Source: a phage
Assembly: GCA_026209155.1 (NCBI GenBank)
Contig: GCA_026209155.1_3056.1
Strand: one strand, 5' to 3'
DNA: 64,000 nucleotides
Shown here: piece after piece, positions 1-64,000 of the stretch
Position numbering within the stretch: the first letter of the stretch is position 1
How the letters are laid out: each line of letters begins with the position of its first letter
Notes under the pieces: model-generated
Databases searched by the model: none
Seen by the model: only the letters and a program-made list of their open reading frames with translations
Told to the model about the DNA's origin: nothing
Position numbers and translations under genes: made by a program

Positions 1-285
1 TACGCCATCAACAGTAATTGAAATGAATTTTTTAGATGCATTCCAAATAATGTCAGATTTAGCAACTGGAGCAATAGCTACATCACTCTTAACTTCAACT
101 GTAATGTCACCGCTAATGGTAACTTTGGAGCGCTCAACTTCTTCAGCATTTTTCAAAACACGACGGATTGTGTCAACCGATACACCTTGCCAATCAGCCA
201 ATTCCTGCTGGGTATAATTACCACTTGAATACAGTTTGACAATTTCAGCTTGTTCGTTTTTGGTCAGGCATTTAATATTGTACAT
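1..285 (-). CDS. rIIB: rIIB protein, N-terminal 95 codons (gene runs off the window start)
   Basis: Minus-strand ATG at 283-285 preceded by AAGGAAA; open frame to position 1 translating MYNIKCLTKNEQAEIVKLYSSGNYTQQELADWQGV..., which matches the T4 rIIB N-terminus as I recall it. Absent from ORF track because no stop lies in the window. Confidence 0.8.
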   Translation of the reverse strand, partial: MYNIKCLTKNEQAEIVKLYSSGNYTQQELADWQGVSVDTIRRVLKNAEEVERSKVTISGDITVEVKSDVAIAPVAKSDIIWNASKKFISITVDGV

Positions 286-296
286 AATTTTCCTTA

Positions 297-2474
297 TTAG
301 GCCGCAAGGGCCTTCATAGTTTTAGCGATTTGGGAAACTTCATCATCACTTAAAGAGTTGCGATAACCGATGAAGTCGGAAACAATACGGAATTTCTTGG
401 TAAACTCAGCAACCATTTTATCACTGTTTTTTGAAGCATTATTTGATAATACATCAAAAAGATTAGTTACTGTCCAGATGTCATGACCGATGGTATCTTT
501 TCCACCGTTGAAATATACACCCTGTAATGAACTAACCATATTAGCGAGTCGTGTATATTCTTCAGAAACTTCATCTACACTGAAGTACTTCATCATAAAA
601 TCTAGTTCAGGATACTTAATAATTTTATCAATATATCGTTTAGCTGAACTTGAATAACCTACATACTTATCATAATCTACATCATCAAAAGCATCTACAT
701 ATAAATCACGCAAAGTTTCAAAAATACATTGGCACTGACCAAGTTCTTTTACCTTTTTCTGCAAAAGCGGACGAATAACATAAAATTCATTAATGCCAAT
801 AAGATTAGCCATACGAATCAAAATATTCGTAGATGGATGACAAAGCGATGTAGTACCATCCATAGAGAAAATATCAGAATGATGCATGTATGCTACATAA
901 CCAGTAATTTCATCTGCTTCTGACGTAAGTGTAAACAATTCCTCTTTTTCCCAGCGCCCGTCTTTAATTTCAAACTTAAATGCGGTGGCAGCTTTAGGAC
1001 GAGGAGCTGTACTTTTTACTGCCTTTGGAATATAACTTTTAACTAAAGCTTCAATTTCTGACAAATAATGAATGTTAACTTCATCACTTTCAAACATTGC
1101 CATAATATCAGGAAGCAAATCAATCTGCGATTCTACTTCCGGATTAATAAACAGAAGACGCTCATTGTGATGAATATTCAAAGTGTTATTAAATTCACTA
1201 TCATCTAATGCACGTGCTAATCCACGGACAATATTAACACGATTTTTAATATTATCAATAACGATATTAATTTTTGTTGTGTTAATACCAAACAGACGAT
1301 AACTTGATGCAACGGCTGAAGTTTCATGACTTTGCTTAATGCGTTTTAGTCGAGGGTCAAGATTTACTTCATACACAACCCCTGCATTGCATAACTTACT
1401 GTCAGGTTCAAACATGCTTTGCATCTTCTTATATGACAGATTTTTAGTCGTGAATTTGACCGAATTACTAATCATATAATCTCGAGCAGAATATCCCATC
1501 TTCATCAATTCACGGTATGTATGACGAGGAGATGTAGATTCTTTAAATCGTTTTACATCTTCATTAAATGCCTTCTCACTGAGCTCTTTAACACGCTCAA
1601 TAATATTTTTACGAGTACGATCATCTAGTGAAAGAGCCTCACGCGATGGAGCAATATCAAGTGAACCCATTGGAAACTTAATGTAATTCACTTCATTACG
1701 AATGCTTAACCAGTTACGGTCTCTAATAACACCGTCGATAGGATAAACAATACCACCATAGATAGCATATAATCCACCACGATCTGGCCAGTATCTTTCT
1801 GGATTTACGCCGTAATAATCATCAAAATCAGGAAAATAATCAATTTCGCGGTCAAGACCATTAATGATAGCCAAATCTTTGAATGGTCGCATGATATAAG
1901 AAACTTCATAAGCAAAGTTTCTAAAGTCTTTTTCTTCAACTGGAACTACGATTTCAATACCAGTTTTATCGTCTGGACCCATTTCTTTTACGAATGTAGG
2001 TTTAATCTGCGGACCGTCACCATCCATGTAAGCTACATAACCACGAATTTCGCCTTTATGATATGAAGTGATACTAAACGTATCAGTATAACTAAACGGA
2101 GATTTAGAACCTAAACCAAATCCACCAATGAAATCATTAGATTCAGCCTTAGATGAACTGAAGTATGAATTATACAACCCAGGAGAATTATCATCACCCT
2201 GAATATCAAAATCGCTCATACCCGGACCAAAATCTCGACAAACAAATCGCGGATCTAATCGTCCTGGAACTTGAATGATAAATTTTTCAGGATTTCCATT
2301 AAGAGCATGGGCATCAATCATGTTGGTAATCAATTCACGGACTACTGCGCGAATCTTGTTTGTATACAAATCAGATGATAGAATTTTAAATACTTTAGGA
2401 GATGCTGTGATGCTAAATGCTTTTGATTTAGAACCATTACCAAGAATTGTTTCTTTTTCAGTGGTGATAATCAT
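297..2474 (-). CDS. rIIA: rIIA membrane-associated protein (GHKL/HATPase-like)
   Basis: 725-aa ORF, N-terminus [20 protein letters not shown]..., same length as T4 rIIA; 11-nt gap to rIIB start as in T-even phages. Confidence 0.9.
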
Positions 2475-2484
2475 AATTTCCTCA

Positions 2485-2688
2485 TTAATTCATATTGCGT
2501 TTAATAACTTCAACAACTTCTAGTAGTTCATCTTTAGTTGCGGTGTCGGATTGAATTTTATCTCTAATATCCTTAAAGCGGTTTTTAAACTCTTCAGCTT
2601 CTCCCATATCGAAAAAGCGTTGAATGATTCTATATTCTCGATGAACTGCTTTATCAAAAAGTTCTAAATTTACTTTATATGATTTCAT
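2485..2688 (-). CDS. small protein at the rIIA.1 position
   Basis: 67-aa ORF immediately upstream of rIIA on same strand; assignment by synteny only. Confidence 0.55.
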
Positions 2689-2711
2689 TTCAATATCCTC
2701 ATTTGCCCAAT

Positions 2712-2745
2712 TAATTATACCACATCCTTGTGGTAAAGTAAACTA
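2712..2745 (-). promoter_or_regulatory. T4-type early promoter (GTTTAC -35, 18-nt spacer, TATAAT -10) upstream of rIIA.1/rIIA
   Basis: Plus strand shows attata (2714-2719) and gtaaac (2738-2743), i.e. minus-strand GTTTAC-N18-TATAAT; spacer contains palindrome ccacatccttgtgg. Confidence 0.55.
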
Positions 2746-4560
2746 TTGGCTCATCCATTCTTTACGAAGGTCAGCATTATCTCCCATGAGCATTTCAAAA
2801 AGCTCTTTCCAGTTCTCAGGAAGTTTAACAACATCATATACTGGGTTTTGAATCATCTCACGATATTCAGATTTTTCCAAAGAGCCAAGTCCTTTAATAT
2901 AACGGATGCTATGTTTAGGTAGAGCATCTTTGGCACTCTCATATTCAGCGACTGTATAAAACCATTCTTGTTTTTTACCGACCTGAGCGATGATTACAGG
3001 AGTTTTGACAAAGCGAATTCTTCCTTGTTCAAACAATTCTGGCCAATTACTAAAAAATCCGAGCAGAGAAGGATAAATGCTTCCTAGACCATCATGGTCA
3101 GCATCAGTCATAATAGCAATATTATGATAATTCAAGTTTTCAGCCTTTTCACCAAGAACTAATCCAGTGATTGCACAAATATCGAACAGTTCTTTGTTTT
3201 TAAGCATATCAGCATATGACATGCCCCAACTGTTAAGAACTTTACCACGCAATGGATAACCACCATGAAGTTCTTTATCACGAACATCAATAAGATATCC
3301 GATAGCAGAATCACCCTCAGTCAAGAAAAGAGTAGTATCAGCATCTTTACCGCAAAGATTCGCTTTGATATGTTTATGAACCTTAGCTTTAGAAGCCTTT
3401 TTAGCTGCTTTAGTTTCTGCTGCTTTTTCTGCCGCCAATTTACGAGCCAAAGCAGCTTCAATAATCGGCATTAGAATTGCTTCATTATTTAGAATAGCGC
3501 GTGAAATCTTTTTAGCATCAAGCTGAATATGACTACGAATTTCGCCAAATGGAGAAGTCAAACGCTCTTTAGTTTGAGAATCAAATCGCATGTTTTTCAT
3601 ATCACGAACAAACATAACGATAGTCAAACATTCTTTAACACGTGCTTTAGTTACATCAATTTTGAACTTACGTTTGATTTGTGGAATAAGGTCTTCACAA
3701 ATATCATCCATAACGCAGTCAATGTGATGGCCACCATTCTTAGTATGAATGTTATTGACGTATGTTAATTGACGAAAACCATCCGGTGAACGACCAACCG
3801 CAATAGAACAATTTTCTTGTTCTTGAACAATAGCATGTTCATCATATTGGCGTGCATATTTCTTAAAATTACCCTGAACCTTTTTACCATTAAAGGTAAA
3901 TTGAATATCAGGATAAACTACTGCAAGTGTCTGGAGACGATCTAGCGTAATGTCAAGATAAACTTGAGATAGTTCATTAGTTTCAAATGACATAAAATCA
4001 GGAATGAAAGTAACACGAGTTCCTTTCCATTTTCCAGGAATAGTTTCCCATGATTTATTTTCCATGCCATTTGAACAACGAACTACAATATTATTTTGAC
4101 CATCGCCAGTTTCACCGACAAACATCACAGAAAAAATGTTAGTTAAACTAGAGCCAACACCGTTCATACCGCCAGTGACGCGTTCTTTATCATCACCAAA
4201 GTTACCACCTGCTTTTGGAATAGTCCAGGCAGCAACAGGACCAGGAATTTCTTCACCAGTAGGTGTTTTAACCATCGCTTGTGGAATACCACGACCGTTA
4301 TCTTCAACTGTTACTTGATTGTTTTTGATAGTAACATTAATTTTATTTGCGAATTTAAACTTAGTACGAATACCTTCATCTACTGAGTTATCGATAATTT
4401 CATCAATAAGCTTAACAAGACCAGGTACATACTGAACACTTTCCCATTTACCAAACAGAAAGCGCTCATGCATTTCATTAGCGGAAGAGCCAATGTACAT
4501 GCCGCTACGCTTTTTGATATGTTCAATATCGCTCAGAATTTTAATTTCATTCTTAATCAT
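2743..4560 (-). CDS. 39: DNA topoisomerase II large subunit, unsplit form (GyrB-like ATPase plus TOPRIM in one ORF)
   Basis: 606-aa track ORF starts with GTG; ATG one codon in gives MIKNEIKILSDIEHIKKRSGMYIGSS... (T4 gp39 N-terminus); TOPRIM motif EGDSA present in the same frame, so no gene-60-type interruption. Confidence 0.9.
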   Translation of the reverse strand: MIKNEIKILSDIEHIKKRSGMYIGSSANEMHERFLFGKWESVQYVPGLVKLIDEIIDNSVDEGIRTKFKFANKINVTIKNNQVTVEDNGRGIPQAMVKTPTGEEIPGPVAAWTIPKAGGNFGDDKERVTGGMNGVGSSLTNIFSVMFVGETGDGQNNIVVRCSNGMENKSWETIPGKWKGTRVTFIPDFMSFETNELSQVYLDITLDRLQTLAVVYPDIQFTFNGKKVQGNFKKYARQYDEHAIVQEQENCSIAVGRSPDGFRQLTYVNNIHTKNGGHHIDCVMDDICEDLIPQIKRKFKIDVTKARVKECLTIVMFVRDMKNMRFDSQTKERLTSPFGEIRSHIQLDAKKISRAILNNEAILMPIIEAALARKLAAEKAAETKAAKKASKAKVHKHIKANLCGKDADTTLFLTEGDSAIGYLIDVRDKELHGGYPLRGKVLNSWGMSYADMLKNKELFDICAITGLVLGEKAENLNYHNIAIMTDADHDGLGSIYPSLLGFFSNWPELFEQGRIRFVKTPVIIAQVGKKQEWFYTVAEYESAKDALPKHSIRYIKGLGSLEKSEYREMIQNPVYDVVKLPENWKELFEMLMGDNADLRKEWMSQ

Positions 4561-4610
4561 CACTTATCCTCGTTTGGTTTCGGGAATATTATACTCCGGT
4601 AATCATAAAG

Positions 4611-4632
4611 CTAAAGGCCCGAAGGCCTTTTA
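4611..4632 (-). terminator. intrinsic terminator-like hairpin (GGCC-UUCG-GGCC stem, U-rich tail) after the 90-aa lipoprotein gene
   Basis: Palindrome aaaggcc cgaa ggccttt at 4613-4630, overlapping the stop codon. Confidence 0.45.
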
Positions 4633-4902
4633 TTTAAAACGGATAGTCGAATCCTTGAAGAATAGACCAGAACACACGGTTCCTTCTACTTTCTGCCCAG
4701 TAGGTCCAATAGCACGAAATCCAGTATGCTGGAAATCATTTTCAGAGCAACCGAACCAATTATATCCAGTGATTTCAATATTAGTAAAACCACTTGAAGA
4801 CAAAACTTTGGTTGCATTATCGGCATCAGTACATCCTACTAAAGATACTGCTAATACTAATGCCGCGATAGAACGATTAACATATTTCATAATTTCACTC
4901 AA
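4630..4902 (-). CDS. putative lipoprotein
   Basis: 90-aa ORF with signal peptide and lipobox (LAVSLVGC). Confidence 0.5.
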   Translation of the reverse strand: MSEIMKYVNRSIAALVLAVSLVGCTDADNATKVLSSSGFTNIEITGYNWFGCSENDFQHTGFRAIGPTGQKVEGTVCSGLFFKDSTIRFK

Positions 4903-5266
4903 ATTTAATGGCTTGAAGAAGACTAATAATTCTCAAGCGACTTCTTTCATCTTTAACTGTAAAAGAAAGAGGGTCACCAGATTTCATAGTGATGGTGCAT
5001 CCAAAATCAAAATCTTCTGTAACTTCTTCGAATAGGTCAAATTCTTCATCATAAATTAGAACATTACTCTGAAAACTGTGAAGAATTTTTCCATCATTTC
5101 CAGATGCTGTACTAATCACTGTAACATTATTACCTTTCATATCTTCAACGATAAATTCGCTTGTAGATATTACATTACTAATAGAACCATTCCTATAAAT
5201 AGCAGAAAATAGATATTTCTTTTCTTCACCTTCGCGAATGCGATATTTCTTACCGATTTTAAACAT
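4895..5266 (-). CDS. hypothetical protein
   Basis: Track ORF 4895..5272 begins with GTG; first ATG gives MFKIGKKYRIREGEEKK... (123 aa); ATGA-type junction with upstream small ORF. Confidence 0.45.
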   Translation of the reverse strand: MFKIGKKYRIREGEEKKYLFSAIYRNGSISNVISTSEFIVEDMKGNNVTVISTASGNDGKILHSFQSNVLIYDEEFDLFEEVTEDFDFGCTITMKSGDPLSFTVKDERSRLRIISLLQAIKFE

Positions 5267-5268
5267 AA

Positions 5269-5445
5269 TCACCCTTTAAGTAAGTCGTAAAAACCGCCAT
5301 TTACATGCTTAGGAGCAGAAGGCCGACGAGTAGACAAACGATGACATTTAGGGCAAACATCATTTTCTCGTTCAGAAATCTTTTTAATTTTTTCATATTC
5401 ATGCCCACAATCTTCGGATTGGCATTTATAATCATACATTGGCAT
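5269..5445 (-). CDS. FmdB-like zinc-ribbon mini-protein (58 aa)
   Basis: Not in ORF track (<60 aa). ATG at 5443-5445 preceded by AAGGAA; translates MPMYDYKCQSEDCGHEYEKIKKISERENDVCPKCHRLSTRRPSAPKHVNGGFYDLLKG with two CxxC pairs; stop overlaps next gene start. Confidence 0.45.
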   Translation of the reverse strand: MPMYDYKCQSEDCGHEYEKIKKISERENDVCPKCHRLSTRRPSAPKHVNGGFYDLLKG

Positions 5446-5447
5446 AA

Positions 5448-5867
5448 TTATTCCTTAAAATGTGCTTTCAACATCTGATACAAAGACCATGCATGTTCAT
5501 TATTTTCAATAGTAACTTTCATTACCGGGAATTCTGTGAAATCTTCTATTTGTTCTTGCTCTTCCTGCTCTTGTTCTTCAGCAGCCTGATATGGATTTTC
5601 AACTTCATCAAAGAACCCAGCTTCACTTTTTGAAAGCCAAATAAAGTCTTCATCCAAAACATCTTTATCAGGAGATAGTACTAAATTTCCAGTAGATGAC
5701 AAAATTTTAATAGGACGCCCAAGAGCGTCCACATCTAAAATTTTAAAAGGATACATACCTAAACGGCGCGCATAAATTCCGTTATTAATATGGTCTTTAA
5801 TAAAATTTTCTTGAGCTTGTTTATTTTTAAATTGATACCATTTATTAACTTCAAATCTAATAGCCAT
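5448..5867 (-). CDS. hypothetical acidic protein
   Basis: 139-aa ORF with [10 protein letters not shown] tract; length and position suggest T4 goF but I cannot verify. Confidence 0.45.
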
Positions 5868-6082
5868 TAATAAATTTCCTTCCAGTAAGTTGTACCGTCT
5901 TCAGTGATTTCACGGAATACACCGTAAATTGGCTGTTTATCACCAACCTTTTCATACACATAAACCGAAGTCAAGTGAGTAAACTTAATGGTGTGTTCCT
6001 TTTGAACCACTACCAAATCTGGATCGAATAATACATCTTCAAATTCGTCATTAGTGCATTTCTGAACAGTTTTACGTTTCAT
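5867..6082 (-). CDS. hypothetical protein (71 aa)
   Basis: ORF with RBS GAGGAAA upstream of ATG at 6080-6082; possibly cef-like by size and position. Confidence 0.45.
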
Positions 6083-6181
6083 TACAATTTCCTCATTAAT
6101 TGAACAGTGGAGCGATGCGTTTCAGAAGAGTAGCAGCACCTTTGGCAAATTTTCCATTTTATTCTCCAAGTTGTTTTCTGT

Positions 6182-6224
6182 ATCAGTAGTTGATATTGAT
6201 ATAATACCATAATCAACTACTGAT
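6182..6224. repeat. 13-bp inverted repeat (atcagtagttgat / atcaactactgat) flanking a promoter -10-like element
   Basis: Arms at 6182-6194 and 6212-6224 separated by 17 nt containing ataata; the conserved early-promoter leader follows on the minus strand. Confidence 0.5.
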
Positions 6225-6253
6225 GTATATAGTTTTATGAAAAAATTTAAACT

Positions 6254-6751
6254 TTATGCACAGCGGGCTTTGCTATAGTGTTTAATCCAACTTTCGGGAA
6301 TGACTTTGTATGTTCCTAAAAATACCGCGTTGTACAACTTAACGCCATCTTCTACCCATTGATCGGTAATGTATGCACACATAGCACGAGTACGGTGTTT
6401 TTGAACAACCCCTTCCTCATCTTCAGTAAATTCGAATTCATAAGGAGCAATGAACTTAATAGCCTGACCGAGTTTCCACTTAAAGTCTACACCTACATGC
6501 GAAGTATCAATCGTTTCAATTCCTTTAGCAGGAACAGCTTTCAAAAACGCAGATTCAAGAAATTTCGCACGAACATAGCCAAACTGAGGTTTAGACTTTC
6601 CATCTTTAGGAATGATACGCACTTTTACTTCAGAATCTTCATCTTTAACGCCATGTTTAAGCTGAATGCTTACAATTTCGACCAATTTTCCTGCTGCTTT
6701 AGAACGGGATTTATCAGATACACGAGCAATTTCACCAATATTAATAATCAT
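6254..6751 (-). CDS. hypothetical protein, paralog of 6828..7370
   Basis: 165-aa ORF; C-terminal motif ITDQWVEDGVKLYNAV shared with next ORF (VTDQWIEDGVELLNVV). Confidence 0.5.
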   Translation of the reverse strand: MIINIGEIARVSDKSRSKAAGKLVEIVSIQLKHGVKDEDSEVKVRIIPKDGKSKPQFGYVRAKFLESAFLKAVPAKGIETIDTSHVGVDFKWKLGQAIKFIAPYEFEFTEDEEGVVQKHRTRAMCAYITDQWVEDGVKLYNAVFLGTYKVIPESWIKHYSKARCA

Positions 6752-6793
6752 AGTTATCTCTCACTTGTTAAAAAGATTTTATACTCCACAGGA

Positions 6794-6827
6794 CCATTAT
6801 ACTCTGGTCCCAAGAGTTTGTAAACTA
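6794..6827 (-). promoter_or_regulatory. T4-type early promoter
   Basis: Plus attata 6796-6801 and gtaaac 6820-6825 (minus GTTTAC-N18-TATAAT); flanked by ggacc/ggtcc inverted repeat. Confidence 0.5.
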
Positions 6828-7370
6828 TTAATTCAAAATAGCTACCACCGCACTACGAGGTACTACACTAAAATCACCTGCATGAACAACGTTCAGAAGT
6901 TCAACACCATCTTCAATCCACTGGTCTGTTACCCAACCGCAGACTGAAATAAATGGAGTCTTGATAGCTACCGCACGAGTTAGAAGGTCTGTAGGGTCTT
7001 GTTCTTCAACTTCTTGGAACAGGATGAACTCTGCTTCATAAACCAGGATTTTCTCTATTTTGTTATTGTCTAAACGACGACCGTGTACAATATAAGATTT
7101 AGTAAACCATTTACTTTTTTCAAAGTCTTCAACAGTAAATTCGCCTTCGCCAAAAACATCAGTCAGAGTTTTATGGCCGGAAATCAAGGCATTAGTTTTA
7201 ATTTCAGGTTCAACCAGTTTGTAGGTTTTGCCGATTTCAATAGCGGTAGTCATAGTAGGTTCCTTAATTTCCAGTGGTTTAACAGGGCATACATAAGTGC
7301 TTACAACATCAAAATCAATCAGTTTAGCTACCGGATTTGGTATGTATTCAGGATTATAATTAAATTTCAT
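6828..7370 (-). CDS. hypothetical protein, paralog of 6254..6751
   Basis: 180-aa ORF sharing the DQWIEDGV C-terminal motif. Confidence 0.5.
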   Translation of the reverse strand: MKFNYNPEYIPNPVAKLIDFDVVSTYVCPVKPLEIKEPTMTTAIEIGKTYKLVEPEIKTNALISGHKTLTDVFGEGEFTVEDFEKSKWFTKSYIVHGRRLDNNKIEKILVYEAEFILFQEVEEQDPTDLLTRAVAIKTPFISVCGWVTDQWIEDGVELLNVVHAGDFSVVPRSAVVAILN

Positions 7371-7372
7371 AA

Positions 7373-7873
7373 TTATCTCATTTCAATAAAATCTATGAGT
7401 TCAGCATGCGATTTGCGGAACATTACTTGGTGCCCGCCAATGATAACTTCATCTTCAGGAACTTCGTATACAGCGAGATAAAATCCTTTAGAAGATAATT
7501 CTTCCCGCTCTTCTCGTGTGAACCATCTCATCATATCATATTCACTAGCGAAAGCAAAATGATAAAGAGCTATAAACCATCCTGGAATATGATATTCTAC
7601 TCCAACATAATCTTTCTTGAACTTAGTATTAATTACTATATTAGCGTTTTTAACTAATAGTTTATCTTCGTGTGGTAAAGGAATTCTTTTATTATTATCG
7701 CTATGATGCATAAAATTAGGTCTGTCATAACCTACGTGTAATAGCCACTCTTCGCTCCATGAATCTATTATACTCCTGTACGGCGTTATTTGAACACAAA
7801 GATTTCGACGTATTGTTATAGCATCTTCATAATCAAGAATACTAAACGATGATTCAACACGATAAATTTTCAT
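7373..7873 (-). CDS. hypothetical protein
   Basis: Track ORF starts with TTG at 7912; ATG at 7871-7873 with GAGGA RBS gives MKIYRVESSF... (166 aa). Confidence 0.5.
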   Translation of the reverse strand: MKIYRVESSFSILDYEDAITIRRNLCVQITPYRSIIDSWSEEWLLHVGYDRPNFMHHSDNNKRIPLPHEDKLLVKNANIVINTKFKKDYVGVEYHIPGWFIALYHFAFASEYDMMRWFTREEREELSSKGFYLAVYEVPEDEVIIGGHQVMFRKSHAELIDFIEMR

Positions 7874-7898
7874 TTTATTATCCTCAGTAGCTATGGTG

Positions 7899-7932
7899 TT
7901 ATAATACCACAACTAACCGAGGAAGTAAACAA
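7899..7932 (-). promoter_or_regulatory. T4-type early promoter
   Basis: Plus ataata 7901-7906 and gtaaac 7925-7930, 18-nt spacer. Confidence 0.5.
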
Positions 7933-7936
7933 CTTT

Positions 7937-8620
7937 TTATCGTTTTGTTGGAAGAGAAAGAGGATCGCACTCTTCTTCTGACGGAGCATCTTCAAGACCC
8001 ATAGCATATCGCAAAGCATACTTCATCATCAGGATGTCTTTCGCACAGTCATGAATAGAATCATGTGCAACGAATCCATCTAAAGTTCCCTTTGGAAGAG
8101 GACACGTGGTCATATCACGAACAAGGAGAAGTGCTTCAATTCTGGTACGAATATCACGCTGATTCCAGAATTTACACGGTTCTAACTTAAATGTGTCAAG
8201 TTCATTCTCAGAAACGCCATTAAGACGTTGAATATCGCGAATGAGATCGACTAAAATTGGAAAATCAAACGACATTCCACGGCACCAGCCTTGAGATTTC
8301 CAAGGATCGATGTTATGTGCATTGATGTAATCATTAAATTTTGCAATACCATCGATAGTGCTTACATCTTCATCTGATGGTGCAATATTTTTTCGAGCTT
8401 CGGGAGACTGATTTTTCCACCATTCGATAGTGCTTTTAGTAAAAAGACGATGTCCTTTTTGGCTTTTTAAATCAAATTTGATTTTAATGCCGCGCGAAAC
8501 TAATTCATCAAATGATTCAACTACTTCTGGATTAGGGTCAAAGGCAATAACAGCCAAATCAATAACAGCTGCCTTTTCACCGCTTCCCATTGTTTCAAAA
8601 TCTATAATAAAATCAAACAT
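7937..8620 (-). CDS. dexA: exonuclease A (DnaQ-like 3'-5' exonuclease)
   Basis: 227-aa ORF, N-terminus MFDFIIDFETMGSG (DEDD exonuclease motif I), length equals T4 DexA. Confidence 0.8.
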   Translation of the reverse strand: MFDFIIDFETMGSGEKAAVIDLAVIAFDPNPEVVESFDELVSRGIKIKFDLKSQKGHRLFTKSTIEWWKNQSPEARKNIAPSDEDVSTIDGIAKFNDYINAHNIDPWKSQGWCRGMSFDFPILVDLIRDIQRLNGVSENELDTFKLEPCKFWNQRDIRTRIEALLLVRDMTTCPLPKGTLDGFVAHDSIHDCAKDILMMKYALRYAMGLEDAPSEEECDPLSLPTKR

Positions 8621-8895
8621 TAAATTTTCCTCGCTAAATCGCGAATTTGACCTACAGTATAATCTTGGATATAAACTTTATTAATGGGCTCATCAATAAA
8701 TTTTGCCATAGATTCAATATCTTTTTGTATCTCTTCAAGACTGTATACTATCTTTAAAGCTTTTTCGCGAATAGTAACATTATCAGGTCCTAGATTTTCC
8801 TCAATGACAGCTTTAACATTTGTCATAAGAGATTTAAATTGATGCAAACTTAATTCAATCATTAATAACCGCCTTATAAAGATGGCTAATTTCAC
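8620..8895 (-). CDS. hypothetical small protein (dexA.1/dexA.2 position)
   Basis: 91-aa ORF; weak similarity to adjacent 86-aa ORF (LEEIxxD...DYxxGxI); start may be internal. Confidence 0.4.
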   Translation of the reverse strand: MKLAIFIRRLLMIELSLHQFKSLMTNVKAVIEENLGPDNVTIREKALKIVYSLEEIQKDIESMAKFIDEPINKVYIQDYTVGQIRDLARKI

Positions 8896-9115
8896 CTAAA
8901 ATGTAATCACTGATTGTGACAGTTTTCACTTCACCACAAAAGAATTCTAACGCAATCAAATCTCGTTCAATTTCTTCCAATTGAAGCATTAACTTGCCTG
9001 ATTCAATTTTCACGTTTTTGCGATTTTTACTATAAGCTATTTCATAAATTTCGTTCACTTTATCTTGAAGTAGATAAAACTGGTCTTTAGTTATTTCCAC
9101 GAATAGCTTCCTCAA
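8855..9115 (-). CDS. hypothetical small protein (dexA.1/dexA.2 position)
   Basis: 86-aa ORF, tandem partner of previous. Confidence 0.4.
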   Translation of the reverse strand: MRKLFVEITKDQFYLLQDKVNEIYEIAYSKNRKNVKIESGKLMLQLEEIERDLIALEFFCGEVKTVTISDYILGEISHLYKAVIND

Positions 9116-9121
9116 ATTTAA

Positions 9122-10441
9122 TCATACATAAAACACATCATAACGACCACGTGTTACACCAACATAAAGAAGCTGCTGAGCTAGTTCAGCATCTGCATAA
9201 TGAATACAAGGCGTATAGATAAAAGCACGGTCTACAGACATGCCCTGAGCTTTATGGAATGTTGATGCGGGAAGTGCTTTCACTTTACTAAACTGTGATT
9301 TAGCATCCCAAAAATCACTCCACGGAGCTTTTCCACCTTTATTCCAATTTTTATAAGTTTCTGCCGTTTTACCTAAAAATAAGTTAAACTTATACAGCTC
9401 TTCATCAGATGAAATTATTTTAATCTTTTCACGATAATATTCATCATCGCCGTAAGTTTCTACTGTTAAATCCCAATGACGAATTAGATATTCTCCAGAA
9501 ACACCACGAGCTTTAACAAATGTTGATGTATACTCTGCTTCTATAATACGAACTAATTGTCCGTTATTAAAAATAATTTCTGACACAGGCTTTCCATCAA
9601 TTTTATATGTTTTAATTAATGGTTCCTGCATTACAATAATTTCACCAACGATAAAATCTTTATCAGTTTCAAAAATCTTTTTGCGAATAATGCTATTCAA
9701 CTTATCAACAGATTTATTCGTAAATGCCATTACGCGATTTTCAAACAAATCATCTAGTGATTTAACGATTGAAAAATAATTTACCATAAAATCGCGTAAA
9801 GCGGTATCACCAGTAAATCCACGTACTCCGTGTCCGTCAACAATTTTATCATAAATCCACTTACCGTTACGAACATCAGTAGCTACATCAATAATAGGAG
9901 CATTACTGCGTTTAACTTCAGTGAGTTCACACTGATAAAAGTCTTTGTGTGTAAAGAATGGACTGATATAAGCAGTGTTTTCTCCTGGGTCAACAGGTCT
10001 AATTTGCTTATTATCGCCTATTCCAATTATAGTACACCACGGCGGAATAGTTGAAAGCAGAATTTTAAATAGCTTTCTATCATACATTGACACTTCGTCG
10101 CAGATTAATACTCTGCATTTAGCCAAATCCGGTACTTCTTTTTGCTCAAAAAGAACGTTTTCTTCGTATGTTACTGGGTTAATTTTAAGAATACTGTGAA
10201 TAGTACTCGCTTCTTTCCCTGATAGTTTTGAAAGAATCTTTTTAGCTGCGTGTGTAGGAGCTGCTAAAATAATTCCAGTTTCGCCTGTAGATATTAAGGC
10301 TTCAATGATGAACTTAGTAAGAGTAGTCTTACCGGTACCAGCAGGTCCATTAATAGTTACATGATGTTTCTTTTCTTTAATAGCCCTCATAACAATGTTA
10401 AAGGCATTTTTCTGGCCTTCGGTCAAATCATCAAATGTCAT
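9122..10441 (-). CDS. dda: Dda DNA helicase (SF1B)
   Basis: 439-aa ORF; Walker A GPAGTGKT, Walker B DEVSM, C-terminal VGVTRGR; length equals T4 Dda. Confidence 0.9.
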   Translation of the reverse strand: MTFDDLTEGQKNAFNIVMRAIKEKKHHVTINGPAGTGKTTLTKFIIEALISTGETGIILAAPTHAAKKILSKLSGKEASTIHSILKINPVTYEENVLFEQKEVPDLAKCRVLICDEVSMYDRKLFKILLSTIPPWCTIIGIGDNKQIRPVDPGENTAYISPFFTHKDFYQCELTEVKRSNAPIIDVATDVRNGKWIYDKIVDGHGVRGFTGDTALRDFMVNYFSIVKSLDDLFENRVMAFTNKSVDKLNSIIRKKIFETDKDFIVGEIIVMQEPLIKTYKIDGKPVSEIIFNNGQLVRIIEAEYTSTFVKARGVSGEYLIRHWDLTVETYGDDEYYREKIKIISSDEELYKFNLFLGKTAETYKNWNKGGKAPWSDFWDAKSQFSKVKALPASTFHKAQGMSVDRAFIYTPCIHYADAELAQQLLYVGVTRGRYDVFYV

Positions 10442-10749
10442 CGTAAATTCCCTGCAATTGGTATACTAACAATACGCCCAGTATCTAAAATTCGCCGATA
10501 TAATCTTTGTGTGTCTACATCAGGCTTAACGTGTTTAACTTCTATTTTATTAAACCAAAACTTGCGTGGAGTCTCAACTAATCTCGGAATTCCCATACCT
10601 AAAGCTAGTTGATACTGCTCTTTAAGAGTTGTAAATACTTTATCAGCAATCTCCCTTTCAAAAAATACAGCAGGGCGATGTTCATCAAGAGGAACAGGCA
10701 CCGCAAATCCATCTTTATCTCTATACACTATCGCATATACATAAAACAT
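10438..10749 (-). CDS. hypothetical protein (dda.1 position)
   Basis: 103-aa ORF overlapping dda start by 4 nt. Confidence 0.45.
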   Translation of the reverse strand: MFYVYAIVYRDKDGFAVPVPLDEHRPAVFFEREIADKVFTTLKEQYQLALGMGIPRLVETPRKFWFNKIEVKHVKPDVDTQRLYRRILDTGRIVSIPIAGNLR

Positions 10750-10750
10750 A

Positions 10751-11497
10751 TTATCCTCGGATAAGTTTAAAAATTGAACAATTTAGCGGGTATCCTCTTT
10801 TCAGTTTAAGTTTATCAATAAAAGACAAGTTTTGATACCGCTCTACACCTTGAATAATTTTATCACACATATCATATTGCATTTCTGCTTCTGACAACTT
10901 TTTCACAGTTTTCCAATCCGAGCCTTTAAGAAGAACGTTCAATTTAACAACTTCAGCGCCTTCTGCTATACGAGAACCATCAATACGAGCTTTAAGTGCT
11001 ATAATCGTTAGCTTAACGTCAGAGGTTTGTTTTGATTTAGAAAGCTGAGAAATGTGCTCAATTCGGTTTTCGCGTTTTTTCTGTATAGCTTTAATTTGAT
11101 TATAAGTCTTTTTGATTTTAGCCCATTTCTTTTCATCTAAATTTAGTTTATGAACTTTTTTCGCAGATGAACGACCAATTCGCAAAGCAAATAAATCACG
11201 CTTTTCAATCAACTCTTCTAAAGTATAATCAGAACGAAATGTATTATACTTTTTCTTTACTGCAATAACATTCCCTTTAATGTATCCAACGTTATTATCA
11301 AAACGTTCTAATGATAATTTCTCTCCTTCAATACGATTATCAAAAGGTTCTCCCGAGTAAGCGCAAACTTTCTGATCTAAAATGTTCTTAATGTAATTGA
11401 AGTCTAAGTTAAAATCTTTAGAACGTCTTTTAGCTGATGCCTGAGTATGCTCTAGACGACGTGTAATTTTACGAATTTGATTTTTAGACAGTTTCAT
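10751..11497 (-). CDS. hypothetical protein at the srd position
   Basis: 248-aa basic protein between dda.1 and modA; synteny with T4 srd, sequence identity not verified. Confidence 0.45.
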   Translation of the reverse strand: MKLSKNQIRKITRRLEHTQASAKRRSKDFNLDFNYIKNILDQKVCAYSGEPFDNRIEGEKLSLERFDNNVGYIKGNVIAVKKKYNTFRSDYTLEELIEKRDLFALRIGRSSAKKVHKLNLDEKKWAKIKKTYNQIKAIQKKRENRIEHISQLSKSKQTSDVKLTIIALKARIDGSRIAEGAEVVKLNVLLKGSDWKTVKKLSEAEMQYDMCDKIIQGVERYQNLSFIDKLKLKRGYPLNCSIFKLIRG

Positions 11498-11524
11498 ATT
11501 TTTCTCACGGACGATTAACTACTT

Positions 11525-11558
11525 ATACTATATCATTTTTACTTCAGCTTGTAAACAA
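11525..11558 (-). promoter_or_regulatory. T4-type early promoter upstream of the srd-position gene
   Basis: Plus actata 11527-11532 and gtaaac 11551-11556 (minus GTTTAC-N18-TATAGT). Confidence 0.5.
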
Positions 11559-11612
11559 CTTTATGAAAAATGCTTTAAAACTTTCATGGTATAATGAATC
11601 TAAGTCCTTCCA

Positions 11613-12215
11613 TTATAGATTAAATCCTTCAAAGTCAAGAGTATAGATAGTGTATGTTGAATACTTTTTATACTCATATCTATCCGCAATTCTAAATACA
11701 CTTCCAGCTGGTATCATTACTTCTTGTTCATCTGAAACTAATTCCATATTACGATAGCGATGACTATCCGGAAACTTAAAACTTGGACTGTATTCTTTAC
11801 AGCGTAGAGCTTTTATAGCATACTCCTGGAAATTAAATACCATAGGAGCTTTGAATTCAAAAATAACTTGTGTGTTATACTCTAAACCGGAAGCAAAATG
11901 TAGAGCTATATTTTTATCATATGAAGCTGATACTACTTTATCAAATGTAATAATATCAATTCCTTGATTTAATGCTTGTTTAGTCTCAGCTGGAACACCT
12001 CTCCAAAGAGGTTTATCGTTTGGAACCAAACGAGATTTGATTATTTCATTTAACCAAGTATGGTCATCTGGTTTATTAGTAATACAATGAATTAAAAGTT
12101 CAATTTCAGATAAATTAAACCCTTCAGAAAGTAATTCTTCACGAATAGAAGCACGCACCGATGCATCCATTGATTTTATTTTAAAATCTTTTAGTTGCAT
12201 TACTGAGTATTTCAT
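11613..12215 (-). CDS. modA: ADP-ribosyltransferase ModA
   Basis: 200-aa ORF, length and position match T4 ModA; adjacent paralog-like ModB. Confidence 0.75.
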   Translation of the reverse strand: MKYSVMQLKDFKIKSMDASVRASIREELLSEGFNLSEIELLIHCITNKPDDHTWLNEIIKSRLVPNDKPLWRGVPAETKQALNQGIDIITFDKVVSASYDKNIALHFASGLEYNTQVIFEFKAPMVFNFQEYAIKALRCKEYSPSFKFPDSHRYRNMELVSDEQEVMIPAGSVFRIADRYEYKKYSTYTIYTLDFEGFNL

Positions 12216-12835
12216 TCAACTACCTCAATATCATAAACTTTAAATGTTCCAAATGAATTGTGTAATTTTTCTTTTGAAATAGAAGTTATTTTATACTTTC
12301 CAATTGGAATCATCCATTCTTGTTCACGCACAATCATCATTAAGTTATCAGTACGCTCTGAATCTAGCCCATCAGTATCTTCATATGTGTACTTAAACTC
12401 AGTATTAGGAGAAGAAAGTATAATATCGCTGATATGGTCAGAATAATTAAAAGCTTTATCAGTTTTTAAGCGAAATATTATTTCAGTGAAATACTCAAAA
12501 TAAGAAAAACCACATGCTGTGTGCAAACTAGTAGTAAATGAATCTACTCTGTTCGTTGAAAACACTTCTCCAACTTGTAAATCTTTAATGAGTTCTTTTG
12601 TCGATTTTGATATACCACGATATAGCTGATAAGGCGATTTAGTTAAATGTTTTTTAACGATTTTATTCAACTGCTGATGAAGAGCTTCATTCTTTTTGGC
12701 TTCCATACATTGCCAAAGAACTGACTGTTCAAAGTCAGTAAATTTTTCACAGACCTTTTTATACATATCATATTGAAAATCAACGCTTTCAGCTTTTATA
12801 GATAACTGTTCAACATCTACAAGATTAATAATCAT
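12212..12835 (-). CDS. modB: ADP-ribosyltransferase ModB
   Basis: ATG at 12833-12835 with GGAGG RBS gives 207 aa (MIINLVDVEQL...), matching T4 ModB length; track ORF extends 4 codons upstream. Confidence 0.7.
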   Translation of the reverse strand: MIINLVDVEQLSIKAESVDFQYDMYKKVCEKFTDFEQSVLWQCMEAKKNEALHQQLNKIVKKHLTKSPYQLYRGISKSTKELIKDLQVGEVFSTNRVDSFTTSLHTACGFSYFEYFTEIIFRLKTDKAFNYSDHISDIILSSPNTEFKYTYEDTDGLDSERTDNLMMIVREQEWMIPIGKYKITSISKEKLHNSFGTFKVYDIEVVE

Positions 12836-12859
12836 GATAGCCTCCATATACTTCAGAAG

Positions 12860-12893
12860 CTATCATATCATTGTTAGGAAGGAAAGTAAACAA
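12860..12893 (-). promoter_or_regulatory. T4-type early promoter upstream of modB
   Basis: Plus atcata 12862-12867 and gtaaac 12886-12891. Confidence 0.5.
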
Positions 12894-12902
12894 CTTTTTG
12901 AA

Positions 12903-13085
12903 TTATTTTGCCCAGGGAGCCCAGGGCGGAGGGTCAAGATGGTATGAAGCTAGTTCTTCTAAAAGAGCATCTGGGGCTTCAATTCCATAATTCTGTAATA
13001 CTATACGGTACTCTTTCTTATAATCACTAGAATCATTCTGGATATTCGTAGAATGATTATCTTCTAACATCTCAAATAAATCCAT
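12903..13085 (-). CDS. hypothetical small protein
   Basis: 60-aa ORF. Confidence 0.35.
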   Translation of the reverse strand: MDLFEMLEDNHSTNIQNDSSDYKKEYRIVLQNYGIEAPDALLEELASYHLDPPPWAPWAK

Positions 13086-13093
13086 ATTAATTC

Positions 13094-13564
13094 CTAGCGA
13101 TAAAAACCAAAATAACGATTAGCTTCAATAATTTTTCTTTCTTCTTCGGACATTCTCCAGCGTAGTCCAACATCAAAATGAGCCCAGACCATCTTAACAA
13201 ATGCATTTATATCTTTAATATCTTCAATAATGAATGTTTTACTTTTAAAAGGTTGACTCGCTAATTTAACTTTATCATCTTCAAACAGGTCAAAAAGACC
13301 ATATTCATGAGCTCTTTTATATCCTTTAATAGTTAAAGCTTCAGAAGAAGAAAATGGTGAATCAGTATTCTGCAAAATATCTTCAGTATGCTTTATAATT
13401 AGAATAACATTTTCTGGATATTTTCTTTCTTTTATATCTTTAATTAAAAGATCCGGATTTTCTGCTAAAGGAATAATTAATGAGCACTTTTTGTCAAGCG
13501 TATTTACTGATTTACCGTCTTTAGACATAAATTCTATTGAATATAGTTTTGCTACTTCAATCAT
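13094..13564 (-). CDS. hypothetical protein
   Basis: 156-aa ORF. Confidence 0.45.
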
Positions 13565-13721
13565 GCGATTTCCTCTTGCCTACTAATGGGCCGTCAGGAA
13601 TTTTGTTTTCCTGGATATATTTCTCATTTTCTTCCATCATTTTACTGCCAATTTTAAGAAGCAAATCCAGTGCTTCATTTGCTTTAGCCTTGGCCTCTTC
13701 TAGCGTCATATCTTTGTTCAT
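13557..13721 (-). CDS. hypothetical small protein (54 aa)
   Basis: Not in ORF track; ATGA overlap with stop of upstream ORF and 8-nt overlap with downstream start; [27 protein letters not shown]... Confidence 0.35.
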
Positions 13722-13921
13722 GATTTATCCCCATAGATGTCTCTCATCAATTTAAGCGCTGAGCGTTCTAATTTCTTTTCTTTCTCAGCGCTAATCATTG
13801 ATTTCATCCATTCTTCTGATTCGTTCTGCATTTCTTTATTTGCCTGTTCAACCCAACCATCGTCAATATACATTGAGTTTGGTCTACTGAACCATTCAAG
13901 CATTTTCTTCAGAACTTTCAT
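13718..13921 (-). CDS. hypothetical small protein
   Basis: 67-aa ORF. Confidence 0.4.
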
Positions 13922-14414
13922 TTACTTTACCCAAAACAACAGTAGGAGCATCATCAAATTCATGAATTTTTAGCAAATTTGGATGTAAACTATTCCATAC
14001 AGAAGAAATAAAGTATGATAAAGCATCTTCACTCGCAATTATAAATTTGTTTCCTTTATCTATTTTCCAGTTATATACTGAATCGTACGAATAAAAAGAT
14101 AAGGGTTTATCATTATATTGTTCTGCGCTAACATTAATGTATTCGGATTTAGTAAATGCTTCAATTGCTCTAAACGGAATATTTGGTACAGTTTCAATAA
14201 TACCAATCTTTTTAAGTTTTATTTCAGCATCTTCTGGAACTGGCATTGAAACGAAATTTTCTACGAGATACATTGGGTCACAATAACCCTTATCAATCAT
14301 TACTGCTACTGTAATTGGAACATCTTTAGCAAACGACATACTATTACTGCTAATATACATTTCAAACAAAATCGCTTCCATAATTTTCCTCAATCGCAAG
14401 ATGTAGATGAACAA
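13896..14414 (-). CDS. hypothetical protein (start possibly internal Met giving 161 aa)
   Basis: 172-aa ORF; position corresponds to the mrh/srh block of T4. Confidence 0.45.
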
Positions 14415-14731
14415 CTAGAATCACAAGAACTTCCACACGAATCGCCCGTCCATACATGAACAGGAACATTAGTGTCATATGAATCAGAACTAGACTGTGT
14501 ATTCTGCGTATTAGATGATGTAGTAGGTGTTGACCAGCGCCAAGGATTTTTATAATATTCTTGGGCTTCTTCATAAGTCATAGTAACTGCTTCTACTGTT
14601 CCATCTCCCATATAAACATATTCAATTACGGTTAAAGGAAGGTAGTCATTTGAAATAGGAACTACACCTTCTCCAGGAGCTGTAGAGAAAAAATCCGTAA
14701 AGAAACTTTTAAACCAATTAAAGATAAACAT
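14390..14731 (-). CDS. hypothetical protein with Cys/Ser-rich C-terminal tail
   Basis: 113-aa ORF ending [18 protein letters not shown]. Confidence 0.4.
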
Positions 14732-14937
14732 TACAAAAAGCCTCTCTTGAATTCAACTTGCTTCTCACCATAATCATATCGAATCTCTGCGTTAAATTCG
14801 ACAGAACCATCTGCGTACATCATAAATGAATGCACAACAACTTCTGTAGACCATGGCTGTAGTTCATATTTCTTCATTACATGCCGTGAAATGATAATAT
14901 CTAAATCTTCATTTGGTTTAATCCAACGATTTAACAT
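14731..14937 (-). CDS. hypothetical small protein
   Basis: 68-aa ORF directly downstream of an early promoter. Confidence 0.45.
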   Translation of the reverse strand: MLNRWIKPNEDLDIIISRHVMKKYELQPWSTEVVVHSFMMYADGSVEFNAEIRYDYGEKQVEFKRGFL

Positions 14938-14961
14938 AGTGCTCTCCTCTATAAGATAATT

Positions 14962-14995
14962 TTATTATACCATACTCATTTTGGAAAGTAAACCA
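14962..14995 (-). promoter_or_regulatory. T4-type early promoter
   Basis: Plus attata 14964-14969 and gtaaac 14988-14993. Confidence 0.55.
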
Positions 14996-15000
14996 GTAAA

Positions 15001-15028
15001 ATAAAAAAGGACTCCCGAAGGAGTCCTT
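15001..15028 (-). terminator. intrinsic terminator after soc
   Basis: Hairpin aggactcc cgaa ggagtcct (15008-15027); minus-strand RNA has a UUUUUUAU tail. Confidence 0.6.
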
Positions 15029-15034
15029 GAATTA

Positions 15035-15280
15035 TTAACCGCCAGTTACTTTCCACAAATCTTCGTTTGCAGCAATCCACGCAGCACGTTGATTTTCTTC
15101 ATATACAGTAGTATATGCTGCTTTTTCTGAAGGGAATGTCTGGTAATGAGCACCAGAAATTTTGTGAACGTCAGAATAAAGAGGGAAAGCTACAGAAATT
15201 TCCTTTCCTTCAATTTTCTTATTTCCATCTAATTTCTGCTCAAATGTTTTGATATTAACATAACCGCGAGTACTAGCCAT
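15035..15280 (-). CDS. soc: small outer capsid protein Soc
   Basis: 81-aa ORF MASTRGYVNIKTFEQKLDGNKKIEGKEISVAFPLYSDVHKISGAHYQTF..., matching T4 Soc. Confidence 0.9.
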   Translation of the reverse strand: MASTRGYVNIKTFEQKLDGNKKIEGKEISVAFPLYSDVHKISGAHYQTFPSEKAAYTTVYEENQRAAWIAANEDLWKVTGG

Positions 15281-15310
15281 GTAATTCTCCTTTTATTTAA
15301 ATTACATGAT

Positions 15311-15318
15311 TATTTATA
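15311..15318 (-). promoter_or_regulatory. late promoter core TATAAATA upstream of soc
   Basis: Plus tatttata at 15311-15318, about 31 nt upstream of the soc ATG. Confidence 0.5.
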
Positions 15319-15364
15319 ATAATAATTCTCGCGGCTTTTAAGTCGTCGTTAAAAAAACGAGCTA

Positions 15365-15883
15365 TTAATAACCTCGGTCTTGACGAGCGAAGTTTTCAGC
15401 ATTTTTCAGATAATAAAGTTTAAAGATTTCTTCAGCCGTAAGACCGAGACCTTGGAACATGTTCAGAACGAAATGAAGAATATCAATCATTTCGAATTTA
15501 ATTTCCAACTGGTCTTGCGGAGACAAATCAGTAATTAGAGTTTCACGACGTTCACCATGTTGAGCTTTCCAAGGCTTCCATACAGCAGATGCATCTTTTT
15601 CGCCATTGCTCATACCGCCAAGAGAAGTTAGAAGTTCACGGAATTCATCGTCAATATAATCTTTCTGATTACGCAGCCAATCAACAACTTCACCTGCAGT
15701 AGCCAAATCATCAGGATGACGGTTATATTCAGGTTTATCTTTAGCTAAACGAACTTGCAGAGATTTCTGCATATCAAGCATAACCTGCAGTGGGTCTTTT
15801 TCATCACCGAGAATATCCCAGTATTCATTTTGAGCTTTATCAGCGCCTTCGATCAGTTGTGAACATTCATTAAAGTATGCCAT
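15365..15883 (-). CDS. 56: dCTP pyrophosphatase (dCTPase-dUTPase)
   Basis: ATG at 15881-15883 with AAGGA RBS gives 172 aa (MAYFNECSQLIEGADKAQNEYW...); the track ORF has a 31-codon upstream extension. Confidence 0.8.
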   Translation of the reverse strand: MAYFNECSQLIEGADKAQNEYWDILGDEKDPLQVMLDMQKSLQVRLAKDKPEYNRHPDDLATAGEVVDWLRNQKDYIDDEFRELLTSLGGMSNGEKDASAVWKPWKAQHGERRETLITDLSPQDQLEIKFEMIDILHFVLNMFQGLGLTAEEIFKLYYLKNAENFARQDRGY

Positions 15884-15915
15884 TATTTTTCCTTTCAATT
15901 CATGGGTTAGTAGAT

Positions 15916-15945
15916 TAATTATACAATAAATATATAAAGCAATAA
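15916..15945 (-). promoter_or_regulatory. MotA-dependent middle promoter for gene 56
   Basis: Minus strand reads ATTGCTTTA (MotA box) - 11 nt - TATAAT; plus-strand coordinates taaagcaat 15935-15943, attata 15918-15923. Confidence 0.5.
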
Positions 15946-15954
15946 GGAGGACAT

Positions 15955-16155
15955 ATGGTGCAAAAATTAATGGCACTTGTTGATGCCATCAAAGGTAATA
16001 AAAAACGTATAGCTTTTACTATTTCTGCTATGATAGGAATTTTACTTTGGAATTTTGTTTTATCGCCAGTTGCTATTGCTCATGGCGTTAGTATTCCAGT
16101 AATTACTCTTGATACATTCGTAGATTTAGCATTTGCTTTAGTTGGGTTAATTTAA
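15955..16155 (+). CDS. candidate small hydrophobic protein on the plus strand (66 aa)
   Basis: ATG at 15955 preceded by AAGGAGG (4-nt spacing); MVQKLMALVDAIKGNKKRIAFTISAMIGILLWNFVLSPVAIAHGVSIPVITLDTFVDLAFALVGLI; exactly fills the 56-61 spacer; convergent with gene 61 (4-nt overlap). Confidence 0.3.
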   Translation: MVQKLMALVDAIKGNKKRIAFTISAMIGILLWNFVLSPVAIAHGVSIPVITLDTFVDLAFALVGLI

Positions 16156-17180
16156 ATCTTAGCATATTTAGATAGCCGCATTTTAGCCATCAACCCCTGC
16201 GCAATATTATTTTTCATATATTCCATAATTTGTTCAGGGGTTGCACCTTCCTTTCTAATCATATCATTGACATCTTTTGATTTCCAGGGAGATTTATCCC
16301 AAAACATAACCCTTTCTCCTGCATCAACTAATTTAGTCATTCGTTTAATAGTGTCAGGGTGACGAGGTTCATTATCTAAAACCCATACACGTCTATCTTT
16401 AAATGGAACAATTTCTAGGTCTAATTGACCACCCGTAATAGCTATACCATTTTCAATAAAAAGTGAATCTATAGGTCCTTCTAGAACATATACATCACCA
16501 TCTTTAACCCGTTCGACTCCATAAATTTTTGTTGCCTCAGGATAAGCTTTGATGGTGATATATTTTTGGGGAGCGTCTTTCTTTAATGCACGTCCTTGAA
16601 AAGACTCAGCTTTTCCATTAGCATTATAAATTGGAATAACAAGACGAGGCTCAGGTATTTCCTTTTTATATGTTCCTGGCGCTATGCTATTAACTAATTT
16701 AGGCCATTCGGTTGTAAACCAAAGATATTTCCATTTATCCTTTGGAATACAGCGAGCTTTTACGTATTTTATAATTGGATGGTCTTCCGTCAGTTTATCT
16801 AATCTAATGCATGACGGAAGAGATTTAATTATTTTCTTCTCGGGTTGTTTAGGAAGTTCTTTAGGTTTTTCTACTGGACGACTTTTACCTTTTTCTTTTC
16901 TTATTTCAAAGATATACTCACGATATAAATCAGGTTCAAACTCCTTTAAATATATTCCGATTGGTGCATGATAGTTACAGTTATAGCAATGAATATTTCC
17001 TTCATTATTATCACCATAATACCATCCACGGGCTTTATTTTGGTCGGTTTTTGAATCTCCACAAACAGGGCATCTAAACCGTAATTTAAAAGTTGAACTA
17101 TTATTTACTTGTGTAAATTTAGGTAAATGAGCTAGCGCACGATATGCAAACTCATTATCAATCCAAGGTATTGATGACAT
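16152..17180 (-). CDS. 61: DNA primase
   Basis: 342-aa ORF, MSSIPWIDNEFAYRALAHLPKF..., zinc ribbon CPVCGD...CYNC and TOPRIM; same length as T4 gp61. Confidence 0.9.
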   Translation of the reverse strand: MSSIPWIDNEFAYRALAHLPKFTQVNNSSTFKLRFRCPVCGDSKTDQNKARGWYYGDNNEGNIHCYNCNYHAPIGIYLKEFEPDLYREYIFEIRKEKGKSRPVEKPKELPKQPEKKIIKSLPSCIRLDKLTEDHPIIKYVKARCIPKDKWKYLWFTTEWPKLVNSIAPGTYKKEIPEPRLVIPIYNANGKAESFQGRALKKDAPQKYITIKAYPEATKIYGVERVKDGDVYVLEGPIDSLFIENGIAITGGQLDLEIVPFKDRRVWVLDNEPRHPDTIKRMTKLVDAGERVMFWDKSPWKSKDVNDMIRKEGATPEQIMEYMKNNIAQGLMAKMRLSKYAKI

Positions 17181-17182
17181 TT

Positions 17183-17347
17183 TTACTCTTCTTTTTCTTT
17201 AGATTCCTCTTTTTTCTTTTTAGGAATCTGTTCAGGGCCTTTATTTACTACAGCACCTGATGTTGTTCCAGTGGAGATATTTTCAGGATTACCACCTGAA
17301 TCTCCAGCGACCATATCTTCTTTGATAAATTCTTTAAACGTTTTCAT
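17183..17347 (-). CDS. hypothetical small protein (54 aa) with MKTFKEFIKE N-terminus
   Basis: Not in ORF track; ATG 17345-17347 with GAGG RBS; MKTFKEFIKEDMVAGDSGGNPENISTGTTSGAVVNKGPEQIPKKKKEESKEKEE; occupies the 61.1 position. Confidence 0.4.
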   Translation of the reverse strand: MKTFKEFIKEDMVAGDSGGNPENISTGTTSGAVVNKGPEQIPKKKKEESKEKEE

Positions 17348-17348
17348 A

Positions 17349-17975
17349 TTAACCTCTATTCATAAAAGCGTTAAAAATTTGGTCATCAATAGAAACATTT
17401 ACTTTAGACTGTTTTTCAGATGGCAATTCATATCCACATATTACAATTTTATGATCAATATCAAAATACACAGAAGCAATATGATTAATGATATTTTCAG
17501 TGAAGTCTAAATCGACATCAATATCTTTTTGACCAAAGCCAAAAGGATAAATAATGCGAGTAATTCGATTATCTTTAACAAAGATTCCACCGACATACTC
17601 TGTACTGCGTTTAAAGTCTACACGCCGACGAAATGAAAAATATTCAGGCTCTTTATGAGCTCGGCTCATAGGACACAACGAATAACTAGAATAAGAGATG
17701 TCAAATCCTACGCCTTCGATATGAGCCAAAGTGTCATGATTAAACCAATTATAATCGTACGCCAAATCCATTAGATTATAATATGTAAAAGGCACCGGAT
17801 TAACATCATTAGTCACAAGCATATAATTAGCAACTGCTATAATTTCATTGTTTTTAACGAATACAAACCGTGATTGATGCGAATGGCCTGAACCCGCGTT
17901 TTCACGATTAATGATATAACACTGGGCACCTTTATATTTGTATGTATCTTTGCACTTGTGCATTTGATAGAGCAT
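17349..17975 (-). CDS. hypothetical protein (61.2 position)
   Basis: 208-aa ORF. Confidence 0.5.
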   Translation of the reverse strand: MLYQMHKCKDTYKYKGAQCYIINRENAGSGHSHQSRFVFVKNNEIIAVANYMLVTNDVNPVPFTYYNLMDLAYDYNWFNHDTLAHIEGVGFDISYSSYSLCPMSRAHKEPEYFSFRRRVDFKRSTEYVGGIFVKDNRITRIIYPFGFGQKDIDVDLDFTENIINHIASVYFDIDHKIVICGYELPSEKQSKVNVSIDDQIFNAFMNRG

Positions 17976-18268
17976 TATTCACCTACCACTTCAGCGATGA
18001 TATTTTTGTTATTAAAGTTTTTATCGCAATACAGAACATAATTATACTGCATTACACCACCAGACTTAAGTTGTTTTTGCACTTCAGCTTTCATTTCAGG
18101 ACGATCGCGCTCAACGATATTCATAATATCCGCTTCAATTTGAGTTTCAACTTCAGTCTGATCCGCAGTCATAGACCATTCGCACAAATCTTTATCATAA
18201 CCTGCCATAGCAGGCTGAGCAGCACAAGAAGCTAAAGCAAAAATTGCGGCAAAGATAAATTTTTTCAT
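17975..18268 (-). CDS. sp: Spackle periplasmic protein
   Basis: 97-aa ORF with signal peptide MKKFIFAAIFALASCAAQPAMA; size and position match T4 sp (61.3). Confidence 0.65.
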   Translation of the reverse strand: MKKFIFAAIFALASCAAQPAMAGYDKDLCEWSMTADQTEVETQIEADIMNIVERDRPEMKAEVQKQLKSGGVMQYNYVLYCDKNFNNKNIIAEVVGE

Positions 18269-18294
18269 GATAATCTCCTCAGTAGTTTATGTTT

Positions 18295-18328
18295 ATATAG
18301 TATCTCAATTTCCAACAAAAGTAAACAG
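18295..18328 (-). promoter_or_regulatory. T4-type early promoter upstream of sp
   Basis: Plus atagta 18297-18302 and gtaaac 18321-18326. Confidence 0.5.
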
Positions 18329-18628
18329 TTATTTTAAAACTTCTGCGTAATCACATGTTACAAACTGTTTCTCTAGCTTGACGATTTTACGAAAGTATCT
18401 TTTACATTGACGAATCTGTCGCTTAGTAGGGCGCACAGCAAACTTAATAAATTCCACTCGACCAAATGGAGGGCTTTCTTCTGATGGAATATCTAACACC
18501 AATTCCCACGTATCTGCAATAAGTGCTTTGAATTGAGTATTTTTCCTAACGTTATACGGAGTAGGTTTAAATAAAACAATATGCATATTATCCTCGGCAA
18601 TCCACTTCACATACTTTCTTGTCATCAA
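18329..18628 (-). CDS. hypothetical protein (61.4 position)
   Basis: 99-aa ORF. Confidence 0.45.
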   Translation of the reverse strand: MMTRKYVKWIAEDNMHIVLFKPTPYNVRKNTQFKALIADTWELVLDIPSEESPPFGRVEFIKFAVRPTKRQIRQCKRYFRKIVKLEKQFVTCDYAEVLK

Positions 18629-18770
18629 TGAAAGCTTTAACTAATGCTTTATTAACTTCAGCATACTGAGTAGTAGCCCATTGAACGTCATCTTTCATCA
18701 TTGTGGTTTCTTTAGTAAACATGCTTTCATTCTTAAACCACCCCATAAAAACTACCTTTACCAATTCCAT
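18588..18770 (-). CDS. dmd: Dmd-like small protein
   Basis: 60-aa ORF MELVKVVFMGWFKNESMFTK... adjacent to gene 41; matches my recollection of T4 Dmd (61.5). Confidence 0.6.
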   Translation of the reverse strand: MELVKVVFMGWFKNESMFTKETTMMKDDVQWATTQYAEVNKALVKAFIDDKKVCEVDCRG

Positions 18771-18797
18771 AACAATCTCCTCATTTAACCAACAAGA

Positions 18798-18831
18798 CTA
18801 CTATACCATAGTCTCGTCAGCTTGTAAACTA
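18798..18831 (-). promoter_or_regulatory. T4-type early promoter upstream of dmd
   Basis: Plus actata 18800-18805 and gtaaac 18824-18829. Confidence 0.5.
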
Positions 18832-20256
18832 AAATTTTAATTCATTCGCCAAAGCATCTAACTGAGCTCGAGTGGATTCATTTCTTTGATAGCGATTCTG
18901 CTCAGCCTGAATCTGTTGTGAACCTGCTACTTCGTTCACTTCAGTTGGAGTAGAATCTTGTTCAATTTCTACCCATTTCTGATTTCCCTTTTGAACACCC
19001 ATCAAAAACTTATTCCACTTATTCTTATCGCCATATCGTGATTTGATTTGCTTAATGAGTTGTTGTTCAGCAGCTGCTAGCTCCTCGGTTTCAATGACCG
19101 CAAGCATAAAATCAGCTGTTGCTGGAAGACCGGCAGATTCTGCGATATCACTCATGTTAACATCAGAAGAATCCCAAGCTTGTTTACCAACCTGTGCTGC
19201 AGTCCAAAGAACAGTTTCGGTTTCAACAGCCAGAGCACGCAATTCCTCTGCAATAGCTTTAACAGTTGTGTAACTATTTTCTGAATAAACTCTAATGCGG
19301 CAAGATTTACAAATACCTAGATAGTCGACAATAATGATTGTTGGAACAAAATTCTTCTTGAGCTTCAATTCGTTTAAAAGTGATCGAAATGTATTAGCAT
19401 CTGCTCCACCGGTAGGATACTGTTTAACGATTAAACGACCGAGAGTAGATTTCTCACGCCATTTTTCCATTTTTCCTTTATACTCAGCGTAAGAAATATG
19501 CCCATCATCAATGTCATCAAGAGAAACATCAAGCATATTAGCATCAATACGCTTAGCACAGACTTCTTCTGCCATTTCCATGGAAATGTAAAGAACGTTA
19601 TGACCAAGCTGCAAATAATCTGCTGCCAATGAACACAATCCTAATGACTTACCAACGTTAACGCCAGCCATTAAAACGTTCAGTGTTCCAGTCTCAGCTC
19701 CGCCTTTAGTAATTTTGTTTAGAATTCTGAGTTTAAATGGAACCTTACGAGCTTTATTCATATAAGATAGCCAACGTGCTTCGTAGTCATCCATCCAGTC
19801 ATGACCAACGTAGCTATCAAATGAAATTGATAATGCTTGCCGCATGATGTCAGGAATAGCACCAACATCCGGCATTTTCTTATTTCGTTTTTCCGGAGGA
19901 AGCTCAGCATTAGTTTGAATTTCGATTATTTTAGACGTAGCATTAAACATCGCCCTTTGCTGAACATATTTTTCTGTTTCTTTTACTAACCAGCTGTGGT
20001 CTTCCGGAGAATCAGCCAGTTTTGAAATAAGTGTTTTTACACCAGAATATTCTGTTTCAGTAAATGAACTATTTTCTAATGCAACATTTAACGCATTAAT
20101 AGATGGAACGCTATGATACTCATTAACATGAGATTTAATTAATTTGAATGTATTTTTAGCTGGACCACTTTCAAAATATTCTGAATCCATATATGGCCAA
20201 ACTTTTGAAAAATAAGCTTGATCAAATATGAGATGAGAAAGAATAATTTCTACCAC
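18829..20256 (-). CDS. 41: replicative DNA helicase (DnaB-like)
   Basis: 475-aa ORF; Walker A GAETGTLNVLMAGVNVGKS; same length as T4 gp41. Confidence 0.9.
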   Translation of the reverse strand: MVEIILSHLIFDQAYFSKVWPYMDSEYFESGPAKNTFKLIKSHVNEYHSVPSINALNVALENSSFTETEYSGVKTLISKLADSPEDHSWLVKETEKYVQQRAMFNATSKIIEIQTNAELPPEKRNKKMPDVGAIPDIMRQALSISFDSYVGHDWMDDYEARWLSYMNKARKVPFKLRILNKITKGGAETGTLNVLMAGVNVGKSLGLCSLAADYLQLGHNVLYISMEMAEEVCAKRIDANMLDVSLDDIDDGHISYAEYKGKMEKWREKSTLGRLIVKQYPTGGADANTFRSLLNELKLKKNFVPTIIIVDYLGICKSCRIRVYSENSYTTVKAIAEELRALAVETETVLWTAAQVGKQAWDSSDVNMSDIAESAGLPATADFMLAVIETEELAAAEQQLIKQIKSRYGDKNKWNKFLMGVQKGNQKWVEIEQDSTPTEVNEVAGSQQIQAEQNRYQRNESTRAQLDALANELKF

Positions 20257-20265
20257 ACTTACTCC

Positions 20266-20616
20266 TTAAAAGAATTTAAATTTTTTCTTTGACCTTTTAT
20301 TAAATGCATCTTGTAGTTGCATTGTAATACATTTTTCTACATGAGGAGCTAACTCAGCTTTTCTTTCTTGGTCAAGAACAGCAAAGTCCATTACAACCTT
20401 TCCATCAACCCAATCCAGTTTAGTTACATACACTATATGTGTAGAACCATCTTCTAGTTTAATGACAATCTCCTGGATAACATTTTCCATAGCGGATTTA
20501 ATTATCTTAAGAGACTCATTAAAAAGACGTTCTTTTCTTTCTTCTTCCCCCTCCGAAGAGGGGGATTCATCGATAATTTCTAGATCTAAATCTAAATCTA
20601 AATCATCTTTATTCAT
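20266..20616 (-). CDS. 40: head-assembly protein gp40-like
   Basis: Track ORF starts with GTG at 20634; first ATG (20614-20616) gives MNKDDLDLDLDLEIIDE...; located between 41 and uvsX as in T4. Confidence 0.55.
   Translation of the reverse strand: MNKDDLDLDLDLEIIDESPSSEGEEERKERLFNESLKIIKSAMENVIQEIVIKLEDGSTHIVYVTKLDWVDGKVVMDFAVLDQERKAELAPHVEKCITMQLQDAFNKRSKKKFKFF
20584..20604. repeat. hexanucleotide microsatellite (ATCTAA) x3.5 encoding a DLDLDL repeat in gene 40
   Basis: atctaaatctaaatctaaatc at 20584-20604; a GC-rich hairpin ccccctc cgaa gaggggg lies just upstream at 20547-20564. Confidence 0.7.
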
Positions 20617-21790
20617 TAAATTCTTCCATATCACTTAACTGTTCGAGGTCAGTTTCTAAATCAGCAGCTGATTTACTTTTACTTTCTGGAGATTTAAATT
20701 TTTCAACCTTTGAGTTAATCAATTCATCAACTTCAGCTTCAACAATTTCATTGCTATCAATAGCACCTAACTGATAAGCACGTTTAATAGCATCTCGGAA
20801 TGGTTGATGCTTAAATAAAGGACCCCAGAATGTAGTGCAGTTGGTATCTTTTGCACGCCAAGATTTTTCTTCGCGAATCATCTCACCGGTTTCTTCATCA
20901 AGAAATTCACGAGCATACCAACCGTTCTTAGGTTTTACCACGAATCCTAATTCTAGAGCCATATCTAACAATCCAGAATAAGGATCGATACCACCATCAA
21001 ATTTAACATCAATAAAGAATTTACTTTTTTCTTTAACGGTACGAGATTTTTCTACATTTAGAACAAATTGATACCCCTGAAGATCAGAACCATCTTTAAT
21101 CTGGCGTTTACCGATAATGAATACGGTATCAGCCGAATACATTACGCCTGTACCACCTGTCATCACGGTTTTACTAAACATTTCAATTGTTTCAATTGTA
21201 TGGTTAACCGCAACACATGGAATATTTTTAATGCTAAAATAAGGAGTAACAATACGGAATAATGACTTCAGTGATTTAGCACGAGTCATATCTGCCACAG
21301 ATTTTTCATTCAAGGCATCTTCCGTTTCTTTCTTAGAAGCCATATTACCAATTGAGTCGATGAATACAATAACTTTTTCACCACGCTCAATAGCTTCAAG
21401 CTGATTCACCATATCAATTTTCAGCTGTTCAACTGACTGGATTGGTGTATGAATTACACGTTCCGGATCAACTCCCATGGATCGCAAATAAGCTGGAGTA
21501 ATACCAAATTCGCTATCATAGAATAGACAAACCGCGTCAGGATATTTGTTCAAATACGCCGCAACCATAGTCAAAGACATATTTGATTTAAAGTGTTTAG
21601 AAGGCCCTGCGAAAATAGTTAAACCAGACTGCATTCCACCATCAATCGCACCAGAAATAGCGATATTGAGCATTGGGATTTTTGTACGGATTACATCCTT
21701 TTCATTAAAGAATTTAGATGTAGTCAGCTCAGCAGTCATTTTAGAAGTGGAAGCTTTAATCAAACGGGATTTTAAATCTGCAATAGACAT
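20609..21790 (-). CDS. uvsX: UvsX recombinase (RecA-like)
   Basis: 393-aa ORF; Walker A GPSKHFKS region and C-terminal acidic tail; high similarity to T4 UvsX as recalled. Confidence 0.9.
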   Translation of the reverse strand: MSIADLKSRLIKASTSKMTAELTTSKFFNEKDVIRTKIPMLNIAISGAIDGGMQSGLTIFAGPSKHFKSNMSLTMVAAYLNKYPDAVCLFYDSEFGITPAYLRSMGVDPERVIHTPIQSVEQLKIDMVNQLEAIERGEKVIVFIDSIGNMASKKETEDALNEKSVADMTRAKSLKSLFRIVTPYFSIKNIPCVAVNHTIETIEMFSKTVMTGGTGVMYSADTVFIIGKRQIKDGSDLQGYQFVLNVEKSRTVKEKSKFFIDVKFDGGIDPYSGLLDMALELGFVVKPKNGWYAREFLDEETGEMIREEKSWRAKDTNCTTFWGPLFKHQPFRDAIKRAYQLGAIDSNEIVEAEVDELINSKVEKFKSPESKSKSAADLETDLEQLSDMEEFNE

Positions 21791-21841
21791 TCATTTTTTC
21801 CATAGGCATCATTATATTTTCCTCACTGGTTAAAGATAGAG

Positions 21842-21871
21842 TAATTATAACACAATAAATTTAGGCATTAA
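21842..21871 (-). promoter_or_regulatory. possible middle promoter for uvsX (MotA-box variant)
   Basis: Minus strand AATGCCTAA - 11 nt - TATAAT (plus attata 21844-21849); one mismatch to the TGCTT core. Confidence 0.3.
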
Positions 21872-22716
21872 TCAACTGCTATTGGATGAATAGCATTAAA
21901 CTTATGAAATGCTTCTGATTTTTCTTTACGAGAAATACACATGCGAAGAACCTTTAATGGCTCGTCTTCTTCACCCAACGATTTTCGTTTTTCAATATTA
22001 GAAGTTTTCCAACGAGCTTGCTCTGGAAACTCTCTATTGATTTGTTCAAGCGCTCTATTATGTTTAGAATTACTACGAATTGAACTGCACCCGCCGGGAG
22101 CGTGTGATTTTCCAGATACAACTAGATATTTGAACAAGGCCAAATGCGGATAACCTTGATTAATTAAATTGAGAAATGCGTACATATCTTCACATAAATC
22201 AATTTTTCCATACCCAATTTGTTCTGTCGTAAGTTTTCCGAGGTCATACCATGTATTCGTGAATCCATATGAGTTTTCACGATAATTACCCCAAGATGAA
22301 GTAATTTTAAAAATAGGTAGACGAGCATGGCCATGATAATACCCACAATCCATGGCATCCTCAACGTATTGAATTAATTCATAGAACTGTTCACGAGTTA
22401 ATTGATTAATTTTATCTACGCGCCGTTTATCGTCTCTCTTTCGTATTGAACTCATACGAATAGTAGTATCATCATCAATCATCCAGATTCGTTGACCTGC
22501 ATACATGTCAGTAATTGCTTTACGAGTACCGGCAATTCCGTTTACATCATCAGGAATAGTTATAATTTTAGCTCTAGACCCATAGGCATCATAATAAGCT
22601 TTTTCTTCGTGTTCACGCACTACAATATGTGGTTCATAATCAGTCGGAAACATATCAAGGGCAGAAACTGCCCCTACACGTTGATAGCTTGGAATTACGA
22701 ATTGAATCATTTCCAC
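21868..22716 (-). CDS. putative GT-A-type glycosyltransferase at the beta-gt locus
   Basis: 282-aa ORF with DXD-like motif IWMIDDDTTIR; unlike T4 beta-gt (351 aa, GT-B fold); position between uvsX and gene 42. Confidence 0.5.
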   Translation of the reverse strand: MEMIQFVIPSYQRVGAVSALDMFPTDYEPHIVVREHEEKAYYDAYGSRAKIITIPDDVNGIAGTRKAITDMYAGQRIWMIDDDTTIRMSSIRKRDDKRRVDKINQLTREQFYELIQYVEDAMDCGYYHGHARLPIFKITSSWGNYRENSYGFTNTWYDLGKLTTEQIGYGKIDLCEDMYAFLNLINQGYPHLALFKYLVVSGKSHAPGGCSSIRSNSKHNRALEQINREFPEQARWKTSNIEKRKSLGEEDEPLKVLRMCISRKEKSEAFHKFNAIHPIAVD

Positions 22717-23447
22717 TCACCGTTATAATCTTTTTTCACAATATGAGTTTCGCCAGTATTCCACCAATGATCAACCAAGTAAAAATGACGAGAATATACA
22801 TGAAGACTTCCAACATTCCATATAATAGAACCTGCTTTATACTGACGAGTTGAATCGCCTGCATTCAAATCAGATACTAATTTATCTAATACGTATTTTT
22901 GCCATGCATAATCATTACGGAATCCGAAGACCACGTCATTTGAGCGCATGCTTACTACTGCATTGACTTTCTTATCACGAATCAGGTACTGTACTGTATT
23001 AGTACACATGAAATCTGACATACCATCTTTATTGTAGTCAAATTGCATGGATGGACGAGTATAAATCATGATACCACGTCGAGAATCAGGATTTTGACCA
23101 AGTTCAGCTAAACACATATCATACTGAGCATAGTTATCTTCTGACCAGATAGCCCAACCGTAATTCGAGTTAATTTCACCTTTAGAAGATGCTACTTGTT
23201 GCCAAATCTTCGGTGTTTCACCCGGAATATCTTTAACGAACAAGCTCTTAGATTTATACCATTCAAGTTCACGCTGAATGTATTCATCATTAAGAGCGCC
23301 AAAAATAAACGGTTCATCTGCTACAAATGATGCGCCAATAATTTCAATAGTTTTAACACCAGTTTTATCAACTACGAAATCTTTTTCTTTTAATGCAAGC
23401 CCCAAATGAAGACGGATTTCTTCAACTGTCATAGAGTCACTAATCAT
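22707..23447 (-). CDS. 42: dCMP hydroxymethylase
   Basis: 246-aa ORF MISDSMTVEEIRLHLG..., thymidylate-synthase-like; same length as T4 gp42. Confidence 0.9.
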   Translation of the reverse strand: MISDSMTVEEIRLHLGLALKEKDFVVDKTGVKTIEIIGASFVADEPFIFGALNDEYIQRELEWYKSKSLFVKDIPGETPKIWQQVASSKGEINSNYGWAIWSEDNYAQYDMCLAELGQNPDSRRGIMIYTRPSMQFDYNKDGMSDFMCTNTVQYLIRDKKVNAVVSMRSNDVVFGFRNDYAWQKYVLDKLVSDLNAGDSTRQYKAGSIIWNVGSLHVYSRHFYLVDHWWNTGETHIVKKDYNGEWK

Positions 23448-23454
23448 TTAAACC

Positions 23455-23604
23455 TCAATTGATACATTCATATTTAACTTGTAACAGTAATAAACTCCAA
23501 CCTAAAATAATAGTTGGAATCATAAGAGGAACCGTTACACTATAGTATATACTTATTATAACCATCAAGATTAAAAGCAACACTGCTATAATTTTGCTTT
23601 TCAT
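23455..23604 (-). CDS. hypothetical membrane mini-protein (49 aa)
   Basis: Not in ORF track; ATGA overlap with imm stop; MKSKIIAVLLLILMVIISIYYSVTVPLMIPTIILGWSLLLLQVKYECIN. Confidence 0.35.
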   Translation of the reverse strand: MKSKIIAVLLLILMVIISIYYSVTVPLMIPTIILGWSLLLLQVKYECIN

Positions 23605-23852
23605 TCTTTCTCTCTGATGATAATTACTTGATTTGGCTGTGCAGACTTTTTGGTTTCACCCGCAATTGACCAAATAAATGTAATAAACCAACCAATAATT
23701 GACCAGTTAAACAGTAAAGATGTGAAAAAGATTCCTACTGTCGATTTTGACCCACGCATCAAAGCAATAAACCATGGAAGCATGTATATAATAATAGCCA
23801 ACACGCCTGAAACTAAAACCATAAAAATTGAACCTGCTACTAAAGTTTCCAT
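23601..23852 (-). CDS. imm: superinfection immunity protein Imm
   Basis: 83-aa two-TM membrane protein METLVAGSIFMVLVSGVLAIIIYMLPWF...; matches T4 Imm. Confidence 0.85.
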   Translation of the reverse strand: METLVAGSIFMVLVSGVLAIIIYMLPWFIALMRGSKSTVGIFFTSLLFNWSIIGWFITFIWSIAGETKKSAQPNQVIIIREKE

Positions 23853-23859
23853 GTTTTCC

Positions 23860-24240
23860 TCACTTAGTCAAATTTTTTACGCATGAATTATAAGAATTCA
23901 CTACATACTCCATCGGAGCATTTTTACCGGTACGCCATTGGTAATTATTAGCCCAATTAGCCCAAATTTCGGCGCAGTAGTTTTCAATTTTTTCTTCGCG
24001 TGTAATTACATCAGAATTACGATATGCTTGAGCAGATTCATCTGGACGAATAGCTTCGTCAAAATTCGCCTGCATTTGTTCGACTGTTTGCTTTGGAGCT
24101 TCTTTATAACACTTGACATTAGGATTATAAAATTTGCTTGAACAGTTTACAATTTTTCCTACATCAGACTGATTTACTACCGGTCCTTGAGCTACACAAC
24201 CAGTAAGACCTAATGCAATAACCAAAATAGCGATTTTCAT
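23860..24240 (-). CDS. putative lipoprotein
   Basis: 126-aa ORF with lipobox LGLTGC. Confidence 0.5.
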   Translation of the reverse strand: MKIAILVIALGLTGCVAQGPVVNQSDVGKIVNCSSKFYNPNVKCYKEAPKQTVEQMQANFDEAIRPDESAQAYRNSDVITREEKIENYCAEIWANWANNYQWRTGKNAPMEYVVNSYNSCVKNLTK

Positions 24241-24250
24241 AATAATTTCC

Positions 24251-24487
24251 TCAAATGCAAGTAGTAATTACTCCAGTAGTGCTTATGCAGGTATTACCCA
24301 TTTGCACACCTAAAGATCCATTTGTATTCACATGAAGATTATCATCAATTTTAACTGATATTTTACCATTAGTGTGAATAACAGTGCTAGATTCAATCAC
24401 AGGTTGAGTATCATTTTCAACACTAACAAATGGAACTGCTGTTAATGCAACTAAACAAACTGCTAAGCATCCCATAACAATTTTCAT
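24251..24487 (-). CDS. secreted small protein
   Basis: Internal ATG (24485-24487) with GGAG RBS gives MKIVMGCLAVCLVALTAVPFVSVEN... (78 aa); track ORF extends upstream through the promoter. Confidence 0.45.
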   Translation of the reverse strand: MKIVMGCLAVCLVALTAVPFVSVENDTQPVIESSTVIHTNGKISVKIDDNLHVNTNGSLGVQMGNTCISTTGVITTCI

Positions 24488-24522
24488 TTTATTCTCCAAA
24501 TCTGTATCAGTAGTTGATAGTT

Positions 24523-24556
24523 GTATAGTACCATGGAAGAACAGTCTTGTAAACAG
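24523..24556 (-). promoter_or_regulatory. T4-type early promoter with conserved leader
   Basis: Plus atagta 24525-24530 and gtaaac 24549-24554; downstream leader ...CAACTATCAACTACTGATACAGATTTGGAGAATAAAATG is repeated at two other loci. Confidence 0.55.
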
Positions 24557-24635
24557 TTTTGTGAAAAAATTTTTTAATGAATCCAAAAGGTCCAGAATCA
24601 TCTGTTTTTCACAAGTATAGATTTATATTACTTGT

Positions 24636-24661
24636 ATGAAAAAGGGACCCGGAGGTCCCTA
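24636..24661 (-). terminator. intrinsic terminator after gene 43
   Basis: Hairpin agggacc cgga ggtccct (24643-24660) followed on minus strand by UUUUUC. Confidence 0.6.
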
Positions 24662-24672
24662 GATTTATTCTA

Positions 24673-27369
24673 TCAGCCAAACAGGAAGTCTAACGAAGCT
24701 TTTTCTTCATAGTCCATACCAGCCGATTCACACATACCCGCAAGCGGTTTAACAAACGATTTTTGGAACAAAGTTGAGTAGTCAATCCAAGACAGTACAT
24801 CAGAACGAATTTCTTTTGGAAGTTCTGTGCCCGACGGCCAAGCAATGCACTTGTCACCAAATGGATTTCCTTCACGCAATGGAAGAACCATTACCTTATT
24901 TCCATCCAAAATTGGAGCTACACCTAAACCGCTAACAGCTCGACGATAAGTTAGCACACCACGAATATGGAACGGGCATTTAAATCCTGGCCAACCTTTA
25001 TCATCATATTTCGCTATATCGTTCGCAGTTTTTACTTCAGCAATAACTTTATAGTCAAGTTGACGATATTCTTTCTCGAAGTTCTTGTAATATTCTTGGA
25101 CAGACTCTTCACCTTCCTGAAGAATACGACGAATACTTTCTTCGAGAGCTTCTTGCACTGCCTTTGGTGTTGAACTCTGCTGAGTTTCCATACCCATGAT
25201 TTTTAGATGCGGTTCAGCAAATCGCTTATCTTCCATATCATAAACGTTCAGAGCATAACGCTTTTTCGCTTTCCAAAATCCACCAACGCCCTTTGAACCA
25301 AGCGGAGGGCAAGAAATAGCTTCACGGTCCATATGCATCAGATGCTCGCGGTTATTCATATAATCACATAACTCACGATATGCAACATCAATCATAGGTT
25401 CCATCTTTTTCTTACCGAACTGATTCATGAATTCAACTAAATCGTTCTGCTCTTTGAATCGGTCAAGACCAACTTTTTCAATAACTTTATCTACACAAAC
25501 ATATACCGAATCAGTATCACCTGCTGCAATGAAATCTTCACCATTAGTTCCGCATACTTTATTCAGATATTCATTAATTTTACGAGCAATCCACTGAATA
25601 CCAACTTGGCCGAAAATTGTGATAGCAGTAGCATTTCGCAAATCATAGTAACGGAAATGAATATTACCAAGAGCACCATAAAGACTGTTAATAAGAATTT
25701 TACGGTTCAGCTGATTTGTGTTAGCAAGTGTAGCCGCTTTTTCGCATTCCTCAATCAGACTATTGAGAACAGATTCAGTATAATTCGATAGTTCATTTAA
25801 GAAATCATCACTGAACTTAACATATCGTTCAACTTCTGGTTTAGTTGAACAGGACCCTGCGCCTTTCATAATAATCTTTTTAATAGCTTCGGCATTCATT
25901 TCTTCAGCGAACATTTTCTTTTTCCAATCTTTACGCTGGAAAAATACTTTAGCGATTTCCTTTGGAATGATACCTTCTTGATGCTTATCATACATCCATC
26001 CATTCGGAGAACAAGAATATTCATCACTCGGTTTAGGAGCTGTTCCTGCGATATATTCATGAATTGGATGAACTTTAAACTGCCCACGAATAGTCTCAGG
26101 ACTAATGTTAACCTGACGAATAATGCTCGGATACAGAGACGTCAAGTCAAAACTCATAATATATCGACGAGCAATTGGTTTAGGTTCAAATACAAATGCA
26201 CCCGGAAAACTTTGTTTAACGTGCGAACCTTGTTGAGGAATAACCTTGTGTTCACCTTTCAATGAGTTAAAAATAATAGCATCCCAAGTTTTAATAGGAC
26301 TCATTACACCAGAAAAAGGCATTTTAGCGTAATAAGACATACTTAAAACTAGATCGATAAACCCGCGAATTTTATCAATTGCTTGAACTGATTCTACGTC
26401 AATGATGTTATAACTAATGTATCGTTGATGATTAGTCTCACGAAGTTTATTAATAGGACCGTCGTATGGTAATTTACCTTTTTTGGTTTCATGTTGAGCA
26501 ACTGATTCCAAAGAGAATGACGGCAAATTAGTAAAAGCGAATTTCTTGTACAAATCTAAATAATCAAGAATAGATACGCCATCAATAGAATAAATTTCTT
26601 TGCTACCGTACATATTTTGAATTAGTTTAGATTTTACTCGACCGATTGGAGAGAAGCGTTTCATACTGCGTTCGCCCAGAACCATTTTAACACGATTCAT
26701 GATATACGGAACGTCAAATCCCTCAATATTCCAGCCGGTAAAAATAGCAGGTCTTTTCTGTTCCCAGAGATTAATATATTCCATGAGCATATCACGCTCA
26801 TTATCAAATGGCATATAAATTACTCGGTCAAGAATTTCTTGAGGAACTTCATCACCACCTTCACAGTCAAGCTTAGCAGCTAACTTTGCATCCCATTTTG
26901 ATACTGAACCATACATTGAATTCAAAAGGTCGAAAACATAAAAACGATCGTCAATTGAATCATAATGAGTGATAGCATCAATTTCATATTCTGCTTTCAT
27001 TGGGTCAGGAAATTTATCACCAGTAACCTCAATGTCACAGTTAGCTACACGAACAAATTTTCGGTCATAAACAATTTCTGAACCATACGTATCACTGATA
27101 TAAGCGAGTTTAAAATCGTTCATACCGAGAGCTTCGAGACCGATGTCTTCCATTCGCTTCATCCAATCTCGAGCATCTTTCATTGATGGAAATTTTTGAG
27201 GAGCGCAGTTTTTACCATAAATGTCTTTGTATTTTGACTCTTCCTTACAATGCCTAAACATAGTTGGAAGATATTCTACTTCACGAGTACGTTCCTTTCC
27301 GTTTTCATCAATATAACGTTCAACAATGTTATTTCCGACTGTTTCAATAGAGATATAAAATTCTTTCAT
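24673..27369 (-). CDS. 43: DNA polymerase (family B)
   Basis: 898-aa ORF with exonuclease and polymerase motifs (YGG, DTDS); same length as T4 gp43. Confidence 0.95.
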   Translation of the reverse strand: MKEFYISIETVGNNIVERYIDENGKERTREVEYLPTMFRHCKEESKYKDIYGKNCAPQKFPSMKDARDWMKRMEDIGLEALGMNDFKLAYISDTYGSEIVYDRKFVRVANCDIEVTGDKFPDPMKAEYEIDAITHYDSIDDRFYVFDLLNSMYGSVSKWDAKLAAKLDCEGGDEVPQEILDRVIYMPFDNERDMLMEYINLWEQKRPAIFTGWNIEGFDVPYIMNRVKMVLGERSMKRFSPIGRVKSKLIQNMYGSKEIYSIDGVSILDYLDLYKKFAFTNLPSFSLESVAQHETKKGKLPYDGPINKLRETNHQRYISYNIIDVESVQAIDKIRGFIDLVLSMSYYAKMPFSGVMSPIKTWDAIIFNSLKGEHKVIPQQGSHVKQSFPGAFVFEPKPIARRYIMSFDLTSLYPSIIRQVNISPETIRGQFKVHPIHEYIAGTAPKPSDEYSCSPNGWMYDKHQEGIIPKEIAKVFFQRKDWKKKMFAEEMNAEAIKKIIMKGAGSCSTKPEVERYVKFSDDFLNELSNYTESVLNSLIEECEKAATLANTNQLNRKILINSLYGALGNIHFRYYDLRNATAITIFGQVGIQWIARKINEYLNKVCGTNGEDFIAAGDTDSVYVCVDKVIEKVGLDRFKEQNDLVEFMNQFGKKKMEPMIDVAYRELCDYMNNREHLMHMDREAISCPPLGSKGVGGFWKAKKRYALNVYDMEDKRFAEPHLKIMGMETQQSSTPKAVQEALEESIRRILQEGEESVQEYYKNFEKEYRQLDYKVIAEVKTANDIAKYDDKGWPGFKCPFHIRGVLTYRRAVSGLGVAPILDGNKVMVLPLREGNPFGDKCIAWPSGTELPKEIRSDVLSWIDYSTLFQKSFVKPLAGMCESAGMDYEEKASLDFLFG

Positions 27370-27420
27370 AGATATTCCTTAGTTTATAGCCCGAGTTATT
27401 AGGCTCTTGATATATTATAC

Positions 27421-27446
27421 TCCAAATAAGGGGCCGAAGCCCCTTG
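27421..27446 (-). terminator. terminator-like hairpin after regA
   Basis: aaggggc cgaa gcccctt at 27428-27445. Confidence 0.5.
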
Positions 27447-27447
27447 C

Positions 27448-27816
27448 TTAATTACCAATCGTATATTTAGGAACGAGTTTCCATTCATGTTTTTGCTTAA
27501 AAGAAATAACTCGGAAGTTATTAGTTAAATCTTTCATAAAAGTTCTTTGACCGGGAGCGATTTCAATCAGTCCCCAATCTTCTAACAGCCATGCAATCGA
27601 ATCACGACGAACTTCATCTTCTTCTGTCATTTCAACCTGGCGACCATCCATACGAAGCATTTCTTTAAAATGAACGATATAGTATAGTCCTTTTTTCTGG
27701 AGAATATGGCAGGATTGATACAGAACTTTATCTTTATTATTAGCAATTCCCATACGAGTCAGAGTTTCTTTAACTTTCAGAAAATCTTCAGGTTTTTTAA
27801 GAGTAATTTCAATCAT
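27448..27816 (-). CDS. regA: translational repressor RegA
   Basis: 122-aa ORF MIEITLKKPEDFLKVKETLTRMGIANNKDKVLYQSCHIL...; matches T4 RegA. Confidence 0.9.
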   Translation of the reverse strand: MIEITLKKPEDFLKVKETLTRMGIANNKDKVLYQSCHILQKKGLYYIVHFKEMLRMDGRQVEMTEEDEVRRDSIAWLLEDWGLIEIAPGQRTFMKDLTNNFRVISFKQKHEWKLVPKYTIGN

Positions 27817-27817
27817 T

Positions 27818-28381
27818 TTACCATTCCAATGCTAGTTTTTTGAGTTGTTTCTGTTCTTTTACATTCTTAGTCACTTCTTTCAAAAAATCATCCGTGACTA
27901 AACCTTTTAGTTCTTTTAATACTAAAGGAAGTTTTCCATTTTTAGTAAGAATTGATTTATAGTTAATTGCATCGTTTGTATTAACTTGATACCGCTTAGC
28001 AAGTAACTTAATAATCAATACTTCAGTAGAATCTTCGACCAGTTTTGCCCATTTACCATATCTTTTACCCCGAGGAACAGCAGCCATCAGATAATTAAAA
28101 TGGGCTTCATCGCTTAAACCTGATCCAATTAAATTCATAGCATATACAGCTGGCATGCACTCAGGAAATTGTGATAATGCATTCTCAACCATGTATTTTG
28201 AATAATCTTTTTGAGCAATAGAGCATTTAGTTTTATTATTGATAGCCCCAATTATTTCAAAAAATTCATTTTCAGCTTTTTCCTTAAAAGAATCAGCAGC
28301 AGATTGGACAGCTGTCCAATCTTTTGAATACCAAGCAACTTGATGCTCGTTTAATTGAATATCATCTTCAAATAAGCTCAT
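27818..28381 (-). CDS. 62: clamp loader small subunit
   Basis: ATG at 28379-28381 gives [22 protein letters not shown]... (187 aa, T4 gp62 length); track ORF has a 7-codon upstream extension. Confidence 0.85.
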
Positions 28382-28382
28382 A

Positions 28383-29342
28383 TCACTTCCACTGCATTTC
28401 ACATGCTAATTGAATGAAAAGATAAGCTAGATGCAATTCAGTATTAGCTGCAATACCATGATACTGATTATTTTCGCCGACAATTTCGTACATACGAATA
28501 ATACTCTGCGGAGTTACACGTGAATAGATTTCTTCGGCAAGTTTACCCACGAACCACGAATAATCAGCTGCATATTTTGGTGCTAAAGCTCTGAGTTGTT
28601 TAACATCTTTATTTTTGAGAGACTCAAGAACATCATCAATAGCACCACGATCGTTAGTAACCAGTGATAAAATACCAGCATCCAAAACACCTTTAGATGA
28701 ATAACTATCGAGCTCGCCAATAGTTTTACGAAAATCAGGAAAATTCTTTTTAACCAAAGCTGCTACAACTTTCATATCAGCTATAGCAATTCCTTCGCGC
28801 TTACAGATTTCAGTCAATCGCCGAATCATCTGCTTCATCATTTCAATTTTATCTTCATCGGTCGGTTGACCGAATGTAATAACTCGACAGCGTGACTGAA
28901 GTGGTTTAATAATACCATCAATATTGTTAGCAGTAATAATAATACTACAGTTTGAACTATAAGCTTCCATAAAGGAACGAAGATGTCGCTGAGACTCTGC
29001 TAACCCTGAGCGGTCAAATTCATCAATAACGATTACTTTTTGACGACCATCAAATGAAGCGGCGCTGGCAAAATTAGTCAAAGGACCACGAACGAAATCA
29101 ATTTTACAATCTGATCCATTCACAAACATCATATCAGCATTTACATCATGACACAATGCTTTTGCCACAGTTGTTTTACCTGTTCCTGGAGAAGGAGAAT
29201 GAAGAATAATATGTGGAATCTTACCTTTACTTGTAATAGATTTAAAGGTTTCTTTATCAAAGGCGGGAAGAATACATTCATCGATAGTAGATGGACGATA
29301 TTTCTGTTCAAGAATGTGTTCTTTTTCATTTACGGTAATCAT
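28383..29342 (-). CDS. 44: clamp loader ATPase subunit (AAA+)
   Basis: ATG at 29340-29342 gives [22 protein letters not shown]... (319 aa); Walker [11 protein letters not shown], Walker B DEFD. Confidence 0.9.
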
Positions 29343-29372
29343 AATTTCCTCATTCAAGTTTTAGTGTAAATT

Positions 29373-29393
29373 ATAAAGGGCCGAAGCCCTCTA
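29373..29393 (-). terminator. terminator-like hairpin after gene 45
   Basis: agggc cgaa gccct at 29377-29390. Confidence 0.45.
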
Positions 29394-30080
29394 TTAAAAA
29401 TCGTGGGTAGAATCAGCTTCAAGAGCTACTACATAATTCGCATGTTCACCTTCAAATTTAGCAGCACCTTGTTTACCTTTTGCCCAGAGCAGAAGTTTAT
29501 AATTTCCTGGTTGCATTTTCATATTTGCCATATTGATAATGAAATTAAATGTATTTTCACCATCATAATCACCAAGAGTCAAAGAATATTTAACACGGGT
29601 TAAAGCAGAATCTTCTACTTTATTAAAACCGTTAATTACGATTTTACCTTCTTTTACCGTGATAGCAATTGTATCAATTTGCAGACCACGGGATACACGC
29701 AACAGTTGTTGAAGGTCTTCAGCTTTAATTTCAGTAACAACAGATGCTACCGGGAATGGAATTGGTTTATTAGGAGCAACTACTGTACTCGGATCGGCTG
29801 CTGGCCAAAAAATTGTTGAACGAGCATCAGCAATTTTAATATTTCCATCTTCTGACTGGGAAATTTCTGCATCATCATTAACTAGAGACAGAATACCGAG
29901 AAAACCGTTCAAATCGTAAATTGCTACATCAAAATCAATAACGTCAGAAATATTTGCTTCCGCATAAGTTGTACCATTAACTGCACGAGTCATAATAAAT
30001 TGACCAGATTTAAGCATAATACCGGAGTTAATAGTAGCGAAATTTTTCAAAATATTCAGTGTGTCTTTAGATAATTTCAT
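29394..30080 (-). CDS. 45: sliding clamp
   Basis: 228-aa [31 protein letters not shown]...; same length as T4 gp45. Confidence 0.9.
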   Translation of the reverse strand: MKLSKDTLNILKNFATINSGIMLKSGQFIMTRAVNGTTYAEANISDVIDFDVAIYDLNGFLGILSLVNDDAEISQSEDGNIKIADARSTIFWPAADPSTVVAPNKPIPFPVASVVTEIKAEDLQQLLRVSRGLQIDTIAITVKEGKIVINGFNKVEDSALTRVKYSLTLGDYDGENTFNFIINMANMKMQPGNYKLLLWAKGKQGAAKFEGEHANYVVALEADSTHDF

Positions 30081-30964
30081 TTCAATTTCCTATTTACATA
30101 ATAGTTAGACCAGGACCGTACAGCACCCTGATAAGATTCGTCGTTAAACCCATTAGCTACTGCAATTTTACGAAATTTATTATAACTCGGTTTTCCGTAA
30201 GCATGCCATAAAGTTTTTAATTCATCTTCATGTTCAATCCAAGTTCCTCTAGCTTTAGATTTTCTAAATTTTGATTTGAATTCCGGTAAATTATTTCTAA
30301 CAGTTGCTTGAATTGAAGCTCTCTGTCTTCTTTCAGCATTATTCCATAACTCTTTTTGAGATTTAGAAATTTTTGATCTTACACTTTCTGAATTCATTAT
30401 ATCACTAAACTTTTTAGCATAACTACAATCAAGATATTTCAATTTCATCTTATTTGAAAGTTTAAGCTTTTTCTCATCGGTCCAGTGATTCTTCATTGAA
30501 TTAGATATTTTATATTTTACGCCAGAACTATGTTTGTAACCTTTACGAATACCAACATAATCGGGCGTAATTTCAGATTGCGAAAGCTTTACAATTTTTC
30601 CAGTTAAAACATTTTTATATGTTCCATATCCTTTAGCGCCAATTAAAGTATTTTCATCTGCGTATGCTTTATTAAAATATTTTATATTGCTTTTTGCTTT
30701 AACTTTTAATTGAAAAAATCTTTCCAATTTTCTTGGATCTAATATAGTTTCAGCTAAAATTTTGACGGTATATTTAGTGGTTTTAATAAGCTCAAAATAT
30801 TCATCACTATAACTCGATGACACGCTTCCAGTATAAATCTTTCCAGCTGAATCAATTATATTTGTTCCATCGAAAATTGCGTTAATTTTTGAACCTATAT
30901 AATAACACGGAAAAATATTTTTAGCTTCCCGCTCTGGAAAGCTAATAAGATATACTAAATTCAT
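30077..30964 (-). CDS. homing-endonuclease-like protein (GIY-YIG-like N-terminus, NUMOD3-like basic repeats)
   Basis: 295-aa ORF between genes 45 and rpbA with 4-nt overlaps on both sides; LVYLISF...CYYIGSK motif and K/R-rich repeats ([16 protein letters not shown]). Confidence 0.5.
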
Positions 30965-31350
30965 TTATTAAACTCGGCCACAATTGTTTCCGCAACAATT
31001 TGAGCAGCAACAATCAGACGTTCATCTGCATTACCGCAATATTCATCTTCAAGGCGTTCACCACATGAAGTCATAATAAATTTAGCACCAGCGTTTAGGG
31101 ATTCTGTAGTATGTTTGCGCATTAGTTCAATCCATTTATTACTTACTTCACGATCGATAGCTTCATAATACGCATGACGAGCAGGTGCAGATTTAATTTT
31201 GTTCTGAATAACTTCCATTGCGTTATCAGAAAGAGACAAAACCCATGCTCGACGAATTTTATTTTGGTTTTGTGGATTTGATTCAGAACGCACGTGTTTT
31301 GGCTGAATATCTTTTACGTCAACAGTATAATTCACAGTAATTTTAGTCAT
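30961..31350 (-). CDS. rpbA: RNA polymerase-binding protein RpbA
   Basis: 129-aa ORF at the expected position upstream of gene 45; same length as T4 RpbA. Confidence 0.65.
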
Positions 31351-31359
31351 AATACACCT

Positions 31360-31548
31360 TTAGTCATAATAATCAGTAACAGTCCAAGCTTCATTTCTAT
31401 TGGACATTATTTTTGTATATTCTGATTTAAATGCATTCCTAAGCATAGATTCAGTAACTATATGCTCTTCATTAGAAAAATTATTTCTCAGAATATATCG
31501 TTTTATTTCAGGAATAGTTAATAGATGCTGTCCAGTTGAATATTCCAT
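31360..31548 (-). CDS. hypothetical small protein (45.2 position)
   Basis: 62-aa ORF. Confidence 0.45.
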   Translation of the reverse strand: MEYSTGQHLLTIPEIKRYILRNNFSNEEHIVTESMLRNAFKSEYTKIMSNRNEAWTVTDYYD

Positions 31549-31603
31549 GTTTTTCCTCCATAGAGATTATACTCTAATAAATTAAAGCATAATCTCTTAT
31601 AAA

Positions 31604-33286
31604 TTAAACCATTACAGTAAATCGACCAACTTTCTTCATTTGAAGATGCTGACCATATTCTTGCGGGTCATGGTCTTTATGCGAAATTATAAAAACATTA
31701 GTATTTTTCATTGAATTTATAATATTAGCTACACCTTTAATACCTTCGGCATCAAATGACCCATCAAACACTTCATCAAGAATTAATGTACTAATACTAA
31801 CACCAGATACGATAGAAGCAATATCACGCCAAGTAAATAAAAGAGCAATATCGATTCGTGCCTTTTCACCTTCACTAAATGAAGCATAACTAAAATCTTC
31901 ACGACCACGGGATTTAATTGTCTCATTAAATTCTTCATCTAATGTAAACACATAATCCGCTTCCATTATTTTAAGATAATGGTTAATCTGCTTATTAAAT
32001 AATGGAATGTACTTTTTAATAATAGCACCTTTAATACCAGAATCTTTGAGCATATTAGTCAAAATTCCTCGGTGGTATTTTTCCATTACTAAATTAGTTT
32101 TTGTCTTAACAATTTTATCAAGTTCTTCTTGAAGCAGTGCTATTTCATCAGCATGGTCAATAAACTCAGAAGATGCTTTTTCTATAGCTGCTTTAACTTT
32201 TTTAGCTTTATCTACTGTCGTGATTAGAGATTGCTTTTTATTGCGAATATCATTTGCCAACGACTGCTGGGTTTTAATATTATCTCGGTATTCATCAACA
32301 AGAACTTTTAAATTATCACGGTGTGTTGAAAGCTGTTCAAACGAATGCGTGCATTCAGAAACTTTATCTTTAATTTTAGAAACAACTTTATCACTGGAAC
32401 TCAATTGTGACAAACAGGTTGGACATAATCCACCTTCGTGATACATATTAATGACTTTATTATACGAGTCAATTTTTGATTTAATTAAAACTGCTTCTTG
32501 ACCGATTTTATTAAATGCATTAGTCGGGTCTTCGTCTAAAACAATATTAACTAATCTTTCATTAGCTTCTTCTATTTCCGATTTTAGCGTTCTAGCTTCT
32601 TTTGCCAAATCATCGTACATATTTTGCAGACGAGTAAGGTTGTCACCCGTTAATTTTTTCTGGCGTTCAACGTTATCATTATATATTTTAATTTGTTGGA
32701 TAATACTATCTTTTTTAACATCAAGCACTTGGTTCTGCGAATTTAATTCACGTATTAGTGCTTTATTAAGCTTATCCATTTCAGCTAATGTTCCTACCTC
32801 AAGCAGGTCTTCCACAAGCTTTCTTCGTGCAGGGGTCGACAAACCCATGAAAGGGGTATACCCTGCTGTACCAAGGACAACAATCTGCTTGAAACTGGCA
32901 TATGACATTCCGATAAGCTGTTCAAATTCTGCTTGGAAATCTTTACTGCTGGCAGATTCATTAAGACGTGTACCGTTAACGGTGATTTCGAAAACGTTTG
33001 GTTTTTGTCCTCTTTTGATATAGTACTTTTTCTCATCATATTCCATCCACAGTTCAACTAAAAGTTCTTTCTTATTTGTGCTGTTTATTAATTGACCTTT
33101 CTTTACATCGCGAAATGGCTTGCCAAAAAGCCCAAATGTGATGGCTTCTAACATAGTAGACTTACCACCGCCATTTCGTCCAGTAATAAGAGTTTTTTGA
33201 ACCTTATCTAATCGAATGTCAATAGGATTTCCACCTACTGACATTATATTTTGATACCTAACTCGGTTTAGTTTAAAATTCTTCAC
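31604..33286 (-). CDS. 46: recombination endonuclease subunit (SbcC/Rad50-like ATPase)
   Basis: 560-aa ORF; Walker A GRNGGGKST, central coiled coil with CPTC hook, signature/Walker B LDEVFDGS. Confidence 0.9.
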   Translation of the reverse strand: MKNFKLNRVRYQNIMSVGGNPIDIRLDKVQKTLITGRNGGGKSTMLEAITFGLFGKPFRDVKKGQLINSTNKKELLVELWMEYDEKKYYIKRGQKPNVFEITVNGTRLNESASSKDFQAEFEQLIGMSYASFKQIVVLGTAGYTPFMGLSTPARRKLVEDLLEVGTLAEMDKLNKALIRELNSQNQVLDVKKDSIIQQIKIYNDNVERQKKLTGDNLTRLQNMYDDLAKEARTLKSEIEEANERLVNIVLDEDPTNAFNKIGQEAVLIKSKIDSYNKVINMYHEGGLCPTCLSQLSSSDKVVSKIKDKVSECTHSFEQLSTHRDNLKVLVDEYRDNIKTQQSLANDIRNKKQSLITTVDKAKKVKAAIEKASSEFIDHADEIALLQEELDKIVKTKTNLVMEKYHRGILTNMLKDSGIKGAIIKKYIPLFNKQINHYLKIMEADYVFTLDEEFNETIKSRGREDFSYASFSEGEKARIDIALLFTWRDIASIVSGVSISTLILDEVFDGSFDAEGIKGVANIINSMKNTNVFIISHKDHDPQEYGQHLQMKKVGRFTVMV

Positions 33287-33546
33287 AAAAGATTCCTTTT
33301 AATGTATCTTTTAGACCATTCTATCATATCATCATAATCTAAAAAGTATTCATCAAATTCAGCCATGCAAACAACACCTTGTGCTGTTTTTGATGTAATA
33401 TAAATTATTCCAACATATCTAGAATCTTCTTCGGTATAATCAATGTTTGCTATGAATTCATCATTAATGTCAAATGTCGAAAACTTCACAGTATGCATCC
33501 TTAATACAAGATACGGCCATATCTCGCAATGATTTAGGTGTGTCAT
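33283..33546 (-). CDS. hypothetical small protein (46.1 position; start uncertain)
   Basis: 87-aa track ORF overlapping upstream ORF by 77 nt; an internal ATG at 33498 would give 71 aa. Confidence 0.35.
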   Translation of the reverse strand: MTHLNHCEIWPYLVLRMHTVKFSTFDINDEFIANIDYTEEDSRYVGIIYITSKTAQGVVCMAEFDEYFLDYDDMIEWSKRYIKRNLL

Positions 33547-33733
33547 TATCTAAAATGTTGAAGTTAAAAGATACAGCCCAGTCAGTGCAGACCGTGACCT
33601 TTTTAATACAATTATCTTCAACCTCTAGCGGTTCAAACCAATATTCAATAATTTCTTTATGCCCAATATCATCTTTTACTTCGCATTCAAAATGCTGACT
33701 CATCATAACATTTTTAAATTCATCAAAAGTCAT
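33470..33733 (-). CDS. hypothetical small protein (46.2 position)
   Basis: 87-aa ORF, 4-nt overlap with gene 47 start. Confidence 0.4.
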   Translation of the reverse strand: MTFDEFKNVMMSQHFECEVKDDIGHKEIIEYWFEPLEVEDNCIKKVTVCTDWAVSFNFNILDNDTPKSLRDMAVSCIKDAYCEVFDI

Positions 33734-34749
33734 TGTGTTGCCTCTACATATAACTGATTTGCATATTGAATAAGTGCTTCACGGTCAGAATCAGTGATGT
33801 CTGGAATTGCATTAATGTATTCTTCCATCAACGTCTGAAGAGATTGAACTTCAACTTCTTCACTGTCATCTGACTCGACAGAGTTATCAATCTTTGACAC
33901 AACTCGTAATGAATGCACAACTTTTTCTAGTTCAGATTCGAACTTCGTCAGATTTTTGTCTACCTCAGTTACTATAACACGTACTGATAGATTTGTAAAA
34001 TCTTTATAGTCAATTTTTCCCTTAAATGGATATTGAATTCGACGATGCCAGGTAGTGTTGTTTGGAATAAATTCCATTCGTTCTGTTTCTGTATCAAACA
34101 TCCAGAACCCACGAGGGTCATTCTCGTCACCTGCAGTTAGTGTCCATGGTGTCCCAATATATTTGACGTTAGCAGCCTCAGAGATAGTATGGAAGTGACC
34201 AGACCACACTTCTTTATAAGTCTTAAGGAAATCAGGTTCAAGACCGTGAGATTTCATTCCTTTATAAAAATAAAATCCATTCAGTTCCCAGTGACCAACA
34301 CAAAAGGAAGCAGATGAAGTTTTAATATGTTCAAGAATTTCACCGGTATTTTCTTCACACATCCAAGGAATTAAATCAATCAAACATCCGTCAAAATCTA
34401 CTGTAGTGGGCTTATCATACACTTTAACATTAGGATATTTAGCCAAAAGCTCAGTAGAGGCATTTGGAGTTAAAGTATTTTTAAAGTGCATATCATGGTT
34501 TCCTACAACAGTATGTAGGGTAATACCAGCATCATCAAGCATTTGAACTATTTCACGAGCGAACTCCATAGTTTTATGCGTGATTGCTTTTCGCACATCA
34601 AAAATATCGCCGTATTGAATCCATGTAGTAATTCCATTTTTCTTAGAATATTCTATTGCTTGTTTAATTCCATCCAACTGAATGGATTGAACCCACTCAT
34701 CATCGGCTTTAACGCCTAAATGCCAATCACCTAAATTTAAAATTTTCAT
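33730..34749 (-). CDS. 47: recombination endonuclease subunit (SbcD/Mre11-like phosphoesterase)
   Basis: 339-aa ORF MKILNLGDWHLG... with calcineurin-like metallophosphatase motifs (GDxxD, GNHD); same length as T4 gp47. Confidence 0.9.
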   Translation of the reverse strand: MKILNLGDWHLGVKADDEWVQSIQLDGIKQAIEYSKKNGITTWIQYGDIFDVRKAITHKTMEFAREIVQMLDDAGITLHTVVGNHDMHFKNTLTPNASTELLAKYPNVKVYDKPTTVDFDGCLIDLIPWMCEENTGEILEHIKTSSASFCVGHWELNGFYFYKGMKSHGLEPDFLKTYKEVWSGHFHTISEAANVKYIGTPWTLTAGDENDPRGFWMFDTETERMEFIPNNTTWHRRIQYPFKGKIDYKDFTNLSVRVIVTEVDKNLTKFESELEKVVHSLRVVSKIDNSVESDDSEEVEVQSLQTLMEEYINAIPDITDSDREALIQYANQLYVEATQ

Positions 34750-34886
34750 ATATCAAGAACCGTCATTGAAATGCAAAATAAAATTATTGAAATAAACCCA
34801 TCTGGTGTGCTAAAGAACCCAATCCAACATGCTCTAGTGAATAGATAAAATGCGAGAAAAAGTATCACATATCCAAGAAATATCAT
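34746..34886 (-). CDS. hypothetical membrane mini-protein (46 aa)
   Basis: Not in ORF track; stop overlaps gene 47 ATG (ATGA); MIFLGYVILFLAFYLFTRACWIGFFSTPDGFISIILFCISMTVLDI. Confidence 0.3.
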   Translation of the reverse strand: MIFLGYVILFLAFYLFTRACWIGFFSTPDGFISIILFCISMTVLDI

Positions 34887-34907
34887 TATATCAAACTCCG
34901 TATAAAG

Positions 34908-34928
34908 CTAAAGGGCCGAAGCCCTTTA
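34908..34928 (-). terminator. terminator-like hairpin at the end of alpha-gt
   Basis: aaagggc cgaa gcccttt at 34910-34927, overlapping the alpha-gt stop codon. Confidence 0.45.
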
Positions 34929-36128
34929 TTTTGTAATAATGTCAAACTGCTCTTTAAAGCAGAAGCTTGAATCTTGATGCTGATACAAAAATTCATAAGC
35001 TTTTTCGCGTTCACGGTCATAAAGAGCTCGGTCAGATGACAGTTCTTTAATACGTTCAAATGTTGATTCCATGTCATTTTCATCAAACCAAACGATACCG
35101 CTATCGTGCGAAATTAATGGAGTATTATCAACACGGAATTTTAAATTTTCGCCAGTAGATTTCCAAAATACTGGAATTGTTCCACATGCACCAAGCTCGA
35201 GATGAGTATATTCTAAAGAACGCTGTAGATATTTTTTATCTAATTTACTCAGCTGATAACCAAATCCGGATTTACTCATGCGTTCAAGCATTTCGCTATT
35301 TACATAACGGTCGAGAATTTGCGTCGGCAAATTAGGAGCAATTTTAATTTGGTCTACTTGATGAAGACGATAATACTCGTATGGAATTCCTTTTTCTTTA
35401 ATATGAATGAACGCTGGAGAACGTTCCAGACCTTCCATAATAGTACTTAGTCCTGCAGGTTTAAGATGTTTTTCGTGAAAATCAAACATCTGATAAAAGC
35501 CTTTCCATGTAGTAGTACGACCAATCCAACGATTGATATTCATGTTAATTTCAGAAACATCTTTCCAGTAGGTTGATCGAACCTTCGCAATATCCATGGG
35601 AGGCTGAAAGTTATATACGGTCGGTGCTTCTTCAATATCATCAAATAGAGAAACAGTTTCCGGATACCATTCTTTCATCAGAACTTTATTAAAATCACCA
35701 TTATCAGAATGGCTAAAAATAACATCAGCTCGACGAACAGTTTCTTCTAATCCCAAATTTCGGCGCAAAGAAAGAGAAGAATGGTCATGTTGATAAACTA
35801 CAACACGAACAGAAGGTTTAATGTTATCAATAATTTTTTTATAGTTATTAATAGTGTCTTCTTCAACCGAAGTAGCAGGAACTGAATTGATAATTAGAAT
35901 ATCACAATCATTTACCAGCTTAAGTGTTTTATCATATTCTTTTGCCAATAAAACCGGAATTGAAAATGATTTATAATCATGCGCGCAATTACGAGTAAAT
36001 GATTTATCTTTAGCATAAACCAAAGTTACTTCATGACCATTCTTAATAAACCAATCACGTTGCTCAAGAGAAAATTTAGTTACACCACAACCTTCAAGAC
36101 CTCGAGCCATAAAAATACATACTTTCAT
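34926..36128 (-). CDS. a-gt: DNA alpha-glucosyltransferase
   Basis: 400-aa ORF M(K)VCIFMARGLEGCGVTKFSLEQRDWFIKNGHEVTLVYAKDKSF...; matches T4 alpha-gt closely as recalled. Confidence 0.9.
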   Translation of the reverse strand: MKVCIFMARGLEGCGVTKFSLEQRDWFIKNGHEVTLVYAKDKSFTRNCAHDYKSFSIPVLLAKEYDKTLKLVNDCDILIINSVPATSVEEDTINNYKKIIDNIKPSVRVVVYQHDHSSLSLRRNLGLEETVRRADVIFSHSDNGDFNKVLMKEWYPETVSLFDDIEEAPTVYNFQPPMDIAKVRSTYWKDVSEINMNINRWIGRTTTWKGFYQMFDFHEKHLKPAGLSTIMEGLERSPAFIHIKEKGIPYEYYRLHQVDQIKIAPNLPTQILDRYVNSEMLERMSKSGFGYQLSKLDKKYLQRSLEYTHLELGACGTIPVFWKSTGENLKFRVDNTPLISHDSGIVWFDENDMESTFERIKELSSDRALYDREREKAYEFLYQHQDSSFCFKEQFDIITK

Positions 36129-36150
36129 TTAATATCCTCTTTGTTTTGGT

Positions 36151-36180
36151 TTATTTTACCAAAAATTTATAAAGCAATAT
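36151..36180 (-). promoter_or_regulatory. MotA-dependent middle promoter for alpha-gt
   Basis: Minus strand ATTGCTTTA - 11 nt - TAAAAT (plus taaagcaat 36170-36178, atttta 36153-36158); preceded by hairpin aggagc cgaa gctcct (36181-36196). Confidence 0.45.
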
Positions 36181-36365
36181 AGGAGCCGAAGCTCCTATCC
36201 ACATAATACGCCATACAGAGGCTCGTTAGAACTTTTAAATTTTATGCGCTTATATTTTATAGTTCCTTCTGCTTTATCATGAGACTCTTTAAAGCGTCTC
36301 ATCATTTCCTCTTTAGAGGAACGAATTTTATTATAATCTATTTCAGAAGTCTGGGTGTTCATCTT

Positions 36366-36572
36366 TCATAATTGCCACCATTTTTTGACTTGATAAGAAT
36401 CAACCCACACTTTCATATTAGGGTCTGCTCTTACAATAGGAGGATTAACTTCTTTAATTGAACTATCATGGTATTCTTTTTCAGAAATTTTCACACAAAG
36501 ATGACCATTCAAAGATTCAGTAAATCCTGCATTAATTTTAAGACGCTTGAATTTTACGTGTGTAAGCATCAA
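36366..36572 (-). CDS. hypothetical small protein
   Basis: 68-aa ORF. Confidence 0.4.
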   Translation of the reverse strand: MMLTHVKFKRLKINAGFTESLNGHLCVKISEKEYHDSSIKEVNPPIVRADPNMKVWVDSYQVKKWWQL

Positions 36573-36855
36573 TCATATCCTCAATTTGCGATCTAGTAGT
36601 CTTCCAAAGAATACTGATGAGTTCATCGTTATATGGCTGTTTTAGAATATCCCGACTTTTCTTGATAGCATATTCGTATTGAGCAAAATTATTGTTTTCA
36701 GCTGCGATCTGAGCGTGCTTATAAAGACGATTCAGTTCGCGTTTGTTTTTAGACAATAACTTATTTGCTTTTCTTTCTGCTTCAAGACGGTTCTTTTCTT
36801 CAATAGAAGAAATAAGCTTTTCCACTTCATCATTAATTTCGGGTTTATCAGTCAT
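36538..36855 (-). CDS. hypothetical protein
   Basis: 105-aa ORF, helical and charged. Confidence 0.4.
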   Translation of the reverse strand: MTDKPEINDEVEKLISSIEEKNRLEAERKANKLLSKNKRELNRLYKHAQIAAENNNFAQYEYAIKKSRDILKQPYNDELISILWKTTRSQIEDMIDAYTRKIQAS

Positions 36856-36856
36856 A

Positions 36857-37075
36857 TTATTTCTCTAATATAAAATAAAAATCATCATCTGTTAAATGAT
36901 ACCGATAGTTTAATTCTACACCATTAGATTTAAAAGCGGTATCATACGGATTTTCTGGATCAATATCAATGTCAAGAGCTAAAACTTCCCTGAGATACAT
37001 TTTAAGTAAATAGGGAATAGCTTCAACTTCAGGTATTTCTTCCAAGAATCCGGAGAGGTTAATCGTTAGCCTCAT
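36857..37075 (-). CDS. hypothetical small protein
   Basis: 72-aa ORF. Confidence 0.4.
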
Positions 37076-37616
37076 ATAAAAAATCCAAACTAGGAGAATC
37101 GTCTACAACACTTTTCTTTTCAGCCCCCGGTGTTCTATAGGTTGATTCTTCGTAATGCGTCATTTTATCGTAGATGTCTTGAATAAAAGTTTCATCTACT
37201 AACGCAACCATATCGTCGTCACGACTGTCATAGACATTGTGAACGAAGTAACTGTATTTCTTTGCAACTTCCTTACGTTCTTTTTTAATACGTTGGACGA
37301 ATGCATTAAAACAAGCTTGAGTTATATATGCATGTGGGTTTTTATATTTCGTTTCATCAAAATTATGAAGCCCCTTAATAGAAGCTTCTATACCATCTGC
37401 AATCATTTCTTGTTTCCAAGATTGGGTGTATCCTGAAAAGTTGAAACGTTTAGATAAGCCTTCTGCAATAAGCATAATGGCTAATCCGATAGTATCATTC
37501 TGACGAACTACTTTATTTGGGTCTTTATTATTTGCTAATTCTGTTTTCCAATCAATAATAGCTTGTAAAAGCTCTTTATTGTTTACGTAATTATATTTAG
37601 GCTTAGTTTCTGACAT
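37059..37616 (-). CDS. 55: late-transcription sigma factor gp55
   Basis: Third codon ATG gives [30 protein letters not shown]... (185 aa), matching T4 gp55; track ORF begins two codons upstream at a GTG. Confidence 0.9.
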
Positions 37617-37698
37617 TTTCACCTCTTAGCTCAATTCATAGATCTATTATATCATAATATTTGAAGATCTATCTTAAAGCATAGAGGATGAATCAATT

Positions 37699-37920
37699 TC
37701 ACGCATTCATTAAATTAGCCGCTTCGAGAGCTGCATCTAGTGAATCAAATTGATCGACATATTCAATTAATTCGCCATAATTAGCATATAACCACCATTG
37801 GCTAAATTCATACTCAAGGATGAATCCGTTTCCTTCAATTTGAGTTAAACCATTACCGTTTGTATTTACTTCATATCCGGCAAGACGCAAATCGTTAATA
37901 AGAGCTTCATTCATATTCAT
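37699..37920 (-). CDS. hypothetical small protein (55.x)
   Basis: 73-aa ORF. Confidence 0.4.
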   Translation of the reverse strand: MNMNEALINDLRLAGYEVNTNGNGLTQIEGNGFILEYEFSQWWLYANYGELIEYVDQFDSLDAALEAANLMNA

Positions 37921-38243
37921 ACCTTAGTAATTTTCAGGTCTGCAAATTTTTTCTTGCGTTGATTTTTCATGCGACGAATAGTTTTATCGGAAATTTCATG
38001 CTTTTGATAAGCTTTAGATTCTACACCAAAAGCTTTAACATCAAATTCTGACAAGATATATTGAACCAACAATTCACGGATAGTATTACGTCCAATCTTC
38101 TGATCATTCTGTTTCATCGTCTGATGAAGCTCTTTTTCCCATTTATCCAAAATTTGAGGAGTTACAATATCGCCTTTTTCTAGCAGAGAAACTACTTTAT
38201 CATATGCATAAGAATTGATGGCGTTTTTAATTTGAATAGTCAT
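37917..38243 (-). CDS. hypothetical protein (55.x)
   Basis: 108-aa ORF. Confidence 0.4.
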   Translation of the reverse strand: MTIQIKNAINSYAYDKVVSLLEKGDIVTPQILDKWEKELHQTMKQNDQKIGRNTIRELLVQYILSEFDVKAFGVESKAYQKHEISDKTIRRMKNQRKKKFADLKITKV

Positions 38244-38281
38244 ACATTATCCTCAATTACGTTAAAATTTTATTATCCAAA

Positions 38282-38297
38282 AAGGGCCGAAGCCCTT
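38282..38297 (-). terminator. terminator-like hairpin
   Basis: aagggc cgaa gccctt at 38282-38297, overlapping the stop of the 66-aa ORF. Confidence 0.4.
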
Positions 38298-38496
38298 AGC
38301 TAAACTGTTTGGCACCCTTCCAGCCTTCATACATCATTGCGGCTGATATTAATATTGCTCCTGCGCATTTTGAATATTTGTGATTCCAAAACCAGTTCAG
38401 AAAAACTTCGTCATCAATACCTTGGGCTATCATATTTTCAAAGAACTGACGACGAGCTTCGGCAATTCGTTGTGATAATTTAGATTCAGGATTCAT
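38296..38496 (-). CDS. hypothetical small protein
   Basis: 66-aa ORF. Confidence 0.4.
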   Translation of the reverse strand: MNPESKLSQRIAEARRQFFENMIAQGIDDEVFLNWFWNHKYSKCAGAILISAAMMYEGWKGAKQFS

Positions 38497-38628
38497 TTAA
38501 ATTTTCCAGTTACCGTTTTCATCAATAAATTTAATCCAGTCATTTACTGACCACTTGGTCGTATCGCCTTTTGGAGCAACATTTAAAGTGTATAATCCTT
38601 GTTTAAAAAGCATGCGTTTGATATTCAT
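38497..38628 (-). CDS. hypothetical mini-protein (43 aa)
   Basis: Internal ATG at 38626-38628 with GAGGAAA RBS (MNIKRMLFKQGLYTLNVAPKGDTTKWSVNDWIKFIDENGNWKI); the 71-aa track ORF extension overlaps the upstream gene. Confidence 0.35.
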   Translation of the reverse strand: MNIKRMLFKQGLYTLNVAPKGDTTKWSVNDWIKFIDENGNWKI

Positions 38629-38635
38629 ATTTTCC

Positions 38636-38929
38636 TCAGCTATAACGATAACACTCGTTTGATTTGCGCTTAGCAACTCGTTGAGAAGTATTGTAATCAA
38701 AATCATCGTCAATGTAAACTGATTTTTTCAACTTTCTTACTTCACTACGTAATTGACGATTTAGCTCATCTTTAACTTCTGAATCAATGCCTTTCATTCT
38801 ACGCCATTTATCAGAGCGAAAAATGTTTTCAACCATATCTTTATGACTTACACCATCAGGAGCTTTACGCTTTCCGAAATAGTCATAATCACGTACTTTT
38901 AAATCTTTACGACGATACGTTTTACCCAT
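38636..38929 (-). CDS. hypothetical basic protein
   Basis: ATG at 38927-38929 with AAGGAAA RBS gives 97 aa (MGKTYRRKDLKVRDYDYFGKRK...). Confidence 0.4.
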   Translation of the reverse strand: MGKTYRRKDLKVRDYDYFGKRKAPDGVSHKDMVENIFRSDKWRRMKGIDSEVKDELNRQLRSEVRKLKKSVYIDDDFDYNTSQRVAKRKSNECYRYS

Positions 38930-39104
38930 GGAGTTTAATTTCCTTAGCAACTGAACTAAATACAGCACGATCACAAATCATCTGTTTATGTAACTTGAGT
39001 ATAAGATAATAAACTTCAAAACCGTTTACATAAGTAACACGAACAACATTACCATTAATAAAATAATATTGTCCCTTTTTAATCTCTTTATCAACCACAA
39101 CCAT
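38922..39104 (-). CDS. hypothetical small protein
   Basis: 60-aa ORF downstream of an early promoter. Confidence 0.4.
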   Translation of the reverse strand: MVVVDKEIKKGQYYFINGNVVRVTYVNGFEVYYLILKLHKQMICDRAVFSSVAKEIKLHG

Positions 39105-39132
39105 ATCAATTCCTCAAAGGCAATTCATATGT

Positions 39133-39166
39133 TAATAATACCACAGTTTGAACTTGTTGTAAACAA
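39133..39166 (-). promoter_or_regulatory. T4-type early promoter
   Basis: Plus ataata 39135-39140 and gtaaac 39159-39164. Confidence 0.5.
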
Positions 39167-39231
39167 CTTTGTGAAAATTATTTTAGGGAATGATAAGAAG
39201 TGAATGATAGTTAGAATGGTAATATACAGAA

Positions 39232-39258
39232 TGTGAGAAAGAAAGGCCCAGAGGGCCC
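39232..39258 (-). terminator. terminator-like hairpin after nrdH
   Basis: ggccc aga gggcc at 39245-39257, U-rich tail on minus strand. Confidence 0.45.
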
Positions 39259-39261
39259 GTC

Positions 39262-39570
39262 TTAGTCTTCTATGATATCTCTATCATATCCAAGTGAAAT
39301 GAGAGTTTCTTTGAAGTGTTTAATGTTCTTTTGTCTGGAATCATTAATGAAAATGACTGGATAACGAATGTTAAGAGATGTGAATCCAGCGCGTTTAGCA
39401 AGAGATACAATCAGTGGACGATCATACTCAATCTTACCATTATTAGTAAGAACTTTATAGAAAGTAAAAGGAGCATTGAGCTCCTTTAGAAGTTTTGTAA
39501 CTGATTGACATCCAGGACAACGACCTACTTCATCTGGAATTCCATAGACTTCAATCTTGTTTTGTTTCAC
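39262..39570 (-). CDS. nrdH: NrdH-type glutaredoxin-like protein
   Basis: 102-aa ORF with CPGC redox motif. Confidence 0.65.
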   Translation of the reverse strand: MKQNKIEVYGIPDEVGRCPGCQSVTKLLKELNAPFTFYKVLTNNGKIEYDRPLIVSLAKRAGFTSLNIRYPVIFINDSRQKNIKHFKETLISLGYDRDIIED

Positions 39571-39572
39571 AA

Positions 39573-39809
39573 CTATTCCTTACTAAGAGCAGCATTCAGC
39601 TTGTTAGTAATTTTATCCAGACGCTCATTGAACTCGCTAGAAGATAAGCCTTTTTCTGGAGAAATTAAGCTAATTACGAAAAATATAGCAATAAAAGGAA
39701 TAAGGAAAATAGCTCCAACTGCCATAAACAAAAAGAATGTTACAGTTGTAAGAAAATCAGCTAAACCTTTACGAAATTTATACATATTTACCCTTAATTG
39801 ATTAACCAA
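39573..39809 (-). CDS. hypothetical membrane protein
   Basis: 78-aa ORF with one long hydrophobic segment. Confidence 0.4.
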   Translation of the reverse strand: MVNQLRVNMYKFRKGLADFLTTVTFFLFMAVGAIFLIPFIAIFFVISLISPEKGLSSSEFNERLDKITNKLNAALSKE

Positions 39810-39899
39810 GCATTGATAAGTACTAAACTATACTGCGAATAAAATTCTGGACCAAAATGAAAAATCATATCATTTATAGTATCAATAATATAATTCAGT

Positions 39900-40370
39900 T
39901 TAATCATGTTTCCACACCCCATCGGTATTTGACCAAAGTCGCTGATTATCTGAACCTCGCCACAGCTTTTTAGTCGGAAGATTTTTCTCATACTTCCCAT
40001 CAATAATAACATCAACATATTTAAGCATTTCTAGTTGTTTAATATCTTCAAACTTGTACCCTGTCCACAACCAAATGCTTTTATTTGGATAAAGATTTTT
40101 TACAGTTTGAACAATGCAATGAACATCATCTCGGTTATCAGGATAAAGAGGGTCACCTCCGGTTATAGTTAATCCTTCTATATAATCATTATTCAAACAT
40201 TCAATCAATTGTTCTAGTGTTTCACCAGTAAATGGAATACCATTTCTAGCATTCCATGTTGATTTATTATAACACCCTTCGCATTTATGCAAACAACCTG
40301 TAACGAAAAGAACGACCCTGCATCCAGGGCCATTCACAAAATCGCAAGGATAAAATCTATCATAATTCAT
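39900..40370 (-). CDS. nrdG: anaerobic ribonucleotide reductase activating protein (radical SAM)
   Basis: Start at internal ATG gives MNYDRFYPCDFVNGPGCRVVLFVTGCLHKCEGC (156 aa) with a CxxxCxxC-type cluster. Confidence 0.8.
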   Translation of the reverse strand: MNYDRFYPCDFVNGPGCRVVLFVTGCLHKCEGCYNKSTWNARNGIPFTGETLEQLIECLNNDYIEGLTITGGDPLYPDNRDDVHCIVQTVKNLYPNKSIWLWTGYKFEDIKQLEMLKYVDVIIDGKYEKNLPTKKLWRGSDNQRLWSNTDGVWKHD

Positions 40371-41197
40371 AATAATATCCAATTTTTCCAAGCTTCATCA
40401 GTAGAATTACAGCGTTTTAGTATAAGATGTCTAGAAACTTTTATGGAATTTGAGCACTTTTTAATTGAATCATATTTAATACCGTCAACTGAAACGGTTT
40501 TGCTAGTTGGAGAAATTTTTCCATACATTGGATTTTTTGAACCAACTTGAAGTCCTTTTAAAGCTTTTGAAAGCTTTTGTCTAGATTCCAATGACATGGG
40601 AGAATTCTTTTTACCTTCAATAATTCGCTTGCGATGAAGTTCGCGTTCTTCTTCACTCAAAGAATTGTAATATTTTTTAACACCGTTTGATATAGATAAT
40701 TTATCTTTCTCAGACCGCTCTCCAGCTAATTTACTTCTAACATCTTTTCGCTTCATAGCTATGCTTACGGCTTTATTTAAATTTGCTTGATGCTCTGGCG
40801 TACGTTTATATTTCTTTAAAGCACGTGAAATAGCTATTTTAGTTTCTTCTGTTCTCTTTTTACCTTTATTTGCTAAACTATTTTTGTGGCGATGTTCAAG
40901 TGTCTGTTCATAGGCAGTTCCACCTTTTCCACCAGGTTTAATATTATATGTATTTTCTTTTAGACAATACTCTTCAGTTACAAGTTCAGCTTCTTTATCA
41001 TACATTTGCTTTTCATTATCAAAAACATATAAAATTTCTTTATAAAAATTTTTTATACCATATTTTAATAAAGCAGCACGAATCAATGTTCCTGATCCCA
41101 TATAACCGTCATTTATATTATCGGTGCTATGCGCACCGATATATTCCTTTGAATTAATTATATTTGTTATTTTATAAATTATATAATACCTATGCAT
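40367..41197 (-). CDS. free-standing GIY-YIG homing endonuclease (Seg-like)
   Basis: 276-aa ORF; N-terminal YYIIYKITNIINSKEYIGAHS motif; NUMOD3-like repeats (KGKKRTEETKIAISRALK, SPMSLESRQKLSKALKG); wedged between nrdD and nrdG with 4-8 nt overlaps. Confidence 0.7.
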   Translation of the reverse strand: MHRYYIIYKITNIINSKEYIGAHSTDNINDGYMGSGTLIRAALLKYGIKNFYKEILYVFDNEKQMYDKEAELVTEEYCLKENTYNIKPGGKGGTAYEQTLEHRHKNSLANKGKKRTEETKIAISRALKKYKRTPEHQANLNKAVSIAMKRKDVRSKLAGERSEKDKLSISNGVKKYYNSLSEEERELHRKRIIEGKKNSPMSLESRQKLSKALKGLQVGSKNPMYGKISPTSKTVSVDGIKYDSIKKCSNSIKVSRHLILKRCNSTDEAWKNWILL

Positions 41198-43007
41198 GTT
41201 TTACTCGTTTTACCATTTCTTTCATTTTACCTAAATTCCATGGAACAACGCTAGGAGTTCCAAGATATCCGCATGTTCTTCTTATTGTGTTCATCTTTTT
41301 AGGATCAGTTTCTCCACAAATAGAACAAACAAATCCGTTTTCAGTAGGAGTCATTTCATGGGTACTTCCACATGTAAAACATTTATCTACTGGCATATTA
41401 ACACCAAAATAATCTAAATGTTGTGCAGCATAATCCCATACAGCCTCAAGACCTTTTAAGTTATTTTTCATATCAGGAAGTTCAACATAAGAAATGTGGC
41501 CGCCTGTCGCAATGAAATGATATGGTGCTTCGCGAGAAATCTTTTCAAACGGAGTAATATTTTCTTCTACTGAAACATGGAAACTGTTAGTGTACCAACC
41601 TTTATCGGTAACATCCTTTACACTTCCATATTTTTCGGTATCAAGTTTACAGAAGCGATAACAAAGGTTTTCAGCAGGAGTAGAATACAAGCTAAAAGCA
41701 AAACCAGTTCTTTCAGTCCACTGCTTAAGACGAGCATTCATTTTAGTTAAAATTTCTTGTCCAATATCACGACCGACAAGAATATTCAATTCGTGAATAC
41801 CAATGTATCCTAAGGACACTGAACTTCTACCGTTTTTAAATAACTCAATTATATCATCATCAGGTTTAAGACGAACCCCGAATGCACCTTCTTGGTAAAG
41901 AATAGGAGCAACAGTCGCTTTAACTCCTTTTAAGGAACTAATTCTACACATCAAAGCTTCAAAACACAGATCCATTCGTTCATTAAATAGCTCAACAAAT
42001 TTCTGCTCATTGAATTGAGTTCCAATATAAGAATCTAATGCAATACGAGGAAGATTCAGTGTTACAACGCCAAGATTATTACGTCCATCAAGAATTTCAT
42101 TACCAGTCGAATCTTTCCATACGCTCAAGAAACTGCGGCAACCCATTGGAGAAACAGGAATAGATGAACCTGTGATAGCTTTATTGTTCTTAGCCGAAAT
42201 GATGTCAGGATACATTCTTTTACTTGCACATTCTAGAGCAAGCTGCTTAATATCATAGTTCGGATCGTCTTTATAAAGATTAACACCTTCTTCAACGAAC
42301 ATAACAAGTTTAGGGAAAATAGGAGTTATCCCATCGCGACCAAGACCTTTGATACGATTTTTCAGAATTGCTTTCTGAATCATTCGTTCAGTCCAGTCAG
42401 TTCCCGTACCAAATGTAATTGTTACAAAAGGCGTTTGTCCGTTTGAACTAAAGAGAGTATTTACTTCATATTCATAAGCTTGGAATGCATCGTATACGTC
42501 TTTTTCTGTTTTAGATTGGGCATAATTCAACGCATCAGCGATTTGCCATTTTTCTGCATCCTCAATATGTTTTGCATAGGTGCGTTTAACATAAGGAGAA
42601 AGTACTTTATCTACATTCGCAAAAGTCGTTCCGCCATATTGGTGGGAAGCAACCTGTGCAGTAATTTGTGCCATAATTGCAGTAGCAACGCCGATTGATT
42701 TAGGAGTTTCAATCTGTGCATTACCGAGCTTAAATCCGTTCTCAAGCATTCCTTTTAAATCTACTAAACAGCAATTAGTAAATGGAAGAGCAGGGGAATA
42801 ATCAATATCATGGAAATGAATAATTCCGCTTTCATGCGCTTTCATAATAAAAGACGGGACCATATTTTTGGCAATGTGTTTAGACACAATACCAGCCATA
42901 AGGTCCCGTTGAGTTGGAAAAACACGAGAATCTTTATTAGCATTCTCGTTCAAAAGGTCTTTATTAGTTTTATGAATCAATCCTTCAATTTCTTTTTCAA
43001 TTGTCAT
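41190..43007 (-). CDS. nrdD: anaerobic ribonucleoside-triphosphate reductase (uninterrupted)
   Basis: 605-aa continuous ORF with C-terminal glycyl-radical motif RRTCGYLG and CxxC zinc site. Confidence 0.9.
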   Translation of the reverse strand: MTIEKEIEGLIHKTNKDLLNENANKDSRVFPTQRDLMAGIVSKHIAKNMVPSFIMKAHESGIIHFHDIDYSPALPFTNCCLVDLKGMLENGFKLGNAQIETPKSIGVATAIMAQITAQVASHQYGGTTFANVDKVLSPYVKRTYAKHIEDAEKWQIADALNYAQSKTEKDVYDAFQAYEYEVNTLFSSNGQTPFVTITFGTGTDWTERMIQKAILKNRIKGLGRDGITPIFPKLVMFVEEGVNLYKDDPNYDIKQLALECASKRMYPDIISAKNNKAITGSSIPVSPMGCRSFLSVWKDSTGNEILDGRNNLGVVTLNLPRIALDSYIGTQFNEQKFVELFNERMDLCFEALMCRISSLKGVKATVAPILYQEGAFGVRLKPDDDIIELFKNGRSSVSLGYIGIHELNILVGRDIGQEILTKMNARLKQWTERTGFAFSLYSTPAENLCYRFCKLDTEKYGSVKDVTDKGWYTNSFHVSVEENITPFEKISREAPYHFIATGGHISYVELPDMKNNLKGLEAVWDYAAQHLDYFGVNMPVDKCFTCGSTHEMTPTENGFVCSICGETDPKKMNTIRRTCGYLGTPSVVPWNLGKMKEMVKRVKHA

Positions 43008-43477
43008 TTTAAACTCTTTCTAAGCTGCTTCTTAAATGAAGCTATTAATTGTGTTTTGGTGTCAGATTCATTATATTCAAATCCTCTTTGAAGCATCTCG
43101 GCCATCATTTCCTCTTTTCCTAAACGAGAAAATTCCTTTGATTTATCTCCAACAAAGTTAGGGTGAATATTATTTTGGGTGTAATCGGATTTTAAATAAG
43201 TAAGTAAATTTTCTAACCATTCAAGATAATCAACACCTTGTCCCTTTAAGCCAGAACGATTAAATTTATGCTTCATTTGACCTTCCGCAGCATTGCAGAG
43301 ATTACAGAGCAATCCACGTACCTTTCCTGCTTTTGGTCCATTTAATTCATGGTCATGGTCAAGGTGATTAGCTTGAACATCAGGATTTAGTTCTCGTTGG
43401 CAAATTAAGCATTTACCGTTTTGTGCATCATAAAATTTCTGTTTTTCTTCTTTGTATAATTTGCCAGTCAATAACAT
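43004..43477 (-). CDS. 49: endonuclease VII (Holliday junction resolvase)
   Basis: 157-aa ORF MLLTGKLYKEEKQKFYDAQNGKCLICQRELNPD...; matches T4 gp49. Confidence 0.9.
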   Translation of the reverse strand: MLLTGKLYKEEKQKFYDAQNGKCLICQRELNPDVQANHLDHDHELNGPKAGKVRGLLCNLCNAAEGQMKHKFNRSGLKGQGVDYLEWLENLLTYLKSDYTQNNIHPNFVGDKSKEFSRLGKEEMMAEMLQRGFEYNESDTKTQLIASFKKQLRKSLK

Positions 43478-43695
43478 AATAAAACCCTTACCTTAAATAG
43501 ATAAGGGTATTTATTATTTTCAAGTATTGTAAAACATTCGATGCAATCGCTTATATTGTCGAATCATCTTTTTAGTAGGACGAGAATAAGTTCCTATACA
43601 AGTGGTCATATTAGGGTCAGTAGGACTTCCTTTAATAAAAAGTTTCCAAACCTTACCACCATTTAACTTTTCAGTATAAATTAATTCGGTTTTCA

Positions 43696-44142
43696 TTAAA
43701 ACGCTCGGTCAGAAAAAGAAATTTGAGTTTCAAGCCATTCAATGTACTCTGCGGCAGCTTGCATCAGGTTACCTTCATAGCCATCGTTATTTTCTTGCGC
43801 AGCTAATTTAGCTAATGCGTATGAAATACGTTCACCTTGAAAAGCGGCTTTAGGCTTCTGAACATCTTGGCTAGTTCTCTCTACAACTTCTTCAATTTCG
43901 CCATTTTCAACGGATTCAGTATTCCACAAACACCAGTATGTAATTGGCTTATCATAGATGTTAATAATCTTTCCGTCGGAAAGTTCAATTTCAATAATTC
44001 CAGTATCAGGTTCTATATCATCTTCGCATTCTTTTGCAAGTTCACGAACTTTAAAGACAGTACCTGCACTAAGTTCCGGCCAGTAATTACATAGCCCTGT
44101 ATCAACACGATTAATTCTAAACCACTTATCTACTGTAATCAT
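43696..44142 (-). CDS. hypothetical protein
   Basis: Track ORF begins with TTG at 44160; first ATG gives MITVDKWFRINRVD... (148 aa). Confidence 0.4.
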   Translation of the reverse strand: MITVDKWFRINRVDTGLCNYWPELSAGTVFKVRELAKECEDDIEPDTGIIEIELSDGKIINIYDKPITYWCLWNTESVENGEIEEVVERTSQDVQKPKAAFQGERISYALAKLAAQENNDGYEGNLMQAAAEYIEWLETQISFSDRAF

Positions 44143-44437
44143 GTCCCATCTCCATATCAATTAAGTCATTTATCGTTGGTTCATTATATACTGTTTCTTC
44201 ATCAGTGTAAACCGGTTCTTCCGGCTCTGGCTCTACAGTTTCCCATCTAGCCGCCCACCAAGGTTTAACCCCGAAGCTTATTAAGTTCTTCATAATCAAT
44301 CCAGGATTCTAATCCTGATGGCAAATCAGATTCAATTTCCCAAAGAAGCTCTTCAATTTTCTGAAGACGATCTAGTTCTTCGGCTGGAATAGTAACCATT
44401 GACGGAGTTCTTGATACATTAATATCGTAAATCATAT

Positions 44438-44653
44438 TTACCCCAATTTAACCATACAATCGCCGTATTTCCACTTAGAAATAGACTTTTCACCATTAGA
44501 ATAATAAACTTCGAGTTTAGCACGATTATTTTTAATTTGAATAACCTTGGCTGTCATCAAAGTTCCATACCCATAATAAACTGCAACTTCATCACCTACA
44601 TATACCGCGCTTCCGCGGTAATCATGAATATAGTCAGTTCCTTCGAGCATCAT
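44438..44653 (-). CDS. hypothetical small protein
   Basis: 71-aa ORF, 4-nt overlap with nrdC. Confidence 0.4.
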   Translation of the reverse strand: MMLEGTDYIHDYRGSAVYVGDEVAVYYGYGTLMTAKVIQIKNNRAKLEVYYSNGEKSISKWKYGDCMVKLG

Positions 44654-44913
44654 TTAAAATATTCTCGCAGTTGGTCAAATCCACCAATATGACTTCCATC
44701 AGGAGCAAATACCTGGGGCATTGTCAAGCCGATTTGAGTATCACGACCTAGTTTAGTCAGAAGCTCAGCAATTTTCTCATCATCAAAAACACCTTTTTCC
44801 GGCATAATGTTGATAAATTCAAACGGCTGTTTCTTCACGGTCAAAAGACGTTTTGCATTATCGCAATACACACATTTATGAATGTTGCTATCATAACCAT
44901 ATACTTTAAACAT
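44650..44913 (-). CDS. nrdC: glutaredoxin (thioredoxin) NrdC
   Basis: 87-aa ORF MFKVYGYDSNIHKCVYCDNAKRLL... with CVYC active site; matches T4 NrdC. Confidence 0.85.
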   Translation of the reverse strand: MFKVYGYDSNIHKCVYCDNAKRLLTVKKQPFEFINIMPEKGVFDDEKIAELLTKLGRDTQIGLTMPQVFAPDGSHIGGFDQLREYFK

Positions 44914-44914
44914 A

Positions 44915-45157
44915 TTATTCCTTAATTCCTAGTACTTGTTTAAAAGTCTCGTCGTAATCAAGACTTTGGCCCGTTTGTTCTTTATGTTTGTATATAATAT
45001 CACTTACTTCTGATAGCATATTTTTATATGAACGAGTTAAAGCAGATTTAAGCACGCTGTATCTATCAGGAAATTTACCATGTTCATTATAATAAGCTAT
45101 TGCTAATTCACGGACTGCCTTTTCAGCAGCCTCCATATATTCTTTACGCTTGGTCAT
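44915..45157 (-). CDS. hypothetical small protein
   Basis: 80-aa ORF. Confidence 0.4.
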
Positions 45158-45159
45158 TT

Positions 45160-45549
45160 TTAATCCAAAATATTATTAGGCATTGGTTGAACACTCACAA
45201 GTTCTTTAAAGAACTCAGTAGAGTCAGGCAATTTAACCATTTCCGGAGCATGCTTACTGAATTTATGTTTACATTGACGGCATTTATATTCAAGCTCTGG
45301 TTTACGCCAGTTAATCAATTGAACTTGTTCAGTACCGCATTCAGGGCAATTAGGAACGTTTTTAGAAGCTCTTTCACGTCGTTCAACCATAGCCATAATA
45401 GCATCCCATGCTGGAGGTTTAAAATCTAAATCGTCGCAGCCGTGAATCTTTCCACGCATTTCCATATCATCTTCCTCACCAGCCATAATAATTTTAATTA
45501 AACTGGAATTACTTGAAGCTGCAATGTCTTCTAATAAACGCTTTTTCAT
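45160..45549 (-). CDS. hypothetical protein with zinc-ribbon-like Cys pairs
   Basis: 129-aa ORF; CPECGTE...CRQCKH. Confidence 0.4.
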
Positions 45550-46472
45550 TTCAATACCTCAATAGCATTACGTAAACCATTTGCTTTGGCGGTTAAAGCC
45601 TTAAGAACTTTAGTATGCTCTTCAATCTGTTTTTCAACTTCAATCAAACGGGCACTGAGATATTCGCGTTCTTCTTTCATAGTATCATTTCCATGATTGG
45701 ATTTTGGTGTAGGTTTAAATTCACTAGGGTCCTTTAATTTAATAACAAATTTAGTTTCAAACAGCGAAAGACCATAATTCGTATTATCATCAAAGGATTT
45801 GACTACATCCATATCAGATAATAACACGCGTAAATTATAAGCCAAAGAACTAATAGTTTCATTGTGTTTATTAGCTTCGCGTGGTTTCATATACGGAAGA
45901 TTTTTATATATCTCGTGCGGAGCACAAATGATAATTGACAATTCAAATTGCCCATTCTGGGACGATGGAGTGAATTTAGCCGTAACCCAGTCTTTTACAT
46001 TCACATTAATAGTACGGTTATCACCATGACAAAACAGTCTACGAGAATGCTTAAAAAGCATATTCACGTTATTATTGAATTCGTGTGAAAATTCACTAGC
46101 AAATTTTTCTTTACTATCTTTAGAAAACCATTCTTCTAAATAAGTTCTTTTCACGTCGTTAATAATATTAAATGTAACAACACTAGCATTTGATACATTA
46201 GTCTCAATGTAGCTTGAATACATAAATTTTTTAACATTATTAACAGCTATCACAGAAGATAGTAATCGGGAACGTTTGAACCACTCGAGCAAAGAACCAA
46301 GAGAATGTGAATACGCATTTTGTGTATCTTTACAAATATGGTTTTCCCATCCAATATAGTCTAAAAAATCACGAAGAATATTATTGATTACTGCTCTGTG
46401 TCCTATCTGATAATTACGATGTTTAGTAATAAGACTGTCAAAATAATCAATATAATGTTTACGAGTTTTCAT
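45546..46472 (-). CDS. coiled-coil paralog family member A
   Basis: 308-aa ORF, N-terminus MKTRKHY, C-terminal heptad helix [42 protein letters not shown]. Confidence 0.5.
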   Translation of the reverse strand: MKTRKHYIDYFDSLITKHRNYQIGHRAVINNILRDFLDYIGWENHICKDTQNAYSHSLGSLLEWFKRSRLLSSVIAVNNVKKFMYSSYIETNVSNASVVTFNIINDVKRTYLEEWFSKDSKEKFASEFSHEFNNNVNMLFKHSRRLFCHGDNRTINVNVKDWVTAKFTPSSQNGQFELSIIICAPHEIYKNLPYMKPREANKHNETISSLAYNLRVLLSDMDVVKSFDDNTNYGLSLFETKFVIKLKDPSEFKPTPKSNHGNDTMKEEREYLSARLIEVEKQIEEHTKVLKALTAKANGLRNAIEVLK

Positions 46473-46524
46473 GTTCTTCTCACTTGGTTAATGATTTATA
46501 CTCCGAGCCATCCTTGGCTTTAAA

Positions 46525-47526
46525 TTACTTAATTAACTGTAAAGCTTGTTCCAGACGATCAAGACGATTAACAGATTCTTCCCAAATCCTTTTAGCCTGC
46601 TCATATTCTTTCTGCGCTTTATTAGAAATTTCTAGAACTTCTTTATAAGCTTTTTCTAGTGCAATAACTTCTGGACGAATTTCTATCGGTTCAGGTGAAT
46701 CATCAAGACATTCCATTAGTTCCTCAAGGGTAGTTTCTTCTTTAGGAGTATTCACAATTTCATCACATTTTTGTTGGTAAATTTCTTTATCAGTAGGTGA
46801 ATAAGCACATTTCACTTCACGAAGGCTAATTACGAGTTTATATCCTTCCCAACCGCATATATTCTTAAAAGGATATGTATGAATATTTTCTACTGTTTCC
46901 ATACAAAGTAATGCGGTCTCTAATTGACGAGTTATAGTGCTAGCAATTGAGAAAAATTTATTAATATTCTTTTGGTTAGTTTCTGGTGTAAAAAATCCAT
47001 AATTCACAAAAATAGATACTTTATTTTTATCAAGTTCATATTCTTTTATGATAATCATATCAGAAGCCAAAGGATGAATTTGACGATAATCGCCATAACA
47101 TAATTTAGAAGCTGATTTTAGAATTTGTTTCTTAAAAAGTCTGAAATTACTGATCCAACGACGAGTAAAAATATTCTCAGGGTCTTCTTTAATATTAAGA
47201 TGATAAGAATTAACATCACCGAACCAATTGTATCCTACTACATCTTTAGTTCGTTTAATTTCTTTCCCAAAATTACCAAGAATATCCCGATTAACCAAAT
47301 ATGAAAGAAGACGAGACTCTTTAAAGGTTTTCTTGATAACATCTTTATCTACACGGCTAGAAATTTTACGAATTTCATGAATAAATTTAGTAGAAGAAAC
47401 AATACTTGCATCAACACTATTGAGCCATTGATTGATAATAGAAAGAACGCTATTTTGGCCAAACATCGGTATAGCTTTATCATCAATAACGCTATTGAAT
47501 GATTTGATATATTCGTTACGAGTCAT
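46525..47526 (-). CDS. coiled-coil paralog family member B
   Basis: ATG at 47524-47526 with GAGGAG RBS gives MTRNEYIKSF... (333 aa); C-terminal EYEQAKRIWEESVNRLDRLEQALQLIK. Confidence 0.5.
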   Translation of the reverse strand: MTRNEYIKSFNSVIDDKAIPMFGQNSVLSIINQWLNSVDASIVSSTKFIHEIRKISSRVDKDVIKKTFKESRLLSYLVNRDILGNFGKEIKRTKDVVGYNWFGDVNSYHLNIKEDPENIFTRRWISNFRLFKKQILKSASKLCYGDYRQIHPLASDMIIIKEYELDKNKVSIFVNYGFFTPETNQKNINKFFSIASTITRQLETALLCMETVENIHTYPFKNICGWEGYKLVISLREVKCAYSPTDKEIYQQKCDEIVNTPKEETTLEELMECLDDSPEPIEIRPEVIALEKAYKEVLEISNKAQKEYEQAKRIWEESVNRLDRLEQALQLIK

Positions 47527-47552
47527 AATAATCTCCTCAGTAGAAAGTAAAA

Positions 47553-47586
47553 ACATTATACCACATCCTTGTGGCAAAGTAAACTA
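47553..47586 (-). promoter_or_regulatory. T4-type early promoter, near-identical copy of the rIIA.1 promoter cassette
   Basis: Plus attataccacatccttgtggcaaagtaaac (47555-47584) versus attataccacatccttgtggtaaagtaaac at 2714-2743. Confidence 0.55.
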
Positions 47587-48612
47587 GTTCAGTGCATTTA
47601 GTGCATTGTTCAGTTTAGAACGTTGCTTTGTCAGATTTTGAACCCTTGACTGAGCTTGTTCTAACGCCTTTTCAGCTTCTAGCACTTCATTGGTCGCTTT
47701 AACGAGTTCATCATCTACTGCCTTAAGAGACTTCTCAATCGCGTCAGCGTGCCATTTTTCTACAGGTTTAAAATTTGAATTTTCAGTAGGAAGAAAACTC
47801 ACTTTATTAAGTTTACATGCATCTATATTGCTTGAGCTATACATCCAAAATTTAGGATCGTTTGATAAGTAATTGGATAAATTTAAATTTAAGGTATCTT
47901 GCACTTCCTGCTTTTTCTCTTGAACAATTTCATCCTTTCTCAAAAATTCATATTTAAATGAAACGATCATATCAAGTTCATATGTTGTTGTATGTTCCCA
48001 ATTTCGCTCAAAACGAGGTAAAATCTTAGATTGAACAGCAGCAACAACATCCATATACTTAAATGCTTCTGTCAGCTGTGATTTAAGACATTCACAAATT
48101 GAAAGAGAATTTTTAGTATTAGGCTTAAAGCTAATTCGTGCAGTTCTATTATTTTCTTTTAACGGTCTTACTTCCATCTGAAGAGTATAACCATCAAATT
48201 TCAGGTTCTTTAAGTTAATATCAGAGCCTTTTAATCGACTAGCAGTAGACAAAATTTGCTTTAATTGTTTACGGAATAGAGCAATAAATCTCCATTCAAT
48301 ACGATAATGATTTGGATTGAAAAATCCAGATGATAAATCGACCTTACTTTGACCAACGCCTTGAACAATCAAAGGATTTTTATAATCAATAGTTTTACAG
48401 AAATCGGTGAGCTGTTCACGAGCAGTCATTTGTGTAATATACCCTGCTTTACTAAAATTACGCACCCATTCACTGCTATTCGTATACTTAAAGTGATGAA
48501 TAACACGATTAACTTTATCAGGGTCTAAATTATTTTCACACAAAAATGTCATAACATCACGAGTATAGCTGGCATTACGAACCATATCTTCAATTTGAGA
48601 ACGAGTTTTCAT
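47584..48612 (-). CDS. coiled-coil paralog family member C
   Basis: 342-aa ORF, N-terminus MKTRSQIEDM, C-terminal EAEKALEQAQSRVQNLTKQRSKLNNALNALN. Confidence 0.5.
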   Translation of the reverse strand: MKTRSQIEDMVRNASYTRDVMTFLCENNLDPDKVNRVIHHFKYTNSSEWVRNFSKAGYITQMTAREQLTDFCKTIDYKNPLIVQGVGQSKVDLSSGFFNPNHYRIEWRFIALFRKQLKQILSTASRLKGSDINLKNLKFDGYTLQMEVRPLKENNRTARISFKPNTKNSLSICECLKSQLTEAFKYMDVVAAVQSKILPRFERNWEHTTTYELDMIVSFKYEFLRKDEIVQEKKQEVQDTLNLNLSNYLSNDPKFWMYSSSNIDACKLNKVSFLPTENSNFKPVEKWHADAIEKSLKAVDDELVKATNEVLEAEKALEQAQSRVQNLTKQRSKLNNALNALN

Positions 48613-48620
48613 GGTGTTCC

Positions 48621-49508
48621 TTAAGATTTAAGTAAATCAACGATTTTAATTAATTTTTCACGCTCAGATTTAGCTTTACTACTCAATCCAGATAGTCTGA
48701 AAATTTCATCATCATATTGCTGAATAGAAATATTTAGCTCTTCAATCTGCTTATTAAAATAAGCAATTTGTTCAGAATGTTTTTCATTACTGCGAACTGG
48801 TACAGGTTTTGTAGGTAATTTAGTTGAACTGGATTCATCTGGGCGATAAATTAAAATGCAATTTGAACCAATCGGACATTTAGCACCAGACACATATTCT
48901 AATGTTCCGGCTTCTTTTAAAACTTCAAAAGCTAAACAGAGATGATGCCCCATATTAACATAATCTGTAGAGCGAGCTCTGATGTAATAATCATCTCCAC
49001 GAGTACTAAATTTAAAGCATTTAAGGTCTTCTGTATTATTGGTCTTAAAAATCATTTGTTTATCTAGACCTTTAGCTAATCGAGCGCCTAATGCTAATAA
49101 TCGTCGTTGATTTTCCCACAAATCCGCAATCATTTGGTCAAATGATAATTTCGGCATTAGTCGACCATAAAGGTCATATCCTTTATTATAATTGCGAAGG
49201 ATTTCACTCGCATTAATACGAGACAACGCTCCAATTTTATTAAGGGCTTTCATGATGCGATTAGATAAACTCATTCCAGATCCGTTTGTTCGCTGTAAAT
49301 GTTTTTCTAATCCAAATCCAATATCAACTTTAAATTTATCTAAAATTTCAGCATGAACATCTCTGTCAATAACATTCAAATCCAAAGTTGGGTTAAATCT
49401 ATGAAAAAATTTATCTGGCTCTCCACGACGAAGTACAGTCCATTCATTCAATTTTTTATTAACTAAAGATTTAATTACTGTATTGACATTATTAATTACT
49501 ACTGACAT
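48621..49508 (-). CDS. coiled-coil paralog family member D
   Basis: ATG at 49506-49508 with GAGGAAA RBS gives MSVVINNVNT... (295 aa); C-terminal IEELNISIQQYDDEIFRL...EREKLIKIVDLLKS. Confidence 0.5.
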   Translation of the reverse strand: MSVVINNVNTVIKSLVNKKLNEWTVLRRGEPDKFFHRFNPTLDLNVIDRDVHAEILDKFKVDIGFGLEKHLQRTNGSGMSLSNRIMKALNKIGALSRINASEILRNYNKGYDLYGRLMPKLSFDQMIADLWENQRRLLALGARLAKGLDKQMIFKTNNTEDLKCFKFSTRGDDYYIRARSTDYVNMGHHLCLAFEVLKEAGTLEYVSGAKCPIGSNCILIYRPDESSSTKLPTKPVPVRSNEKHSEQIAYFNKQIEELNISIQQYDDEIFRLSGLSSKAKSEREKLIKIVDLLKS

Positions 49509-49515
49509 ATTTTCC

Positions 49516-49923
49516 TCACTCAATTTCAATTTTACTAAATACACAGAATATGATGGAAAAGACTATATAAGCACCGCATACAGATTGAACTAATACCATT
49601 CCAAAGAACCAAACGATATTATCAAACAATGTCTGTTTTACGTCGAAAGGACGTAAACTTACAGTAATATTATCACCTTTTTCTATTGAAGAATACATCT
49701 CTGGGGAAATATATTCACTAAATCTATTGCCGTCTTTGAGTTCATATACGGCAATAAACGATAAACTAGACCCCTTTCCTTGAGTTCCTGTGATAGTATT
49801 AACTACAGTAACATCATAATCTTTATAATGCATATAATCATTAATTGCGTAATAACCATATGCAATTATTAAACATAGACAACATATCAATAAATTCAAT
49901 CTTTTAATTATCAACTGTTTCAT
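49516..49923 (-). CDS. hypothetical membrane protein
   Basis: 135-aa ORF with N- and C-terminal hydrophobic segments. Confidence 0.45.
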   Translation of the reverse strand: MKQLIIKRLNLLICCLCLIIAYGYYAINDYMHYKDYDVTVVNTITGTQGKGSSLSFIAVYELKDGNRFSEYISPEMYSSIEKGDNITVSLRPFDVKQTLFDNIVWFFGMVLVQSVCGAYIVFSIIFCVFSKIEIE

Positions 49924-49978
49924 AATAATCTCAATTAAAAGGGCTTAGAACCATTATACCATCCTTGGTATAAAGCGG

Positions 49979-50506
49979 TTATGCGAGTACCGTCTTTAAC
50001 CGTTCTTCAAACTTCCGAAGAGTATTCTGGCGTTCAGCTCTTTGCTTTTTGTAAGTTTCAATACGCTCTGAAATGAGAGTGTATCGTTCATTTACTGATT
50101 CTTTCATAAAATCAGGAATTTCACGAGAAGCTTTAATCTCGTCAAATTTATCAATAACAGCTTGCTCTTCAGCAATTAAGTTATCATACATCAAAATATC
50201 TTTCTCGATGAACTCAATATCTTCTTGAGTTACACGAGATAATTTAGATGCTTTATCCTTTTTGTACTGTTCATTAGTATCACGAGACCAGTGTAATGTA
50301 CGATTTTTATTCGTATTCTTGTAAATTTCTACAATACCAATCTCATCGATAATAACGATCCAATTCCAACGGGATTTGTAAATTTGTCCTCCATCAACCG
50401 TGATTTCACCACCGATTGAGATGTCATTAAAGAACTTGCTTTGTGCTTCAGATTTAAATTTACCATCATTGTAGTTTACCAAGTTGAAAATATCTTTAGC
50501 ATTCAT
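49979..50506 (-). CDS. hypothetical protein with C-terminal coiled coil
   Basis: 175-aa ORF directly downstream of an early promoter. Confidence 0.45.
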   Translation of the reverse strand: MNAKDIFNLVNYNDGKFKSEAQSKFFNDISIGGEITVDGGQIYKSRWNWIVIIDEIGIVEIYKNTNKNRTLHWSRDTNEQYKKDKASKLSRVTQEDIEFIEKDILMYDNLIAEEQAVIDKFDEIKASREIPDFMKESVNERYTLISERIETYKKQRAERQNTLRKFEERLKTVLA

Positions 50507-50531
50507 TTTTGTTCCTCCGTAGTTGATAGTT

Positions 50532-50565
50532 GTATAGTACCACAGAGGAACGGTCTTGTAAACAA
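50532..50565 (-). promoter_or_regulatory. T4-type early promoter
   Basis: Plus atagta 50534-50539 and gtaaac 50558-50563; flanked by gttcctc/gaggaac inverted repeat. Confidence 0.55.
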
Positions 50566-50880
50566 CTAAAAGAAACTTCTTTCACAATTTTTTCCACTGA
50601 ACCAAGCGCTCATTGCTTTCTTAGTCTCAGGAGCAGTGTTATCCATAAACCATTCAAAGGCAGCCTTTTTATGATTCTGGAGGGCTTCTCGGGCTTTAAT
50701 CTGCTCACGGTCTATTAACACTAACATATGAGCCTTTCTTGTCACCATGGGCTTCTTATGATTTTTTGAATACTCCCAGTCATTTGTCCATCGCATTGTC
50801 GTTGCGAATTGAAATACAGCTTCTTTAATTTTAGTTTCGTAAATTTCACGAGCCTTTGAGTATAACATCATTACCTCCAT
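50566..50880 (-). CDS. hypothetical protein
   Basis: 104-aa ORF. Confidence 0.4.
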   Translation of the reverse strand: MEVMMLYSKAREIYETKIKEAVFQFATTMRWTNDWEYSKNHKKPMVTRKAHMLVLIDREQIKAREALQNHKKAAFEWFMDNTAPETKKAMSAWFSGKNCERSFF

Positions 50881-50969
50881 TTACCAGTTTAATTCTAGTC
50901 ATCTTTTTGATGGCAGTCCATATAATCTATTTCTGAACTGCCTTTTTATCTTAGAAGGCCTCTTATGAA

Positions 50970-51938
50970 TTATTTCAGAAGAGTAACCTCAGCGATTTCT
51001 TCCCAACCGTTTTTGTCGGTCATAATAAAGTCAGCAAGATAAAGAGCAGTACGCAGTGAAACATTGCGTAAACGATTAACATTGACTTTCATCCATGATA
51101 ATGCTTTATAAGTTTCTTCATCAGAAAGACCGCGCTTTTGCATCATGTCAGTTGAAAGAATAACATCTTCAACCCTGACCATAATTTCTTCATTAGTGTG
51201 AACACCCAAATCCAAATAAACTGAGCGGGACACTAATGCTTGTAAATGTGGAGCAAGTTTAGTACCACGGTCTAATTCGCGGTCAATGTCAACGTTTGTG
51301 ATAAAAACAATTGTTCCTTTAAATTCAAACTCACGCTCAATGCCTTTTTCTTCTAAGTAAGAAGATGCAGTGCTCCAGCAGACTTTACGGGTCTCTCCAG
51401 TGTCCAGAGCAGCTTTCAGAAGATTAAGAATGTCCATATCAGAGAAAACATCCACATCATCAATCAAAAGGACAGAATTCTCTTCACGATTATTCCAGAG
51501 CTGTTCATAAAGACCGATACCAGAGATTTTACCGTTAATGCTTTTATATTCAATGTATCCAATATCATTTGCTTTATTTAAAGCTTTATCTAAAGAATAC
51601 GTTTTACCAATACCCGCCGCACCAGAGATAATTAATGAACGAATGTTTCCGTTAATAATACCATTCGTCATCATTCCCATAACATTAAATCTTTTATTAA
51701 TGCGGGTTTTCATATCTTCATATGATTCTTTAACTTCTTCAACTTTTACACCATCATATGAAATGTCTGATTTGTAAACCCAAACACCGCGACGTTTACC
51801 GTCAATTTCAACAAAAACTTTACCATCTCCTTGTGCATCTACCGGAGCATTATCCGGGAACCATTCGCCTAAGAGCTCAAAAGTTCCAGAGATTTCTTTA
51901 CCGAAGTAGATACCCTTATTGATAGTTACAGTTTTCAT
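50970..51938 (-). CDS. AAA+-type ATPase (P-loop NTPase)
   Basis: ATG at 51936-51938 with GGAG RBS gives MKTVTINKGIYF... (322 aa); Walker A GAAGIGKTYS, Walker B LLIDDVD, sensor-1-like FITN. Confidence 0.55.
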   Translation of the reverse strand: MKTVTINKGIYFGKEISGTFELLGEWFPDNAPVDAQGDGKVFVEIDGKRRGVWVYKSDISYDGVKVEEVKESYEDMKTRINKRFNVMGMMTNGIINGNIRSLIISGAAGIGKTYSLDKALNKANDIGYIEYKSINGKISGIGLYEQLWNNREENSVLLIDDVDVFSDMDILNLLKAALDTGETRKVCWSTASSYLEEKGIEREFEFKGTIVFITNVDIDRELDRGTKLAPHLQALVSRSVYLDLGVHTNEEIMVRVEDVILSTDMMQKRGLSDEETYKALSWMKVNVNRLRNVSLRTALYLADFIMTDKNGWEEIAEVTLLK

Positions 51939-51970
51939 TTTATTCTCCAAATCCGTATCAGTTGATAGTT

Positions 51971-52004
51971 GTATAGTACCATAAAGCTTTATGCTTGTAA
52001 ACCG
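51971..52004 (-). promoter_or_regulatory. T4-type early promoter with conserved leader, upstream of the ATPase gene
   Basis: Plus atagta 51973-51978 and gtaaac 51997-52002; leader ...CAACTATCAACTGATACGGATTTGGAGAATAAAATG shared with loci at 24480-24556 and 6157-6230. Confidence 0.55.
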
Positions 52005-52021
52005 TTTTGTGAAAAAAATTT

Positions 52022-52051
52022 AAAATAAAAAAGGGAGCCCGAAGGCTCCCT
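52022..52051 (-). terminator. strong intrinsic terminator after the nucleotidyltransferase-like gene
   Basis: Hairpin gggagcc cgaa ggctccc (52033-52050) followed on minus strand by UUUUUUAUUUU. Confidence 0.65.
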
Positions 52052-52052
52052 A

Positions 52053-53066
52053 TCATTTATAATAACTTCGATGGTTTTCAAGATAGACTTTCTCAAGGAA
52101 GTCATCCCAAAAACCCATGTCCACTTTTTGCTGCATACCGTTCTTAGAAGCTTCAGTAGATGCTGCTTCTACTTGATCGACCACATCTTCCAAAAACTCT
52201 TGAACGGTTTTAAATGGATGTTTACCCAACTTCACGTCGAGAATAAATGGAGCGTCTTGAAGTGGATAGACTAAGTCGCCAGTTTTGTAAATTTCCAATA
52301 GTTGAAGTCCACCACGACAGGCATGGCTCAGAGCTTTCCAGTCAATGCCTTCGTTGGCTTCGGCCTTACGAGCGCGTTCACCATATTCAGCATCTAATTT
52401 GTTCAGTGACTGCTTAAGCTCAATAAGAGAAAGCGTTGTCTGATATTTACGACCCAACACAGTGTAGAACGTTTGTGGGCCTGTTTTCTCATGATTATGG
52501 AACACCCATTCACAGAATTCGTTTTCTGGAAGACGATGCTTAATATCTTCAACTTTAGTGCGACGCTGCTTAATAGAACCATCTTCTTGGTAATCAATCC
52601 ACTGCTCAGGGATTTGATTAACTACTTTCAATACATCACGTAATGCAGCCAAACGAGAACCCTTGACACCGTATTTAGAAGCTTGCTTGCGGACATATCC
52701 TAAATAGGATTTCATGTTAGTCGTATAAAAACGAGAACGGTTGTCTTGAATAAACTTCCACACATCAAGCAAATCAGATTTAACCACTAGTTCAGGTGGA
52801 GTGTGAAGCATATCCAATGCTACAGTTTCACCATCTGCTGCTAATTTAAAGAAATATTTAAGACTGTATAGTTCATGGTCAATATCATCTTTAGTGTTTT
52901 TAGATGATGTGTTGTTAGTGTTTTTACTCATGTGCTCTTTGACATTTCCGATAAGAATATCACGAGCAGGAGGAACAAAAATTTCTTTAAAATCTACATC
53001 AGATTCTGGGGTAGAAGTTCCATAAAGATGACTACCAAAATAGCTTTTCATTACTGTTTTCATCAT
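52053..53066 (-). CDS. Pol-beta-superfamily nucleotidyltransferase-like protein
   Basis: 337-aa ORF; N-terminal FGSHLYGTSTPESDVDFKEIFV fits the GS-x(9-13)-DxD nucleotidyltransferase signature; about 230 aa of unassigned C-terminal sequence; start may be an internal Met. Confidence 0.5.
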   Translation of the reverse strand: MMKTVMKSYFGSHLYGTSTPESDVDFKEIFVPPARDILIGNVKEHMSKNTNNTSSKNTKDDIDHELYSLKYFFKLAADGETVALDMLHTPPELVVKSDLLDVWKFIQDNRSRFYTTNMKSYLGYVRKQASKYGVKGSRLAALRDVLKVVNQIPEQWIDYQEDGSIKQRRTKVEDIKHRLPENEFCEWVFHNHEKTGPQTFYTVLGRKYQTTLSLIELKQSLNKLDAEYGERARKAEANEGIDWKALSHACRGGLQLLEIYKTGDLVYPLQDAPFILDVKLGKHPFKTVQEFLEDVVDQVEAASTEASKNGMQQKVDMGFWDDFLEKVYLENHRSYYK

Positions 53067-53524
53067 TCAGCCTTATATTCAATAACAGGACATACTTTAG
53101 CTTTACGAGCTTTTAAAAATTCAACGATAATCGATTTCTTGGGTTGAATAGGAGGTAAACCTTTATACGCCCTATCAATATTTTCTATGTGTAAAGCATA
53201 ATCCTTTTTCCATTTATAATCTTTATATTTTTCATGCAAATGTGCAGGAATAACAAATGAACCGATAATAAGTAAAACAACCAAAAGCGCAAGTATAAAT
53301 GCTGATGGAAGAAGAGTCCATAAACTACCGAAAATAAGCCAACGTTGTAGGCTTTCTGCACAAATAATTGTTAGCCCTACGAGTATAGCACATCCAAAAA
53401 TAGAAACGAAAAATGTAGGAATGGCAATAGACCAAAAATACGCACACAGTGTCTTAGGTCGTTTCCATTCGTCGTTAAACATTTTAAATAATTTATAATG
53501 CCAAGAGTTTTCATTAATAATCAT
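53063..53524 (-). CDS. hypothetical multi-pass membrane protein
   Basis: 153-aa ORF with three to four hydrophobic helices; 4-nt overlap with the nucleotidyltransferase-like gene. Confidence 0.45.
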   Translation of the reverse strand: MIINENSWHYKLFKMFNDEWKRPKTLCAYFWSIAIPTFFVSIFGCAILVGLTIICAESLQRWLIFGSLWTLLPSAFILALLVVLLIIGSFVIPAHLHEKYKDYKWKKDYALHIENIDRAYKGLPPIQPKKSIIVEFLKARKAKVCPVIEYKAE

Positions 53525-53526
53525 AA

Positions 53527-54048
53527 TTATCCTTTCATTGAAGGTGTAACAGTTGTTAAATACTTAATCATAGCTTCAGCTTCTGATTTTGATAATGAAA
53601 TTTCTCCATTGTTTTGACGAATAGAAATAAAATCCGGATGACGGTCACCACCAGCTTTTAAAACACACATATAAGTATCAACTTCATCTTCAATATTTGA
53701 AATGATTGAAGCAGTTCCGCATGAATGTGGTTTTTGATAAATCAATACAGCTTTTCTTCCACCGTTTGACTGTTCATAAACTTTTAACACATCAAACAAA
53801 TCGCTTCTTTTATCAATAGCTAAGATGTTGTTTTCATCTTCAATGTTAAATCCTTCGGATACTTCATAAAGTGTCACCCATAAATCGCCAATATCGATAG
53901 TAGTATTTTCCTTTCCATGACTTTCAAGAGCGTGACAAATTTTCTTAATTTCGTCATAACTCATTTTAACAATATCATCTCCTTGAATAAGGAAGATGTC
54001 ATTTTTAAATTCAACACGAATTAAACCGCTTTCACTTGAAATAAACAT
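53527..54048 (-). CDS. hypothetical protein, paralog of 54055..54600
   Basis: 173-aa ORF; C-terminus ISLSKSEAEAMIKYLTTVTPSMKG resembles VTFTKDEAIALKTYLDSVIPTMISK of neighbour. Confidence 0.45.
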   Translation of the reverse strand: MFISSESGLIRVEFKNDIFLIQGDDIVKMSYDEIKKICHALESHGKENTTIDIGDLWVTLYEVSEGFNIEDENNILAIDKRSDLFDVLKVYEQSNGGRKAVLIYQKPHSCGTASIISNIEDEVDTYMCVLKAGGDRHPDFISIRQNNGEISLSKSEAEAMIKYLTTVTPSMKG

Positions 54049-54054
54049 ATTTCC

Positions 54055-54600
54055 TCACTTTGAAATCATAGTTGGAATGACAGAATCAAGATAAGTCTTT
54101 AGCGCAATAGCTTCATCTTTGGTAAATGTGACAATATGTGCTCGAAAATCATCAATTTGACGAATAGTTAAGACATCTCCATCTTCATAACATTTTGATA
54201 CGTTTAAAACAGTTTCATCATTCTGATTGCAAGCGTTAGTAATAATAGCATTGCAATTTTTAAACCATTTTAAACTATGTTTTCTTTCATTAGAATAATA
54301 AAAATATTTAATCTTATCTATAAAACTATCCCAATGGATAACTGATAAGCATATTGACTCGCTTTCAATATTAAATCCTGGGCATGAAGAATAAAAATGA
54401 ATTTTATGCTCATCATTAATGCTTACAATTTTATCAGTATAAGGATTTTCAATTTTGGTTAAATGAATGATTTCACTAGGCGTAAAATACAGCATATCGT
54501 CTTCTTGTGTCAAACGATACATATTATTTACTTTTTCTATAGCCAATTCACCAAAAAGTGAACTAACTTCTAATACTAATCGTTTCGCCGCTACCGTCAT
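54055..54600 (-). CDS. hypothetical protein, paralog of 53527..54048
   Basis: 181-aa ORF. Confidence 0.45.
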   Translation of the reverse strand: MTVAAKRLVLEVSSLFGELAIEKVNNMYRLTQEDDMLYFTPSEIIHLTKIENPYTDKIVSINDEHKIHFYSSCPGFNIESESICLSVIHWDSFIDKIKYFYYSNERKHSLKWFKNCNAIITNACNQNDETVLNVSKCYEDGDVLTIRQIDDFRAHIVTFTKDEAIALKTYLDSVIPTMISK

Positions 54601-54730
54601 TACATACTCCTCTGAATCATATCAATAATGTTGTTCACCAGATTATAAGTAAACATTGGGTAATTATATTGAATCACCACATACACAACAAACAAAACTT
54701 TCATTCTCTTCTCCTTGGCAGTTGACAAGA

Positions 54731-54764
54731 TTACTATACCATAACCTTGCCAACTTGTAAACCA
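54731..54764 (-). promoter_or_regulatory. T4-type early promoter
   Basis: Plus actata 54733-54738 and gtaaac 54757-54762. Confidence 0.5.
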
Positions 54765-54927
54765 TTAAATGACGTTTTCAATAAAATTCTGAAGCTTTGT
54801 ATGAGCATCAACCATGATTTTCATTTCTTCCTTTGCGAAAGCTGTACCTCTTTCACGAGAAGAACATTCATAGTCAGAAACTGCATTAGCATATTCTTCA
54901 ATTAGCTTCATTAAAAACATCTGCTTT

Positions 54928-55122
54928 TCAGTTTTCATTATTCCACCTAATCATTTCAAGATATTGAACTAACTTAGCTTTGGATTTATCCAAATCCTTT
55001 TTAGCTGCTTCTATACCGTCGTATGAATATCCTTCACAATGCTCAACTGCTAATTGATATGAATCTATTTCAATATCACGTGCTAATTTAATGATTTTTT
55101 CAAACTGTTCACGTGTTAGCAT
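54928..55122 (-). CDS. hypothetical small protein
   Basis: 64-aa ORF. Confidence 0.4.
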   Translation of the reverse strand: MLTREQFEKIIKLARDIEIDSYQLAVEHCEGYSYDGIEAAKKDLDKSKAKLVQYLEMIRWNNEN

Positions 55123-55124
55123 AC

Positions 55125-55328
55125 TTAAACTCTCGTATTATGATCGATAATTTCATCAAGAAACATATCTAACGCTTCTAAAGCATTATCAACTTTAGCT
55201 TCAAGTTCATCAATACCTTTATTTGCAATGCCTGACGAAAACCAAGCAAAGTCACTAAGTTCCTCGTCTGCTTTACGAATTAAAGCTACTAATTCCTTAA
55301 TTTTATCTGCTTGTTCGATACTAATCAT
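55125..55328 (-). CDS. hypothetical small protein
   Basis: Internal ATG at 55326-55328 gives [19 protein letters not shown]... (67 aa). Confidence 0.4.
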   Translation of the reverse strand: MISIEQADKIKELVALIRKADEELSDFAWFSSGIANKGIDELEAKVDNALEALDMFLDEIIDHNTRV

Positions 55329-55516
55329 TATTCCACCACATATGAAAGAGAGAATATTGCACACGCCATGTGAGTTGCAACTTCATCACACATATTATAA
55401 CGTTTCTTAAGAAGTTCTACAAGTTCTTCACTAGTAACTTCATCCATGTCGACGAAAAAATCACCATTAATGATGACGTAGATATTTCCTTCTTGATTGA
55501 GTGCTTCAATTTTCAT
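55328..55516 (-). CDS. hypothetical small protein
   Basis: ATG at 55514-55516 with GAGGAG RBS gives [21 protein letters not shown]... (62 aa). Confidence 0.4.
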
Positions 55517-55542
55517 GATGTTCTCCTCTTTATCTGATAGTT

Positions 55543-55576
55543 GTATAGTACCACAGCTCAAACGGAAAGTAAACCG
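55543..55576 (-). promoter_or_regulatory. T4-type early promoter
   Basis: Plus atagta 55545-55550 and gtaaac 55569-55574. Confidence 0.55.
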
Positions 55577-55582
55577 GTAAAA

Positions 55583-55608
55583 TGAAAAAAGTCTCCCGAA
55601 GGAGACTA
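55583..55608 (-). terminator. intrinsic terminator
   Basis: Hairpin agtctcc cgaa ggagact (55590-55607) followed on minus strand by UUUUUUCAUUUU. Confidence 0.6.
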
Positions 55609-55611
55609 ATG

Positions 55612-55998
55612 TTATTCGAGGGAAAGAAGATACTTACTCTGATAAAACATTCCAGTAATATCATCTATCGTGCTTTGGATGGCTGGAGGCATTTCTTTAT
55701 AAATGCTGTTAGATTGGTCTAGTATGCGATCAATCATTTTAATTGTGTCGGTAGGAAGTTTACTGGCATCTGGAATTGAAGGTGTGTATTTTCTACCAGA
55801 ATACCCCAAATATTGCTCACCAAATTTATCAATCAAATCTGGCAACTCGGAGAAAATAAAATCGTATGCTTTGTGTCTAGCATAATTTTTAGTTTCAAAA
55901 TGTGCAGAATGAAAATAAGCTTGTGCAGCCATTAATAAACCTAAGTATTCATCTGCCTTTGAAGGTTTTCCACTTTGTGAAAAGTCGCTGAATTTCAT
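55612..55998 (-). CDS. hypothetical protein (rI.-1 position)
   Basis: 128-aa ORF. Confidence 0.45.
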
Positions 55999-56288
55999 TC
56001 AGTCTCCAATTTAATGTTCATAATTCTAGCGTATGATTGTGCCATCTCCGCGCCTCGTTCTATACATTCAAAATCAGAAGAGCACGGGTCATTTTTATAG
56101 GTCGTTCTCATAAAACTATAGAATTGTTCAGACGATTCTACGCTTTTATTTTCAAAAAGCATATAAACGTGCCTAATACCAGATTCCATAAATTTATCAA
56201 AATGAGGATCGACATTCGCTTCAATCGATGGAGATAAAACAAATGACAATCCTAGCATGGCAAATAGTGCCGTTGCTTTTAAGGCCAT
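55995..56288 (-). CDS. rI: lysis inhibition regulator RI
   Basis: 97-aa ORF with signal-anchor MALKATALFAMLGLSFVLSPSIEANV; matches T4 RI. Confidence 0.8.
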   Translation of the reverse strand: MALKATALFAMLGLSFVLSPSIEANVDPHFDKFMESGIRHVYMLFENKSVESSEQFYSFMRTTYKNDPCSSDFECIERGAEMAQSYARIMNIKLETE

Positions 56289-56300
56289 AAAGGCCTCCTA

Positions 56301-56513
56301 TCATTTTTGTCCTGTATTTACTTTATGCCGATGCACGGCCTTAACTTTATCAAGGTATTTTTCAAAATTTCGCAATCTAGTATAGTCTGCCGGAGATTGG
56401 TTGAGTGATACTTCTCGACGCAAAGCTGAAATAACATTTCCAACTTCCCTACGAATTTCATCTAATTGAAGCACAGTAAGATTGCGAAGTTGCTTTTCAG
56501 TTAATTGTAGCAT
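56301..56513 (-). CDS. hypothetical small protein (rI.1 position)
   Basis: 70-aa ORF. Confidence 0.4.
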
Positions 56514-56555
56514 ATATACCCCTTTAGTTAGATAAACCTATTTATAACTTTTGCA

Positions 56556-57137
56556 CTAACCGAGCTTTTTAGTTAATTCATTCCAATGTTTTCTACACAA
56601 AGAAACATAAATTTCATCACCAATACAGATTTGATTACCTTCTTTAACTGGTGTTCCATCTTCCATTAATCGAGCTGTCATAATCGCTTTTTTACCGCAA
56701 TGACAAACTGCTTTTAGTTCAATAAGTTTATCTGCAATCGCTAAAAGTTCTTTAGAACCTTCAAACAATTTTCCAGCGAAATCAGTCCTTAATCCATAAG
56801 CCATAACAGGAACATTATATGTATCAACAATTCGGCTCAATTGATGCACTTGTTCAGTTTTTAAAAACTGAGCTTCATCTACAAATACACAATGAATATC
56901 TTTTTGTGCTTCAGCCCATTTATAGAACTCGAAAATATCCATATCATCTGTAATAATATTCGCTTCCTGCTTAATTCCAATGCGAGAAACAACTTCACAG
57001 ACAGAATCGCGAGTATCAATAGCAGGCTTAAGAACTAATACACTCATTCCACGTTCTTTATAATTATGTGCAGCAGTCAAAAGAGAAGCAGATTTTCCAG
57101 CATTCATTGCTGCATAAGTAAAAATTAAACTCGCCAT
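56556..57137 (-). CDS. tk: thymidine kinase
   Basis: 193-aa ORF; P-loop AAMNAGKS, zinc ribbon CHCGKKA...C; same length as T4 Tk. Confidence 0.9.
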   Translation of the reverse strand: MASLIFTYAAMNAGKSASLLTAAHNYKERGMSVLVLKPAIDTRDSVCEVVSRIGIKQEANIITDDMDIFEFYKWAEAQKDIHCVFVDEAQFLKTEQVHQLSRIVDTYNVPVMAYGLRTDFAGKLFEGSKELLAIADKLIELKAVCHCGKKAIMTARLMEDGTPVKEGNQICIGDEIYVSLCRKHWNELTKKLG

Positions 57138-57146
57138 ATCACCTTC

Positions 57147-57332
57147 TTAAAGCGTATTCACATAAGCTATTAATTCATTTTCTTTCTTATCAAACCGATC
57201 AGCAAATTCTTCCTGCTGTTCAGGAGATAGCGGGCCGTATTCATCATAAAAGGTGTTTGCTTCTGTATGCTCATCTAGAAGTTCATGGATAAGCTCAAAC
57301 AATTTATCTTTTTGTTCTTTGCTTAAACTCAT
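57147..57332 (-). CDS. hypothetical small acidic protein
   Basis: 61-aa ORF. Confidence 0.4.
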   Translation of the reverse strand: MSLSKEQKDKLFELIHELLDEHTEANTFYDEYGPLSPEQQEEFADRFDKKENELIAYVNTL

Positions 57333-57502
57333 ATATTAATTTCCAAAAGTTTTAAAATAATTCGTTTCTGATTCATAACCGCTACGATTGAATGACCGTT
57401 GGGGTCTTTTTGACCTGATCCAATTATAAATCCTTTTTGCGCAGAAAGTTTAATCAAAACATCAAGTTCACGTAATAATTGATATTTTAAATCATCATTC
57501 AT
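57329..57502 (-). CDS. hypothetical mini-protein (57 aa)
   Basis: Not in ORF track; ATGA overlaps at both ends. Confidence 0.3.
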   Translation of the reverse strand: MNDDLKYQLLRELDVLIKLSAQKGFIIGSGQKDPNGHSIVAVMNQKRIILKLLEINI

Positions 57503-57726
57503 TTTGGTTTACCTTCTTTAACGAAATCAGGATAAGGATAAAATCCTGAATAAAATCCTTCACCTTTATGATTAATGCATCCTTTATTAGAGCAATAGCA
57601 CCAATAATCGAAATCACAAGCCATTTCATCATTGCATAAAGCAAAAACAACTGGCCATTTACACTTTTCACAATGTGCATTTTTAAGAATGCTAATTTGG
57701 CTCATAACCATGTAACCTTTAAGCAA
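57499..57726 (-). CDS. Cys-rich small protein (probable zinc binding)
   Basis: 75-aa ORF with multiple Cys and His (HCEKCKW...CNDEMACDFDYWCYCSNKGCINH). Confidence 0.4.
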   Translation of the reverse strand: MLKGYMVMSQISILKNAHCEKCKWPVVFALCNDEMACDFDYWCYCSNKGCINHKGEGFYSGFYPYPDFVKEGKPK

Positions 57727-57929
57727 TATTCTTCTACATGCTGTTTACGACCTTTCTTATCAATAAAGGTATATTCAACGAATGTTCCAATATAGTCTTT
57801 ATCTACATCATGTGGACTATTAATTGGGCATTTAGTACGGCAAATGCGTTCCCATTGACGAATAATTACTGCTTTGGTTTTAGGATCAAACGGATGTGGA
57901 TAATGTATATTCATAATAACGGTTCCCAA
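57702..57929 (-). CDS. hypothetical small protein
   Basis: 75-aa ORF. Confidence 0.4.
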   Translation of the reverse strand: MGTVIMNIHYPHPFDPKTKAVIIRQWERICRTKCPINSPHDVDKDYIGTFVEYTFIDKKGRKQHVEEYCLKVTWL

Positions 57930-58378
57930 TCAACAATCACAATTTCTAGTTTAGTAGAATACGTATCTAAAATCCCCTCAATAATATCCCAGTTCCCTTT
58001 ACCTATGCCTGCACCAATCCTAGGCATATAGATTGTAGGTTTAATCAGTTTATTTTCACCAAACTCATTTAATTCTAACATACAATTCATTAAAGCGGAA
58101 TACTCAAAATTTGGCCCTGGTTGAAATTGAGTATAAAGATTGAAGCAGTAAGCTTTATGAGTCCTAAAGTATTTTTCATAGACTGAATAAGAACCAAGTT
58201 TAGTTACATCACCCCATTCAGTCTGTAATTTATCAGCTTCCAAAATTTTAGGGAAAGCTTTGGTTAATTGACCTGCGACTCCAGCTTTCATCGCGTGAAA
58301 ACAATTACATCCATGCGCAATATTTTTACCTTCAGCGAAAAGGGCGACAATATCGCCCTTGATATATTTTACAATCAT
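57911..58378 (-). CDS. macro-domain-like protein (putative ADP-ribose binding or processing)
   Basis: 155-aa ORF; GDIVALFAEGKNIAHGCNCFHAMKAGVAGQL and PRIGAGIGKGNWD resemble macro-domain motifs; assignment from motif pattern only. Confidence 0.4.
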   Translation of the reverse strand: MIVKYIKGDIVALFAEGKNIAHGCNCFHAMKAGVAGQLTKAFPKILEADKLQTEWGDVTKLGSYSVYEKYFRTHKAYCFNLYTQFQPGPNFEYSALMNCMLELNEFGENKLIKPTIYMPRIGAGIGKGNWDIIEGILDTYSTKLEIVIVDWEPLL

Positions 58379-58722
58379 CTAGTACTCAATCCTCGATTAT
58401 AAGAATCTACCAAACGGTCAACCATTGAATGACAAGCGGCTTTATCTTTCTCCTCCGCAACTGAACATTCTAAGGTATTCCACTTTTTAGCATATCGTTT
58501 TAATAATGTATCGTTTTTGTATCTACTTGATTTATCTCTTTCTCCGTCTTTATATGCATATATTAATTTCTGTGCAAATTCAGCTTGACATGCTTTATTT
58601 TTCCCACAATAATCTGCCGCAGTGCGGTTTACATATTCTCTAATTTCAGTATATGATGTATCTGCTAACGCAGAAGCAGAAAATGAAATTAATCCTATAC
58701 ATAAAACCAAAATTTTAGTCAT
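58375..58722 (-). CDS. secreted protein (vs position)
   Basis: 115-aa ORF with signal peptide MTKILVLCIGLISFSASALA. Confidence 0.45.
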   Translation of the reverse strand: MTKILVLCIGLISFSASALADTSYTEIREYVNRTAADYCGKNKACQAEFAQKLIYAYKDGERDKSSRYKNDTLLKRYAKKWNTLECSVAEEKDKAACHSMVDRLVDSYNRGLSTR

Positions 58723-59260
58723 TTACTATTTCCAAAAGTTTATTATTTTTAAGGTAATTAGCCTTTTCTAGGACTTCAGAAGCATATTTAGAACCTGCTT
58801 TAACATTCCATCCCGAATTATAAGAGGATATTGCTTTTCTTATATCGCCCTTATGTATATTTAACCAATAAGAAAGTTCAATGTACGCCCAGAAAGCTGA
58901 ATTGGATCGTTTATTCAACATTCTTTTTATTTCAGCATCGGTCATATTATAACCAAGTTCCTTAACTCTTGCTCGCATAGTAGGCAAATAATTTTGGAAC
59001 ATTCCGTAGGCGTGATGCTTTGGTTTAGATTTTAAATTAACTCCGCCAGAGCTTTCTTGCCATAAAATGGCTGCCATTATATGACCTAATCCGCTCTTGT
59101 GGATATTTTTGTGTGTTTTATATTTTCCATCCTTAGAAAATTGTTCCCCGAATTGATACGCGTAACGCATGTTATCGAGTTGGACATTACTGAAAGTATG
59201 CTCGGAGCTATGTGCCATCATTGAAATGGCCAATAGACCAGCGAGTAGTGCTTTTCTCAT
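58715..59260 (-). CDS. lytic transglycosylase-like protein, exported
   Basis: 181-aa ORF with signal peptide and AAILWQESSGG motif typical of the SLT catalytic site. Confidence 0.5.
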   Translation of the reverse strand: MRKALLAGLLAISMMAHSSEHTFSNVQLDNMRYAYQFGEQFSKDGKYKTHKNIHKSGLGHIMAAILWQESSGGVNLKSKPKHHAYGMFQNYLPTMRARVKELGYNMTDAEIKRMLNKRSNSAFWAYIELSYWLNIHKGDIRKAISSYNSGWNVKAGSKYASEVLEKANYLKNNKLLEIVND

Positions 59261-59267
59261 GCTTACC

Positions 59268-59729
59268 TCATTGAGTTTTAATTACTGCTTTAGAAGCCTT
59301 TCCTGGTAAACGACGACTGTTGATAATTGCCATCCTGCATTGAAGCGACGGGTCTTTGAACTTCGCGTTAGGTTTACAAACTGTAAATCCAAGCCAAAGA
59401 TTTCCATCTGTGATTTCTAAACGTCCAGGACGATATTCAACCCCATCAATAAAATCCTCGTCAATGTCAGGACGCGGAGGCATACTCAGGAATTCATTAA
59501 CTTCTAAAACATGGTCTTTTATTTTATGGAATAATTCAAAAACATATGTCTCGTCAATCTCCCGTTGAATTGCACGATCAAGAAGATGCTGAGAATATTT
59601 TAGATGAAACGATGAGACCCCTGCTGCTTTTGATGCCTCACGAATCTCATTGTTAATTTGACGAAACTCCGACTCAAAGTGACGACGAAGCTTATTTCGA
59701 CGGATAAAAACTTCTGTATTGATAGTCAT
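59268..59729 (-). CDS. regB: RegB endoribonuclease
   Basis: 153-aa ORF MTINTEVFIRRNKLRRHFESEFRQINNEIREASK...; matches T4 RegB. Confidence 0.85.
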   Translation of the reverse strand: MTINTEVFIRRNKLRRHFESEFRQINNEIREASKAAGVSSFHLKYSQHLLDRAIQREIDETYVFELFHKIKDHVLEVNEFLSMPPRPDIDEDFIDGVEYRPGRLEITDGNLWLGFTVCKPNAKFKDPSLQCRMAIINSRRLPGKASKAVIKTQ

Positions 59730-59754
59730 GTTATTCTCCTCTTAACTGATAGAA

Positions 59755-59788
59755 AAATTATACCACAGTCAAGAGGAAAAGTAAACAG
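59755..59788 (-). promoter_or_regulatory. T4-type early promoter upstream of regB
   Basis: Plus attata 59757-59762 and gtaaac 59781-59786. Confidence 0.55.
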
Positions 59789-60109
59789 TTATTCTTTAAA
59801 TCTAATCAATTTATTCATAGACTTTGAAACTTCTGCACGAACCTCATGTAGATTTTTGAGCTGTTCAAGACGCTGCTCATAGTAAGCAATTTCATCTTCT
59901 TCGAGACAGTCCTGTGAATCTTCTTTAAGATAACGTGCATAGTCCTGGAAAGCGTTACGAACTACTTCCTGGAAGTCATCAAGACTTTGAATTTTCTTAG
60001 GAGCAACAGATACACGACGAGGGGCAGTATAATACTCATAACCAAACCCTGCGCTTAATTGAGCCATTAGTATTTTTCCTCTGGTTGGAACACTGCACGA
60101 CAAGCCCAC
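59789..60109 (-). CDS. hypothetical protein (vs.3 position)
   Basis: 106-aa ORF. Confidence 0.4.
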
Positions 60110-60369
60110 ATACTGGCTTCTTTGAGTTTCGTTTTAGCAATAGTTAACTGATCGAGGCTTTCGGCGTAATTCTTCGCGAGTTCATCATCTTCACAGCTAT
60201 CAAATGCTTCCCAAAATTCATCGTATAAAGCATCAAAGATAAGTCCTAAACGAACTTCAGCGTCTTTAATAGCATTTACTTTACCGATTTTTTCGTCGGT
60301 ATGTGGCTTATAACCTTTAATATCTTCAATCATATTTGACTTCCTCACCAGTACATAAATCGTATTCAA
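60067..60369 (-). CDS. hypothetical protein (vs.4 position)
   Basis: 100-aa ORF; start may be internal. Confidence 0.4.
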
Positions 60370-60547
60370 CTAAACGAATAGGTTCATGAATGCCATATCC
60401 TTGAACAGAAATTTCTGTAGTAGGATAAATTCCATTAATATCACCCATGTTCCATGCTTCGTTAAATTGCTGTTCGCCTGAATTACTAAACCATTCGGCG
60501 AAAGCATTTAGCACATCTTTAGAACCTTCAATAATTATCTTTGCCAT
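60326..60547 (-). CDS. hypothetical small protein (vs.5 position)
   Basis: 73-aa ORF. Confidence 0.4.
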   Translation of the reverse strand: MAKIIIEGSKDVLNAFAEWFSNSGEQQFNEAWNMGDINGIYPTTEISVQGYGIHEPIRLVEYDLCTGEEVKYD

Positions 60548-60909
60548 TACAAACTCTCAGTAAAGGTACGAGCGATAACGTCGCGCTGCTGTTCCGGAGT
60601 CAGAGAGTTAAAGCGAACTGCATAACCGGATACACGGATGGTCAGCTGCGGATATTTTTCCGGATGCTTAACTGCATCTTCCAGAGTTTCGCGACGCAGA
60701 ACGTTAACGTTCAGGTGTTGACCACCTTCAATTTTAACTGTAGGCTGTTGCTCAATTTCAATTTCACGGGCATGCAAACCGTAGAAAATTTCTGGGTCTA
60801 CAAAAGAGTCCTCTTTAAAGGTTTTAGAGACAATAATTCGTGCTTGAATACCATCTTCAAAATAAATAGTACCTTTATGTGTGCCTTCAAGAATTTGATA
60901 TGCTTTCAT
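60547..60909 (-). CDS. autonomous glycyl radical cofactor-like protein (GrcA/YfiD-like)
   Basis: 120-aa ORF with C-terminal glycyl radical motif RVSGYAVRF. Confidence 0.65.
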
Positions 60910-60916
60910 ATAAACC

Positions 60917-61225
60917 TCAATTAGAAAATAAATTTATCCAAGATTTTTCTTTAATCAAAAATGGACCGGAATTAAACGCCATTAAACTTTGAGTGATTAA
61001 TCCCTTAAATGGTCCATCAATAAATTCCATTTTGAAATGCGGAATACTAGTCATCAACCGTGCATTAGGAGCAGTACAAAGAACCTGCTGCCCTGCGAAC
61101 GGACCTTTAGTCAAACGATATCGTTTAGGTTTAAAATGGTAAATCTCGTAATTTTCTACAAGGGCCCTTTTATTGCATACTGGGCTGTTATAACAATATT
61201 CAAAAACTTCAATAGTGGTCATCAT
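60917..61225 (-). CDS. hypothetical protein
   Basis: 102-aa ORF. Confidence 0.4.
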
Positions 61226-61761
61226 TGCATTCCAATCACAAAAAATTGAGGACGAGCATTACCGCCGATGCAATATTTGCTTTTGCAACAGTGTTGGACT
61301 GTTTTAATATGTACATTGTAAATCTTATCCATATCAGGAGCTTTAATAGGCTCGTCAATTATATACAGAATACGAGAAAGCGTTAATCCACGAAATTTAG
61401 AACCTTCATTGCCAATAAAACTACGGACAGAATCAGTAAATAAACGGAATCGAATATCATCGCTAGAATAACGAGAAAATTCTTTTTTAATGTTGCCAGC
61501 AGAAATTTTAGCATAAGCTGAAGTATTAGAAAGAACAATAACTGTTCCACCATCATACAGCCAATTAACAGCAAAATTAGTTACTGCGGTCGATTTACCT
61601 GATTGTCGGCCGCCGTCTAAACGAAGTGTACAGTACTGCTTGAGTACGTCTTCAAACGGTGGGACATAACCATTCTTACAAATTTCTTCTACTCTAGCAT
61701 CAGAATGGTGTGTAAAAGCATTCATCAGGGATAGATAAGGTCCAGTTAAAAATGTTCTCAT
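61222..61761 (-). CDS. hypothetical P-loop protein
   Basis: 179-aa ORF with Walker-A-like GGRQSGKST. Confidence 0.45.
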   Translation of the reverse strand: MRTFLTGPYLSLMNAFTHHSDARVEEICKNGYVPPFEDVLKQYCTLRLDGGRQSGKSTAVTNFAVNWLYDGGTVIVLSNTSAYAKISAGNIKKEFSRYSSDDIRFRLFTDSVRSFIGNEGSKFRGLTLSRILYIIDEPIKAPDMDKIYNVHIKTVQHCCKSKYCIGGNARPQFFVIGMQ

Positions 61762-61840
61762 TTAGTTTCTCTTAAGGTTTGGGCCATTCCGTGGCACATG
61801 AATTGTCCATTTCTGTATTTACCCCTCCAAGTAATTATGA

Positions 61841-61874
61841 ATATACTATCACAATTCTAGGAGAAAGTAAACTG
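61841..61874 (-). promoter_or_regulatory. possible early promoter
   Basis: Plus gtaaac 61867-61872 with atacta 18 nt away (minus GTTTAC-N18-TAGTAT). Confidence 0.35.
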
Positions 61875-62177
61875 TTATTTACCTTTAATTACTTTAGCTG
61901 CTTCGATAGCCGCTTGCTGAAGGTCATCCATAGACATACCGAATTTAGAAGCAAAGTTATCAATTTTCTTTTCGACAGCATTCAAAGGCTTGGCCTGTTT
62001 ACCTTCATTAGCGCCAGGAAGAGCGAGAATACGCTCTTTGTCAATATAAAGGCTTACAAGTTTCTTACGGTCTTTATCGGACAAATCATGAAATGAATGG
62101 GCCTTTTTATTTATAGCGGCTTCTAATTTACCTGCACTCACTCGCGCTTCAGTAATAAATTCTTGATACGTTTTCAT
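61875..62177 (-). CDS. ipII: internal protein II-like (capsid-targeted)
   Basis: 100-aa ORF beginning MKTYQEFITEARV (capsid targeting sequence of T4 internal proteins); rest resembles T4 IPII as recalled. Confidence 0.65.
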   Translation of the reverse strand: MKTYQEFITEARVSAGKLEAAINKKAHSFHDLSDKDRKKLVSLYIDKERILALPGANEGKQAKPLNAVEKKIDNFASKFGMSMDDLQQAAIEAAKVIKGK

Positions 62178-62205
62178 TTTTGTTTCCTTGTTTGTTTTGA
62201 TAGAG

Positions 62206-62239
62206 TAATTATATCATATTAATACTTAAGCGTAAACTG
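62206..62239 (-). promoter_or_regulatory. T4-type early promoter upstream of the ipII-like gene
   Basis: Plus attata 62208-62213 and gtaaac 62232-62237. Confidence 0.5.
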
Positions 62240-62240
62240 T

Positions 62241-62501
62241 TTAAGCTTTACCGCCAGAAATAATTCCGAAGTTGTTAAAATCATATCCAATATCGTCAAC
62301 ATCTACTTTAGGGCTTGCTACAACATAAGCAATTTCACTACGTTTTGCATAGGTGTTTATTTCTCTACCATCGCCGCCTAGGAAAGAATACCCATTACGT
62401 TTTAATGAGACAAAATCTTCGGCATCACCAACGAAAGCTTTAACTTTAAATTTAGGGCCTTTGGCATCTGCTTCAGCGATAAATTCTTGATACATTTTCA
62501 T
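62241..62501 (-). CDS. internal-protein-like small protein with capsid targeting sequence
   Basis: 86-aa ORF beginning MKMYQEFIAEADA. Confidence 0.55.
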   Translation of the reverse strand: MKMYQEFIAEADAKGPKFKVKAFVGDAEDFVSLKRNGYSFLGGDGREINTYAKRSEIAYVVASPKVDVDDIGYDFNNFGIISGGKA

Positions 62502-62507
62502 TTTTCC

Positions 62508-62921
62508 TTAGTAAATTGATTTACCATAGTATTTGTACCAAGTAGGGCGTTGAGCAATTTTTTCATCTAAGCGAGCTTGACTTATCGCAATGGACGCTTC
62601 GGACGGGACATAATTATTACGAAATTCGACAGGGATGTCGGAAATATCCTGGACAGTCGTGTCCTTGATTTTGAAACCACGTTTCAAGCATTCAGCGATT
62701 AGCTCGATTTGACGTAAACGTAAAAATTCGAGTTTGTCGTAAAAGAATGTTACGTGACCTGTGCCTAAGATAAATGTTGGAGAGATTTTAAAATCCTTTA
62801 CACGTTTACCGTTTTGAACATGTTTACGGACTGCACCAAATACGCGTGGTAATTCACGATACTCAGCCATAAGATGTTGGTCGGTCAGTTCAGAAACAAG
62901 TGTTAAATTGATACGAGTCAT
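62508..62921 (-). CDS. denV: endonuclease V (pyrimidine dimer DNA glycosylase)
   Basis: ATG at 62919-62921 with GGAGG RBS gives [34 protein letters not shown]... (137 aa); track ORF starts 4 codons upstream at a TTG. Confidence 0.9.
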
Positions 62922-62946
62922 AATTTCCTCCAAGTAGTTGATGAAT

Positions 62947-62979
62947 GTATAGTATCAAAGTCCTTGGAGGAAGTAAACA

Positions 62980-62980
<1 letters not shown>
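62947..62980 (-). promoter_or_regulatory. T4-type early promoter embedded in an SD-containing inverted repeat, upstream of denV
   Basis: Plus atagta 62949-62954 and gtaaac 62973-62978; arms ttcctccaag (62925-62934) and cttggaggaa (62963-62972). Confidence 0.55.
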
Positions 62981-63782
<802 letters not shown>

Positions 63783-64000
63783 TTAAAAGAGGCTGTTCAT
63801 TATTCGATAAAGTGAAGGACCCATCACATATTGCCACTGGGTACGAGGAATAAGAGCAAAAGCATCCATCTCTGGAATCATAACGCCATCTTTATTTTCA
63901 AAATAAGACCCACAATGGCAATTTCTAAACATCTCATGCTCTACTGGAATCGTATAATAAAATAACTGAAGGTCTTTATTACTAGAATATTTAAATACAC
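63783..64000 (-). CDS. hypothetical protein, C-terminal part (gene enters from beyond window end)
   Basis: Open minus-strand frame from 64000 to the TAA at 63783-63785 (...MIPEMDAFALIPRTQWQYVMGPSLYRIMNSLF); sits at the e.1/nudE position of T4 but identity not verified. Confidence 0.35.
   Translation of the reverse strand, partial: VFKYSSNKDLQLFYYTIPVEHEMFRNCHCGSYFENKDGVMIPEMDAFALIPRTQWQYVMGPSLYRIMNSLF

Follow-up and report, generated by a model that had tools for sequence, protein, structure and literature searches.

The region between rpbA and gene 45

The window analysed here, a 64-kb stretch of phage DNA, carries on its minus strand an open reading frame (ORF) of 295 amino acids between rpbA, its upstream neighbour, and gene 45, which encodes the sliding clamp (Table 1) and is essential for replication and late transcription. 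An initial annotation of this DNA had placed a gene of this extent at the junction, overlapping each neighbour by 4 nt, and these points were confirmed: the ORF begins with ATG, its TGA (30077–30079) overlaps the ATG of gene 45 (30078–30080), and its own ATG (30962–30964) overlaps the TGA of rpbA (30961–30963), in both cases as the tetranucleotide ATGA. Comparison of synteny with T4 (NC_000866) revealed a 55-bp spacer between rpbA and gene 45 and no gene there, and the same gene-free spacer was present in ESh32 and five other non-carrier phages. The change of the last rpbA codon and stop in the carrier (CGT TAA to AAA TGA) created the upstream ATGA overlap with the endonuclease start. The gene had been counted as the second of its kind in this DNA, correctly, as a SegA-like ORF is also found in the window (40367..41197, minus strand); the homing endonuclease gene that PaulHMueller has between gene 47 and a-gt was absent from the 64-kb window.

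The G+C content falls to 27–29% within the ORF compared with 34–37% in the flanks. Given this dip, the codon pattern, and the PHROG match and 267 relatives described below, the ORF is not there by chance.

Table 1. Features at the junction of rpbA and gene 45 (positions in the window).
Feature	Position	Strand	Basis
Gene 45 (sliding clamp), downstream neighbour	29394..30080	-	ORF; annotation of relatives
Recoded 5' end of gene 45, nt 7, 9 and 18 (CTG to TTA, GAT to GAC), synonymous	30063..30074	-	Fixed carrier/non-carrier differences
Free-standing homing endonuclease gene, SegG-like GIY-YIG (probable)	30077..30964	-	ORF; PHROG 655; SegG similarity; presence/absence polymorphism
C-terminal helical (HTH-like) DNA-binding module, Seg/Mob type, residues 232–295	30077..30271	-	phmmer; motif by eye
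Shine-Dalgarno AGGAAA for gene 45, in Arg-Lys codons of the endonuclease C-terminus (NRKxK*)	30086..30091	-	Conserved
Candidate MotA-dependent middle promoter for gene 45, inside the endonuclease coding sequence, TGCTTAC-12 nt-TATAAT	30179..30203	-	Motif, conserved position
Basic helical repeats, degenerate NUMOD3-like, residues 142–231	30272..30541	-	Position homology to NUMOD3
Low-confidence linker, then three-stranded beta module (...YVGI), residues 105–141	30542..30652	-	Model strands; family conservation
SegG-type GIY-YIG catalytic domain, residues 1–104	30653..30964	-	Candidate catalytic Y5, Y22-I23-G24, E81, N98
rpbA, upstream neighbour	30961..31350	-	ORF; annotation of relatives
Upstream junction, last rpbA codon and stop, CGT TAA to AAA TGA	30961..30966	-	Fixed differences

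Family assignment and distribution

The 295-aa protein matched PHROG 655 (E = 7e-32) and PHROG 7504 (E = 5e-18), both named 'homing endonuclease', and was aligned by BLASTP with T4 SegG at 40% identity across residues 1–102 (E = 1e-16; 3e-9 by tblastn). Its BFVD matches included SegG, Gp32.1 and Seg-like proteins, and 267 relatives were identified among cluster representatives. Sequence searches of Pfam, NCBIfam and the PDB, with both the single sequence and a profile, returned no informative match, and nothing was found by Foldseek against the PDB. The Pfam GIY-YIG profile PF01541 did not match the protein and matched one of 15 relatives (E = 0.16); in a control with the same profile, T4 SegG was also without a match while SegA and I-TevI did match.

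Matching records numbered 693, with about 505 of them at least 95% identical; the insert was present in 25, and the remainder had the empty site. Carriers made up about 5% of the Tequatrovirus records (25 of ~505), and in Mosigvirus a variant 60% identical to the window endonuclease occupied the same site in 10 of ~154 records; the metagenomic variants P0003 and P0004 also lay between rpbA and gene 45. The stretch of an empty-site genome for which the cassette is exchanged consists of exactly three parts, the last rpbA codon, the stop and the 55-bp spacer. The insertion of the cassette is polymorphic among close relatives and has exact boundaries, as expected of a free-standing homing endonuclease gene. 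Endonuclease identities do not follow those of gp45: the window and AV114 shared 60% identity in the endonuclease and 79% in gp45, the corresponding values for AV114 and P0003 being 62% and 60%. Phage LH2 represents a natural empty site with carrier-type flanks.

We conclude, with a probability of about 0.8, that this ORF encodes a homing endonuclease of the GIY-YIG family, SegG branch, as a free-standing gene at the rpbA/gene 45 junction of T4-like phages. The core of the initial annotation is thereby retained, in that a gene resembling free-standing homing endonuclease genes, its GIY-YIG N-terminus divergent, stands where T4 has none. The endonuclease is an uncharacterised member of a familiar T4 type and not a new kind of element. 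Databases already name the gene 'homing endonuclease'. In the literature on homing endonucleases at rpbA, we found no description of the rpbA/45 element.

The catalytic domain

The N-terminal domain shows the three-stranded sheet and helices of the GIY-YIG fold. The two motifs pointed out in the initial annotation lie at residues 3–9 (LVYLISF) and 20–26 (CYYIGSK); Y5 of the former and Y22-I23-G24 of the latter were invariant in 15 family members, as were E81 and N98, the counterparts of I-TevI E75 and N90, and the E81/N98 segment aligned with the ERE...YN of SegA (hhalign probability 87%). K26 is nearly invariant in the family, and Y44 and S47 are invariant. Among the four variants at the rpbA/45 site, the mean identity of the domain was 61%, with 48 of 104 positions invariant. 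The spacing between GIY and YIG, previously described as longer than canonical, is indeed so, as 16 residues separate Tyr5 from Tyr22 compared with the canonical 10–11, and the spacing is the same in T4 SegG.

No Arg matching I-TevI R27 was found: from G24 to strand 3, neither Arg nor His occurs as an invariant residue of the family alignment, and SegA is likewise without such an Arg. Because no conserved Arg corresponds to R27, activity is not readable from the sequence alone, a caveat that lends some weight to the doubt about activity raised in the initial annotation. Alignment with I-TevI (MAFFT, hhalign) gave an alternative register, in which YYI is taken as GIY and KIYTGS as YIG; this register appears less consistent with SegA than that of Y5 and Y22-I23-G24, since SegA has both a canonical GIY...YIG pair and a later YxGSG motif. 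The hhalign comparison of the family profile with the single I-TevI sequence gave an 11-column match at 2% probability and no residue map to I-TevI.

The long spacing had also been taken as a hint that the catalytic domain might be inactive, which our analysis did not support. SegG has been reported to be active as an endonuclease and to bring about marker exclusion (PMC2988022, PMC2330249), and it shares both the spacing and the failure to match the Pfam profile; these two properties are traits of the SegG clade, not signs of inactivation. The suggestion of inactivity is also at odds with the invariance of the GIY Tyr, YIG, catalytic Glu and Asn across the family, with the predominance of synonymous substitutions, and with the retention of a full-length protein in four lineages whose pairwise identity is merely 50–62%. 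In six close copies, the ratios of synonymous to non-synonymous codon differences were 12:3, 10:3, 16:7, 12:4, 11:4 and 6:6, with synonymous changes in excess in five copies and equal in the sixth, and this held for the whole ORF and not for the 3' part alone. Seven of the eight carriers that were read had an intact ORF. The ESh24 copy is frameshifted, and the FL18 and AV111 copies each matched in two pieces.

The DNA-binding region

In the structure model, the strands of the beta module that follows the catalytic domain span residues 113–118, 124–128 and 136–138, and these columns are conserved in the family; residues 105–141 had no Pfam match to a known domain. The basic repeats of residues 142–231 form the least conserved part of the protein (mean identity of 37% among the four site-specific variants). 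The NUMOD3-like repeats that the initial annotation recognised were weak in the window protein itself (Pfam E = 4, residues 142–158), but the aligned position was significant in distant members: none of the four rpbA/45 variants passed with PF07460 (NUMOD3), whereas P0008 (3e-7) and P0010 (1.6e-10) matched at the aligned position. The NUMOD3 label denotes positional homology to a degenerate repeat only. Residues 232–295, on the other hand, are the most conserved part (mean identity of 77% among the four variants). This C-terminal module matched an HNH protein of Krischvirus PHB13 (phmmer, 5.9e-10), which has the module twice, and its motif was seen by eye in the C-termini of SegA and SegF.

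Candidate expression signals embedded in the ORF

The pattern TGCTTAC-12 nt-TATAAT, from a scan that used the MotA-box consensus of PMC2988021, was matched twice in the 64-kb window compared with 0.07 matches expected. All four variants have the MotA-box/-10 pair at one position, 127 nt from the end of the ORF, and those from outside the window, three in number, show a full (a/t)3-TGCTTtA MotA box, 12 nt and TATATT. A Pm45 exists in T4 (PMC6024815), and promoters embedded in seg and mob genes are a known theme (PMC2988022); on the strength of motif and position, the embedded pair probably replaces the displaced Pm45. Conservation of the promoter motif could in part be due to the conserved residues W-x-A-L-G-K-P-x-Y-I combined with AT-rich codons. 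The sequence AATAGGAAA, directly upstream of the ATGA overlap with gene 45, was kept in all four variants, and the equivalent place in T4 reads AAGGAAATTAC-ATG.

No promoter-like site was found between rpbA and the endonuclease start, and the endonuclease is probably co-transcribed with rpbA and translationally coupled to it. A sigma-70 promoter scan gave matches at chance level, and the late-promoter search solely one-mismatch TATAAATA-like sites (for example, TGTAAATA at 30098). A terminator-like hairpin just inside the ORF (30921–30945, minus strand) was discarded, having a z-score of -0.95 and not being conserved in the Mosigvirus variant.

Recoding of the gene 45 start

The changes at nt 7, 9 and 18 of gene 45 were fixed between 8 carrier and 6 non-carrier loci, and differentiation of the flanks was limited to nt 7–18 of gene 45 and the last 6 nt of rpbA. 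On the rpbA side, the change in the last codon and stop provided the only fixed differences, polymorphisms from 7 nt further inward being already shuffled among carriers. Apparent fixed differences inside the ORF were false, an artefact of a whole-locus MAFFT alignment in which bases of the 55-bp spacer were spread across the insert; the flanks were aligned separately. A scan for junction chimeras lacked power in IMG/VR, where parental junctions numbered 0 for carriers and 5 for empty sites, and was redone on the phage collection. All 25 carrier records showed at least three mismatches to a chimera bearing the T4-type gene 45 5' end, and a carrier-type gene 45 start occurred in one of ~479 non-carrier records (LH2).

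In Mosigvirus, 13 of the 22 differences in gene 45 fell within nt 9–26 compared with 9 in the remaining ~660 nt; for the formal test, 9 differences were counted in the first 21 nt (P about 1e-10). The nt 9–26 stretch of Mosigvirus AV114 resembles that of the other carrier lineages, and the empty-site alleles of T4 and Mosigvirus have ATGAAACTGTCTAAAGATACT in common. Since carrier alleles are recoded at the first codons of gene 45, the cleavage target is predicted to lie there, at the gene 45 start in alleles without the gene, and the recoded start is predicted to reflect either target-site immunity or a co-conversion footprint. The fixed polymorphisms, 7–18 nt from the junction, could also have hitch-hiked from the haplotype first invaded; LH2 demonstrates that they can exist without the endonuclease gene.

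Proposed mechanism and alternative explanations

These features can be assembled into a scheme in which the endonuclease gene, without a promoter of its own, would be read as part of the rpbA transcript and weakly translated via the ATGA overlap. On co-infection with an empty-site phage, the C-terminal modules would bind the rpbA/45 junction and the tethered GIY-YIG domain would make a cut close by, its most likely position being in or beside the conserved stretch of ~25 nt with which gene 45 opens. In the recombination-dependent repair of T4, the carrier genome would then serve as template, so that the endonuclease gene is copied along with short tracts on either side of it; the outcome would be homing, or the rival's allele of gene 45 would be lost by marker exclusion. 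Protection of the carrier would be twofold, the site being split by the insertion and the first codons of gene 45 being recoded. As the insertion would remove the native Pm45 and ribosome-binding site, the 3' coding region of the cassette would supply a MotA box/-10 and AGGAAA, and these replacement signals would both keep the essential clamp gene expressed and penalise loss of the element. We propose, tentatively and at rather less than even odds, a self-contained 'expression-swap' cassette whose loss would be counter-selected (addictive), encoding a member of the SegG clade, a clade that may work with a variant, Arg-less active site using Lys26, Tyr44 or Ser47 instead.

An unlikely alternative is that the gene encodes a decaying or catalytically dead endonuclease, retained merely as a translated regulatory spacer that carries the gene 45 promoter and ribosome-binding site. 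The lack of an Arg equivalent to I-TevI R27, the low frequency of the insert (~5%) and the existence of broken copies are compatible with such decay, and, given the embedded MotA box/-10 and Shine-Dalgarno sequence, deletion would carry a cost even if the protein had no nuclease activity. Against it stand a full-length ORF in four lineages 50–62% identical, mostly synonymous substitutions along the entire ORF, and catalytic-type residues that are invariant in 15 members of a wider family with 267 cluster representatives, and T4 SegG, which has the same 'defects', is reported to be active (PMC2988022).

The protein might instead be a domesticated nuclease serving less for its own spread than as a weapon (marker exclusion or defence) against competing T4-like genomes or satellites, with a target not necessarily at its own locus. 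Both SegG and SegF bring about marker exclusion, and the SegG cut lies away from its own insertion site (Liu et al. 2003, as cited in PMC2330249 and PMC10448857), defence genes derived from homing endonucleases are known, such as odn in ICP1 (PMC10448857), and the gene adjoins replication genes. Against this, all four diverged variants lie at the same junction and recoding clusters in the gene 45 codons beside it, which together point to a target at the element's own locus; we regard the weapon role as improbable, although it overlaps the homing cassette explanation and does not exclude it. It is more improbable still that the protein, an endonuclease by descent only, regulates expression of gene 45 or rpbA by sequence-specific DNA binding: conservation is highest in its C-terminal DNA-binding module (77%) and the gene is directly upstream of gene 45, but the N-terminal domain is well conserved too (61% mean identity, 48/104 invariant), the nuclease signature residues are kept, and gene 45 is expressed without the endonuclease gene in 95% of relatives.

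If active, the protein would add to the Seg-type endonucleases an uncharacterised member whose target is defined and testable, namely the codons with which gene 45 begins, beside the rpbA/45 spacer. Carriers (e.g., BASEL Bas45) and empty-site phages (T4, T2) are both in culture collections, and four diverged natural variants at one site, together with the empty site of LH2, make a convenient experimental system. Questions that could be addressed with it include target choice by free-standing endonucleases, the shaping of the replication-gene mosaic by co-conversion tracts, and replacement promoters as a means of sparing the host phage from harm. Current understanding is unchanged, as embedded promoters, promoter-less cassettes and recoded targets have already been described for T4 seg and mob genes.

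Comparison with known systems

Of the known systems, T4 SegG (gp32.1), encoded between genes 59 and 32, is closest in its N-terminal domain, which is 40% identical over ~100 residues and has the same long spacing, the YYIGSK motif, and the E and YFN positions. Both genes are promoter-less cassettes before an essential replication gene; promoters of the downstream gene have been shown to lie inside the segG ORF (PMC2988022) and are inferred within that of the rpbA/45 endonuclease. The two differ in locus (59/32 versus rpbA/45) and in size (210 versus 295 aa), and beyond residue 102 the protein is unrelated to SegG, having the beta module, the NUMOD3-like helices and a C-terminal module of the SegA/SegF type.

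That helical module (W...ELxxLW...GKP...A...GF...SY) is shared with T4 SegA and SegF, and SegA/SegF, Mob-type HNH proteins and the rpbA/45 endonuclease are all modular, joining a nuclease domain to NUMOD3 parts (degenerate and NUMOD3-like in the last) and an HTH or HTH-like part. However, the catalytic domain of SegA is canonical (Pfam GIY-YIG, 3e-9) whereas that of the rpbA/45 endonuclease is SegG-type, and the nuclease domain of the PHB13 protein is HNH, not GIY-YIG. The rpbA/45 endonuclease also resembles I-TevI in its two-part build, a catalytic domain tethered to a DNA-binding domain, but I-TevI is encoded in the td intron whereas the rpbA/45 endonuclease is free-standing, and their sequence similarity is not significant (hhalign probability of 2%). 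The 10–11-residue spacing, the R27-bearing helix, the zinc finger and the I-TevI-type HTH of that enzyme were not detectable in the rpbA/45 endonuclease, which in its catalytic domain follows SegG and in its C-terminal module SegA and SegF.

Locus and catalytic domain

The 295-aa endonuclease ORF lies between rpbA and gene 45, the sliding-clamp gene, and shares with each an ATGA overlap that was seen directly in the DNA, while the T4 (NC_000866) spacer between the same two genes is 55 bp long and gene-free; on both points the synteny described in the initial annotation was borne out. The G+C content is 27–29% within the ORF compared with 34–37% in the flanks. A terminator-like 10-bp hairpin with an A/T-rich tail that lies 17 nt into the ORF was rejected, its stability being ordinary (z = -0.95) and the element being absent from the Mosigvirus variant.

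Features of the rpbA/45 locus, of its protein product and of other sites in the window (identity, mean pairwise among four rpbA/45 variants)
Feature	Position	Strand	Basis	Identity
gene 45, flank	29394..30080	minus	ORF listing	
Endonuclease ORF, ATG start	30077..30964	minus	ORF listing	
rpbA, other flank	30961..31350	minus	ORF listing	
ATGA, endonuclease stop/gene 45 start	30077-30080		DNA read directly	
ATGA, rpbA stop/endonuclease start	30961-30964		DNA read directly	
Candidate promoter (TGCTTAC, 12 nt, TATAAT)	30179-30203	minus		
Rejected hairpin	30921-30945	minus		
Allele classes, gene 45 nt 21-33	30048-30060			
Second promoter-pattern match	11571-11595	plus		
Second Seg-type ORF, 276 aa	40367-41197	minus		
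GIY-YIG domain				61%
Low-confidence linker	after catalytic domain		structure model	
Three-stranded beta module	residues 113-138		structure model	53%
Basic (NUMOD3-like) helices	residues 147-235		structure model	37%
C-terminal helical module	residues 243-291		structure model	77%

Sequence searches of Pfam, NCBIfam and the PDB with the protein returned nothing significant, whereas two families named 'homing endonuclease' did match, PHROG 655 (E 7e-32) and PHROG 7504 (E 5e-18), and residues 1-102 share 40% identity with T4 SegG (BLASTP E 1e-16; tblastn 3e-9). In a control, SegA and I-TevI matched PF01541 but SegG drew no Pfam hit either, so that the lack of one is characteristic of the SegG clade. 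The motifs LVYLISF and CYYIGSK quoted in the initial annotation are present at residues 3-9 and 20-26. Residues Y5, Y21, Y22, I23, G24, S25, Y44, S47, E81 and N98 are invariant across 15 family members, a set that includes the GIY Tyr, the YIG motif and the catalytic Glu and Asn of the superfamily, and hhalign aligned the strand 3/helix 3/Asn segment to SegA with 87% probability; the family alignment contains no conserved Arg equivalent to R27 of I-TevI. In canonical GIY-YIG domains 10–11 residues separate the two Tyr. The domain here has 16, and is thus divergent in the way first noted, but SegG has identical spacing and is reported to be active, driving exclusion of T2 gene 32 (PMC2988022, table; PMC2330249), and such traits are therefore no argument for the inactivity that had been suggested, though a sequence is no proof of activity.

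We regard the ORF as a free-standing homing endonuclease gene of the SegG-like GIY-YIG type (probability about 0.8–0.9), and judge that it is probably active and mobile at present. The gene is already labelled 'homing endonuclease' or 'putative homing endonuclease' in several genome records (RefSeq SHBML-50-1, BASEL Bas45 PaulHMueller and F13076) and is uncharacterised; a literature search found no paper describing it, and it is a new member of a known sort of gene. The second Seg-type homing endonuclease ORF in the window is probably the 'first' such gene that the initial annotation implied. It matches T4 SegA (phmmer 1e-26) and SegF, with a Pfam NUMOD3 match and a weak I-TevI_DNA-bd match, and in about 70 phage records (at least 95% identity) its neighbour is the anaerobic ribonucleotide reductase gene.

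Distribution and possible decay

A locus megablast against 50,697 phage records matched 693, about 505 of them at an identity of at least 95%, and the insert was covered in only 25 of the 693, the remainder aligning as two pieces that flank it; tblastn recovered the same 25 records (95–99% identity). Mosigvirus AV114 encodes a 60%-identical protein at the same junction, its gene likewise overlapping gene 45 through ATGA, and 10 of the roughly 154 close Mosigvirus records have this variant, while two metagenomic T4-like contigs carry 56–57% identical variants, P0003 and P0004, between their Phage_RpbA and gp45 genes. The endonuclease identities do not track those of gp45 (60% and 79%, respectively, for the window and AV114; 62% and 60% for AV114 and P0003), which fits lateral movement between lineages. 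Other endonuclease genes are present in Salmonella phage F13076 (HNH Mob-like, opposite strand, between 45.2 and 46; 4804-5520 of its record, plus) and PaulHMueller (207 aa, GIY-YIG-like, between 47 and a-gt; 25428-26051, minus); the window has no ORF of at least 100 aa at those places.

The ORF is intact in seven of the eight Tequatrovirus carriers examined, and the counts of synonymous to non-synonymous codon changes relative to the window copy (12:3, 10:3, 16:7, 12:4, 11:4 and 6:6) are as would be expected under purifying selection. The exception, Shigella phage ESh24 (record UNVERIFIED), has a T6-to-T7 frameshift at ORF nt 253 that splits the ORF; some Mosigvirus copies (FL18, AV111) match only as two tblastn pieces, and BFVD holds 120–210-aa fragments at 55–62% identity. 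These are either decaying copies, which the homing-endonuclease life cycle predicts, or sequencing errors.

Junctions and predicted target

The flanks of eight carriers and six empty-site phages, each side aligned separately, differ at fixed positions only in the last codon and stop of rpbA (CGT TAA to AAA TGA in carriers) and in three synonymous changes at nt 7, 9 and 18 of gene 45 (CTG to TTA, GAT to GAC). Beyond about 100–200 nt the difference between groups is no larger than that within them. In rpbA, carriers already show shuffled polymorphisms only 7–25 nt from the junction, whereas the three gene 45 changes are perfectly linked. All 25 carriers have at least three mismatches to an artificial chimera of the endonuclease and a T4-type gene 45, and a single record among about 479 with an empty site, Escherichia phage LH2 (OQ378934.1), has the variant start. 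LH2 combines a T4-type spacer with a carrier-type gene 45 start (AAA TTA TCT AAA GAC) and rpbA tail (AEFN) at 560-760 of its record, and is by this reading a carrier haplotype with the site empty, which could be a pre-insertion haplotype or a product of precise loss or of selection for resistance.

The apparent recoding of the gene 45 start is stronger in Mosigvirus than in the Tequatrovirus flanks, AV114 differing from the empty-site S143_2 at 13 positions in nt 9-26 and at only nine in the other ~660 nt (P ~1e-10 in a formal test with nine differences counted over the first 21 nt), and the AV114 stretch (AGC CGT GAA ACC) is similar to the start of gene 45 beside P0004 and P0003. Hitch-hiking or co-conversion alone could be the source of such footprints. 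Because of the flank differences, their linkage, the Mosigvirus recoding and a 21-mer, ATGAAACTGTCTAAAGATACT, that is identical in empty-site T4 and Mosigvirus, we give about even odds to a recognition or cleavage site at or near the gene 45 5' end of empty-site phages; carriers would then be protected by the insertion together with the recoding. Codons 8-11 of gene 45, a polymorphic hotspot directly adjoining the predicted target, fall into two allele classes in empty-site phages, TTALL (T4, PhiZZ6) and TLNIL (the window, most others), differing at 10 of 13 nt.

Putative regulatory signals for gene 45

The insertion has removed the T4 spacer, in which, by our own reading, a MotA box (AATTGCTTTA) is followed after 12 nt by TAAAAT; the middle promoter Pm45 is known in T4 (PMC6024815). 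In each of the four variants the ORF contains, 127 nt from its end, a MotA-box-like element with a -10 hexamer 12 nt after it; the window copy reads TGCTTAC, 12 nt, TATAAT and the other three (A/T)(A/T)TGCTTTA, 12 nt, TATATT, compared with a published consensus of (a/t)(a/t)(a/t)TGCTTtA at 12 +/- 1 bp from TAtaaT (PMC2988021). Two matches to the pattern fall in the 64-kb window, where 0.07 would be expected. We lean towards the view that the embedded motif works as a middle promoter of gene 45. The sole other window match to TGCTTWM-N12-TATAWT, TGCTTTAAAACTTTCATGGTATAAT, is a candidate MotA-type middle promoter. The final codons (N-R-K-x-K) of all four variants spell AATAGGAAA just ahead of the ATGA overlap, which would provide the Shine-Dalgarno sequence for gene 45. 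A promoter scan found no promoter-like site upstream of the endonuclease itself, which therefore has the look of a cassette that lacks its own promoter and is transcribed by read-through from rpbA. Embedded promoters and promoter-less cassettes have both been described for the T4 seg and mob genes (PMC2988022).

Modular structure and comparison with known endonucleases

As for the NUMOD3-like repeats of the initial annotation, the first helical repeat is homologous by position to a NUMOD3 motif that is significant in two more distant family members (P0008 and P0010); the window protein itself scores only E = 4 in Pfam. The C-terminal module has a match (phmmer 5.9e-10) in Krischvirus PHB13, to an HNH Mob-like protein that contains it twice, and inspection by eye also shows it in the tails of SegA and SegF; its apparent presence across nuclease classes is typical module shuffling. 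By sequence the endonuclease groups in the SegG branch of the T4 Seg endonucleases and would work like them, but it differs from SegG in locus, in size and in having a DNA-binding half that is entirely SegA/SegF/Mob-like in type.

Follow-up and report, generated by a model that had tools for sequence, protein, structure and literature searches.

The T4-like phage gene segH was named in 2005 by Sandegren, Nord and Sjoberg (Nucleic Acids Res 33:6203), in a paper whose title calls SegH a homing endonuclease. In that work segH reportedly stood in place of mobC in 3 of 18 screened phages, SegH is said to cut DNA near its own gene, the DNA of its own phage included, and the gene, in alleles other than the one described here, reportedly homes in mixed infections. 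The SegA-SegG proteins of T4 have the GIY-YIG family and an intron-less homing lifestyle in common with SegH but differ in their insertion sites and targets; SegD is the closest of them to SegH (~30% identity over 91% of the length). I-TevI, encoded in the td intron of T4 (PDB 1LN0, 1MK0, 1I3J), shares a three-part layout with SegH at ~23% identity, whereas SegH is free-standing, outside any intron, and has a longer linker. At the nrdD/nrdG junction T4 itself carries mobC, which resembles segH in overlapping the genes on either side and in having no separate promoter, but is a 633-nt gene encoding an unrelated HNH fold; a review lists the activity of MobC as 'not determined' (PMC2988022).

We analysed a 64,000-nt stretch of phage DNA, hereafter the window, in which an open reading frame separates nrdD from nrdG. 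This frame is best explained, with a probability of about 0.9, as an intact segH allele, segH being a homing-endonuclease gene that is free-standing and whose product has the I-TevI layout. As judged from sequence comparison, the frame is segH, known in T4-like phages since 2005; the finding is real, and it is not new. The three genes at the junction are as follows.

39900..40370, minus strand: nrdG, activating radical-SAM subunit, 156 aa (Pfam Fer4_12, E 3.8e-48)
40367..41197, minus strand: segH coding sequence, free-standing homing-endonuclease gene, 276 aa (open reading frame and SegH identity)
41190..43007, minus strand: nrdD, anaerobic ribonucleotide reductase large subunit, 605 aa, intron-less (Pfam NRDD, E 7.5e-172, and Gly_radical)

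The surrounding gene order, a-gt, 55, nrdH, nrdG, the segH frame, nrdD and 49, is that of the T-even phages. The closest match to the window over 20 kb, vB_EcoM-G3F7, is 97.8% identical, and the window therefore belongs to a Tequatrovirus that is close to records in the collection but identical to none of them. At the junction itself, a 3.1-kb block spanning nrdG, the frame and nrdD is ~97% identical by megablast to PP01, T6, RB3, ACG-C40 and others, and several close matches, including T6, PP01 and KM16, have the gene annotated as segH or SegH. It lies between Pfam-confirmed NrdD and NrdG, as it does in the annotated records of T6 and RB3. Two short records, AY262138.2 (RB3) and AY262139.2 (LZ2), are titled 'NrdD, SegH, NrdG'; against the original RB3 deposit (ABI48949, AY262138.2) the window protein is equal in length and identical at 271 of 276 residues (98.2%), with the five substitutions I48R, Y52N, Y57H, H104R and S251A. 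It differs from T6 SegH at 8 of 276 residues (97.1% identity) and is 99.3% identical to the SHFML-26 protein; a match to PHROG 314, 'homing endonuclease' (E 4e-60), points the same way. Across GenBank some records, among them those of RB3 and RB5, mislabel segH as segD, and 'hypothetical protein' also occurs.

RB3, LZ2 and T6 share with the window the 831-nt gene, its position between nrdD and nrdG, overlaps of 8 nt and 4 nt with the neighbours and a linked nrdD tail, and PP01 likewise shares the length, position and overlaps; in T6 (MH550421) segH is 831 nt long and its overlaps are identical to those of the window. No categorical difference separates the window SegH from those of RB3, LZ2 and T6. 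The segH/nrdG junction of the window is of the LZ2 type, and RB3 and T6 differ here in having a variant nrdG 5′ end where the window has the unmodified form found in phages with an empty site.

The frame at 40367..41197 starts at an ATG (41197-41195) lying 5 nt upstream of the nrdD stop codon TAG (41192-41190), which gives the 8-nt overlap, and its stop codon TGA (40369-40367) shares the sequence ATGA with the nrdG start codon (40370-40368), which gives the 4-nt overlap. The annotations of T6, RB51 and T4 use the same nrdG start as is taken here (40370, MNYDRF...), and a TTG at 40391, offered by the frame listing as an alternative upstream start, is probably not the real one. An earlier note on this DNA, made from the sequence alone, had described overlaps of a few nucleotides with both neighbours, as is indeed the case, and had read them as the mark of a recent insertion. 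That reading does not hold, since nrdD and nrdG already overlap by ATGA in empty-site phages and all segH alleles examined have identical overlaps, a sharing that fits settled translational coupling.

The predicted protein divides into the following parts.

40919..41197, minus strand: N-terminal GIY-YIG-type nuclease domain, aa 1-93, with IIY at 6-8 and YIG at 19-21
40553..40900, minus strand: basic helical linker, aa 100-215, with NUMOD3-like helices (AlphaFold model)
40514..40600, minus strand: NUMOD3, the sole Pfam-significant copy, aa 200-228 (E 1.5e-7, 31.7 bits against a cutoff of 20.4)
40379..40522, minus strand: C-terminal I-TevI-like DNA-binding domain, aa 226-273, two short strands and a helix-turn-helix

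Searches with single models placed the protein poorly. The generic GIY-YIG model of Pfam, PF01541, gave no match; PF19835 (SegE_GIY-YIG) scored 14.8 bits against a threshold of 25, and PF20987 (I-TevI DNA-binding) 19.6 against 27. TIGR01453, 'group I intron endonuclease', matched from end to end (E 4.9e-13) yet stayed below its cutoff (49.6 against 56.05 bits), and a single-sequence phmmer search of the PDB returned chance-level matches only. PF19835 is found in many, and PF01541 in a few, of 429 SegH homologues.

Profiles and structure prediction place the protein more clearly. The IIY and YIG motifs sit at the spacing of I-TevI, with SegH Y8, Y19 and G21 aligned to I-TevI Y6, Y17 and G19. 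A profile built from homologues matched nothing in the PDB but the I-TevI catalytic domain, weakly (E 0.24) and over the full domain, and hhalign against I-TevI residues 5-91 gave a probability of 90.9%. The AlphaFold model, with pLDDT of 95-98 over residues 1-93, has the alpha/beta fold of GIY-YIG nucleases and places the two motifs on adjacent beta strands (4-12 and 18-25); searched with Foldseek, it returned the I-TevI catalytic domain at ranks 1-3 and the I-TevI DNA-binding domain at rank 4. The GIY-YIG assignment is thus supported by profile and predicted-fold evidence despite the failure of plain Pfam, and the layout is that of I-TevI: a GIY-YIG-type nuclease, a basic linker with NUMOD3 and a C-terminal helix-turn-helix. 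The same evidence upholds the earlier note in its central claim, that nrdD and nrdG are separated by a free-standing homing-endonuclease gene of GIY-YIG type. Its wording needs trimming: the N-terminus it called canonical has the two motifs at I-TevI spacing but fails PF01541 and lacks one element of I-TevI described below, and of its NUMOD3-like basic repeats one copy passes the Pfam cutoff, while the others are model helices that look alike by eye and carry no score. The HMM search it proposed as a check accordingly came out divided, with NUMOD3 passing and GIY-YIG recovered through the homologue profile and hhalign, but not by the generic model.

In an alignment of 46 homologues 19 columns are invariant: Y8, Y19, G21, H23, T25, D30, Y32, G34, S35 and G36, followed by G47, F51, K53, E69, V73, Y84, N85, G89 and G90. 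None of the five changes between the window and RB3 proteins falls in these columns. The invariant E69 (in K68-E69, compare I-TevI R74-E75) and N85 (in Y84-N85, compare Y89-N90) are candidates for the catalytic Glu and Asn, with the HMM alignment placing E69 one residue off I-TevI E75. The helix of I-TevI that carries Arg27 (DFEKRWKRH) has no counterpart in SegH, where the profile alignment and hhalign show a 9-residue deletion, and the nuclease domain contains no Arg that is invariant across the 46-homologue alignment. At this place SegH has instead the invariant loop T25..D30-x-Y32-x-G34-S35-G36. The deletion is common to the whole SegE-like subfamily and not specific to the window allele. 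Since the Arg27 helix is absent, we take the active site of SegH to be a Seg-type variant, whose catalytic competence is assumed from relatives.

The distribution of the gene was followed with a junction query made of 396 nt of nrdG and 400 nt of nrdD with segH left out, which matched 847 records, a count in which records are not dereplicated and GenBank and RefSeq twins are both included. At 90-95% identity there were 604 of the 847, and every one sampled was a single piece of ~802 nt, that is, an empty site; in the sampled phages RB51, RB14, RB32 and ECO07P1 this is where nrdD and nrdG overlap by ATGA. A further 70 of the 847 matched at 95-99% identity, every sampled one split by the 831 nt of segH, and T4-like records matched at 86-87%, split by ~640 nt. 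A tblastn search found SegH in 73 records (at least 80% identity) and MobC in 32 (at least 95%), one of which is T4. Across ~850 related records the junction is therefore mostly empty, with segH in ~9% and mobC in ~4%. Because the HNH gene mobC occupies the junction in T4, the positional counterpart of segH in that phage is mobC and not the intron. The presence and absence of segH is sporadic, as expected of a homing-endonuclease gene, at one fixed site that is intact and empty in close relatives. The earlier note had proposed this comparison, naming a gene shared by all relatives including T4 as grounds for giving up its claim, and most relatives lack segH (about 600 are empty, and T4 has mobC).

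Eight records with SegH matches at 60-80% identity were considered as possible degraded copies of segH and rejected: the one sampled (row H74) was a short N-terminal match to another endonuclease, and from this single row the whole band was taken as unrelated. The closest distinct homologue, 48% identical, lies directly downstream of nrdD in the Klebsiella Slopekvirus KP13MC5-1, a position that suggests, as far as sequence goes, a lineage-wide association with the 3′ end of nrdD.

Three short stretches at the borders of segH bear on how it moves.

41190..41262, minus strand: diverged nrdD 3′ end that accompanies segH; its product ends in TPSVVPWNLGKMKEMVKRVKHA, as against NPNERGFNLGKNKEIMHRVKHQ in T4 and in phages with an empty site
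41189..41198, minus strand: the 10-mer CATGCATAGG, in which segH has its start codon and nrdD its stop codon, read from the sequence
40341..40359, minus strand: nrdG nt 12-30, in the window of the 'naive' empty-site form, from alignment

Over its last 60 nt nrdD of the window has 26-27 mismatches against the empty-site phages RB51 and ECO07P1 and none against T6. The 73-nt diverged tail was found in 81 records, namely the 73 with segH and 8 hybrids that carry mobC, and a search of the collection found it in no empty-site record. Flanking sequence is thus co-inherited with segH. The difference between the two tails seems more naturally a divergence than a 16-nt insertion, in that a codon alignment keeps NLGK..KE...RVKH in register. 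The diverged flank of mobC, by comparison, lies in nrdG (103 mismatches in 471 nt), whereas that of segH lies in the nrdD tail.

The 8 hybrids, of the SHFML-11 type, have the segH-type nrdD tail followed by mobC. The T4-type nrdD tail contains the 10-mer CATGCATAGG as well, shifted out of register by 16 nt, and it is exactly at this 10-nt microhomology that the hybrids switch from segH-type to T4-type sequence. The other border is more variable. Most phages with segH (RB3, T6 and FL18, for example) have 8-9 substitutions in nrdG nt 12-30, including the codon changes F6I and D10C, while in the window the first 130 nt of nrdG are identical to those of the empty-site phage ECO07P1. This window-type segH/nrdG junction occurs in only 11 of the 69-73 segH-positive records, among them LZ2, HY03, Pu-Krd-SF1/2/5/6/7, moha, C2-3 and TH58. 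If the target of SegH lay in the nrdG 5′ end, a phage such as this, with that end unmodified beside its own segH, would cut itself. The mosaic flanks as a whole fit repeated gene conversion together with the replacement of one endonuclease gene by another.

Taken jointly, these observations could mean that the mobile unit comprises segH and the replaced last ~22 codons of nrdD, that the junction is a place where rival endonuclease genes displace one another, and that SegH is a SegE/SegH-type GIY-YIG nuclease without the canonical Arg, using the T25..D30-x-Y32-x-GSG loop or H23/K53. We offer this combination tentatively, as one that is more likely to fail than to hold. Three points are possibly fresh: segH is strictly linked to a replaced nrdD tail, mobC and segH-type sequence meet in hybrid junctions, and the Seg-type active site lacks the arginine. 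Parts of the reading in terms of a moving unit, displacement and an arginine-less nuclease may already stand in the 2005 SegH paper.

For expression, pattern searches of the minus strand found no late promoter motif (TATAAATA) within the locus and no MotA-box site at or inside segH; nor was there a good sigma-70-like site at or inside the gene, sigma-70-like matches being fewer than in shuffles. One candidate promoter was found upstream.

43070..43095, minus strand: MotA-box-like middle promoter (TGCTTCA, 13 nt, TATAAT), a consensus match only

This site falls within gene 49, near its 3′ end, with ~60 nt between it and the start of nrdD downstream, and is one of 14 matches to the pattern in the window, where 2.2 are expected; it is the likely, predicted promoter for nrdD-segH-nrdG. 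On this view segH would have no promoter of its own and would be transcribed with nrdD and nrdG from the promoter upstream of nrdD. Its translation would proceed by coupling or re-initiation, because the segH ATG lies 5 nt before the nrdD stop codon, and as the segH stop codon overlaps the nrdG ATG, nrdG would stay coupled as it is in empty-site phages. When the phage shares a host cell with a relative lacking the gene, SegH would cut the DNA of that relative near the nrdD/nrdG junction, and recombinational repair templated by the segH-positive genome would transfer both segH and the diverged nrdD tail beside it.

A nuclease at such a site might also be kept mainly for the benefit of the phage, through marker exclusion or through recombination and amplification near genes of nucleotide metabolism, with the spread of the gene secondary. 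Free-standing endonucleases of T4 do cause marker exclusion (PMC2988022), and a 2026 paper reports that SegB, through the amplification of loci close by, helps T6 to evade a defence system (PMC13096335). The mosaic flanks and mobC/segH hybrids, moreover, show the junction to be a recombination hot spot. However, ~70% of related records have no gene here at all, so that segH is dispensable, and a benefit of this kind is compatible with ordinary homing; we regard it as unlikely to be the main reason for the presence of the gene.

The preferred reading, an intact and homing segH, also has to be set against decay. Homing-endonuclease genes are expected to degenerate once fixed, and segH might be an inactive remnant, retained as its deletion would disturb nrdD termination and nrdG coupling. 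The missing Arg27 helix and the failure of the generic GIY-YIG model could be read in this way, as could I48, Y52 and Y57, three changes close to the conserved core that look private and are shared by only a few others, SHFML-26 for example. Against this, the frame is full length and equal to the RB3 allele, all 19 of the 19 invariant family columns are kept, the loss of the helix is a trait of the whole SegE-like family, and segH is at low frequency and not fixed. Compared with four other alleles, segH has a pN/pS of 0.17-0.26, and a value of ~0.2 indicates purifying selection. A decaying remnant is for these reasons distinctly improbable. With a GC content of 30.1% against 36.3% for nrdD, the gene looks, by its sequence, both functional and compositionally foreign.

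Turning to nrdD itself, the gene is a single frame of 605 codons, continuous as the earlier note had it, with an end-to-end NRDD match and a length of 1818 nt equal to that of nrdD in RB51, T6 and ECO07P1. In comparison with T4, the 1033-nt intron is absent at nrdD nt 538 (window 42469/42470), again as that note had it, and Rfam found no RNA family anywhere in the 64,000-nt window. The segH gene thus lies outside any intron or intein, between two complete genes. An nrdD without the intron appears, among the matches compared, to be the common state and no peculiarity of this phage: most close full-length megablast matches are single pieces of the window's length, while SYGD1, GRNsp7, EC128, CE1 and N2 give two-piece matches with ~1 kb extra and split nrdD annotations. 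T4 has the nrdD intron with I-TevII and also mobC at the nrdD/nrdG junction, and HY03 carries segH together with the nrdD intron and its endonuclease; by these comparisons segH and the intron are independent of each other. That segH stands in for the I-TevII-bearing nrdD intron of T4, as another element solving the same locus, is very improbable, for although both are GIY-YIG-family elements tied to nrdD and the window has the one without the other, their insertion points are ~1.3 kb apart (42469/42470 against 41190-41197), HY03 has both, as the two-piece matches suggest others do, and in T4 the position of segH is filled by mobC and not by the intron.

The earlier note was right about the kind of gene, a free-standing homing-endonuclease gene of GIY-YIG type, and wrong about its novelty and its relation to the intron: the different mobile-element solution that it saw at the locus of the T4 intron is a gene known since 2005, with mobC as its counterpart in T4, and HY03 has both segH and the intron. 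As a discovery the locus carries little weight, segH being routinely annotated in T6-like genomes. In practice the re-check is of use in showing that segH escapes standard Pfam GIY-YIG screening and that several GenBank records carry it under a wrong label, segD or 'hypothetical protein'. With ~850 related records surveyed, the occupancy of the nrdD/nrdG junction has been brought up to date, and these counts, with the linkage of segH to the nrdD tail and the hybrid alleles, are relevant to the way in which rival selfish nuclease genes mould the mosaic boundaries of T-even genomes.

The nrdD/nrdG junction of Shigella phage SHFML-11 and seven further records carries a hybrid of the mobC and segH alleles.

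SHFML-11 locus (L005) 2985-3075: hybrid allele

Reading along the hybrid, the segH-type nrdD tail is followed by 12 nt of T4-type tail, mobC (the HNH free-standing endonuclease gene found here in T4), the RB3-type cluster of substitutions at the nrdG 5′ end and then T4-type nrdG. The 10-nt sequence CATGCATAGG is the crossover point in these SHFML-11-type hybrids.

Another arrangement was observed in the Mosigvirus Escherichia phage FL18, where the interval from gene 49 to segH contains no nrdD and its position is filled by a GIY-YIG-like/NUMOD3 ORF.

FL18 locus (L007) 1678-2508: segH
FL18 locus (L007) 2501-3169: GIY-YIG-like/NUMOD3 ORF, 222 aa, adjoining segH

The last 22 residues of this ORF are exactly the segH-type NrdD tail, TPSVVPWNLGKMKEMVKRVKHA. 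It thus looks as though nrdD has been replaced in FL18 by an endonuclease gene, with the nrdD tail kept. Annotation of segH itself is inconsistent: it is mislabelled “segD” in GenBank KM606994-KM606999 and NC_025419 (RB3, RB5, RB6, RB7, RB9, RB10), and is a “hypothetical protein” or “NUMOD3 motif protein” in several other genomes.

T4 mobC and nrdG have their first codons in common, encoding MNYDRI (ATGAATTATGACAGAAT versus ATGAATTATGATAGAAT), and therefore a near-repeat of ~17 nt of the nrdG start brackets the mobC insert.

T4 locus (L002) 4907-5539: mobC
T4 locus (L002) 4447-4917: nrdG

T4 and window nrdG differ at 103 of 471 nt and diverge strongly across codons 36-100. In nrdD, near the site where T4 carries its intron (window 42440..42500), 10 of 90 positions differ between the window and the T4 spliced-exon sequence, nine of them on the exon-2 side. 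This bias is consistent with co-conversion of the exon or with a polymorphic I-TevII target site.

Two possible RNA hairpins were identified in segH and nrdG.

Window 41119..41141: 9-bp palindrome, TATCGGTGC TATGC GCACCGATA, inside segH over the YIGAHSTD codons
Window 40335..40310, (-) strand: GC-rich hairpin of 11 pairs followed by a T-run, within nrdG codons 12-20

The palindrome could form an mRNA hairpin ~55 nt past the segH start codon. The nrdG hairpin with its T-run resembles a terminator, and the segment is almost unaltered across the aligned alleles of T6, RB3, FL18, RB51, ECO07P1 and T4.

Elsewhere in the window, directly upstream of gene 45, lies an ORF whose N-terminus is GIY-YIG-like (LVYLISF...YYIGSK).

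Window 30077..30964, (-) strand: GIY-YIG-like ORF, 295 aa

A Pfam scan of this ORF returned no match. It is present in only 25 phage records, some of which annotate it as “homing endonuclease”, and is probably the window's second sporadic Seg-like endonuclease gene.

Follow-up and report, generated by a model that had tools for sequence, protein, structure and literature searches.

A tandem array of divergent nrdC.3-nrdC.6 homologues in a Tequatrovirus: candidate antagonists of host anti-phage defence

The closest known system to the genes studied here is T4 nrdC.5, which was termed an early gene by Srikant, Guegler and Laub (eLife 2022, PMC9391042). With T4 nrdC.5 expressed from a plasmid, a T4 deletion clone regained the ability to plate on E. 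coli cells that carry dsr1, a SIR2-type defence gene; the published evidence on NrdC.5 is a genetic phenotype. Two further genes, located within about 2 kb of the array, encode published inhibitors of host defence: gp49.2, acting on OLD (PMC13096335), and nrdC.1, acting on Septu (preprint 10.1101/2025.11.20.689424). A literature search on nrdC.3, nrdC.4 and nrdC.6 returned no published phenotype, nrdC.4 being mentioned only in passing.

Gene content and expression of the array

The window, a stretch of 64,000 nucleotides (contig GCA_026209155.1_3056.1), belongs to a Tequatrovirus. Four consecutive minus-strand ORFs, listed in an earlier note made from the DNA letters, are real genes at the positions given in Table 1, with the ATG starts chosen in that note, each of them preceded by a Shine-Dalgarno-like purine run. 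Judged by their sequence identity of 92-99%, the ORFs are orthologues of T4 nrdC.3, nrdC.4, nrdC.5 and nrdC.6, and follow the same order as in T4. They lie next to each other in one orientation, separated by gaps of 8-57 nt, and belong to the early nrdC-tk region, outside the late structural modules. PHROG 1435 was matched by both nrdC.3 (E 4.9e-100) and nrdC.4 (E 5.6e-168), and PF26897 is present in close homologues of the latter, while nrdC.5 has a full-length match to Pfam DUF7235 (PF23882, E 1.9e-121) and nrdC.6 is assigned to PHROG 2257. With T4 counterparts, DUF7235, PHROGs 1435 and 2257 and one published phenotype on record, the earlier statement that these proteins could not be placed in a characterised family is out of date.

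A consensus scan and direct reading placed a promoter-like site between nrdC.5 and nrdC.4, which are 57 nt apart. Counted over all its matches, the scan found 27 sites against 25.3 expected from shuffles, which is no enrichment, and the site is to be read as a consensus match only. Together with the early-gene label of nrdC.5, it backs a putative early expression of the array.

Table 1. Coordinates of genes, predicted protein elements and the promoter-like site in the window
Feature	Position	Strand	Remarks
nrdC.3 orthologue, family member A, 308 aa	45546..46472	-	92% identity to T4 NrdC.3
nrdC.3 central motif NMLFKHSRRLF, aa 137-147	46032..46064	-	Aligned by hhalign to the nrdC.4 and nrdC.5 motifs
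nrdC.3 C-terminal heptad helix, aa 263-308	45549..45686	-	p = 0.003 vs shuffles
nrdC.4 orthologue, family member B, 333 aa	46525..47526	-	99% identity to T4 NrdC.4
nrdC.4 central motif FRLFKKQILKSASKL, aa 128-142	47101..47145	-	AlphaFold2 helix pair 119-130 / 132-142
nrdC.4 C-terminal heptad helix, aa 285-333	46528..46674	-	p = 0.0025; AlphaFold2 continuous helix 285-332
T4 early-promoter-like site upstream of nrdC.4	47555..47583	-	TTTACT, 17-nt spacer, TATAAT; TG before the TATAAT element
nrdC.5 orthologue, family member C, 342 aa	47584..48612	-	94% identity to T4 NrdC.5
nrdC.5 central motif FIALFRKQLKQILSTASRL, aa 109-127	48232..48288	-	Aligned to the nrdC.4 motif
nrdC.5 C-terminal heptad helix, aa 290-342	47587..47745	-	p < 0.0005; 92% of a/d positions hydrophobic
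nrdC.6 orthologue, family member D, 295 aa	48621..49508	-	98% identity to T4 NrdC.6 over 258 aa
nrdC.6 central motif LWENQRRLLALGARL, aa 130-144	49077..49121	-	AlphaFold2 helix pair 123-132 / 134-144
nrdC.6 C-terminal heptad helices, aa 245-295	48624..48776	-	p = 0.0035; AlphaFold2 helices 245-271, 277-294

Homology and predicted architecture

Identity between array members is only 10-25%, and raw pairwise BLASTP supported a single pair, nrdC.3 and nrdC.4 (E 0.002). Comparison of family profiles with hhalign linked nrdC.3 to nrdC.4 (98%, E 1.6e-13), nrdC.4 to nrdC.5 (84-90%, E 7e-6 to 1.4e-6) and nrdC.3 to nrdC.5 (80-84%), with a probability below 1% in all reversed-profile controls. The links persisted when the coiled coil was left out (98% for nrdC.3-nrdC.4, 75% for nrdC.4-nrdC.5) and when the core region was used alone (96% and 90%, respectively); the coiled-coil segments of the four proteins have no specific mutual similarity. 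In a library of 1.84 billion proteins, the nrdC.4 HMM recovered nrdC.3 (P0230) with an E-value of 7.4e-7. These profile comparisons show that nrdC.3, nrdC.4 and nrdC.5 are paralogous, so the earlier description of four paralogous genes holds for three of them and, at the sequence level, has no significant support for nrdC.6. The same division applies to the proposed common MKTR/MTRN-type N-terminus, which takes the form K/M-T-R-x-E/H-Y in three families and is absent from nrdC.6, starting with MSVVIN or MSQAIN.

The place of nrdC.6 was judged mainly from structure predictions. The AlphaFold2 models of nrdC.4 (pLDDT 83.4) and nrdC.6 (pLDDT 78.1) show the same order of elements, and the helix pair carrying the central motif is offset between them by no more than 2-4 residues. 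When searched with Foldseek against BFVD, both models matched, almost from end to end, one and the same set of uncharacterised proteins of Straboviridae, from IME523, PM2, fHyAci03, Acj9, fHe-Yen9-01, CBH8 and Mineola (E 1e-7 to 1e-3), with TM-scores to these shared targets of only 0.4-0.5. The Mineola protein is in turn linked to the nrdC.5 family by hhalign (89%). The structural matches in Mineola and Acj61 are located at the syntenic site downstream of nrdC, and in Acj61 the gene matched by the nrdC.4 model adjoins the one matched by the nrdC.6 model.

It is conceivable that nrdC.6 is not homologous to its neighbours and acquired a combination of helical domain, alpha/beta domain and coiled coil by convergence, so that the array would consist of three paralogues. 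Its hhalign comparison with each single family gave less than 5% probability, a noise level equal to that of reversed controls, PHROGs and Pfam place it in a family of its own, and the N-terminus found in the other three is absent. Against this stand the common element order and helix-pair position, the shared full-length Foldseek targets, the neighbouring matches in Acj61, and the comparison with a merged nrdC.3/nrdC.4/nrdC.5 profile, which gave P = 1.1e-3 (0.36 for the reversed control) and aligned structurally equivalent helices. Convergence is accordingly regarded as unlikely, and nrdC.6 is assigned as a fourth family member from its predicted fold, the structural neighbours it has in common with nrdC.4, and synteny.

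The models of nrdC.4 and nrdC.6 show a common predicted architecture. In the shared plan, an N-terminal helical bundle would be followed by the conserved helix pair with the basic motif, an alpha/beta domain in which two beta hairpins surround a long helix, a poorly ordered linker and, at the C-terminus, an amphipathic heptad helix some 45 residues long. The heptad-like C-terminal helices described in the earlier note were borne out, as heptad hydrophobic periodicity was detected in the terminal ~42 residues of all four proteins (p <= 0.0035 vs shuffles) and AlphaFold2 predicted a long terminal helix in both proteins modelled. The central basic motif had been placed correctly in all four and aligns significantly in nrdC.3, nrdC.4 and nrdC.5, but only weakly in nrdC.6. 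Its family-invariant residues in nrdC.4 are F128, I135, K137 and K141; in nrdC.5 it falls partly inside aa 120-180, invariant among 51 Tequatrovirus sequences; and in nrdC.6 it makes up the most conserved block of the family, N133 to N157. In line with the first reading, no catalytic domain was found in Pfam, NCBIfam, PADLOC and PDB sequence searches.

Copy number and divergence

Related genes occupy the corresponding position in other genera of the Tevenvirinae and also in a phage of Acinetobacter that belongs to a different subfamily. Across genera, the copy number is 1-2, 3 or 4: nrdC.4 is missing from Mosigvirus and nrdC.3 from Dhaka- and Gaprivervirus, and one or two members are present in Mineola and Acj61. 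Between genera, identity is 21-55% for array genes and 66-97% for flanking genes, and nrdC.3 forms three allelic clades. The dN/dS ratios of array genes (0.06-0.34) compared with those of conserved flanking genes (0-0.15) indicate that the former are functional yet less constrained; gene-wide values are well below 1 and so give no direct sign of positive selection. Among natural genomes, nrdC.4 is truncated in one and deleted from another, so this gene is dispensable in nature. On these sequence comparisons, the array is an old tandem family under purifying selection that diverges far faster than its flanks. Of the "locally amplified, diverging family" suggested initially, the divergence stands, whereas recent amplification is contradicted by the low identity between members and by the same-site relatives in other genera and another subfamily.

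The adjacent, co-oriented and closely spaced genes, with a heptad helix of similar length ending each protein, could also be taken for subunits of one hetero-oligomeric machine, joined by their coiled coils and working only together. However, related phages have three, two or one member in differing combinations, a frameshift removed the coiled coil from the T4 reference nrdC.6, and the coiled-coil segments are not specifically alike. In addition, supplying only nrdC.5 from a plasmid was enough to rescue the T4 deletion clone (PMC9391042), the paper not stating which paralogues that clone had kept. An obligate machine is thus very improbable.

Proposed function and comparison with known systems

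The best explanation, to which a probability of roughly 0.55 is given, is that the array is an old tandem set of divergent homologues, expressed early and dispensable, which antagonise anti-phage defence proteins of the host by non-enzymatic means. The globular part would bind a host defence protein stoichiometrically, and the coiled coil would make the inhibitor oligomeric and provide avidity for oligomeric targets. Duplication and divergence would then have produced members with differing targets. NrdC.5 may bind Dsr1 directly and, for instance, mask its TPR sensor or its SIR2 domain, and nrdC.3, nrdC.4 and nrdC.6 presumably target defence systems as well. The conserved basic helix pair might just as well serve to bind nucleic acids. 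The counter-defence role guessed from the DNA is upheld for nrdC.5, the sole tested member, whose T4 protein overcomes Dsr1, and is extended by inference to the other three.

Possibly, nrdC.5 is the sole immune antagonist and the others serve different early host-takeover roles, such as binding nucleic acids or housekeeping proteins through the basic helix pair. A phenotype is published for nrdC.5 only, the helix pair is the most conserved block of each family, K+R exceeds D+E in three of the four proteins, and within Tequatrovirus nrdC.6 shows unusually high conservation (95-99%; dN/dS 0.06-0.20), unlike a typical arms-race gene. On the other hand, these genes are paralogues of an immune antagonist and their island contains at least three published inhibitors, so the simplest reading is that they too are antagonists; moreover, array copy number and alleles differ among closely related phages, and nrdC.4 is naturally dispensable. 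This narrower role is considered doubtful, and a family of antagonists is preferred; similarity is present among the four proteins and a housekeeping function was found for none. Since nrdC.5 is a published anti-Dsr1 factor, nrdC.3, nrdC.4 and nrdC.6 are good candidates for similar jobs. The genes were already known; what is modestly new is the four-gene superfamily, the plan common to its members and the standing of three of them as candidates.

Tail terminators such as lambda gpU have no extra N-terminal bundle or coiled coil. Both elements are added in the array proteins, and no sequence or profile similarity was found to tail-terminator and tail-completion proteins (lambda gpU, T5 p142, Mu, SPP1 gp17-like, DUF3168) or, at the sequence level, to T4-type gp3. 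A role as virion or morphogenesis components related to tail terminators also disagrees with the early-type promoter-like match and with early, dispensable genes located outside the structural modules; deletions, one of them removing nrdC.5, spared every T4 gene essential for virion production (PMC9391042). Such a role is extremely unlikely.

With T4 NrdC.5 there is no difference: the 342-aa ORF is its orthologue, at the same position. Relative to it, nrdC.3 and nrdC.4 are paralogues detectable by sequence and nrdC.6 is a predicted fold-level relative, and a target shared with NrdC.5 is unlikely because of the low identity between members. DSAD1 of phage SPbeta, a non-enzymatic inhibitor of the SIR2 NADase defence protein DSR2, which senses a virion protein, offers a parallel, its mode of action being the one that NrdC.5 may use. 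The T-even anti-defence islands (dmd-tifA-adfA; gp49.2 anti-OLD; nrdC.1 anti-Septu) resemble the array in that their genes are early, dispensable and quick to diverge, cluster between conserved genes and vary in presence among relatives. Their inhibitors are small, unrelated single genes, whereas the array holds several copies of one family, whose multidomain proteins of 300-340 aa are built on a common scaffold.

The four genes and their T4 counterparts

The phage is a Tequatrovirus. Across the 3,963 bases that carry the four genes, it shares 99.8% identity with Escherichia phage vB_EcoM_G29 and 97% with RB32, in which the annotation runs from nrdC.2 to nrdC.6; the stretch matches 507 phage records. 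The four minus-strand ORFs described in the earlier note are all present, the ATG starts chosen there are each preceded by a purine-rich ribosome-binding sequence, and nrdC.5 has the same neighbours, nrdC.4 and nrdC.6, as its T4 counterpart. The statement in the same note that the genes could not be placed in any characterised family had to be abandoned, since they are known T4 genes, one of them with a published anti-defence phenotype. Overall, its observations were largely right and its interpretation was a good guess. The gap between nrdC.5 and nrdC.4 contains TTTACT, a 17-nt spacer and TATAAT preceded by TG, which fits the T4 early-promoter consensus; because the promoter scan as a whole gave no enrichment over shuffles, this early-promoter-like site is regarded as a consensus match only.

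Coordinates of the array genes and of neighbouring genes in the window
Feature	Coordinates	Strand	Length (aa)	Identity to T4
nrdD	41190-43007		605	
nrdC.2	45160-45549		129	78% over 78% of length
NrdC.3 orthologue	45546-46472	minus	308	92%
NrdC.4 orthologue	46525-47526	minus	333	99%
NrdC.5 orthologue	47584-48612	minus	342	93.9% over 342 aa
NrdC.6 orthologue	48621-49508	minus	295	98% over 258 aa
nrdC.8	49979-50506		175	

Some neighbouring genes also differ from T4. The nrdD gene of the window is a single uninterrupted ORF, while a group I intron with I-TevII interrupts that of T4, and T4 carries mobC between nrdG and nrdD; the window phage lacks at least the nrdD intron. The nrdC.2 gene, which varies among close relatives, is longer than in T4 (104 aa), and its CxxC...CxxC pattern (CPECG...CRQC) suggests a zinc ribbon.

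Searches of family libraries assigned the NrdC.5 orthologue to Pfam DUF7235 (PF23882; 405.6 bits against a gathering cut-off of 30 bits, E 1.9e-121, model positions 1-307 of 307). The other three proteins do not match this model, nrdC.3 reaching only E 0.25, on its coiled coil. Both nrdC.3 (E 4.9e-100) and nrdC.4 (E 5.6e-168) match the whole profile of PHROG 1435, and are thus already placed in one PHROGs family. Assignments to PF26897 (nrdC.4 family) and PF26899 (nrdC.6 family) are precomputed on cluster representatives 88-99% identical, the local Pfam copy itself giving no match. DUF7235 excepted, Pfam, NCBIfam and PADLOC returned coiled-coil noise alone, and none of the four proteins matched an enzymatic domain or a defence-system model in these libraries, in line with the earlier remark that no catalytic motif was seen. 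PDB sequences were searched with profiles of nrdC.4 and nrdC.6 and with the nrdC.5 protein, giving no real match and no solved relative. Many GenBank phage records label homologues of nrdC.3-nrdC.6 as 'thioredoxin'; the thioredoxin domain is absent from all homologues so labelled, and the label evidently spread by way of the locus name nrdC.x.

Relationships within the array

Raw pairwise BLASTP among the four proteins was too insensitive, giving a weakly significant result for nrdC.3-nrdC.4 alone (E 0.002). Family alignments were therefore compared by hhalign; they were built from related loci and from the clusters of three database searches (63, 57 and 105), which all came from T4-like phages of enterobacteria. 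The nrdC.3 and nrdC.4 families were linked with 98% probability (E 1.6e-13), nrdC.4 and nrdC.5 with 84-90% (E 7e-6 to 1.4e-6), and nrdC.3 and nrdC.5 with 80-84%, and reversed-profile controls always remained at or below 1%. With the coiled coil removed, the nrdC.3-nrdC.4 link stood at 98% (E 2.7e-14); outside the coiled coil, nrdC.4-nrdC.5 scored 75-90% (E 2.5e-5 to 1.9e-6), the 75% being the value with the coiled coil removed, and nrdC.3-nrdC.5 was weak (19-20%). The core region alone gave 96% for nrdC.3-nrdC.4 and 90% for nrdC.4-nrdC.5. The profile alignments of these three families are collinear, the central basic motif falls in the same columns, and an N-terminal K/M-T-R-x-E/H-Y motif is common to them in several genera. 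The paralogy, shared N-terminus and shared central motif proposed earlier for all four genes are thus upheld for nrdC.3, nrdC.4 and nrdC.5, by direct comparison for the nrdC.3-nrdC.4 and nrdC.4-nrdC.5 pairs.

The position of nrdC.6 is different. Against each single family its hhalign score was at control level, and sequence comparison does not demonstrate a relation to the other three. Against a merged nrdC.3/.4/.5 profile it gave P 1.1e-3 (reversed control 0.36), in an alignment spanning two helix pairs and including the central motif. Structure prediction and Foldseek, proposed earlier as a check, were more informative. AlphaFold2 models of nrdC.4 (pLDDT 83) and nrdC.6 (pLDDT 78) agree in the order of their elements: an N-terminal helical bundle is followed by a helix pair, then by a long helix between two beta hairpins and, after a low-confidence linker, by a long C-terminal helix; the motif-bearing helix pair occupies residues 119-142 and 123-144, respectively. 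In the BFVD database of predicted viral structures, seven proteins were matched by both models (E <= 1.2e-3, 311-386 alignment columns); the shared matches come from distant T4-like phages, are uncharacterised and 300-375 aa long, and were found over nearly the full length at E 1e-7 to 1e-3. Synteny points the same way. In Acinetobacter phage Acj61 the nrdC.4-model match and the nrdC.6-model match are adjacent genes (Acj61p120 and p121), placed between nrdC and nrdC.10; in Klebsiella phage Mineola the shared match, Mineola_080, directly follows an nrdC.2-like gene; and the arrays of Mosig-, Dhaka- and Gaprivervirus occupy the same genomic place. Mineola_080 is linked to the nrdC.5 family by hhalign (89%), the only significant link between single Acj61 or Mineola proteins and the four families; the Acj61 proteins are related to the array by predicted structure only. 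Convergence rather than homology could also produce the resemblance of nrdC.6, and the control-level single-family scores would accord with it; given the shared models, BFVD matches and Acj61/Mineola synteny, this is unlikely, and nrdC.6 is accepted as the probable fourth member, the evidence from predicted structures being stronger than that from sequence.

Heptad periodicity exceeds that of shuffled sequences in all four C-terminal tails (p <= 0.0035), as expected for the coiled coils noted earlier. The C-terminal end of nrdC.8 is also long, helical and heptad-like, and this gene was considered as a fifth, shorter member; it was rejected, showing no sequence relation to the four families (hhalign probability <1%). 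Both Foldseek searches weakly matched a 175-aa protein of Klebsiella phage KPV15 (E 9e-3 and 0.39). No further paralogues were found by HMM scan among window ORFs of at least 80 aa. A search of 1.84 billion representative proteins with the nrdC.4 HMM gave 7 matches, all from phages, including nrdC.3 at E 7.4e-7; it retrieved no cellular relatives and neither nrdC.5 nor nrdC.6.

Variation of the array among T4-like phages

Identity of the four genes across genera is 21-55%, far below that of flanking genes (nrdD 97%, gp49 and nrdC 83-90%, nrdC.8 66-83%, nrdC.10 77-79%). Array composition differs among T4-like phages: Tequatrovirus has all four genes, nrdC.4 is missing from Mosigvirus and nrdC.3 from Dhaka- and Gaprivervirus, and Mineola and Acj61 have one or two array relatives. 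An improbable alternative is that the four proteins form one hetero-oligomer. An additional 71-aa ORF, missing from the window and T4, lies between nrdC.6 and the nrdC.5-like genes in Dhaka- and Gaprivervirus (loci L003 5852-6067, L004 6733-6948 and L005 7782-7997).

The nrdC.3 gene falls into three clades (about 92-100%, 60% and 55% identity), and the 60% allele occurs in genomes otherwise 92-99% identical. Most of the variation of nrdC.5 within Tequatrovirus is at residues 20-60 and 180-280, residues 120-180 being invariant. The dN/dS ratios of array genes are 0.06-0.34, giving no gene-wide positive selection, against 0-0.15 for conserved flanking genes; array genes are kept by selection and are less constrained than their flanks.

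Several natural variants were observed. In the T4 reference (L001, NC_000866, 12067-12140, compared with window 48621-48700), nrdC.6 has a 1-nt deletion (GAAGAGCT-GATATT vs GAAGAGCTAAATATT) that shifts the frame, and the annotated 275-aa protein therefore lacks the C-terminal coiled coil, which is still encoded in the downstream frame; the window copy is intact. A natural chimera is found in P0119, a 299-aa protein encoded on a 167-kb contig: the middle part of nrdC.5, starting at MEVRPLKENN, runs into a 60%-clade nrdC.3, of which the C-terminal two-thirds are kept; the junction is a short NKV/NNV-N beside the central motif, and nrdC.4 is deleted, which shows recombination or deletion between array members. 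In protein P0121 of Shigella phage Sf25 (378 aa), which is an nrdC.6, about 83 residues are duplicated internally in tandem (IRAHSTDYVNMG...KQIEEL repeated); the duplication may be real or an assembly artefact. In a Tequatrovirus genome from IMG/VR (L010, 6971-7552), a shortened nrdC.4 of 193 aa, with 98% identity across the first 179 residues, represents a natural gene loss.

Proposed defence antagonism and comparison with known systems

T4 nrdC.5 overcomes Dsr1, a SIR2-type bacterial defence: an evolved T4 clone lacking nrdC.5 does not plate on ECOR17 or on MG1655 with dsr1, and plating is regained with nrdC.5 on a plasmid (PMC9391042, eLife). In a 2026 preprint (PMC12803255), a phage major capsid protein is reported to trigger the E. 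coli Dsr1 TPR sensor. Two nearby genes encode published inhibitors, gp49.2 of OLD (PMC13096335) and nrdC.1 of Septu (preprint 10.1101/2025.11.20.689424); together with the nrdC.5 phenotype, they place the array in a demonstrated anti-defence island. The guess of a counter-defence role was correct for nrdC.5, through its T4 orthologue; nrdC.3, nrdC.4 and nrdC.6 are candidates for such a role. Dsr1 neutralisation is published for the T4 NrdC.5 allele only (PMC9391042), from which the window allele differs at about 6% of residues. A less likely alternative is that nrdC.5, the gene with the published phenotype, is alone an immune antagonist.

The array is shown to be an early, dispensable, non-enzymatic multidomain family, one member of which defeats Dsr1. 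The structural hypothesis offered is of a globular part, possibly from a tail-terminator fold, that would bind a host defence protein, and a C-terminal coiled-coil helix that would render the inhibitor oligomeric; the paralogues may have diverged toward different targets. The T4 genes themselves and the phenotype of one were already known; new here are a single scaffold family uniting nrdC.3-.6 with distant syntenic relatives, the lead to a tail-terminator-like fold, and three concrete candidate inhibitors. With its conserved core and variable surfaces, this four-member family provides those candidates for defence-system panels, while the nrdC.3 clades, residues 180-280 of nrdC.5 and the coiled-coil-less T4 nrdC.6 are natural variants for specificity mapping. 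The grouping also corrects the widespread 'thioredoxin' mis-annotation.

Another known way to beat SIR2 defences is NAD+ reconstitution by NARP1 or NARP2, which use ADP-ribose pyrophosphokinase and nicotinamide ADP-ribose transferase, or Nampt and Nmnat. The array differs in that these pathway enzymes were not found in it, the four proteins having no enzyme domain match. Acj61 encodes nicotinamide phosphoribosyltransferase and ribose-phosphate pyrophosphokinase (L020, 1229-3938) about 30 kb from its nrdC.4/nrdC.6-like pair, and these NAD+ salvage and PRPP-synthesis enzymes may be relevant to NAD+-depleting defences. DSAD1, an inhibitor of SIR2 defence proteins, showed no sequence or structural relatedness to the array proteins; NrdC.5 might nevertheless act in its manner, by binding the defence protein directly and so blocking activation.

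A similarity in fold to tail-terminator proteins (lambda gpU-like / DUF3168) was found, and, judging from secondary-structure order, the similar part is most likely the central alpha/beta domain. Tail-terminator families gave no match in Pfam, PHROG or NCBIfam, and the T4-type tail-completion protein gp3 scored at most 0.5% against the array families by hhalign. Late expression and an essential virion role do not fit the array genes, which belong to the early nrdC-tk region and have an early-promoter-like site among them. In the absence of a sequence-level link, and as these genes are early and dispensable, the likeness is taken as fold resemblance rather than membership. A virion role, which such a fold might suggest, is very unlikely and is opposed by the viability of T4 deletions including nrdC.5. 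A rather improbable extension, taken as a whole, is that a virion fold was exapted: a tail-terminator-like alpha/beta domain would have been copied into the early region and have gained a helical bundle and an oligomerising coiled coil by fusion, yielding multivalent decoys or clamps aimed at host sensors of conserved phage structural proteins. Each paralogue and each allelic clade, such as the three of nrdC.3, would then disarm a different sensor, and the first target known would be Dsr1, as a sensor of the major capsid protein.
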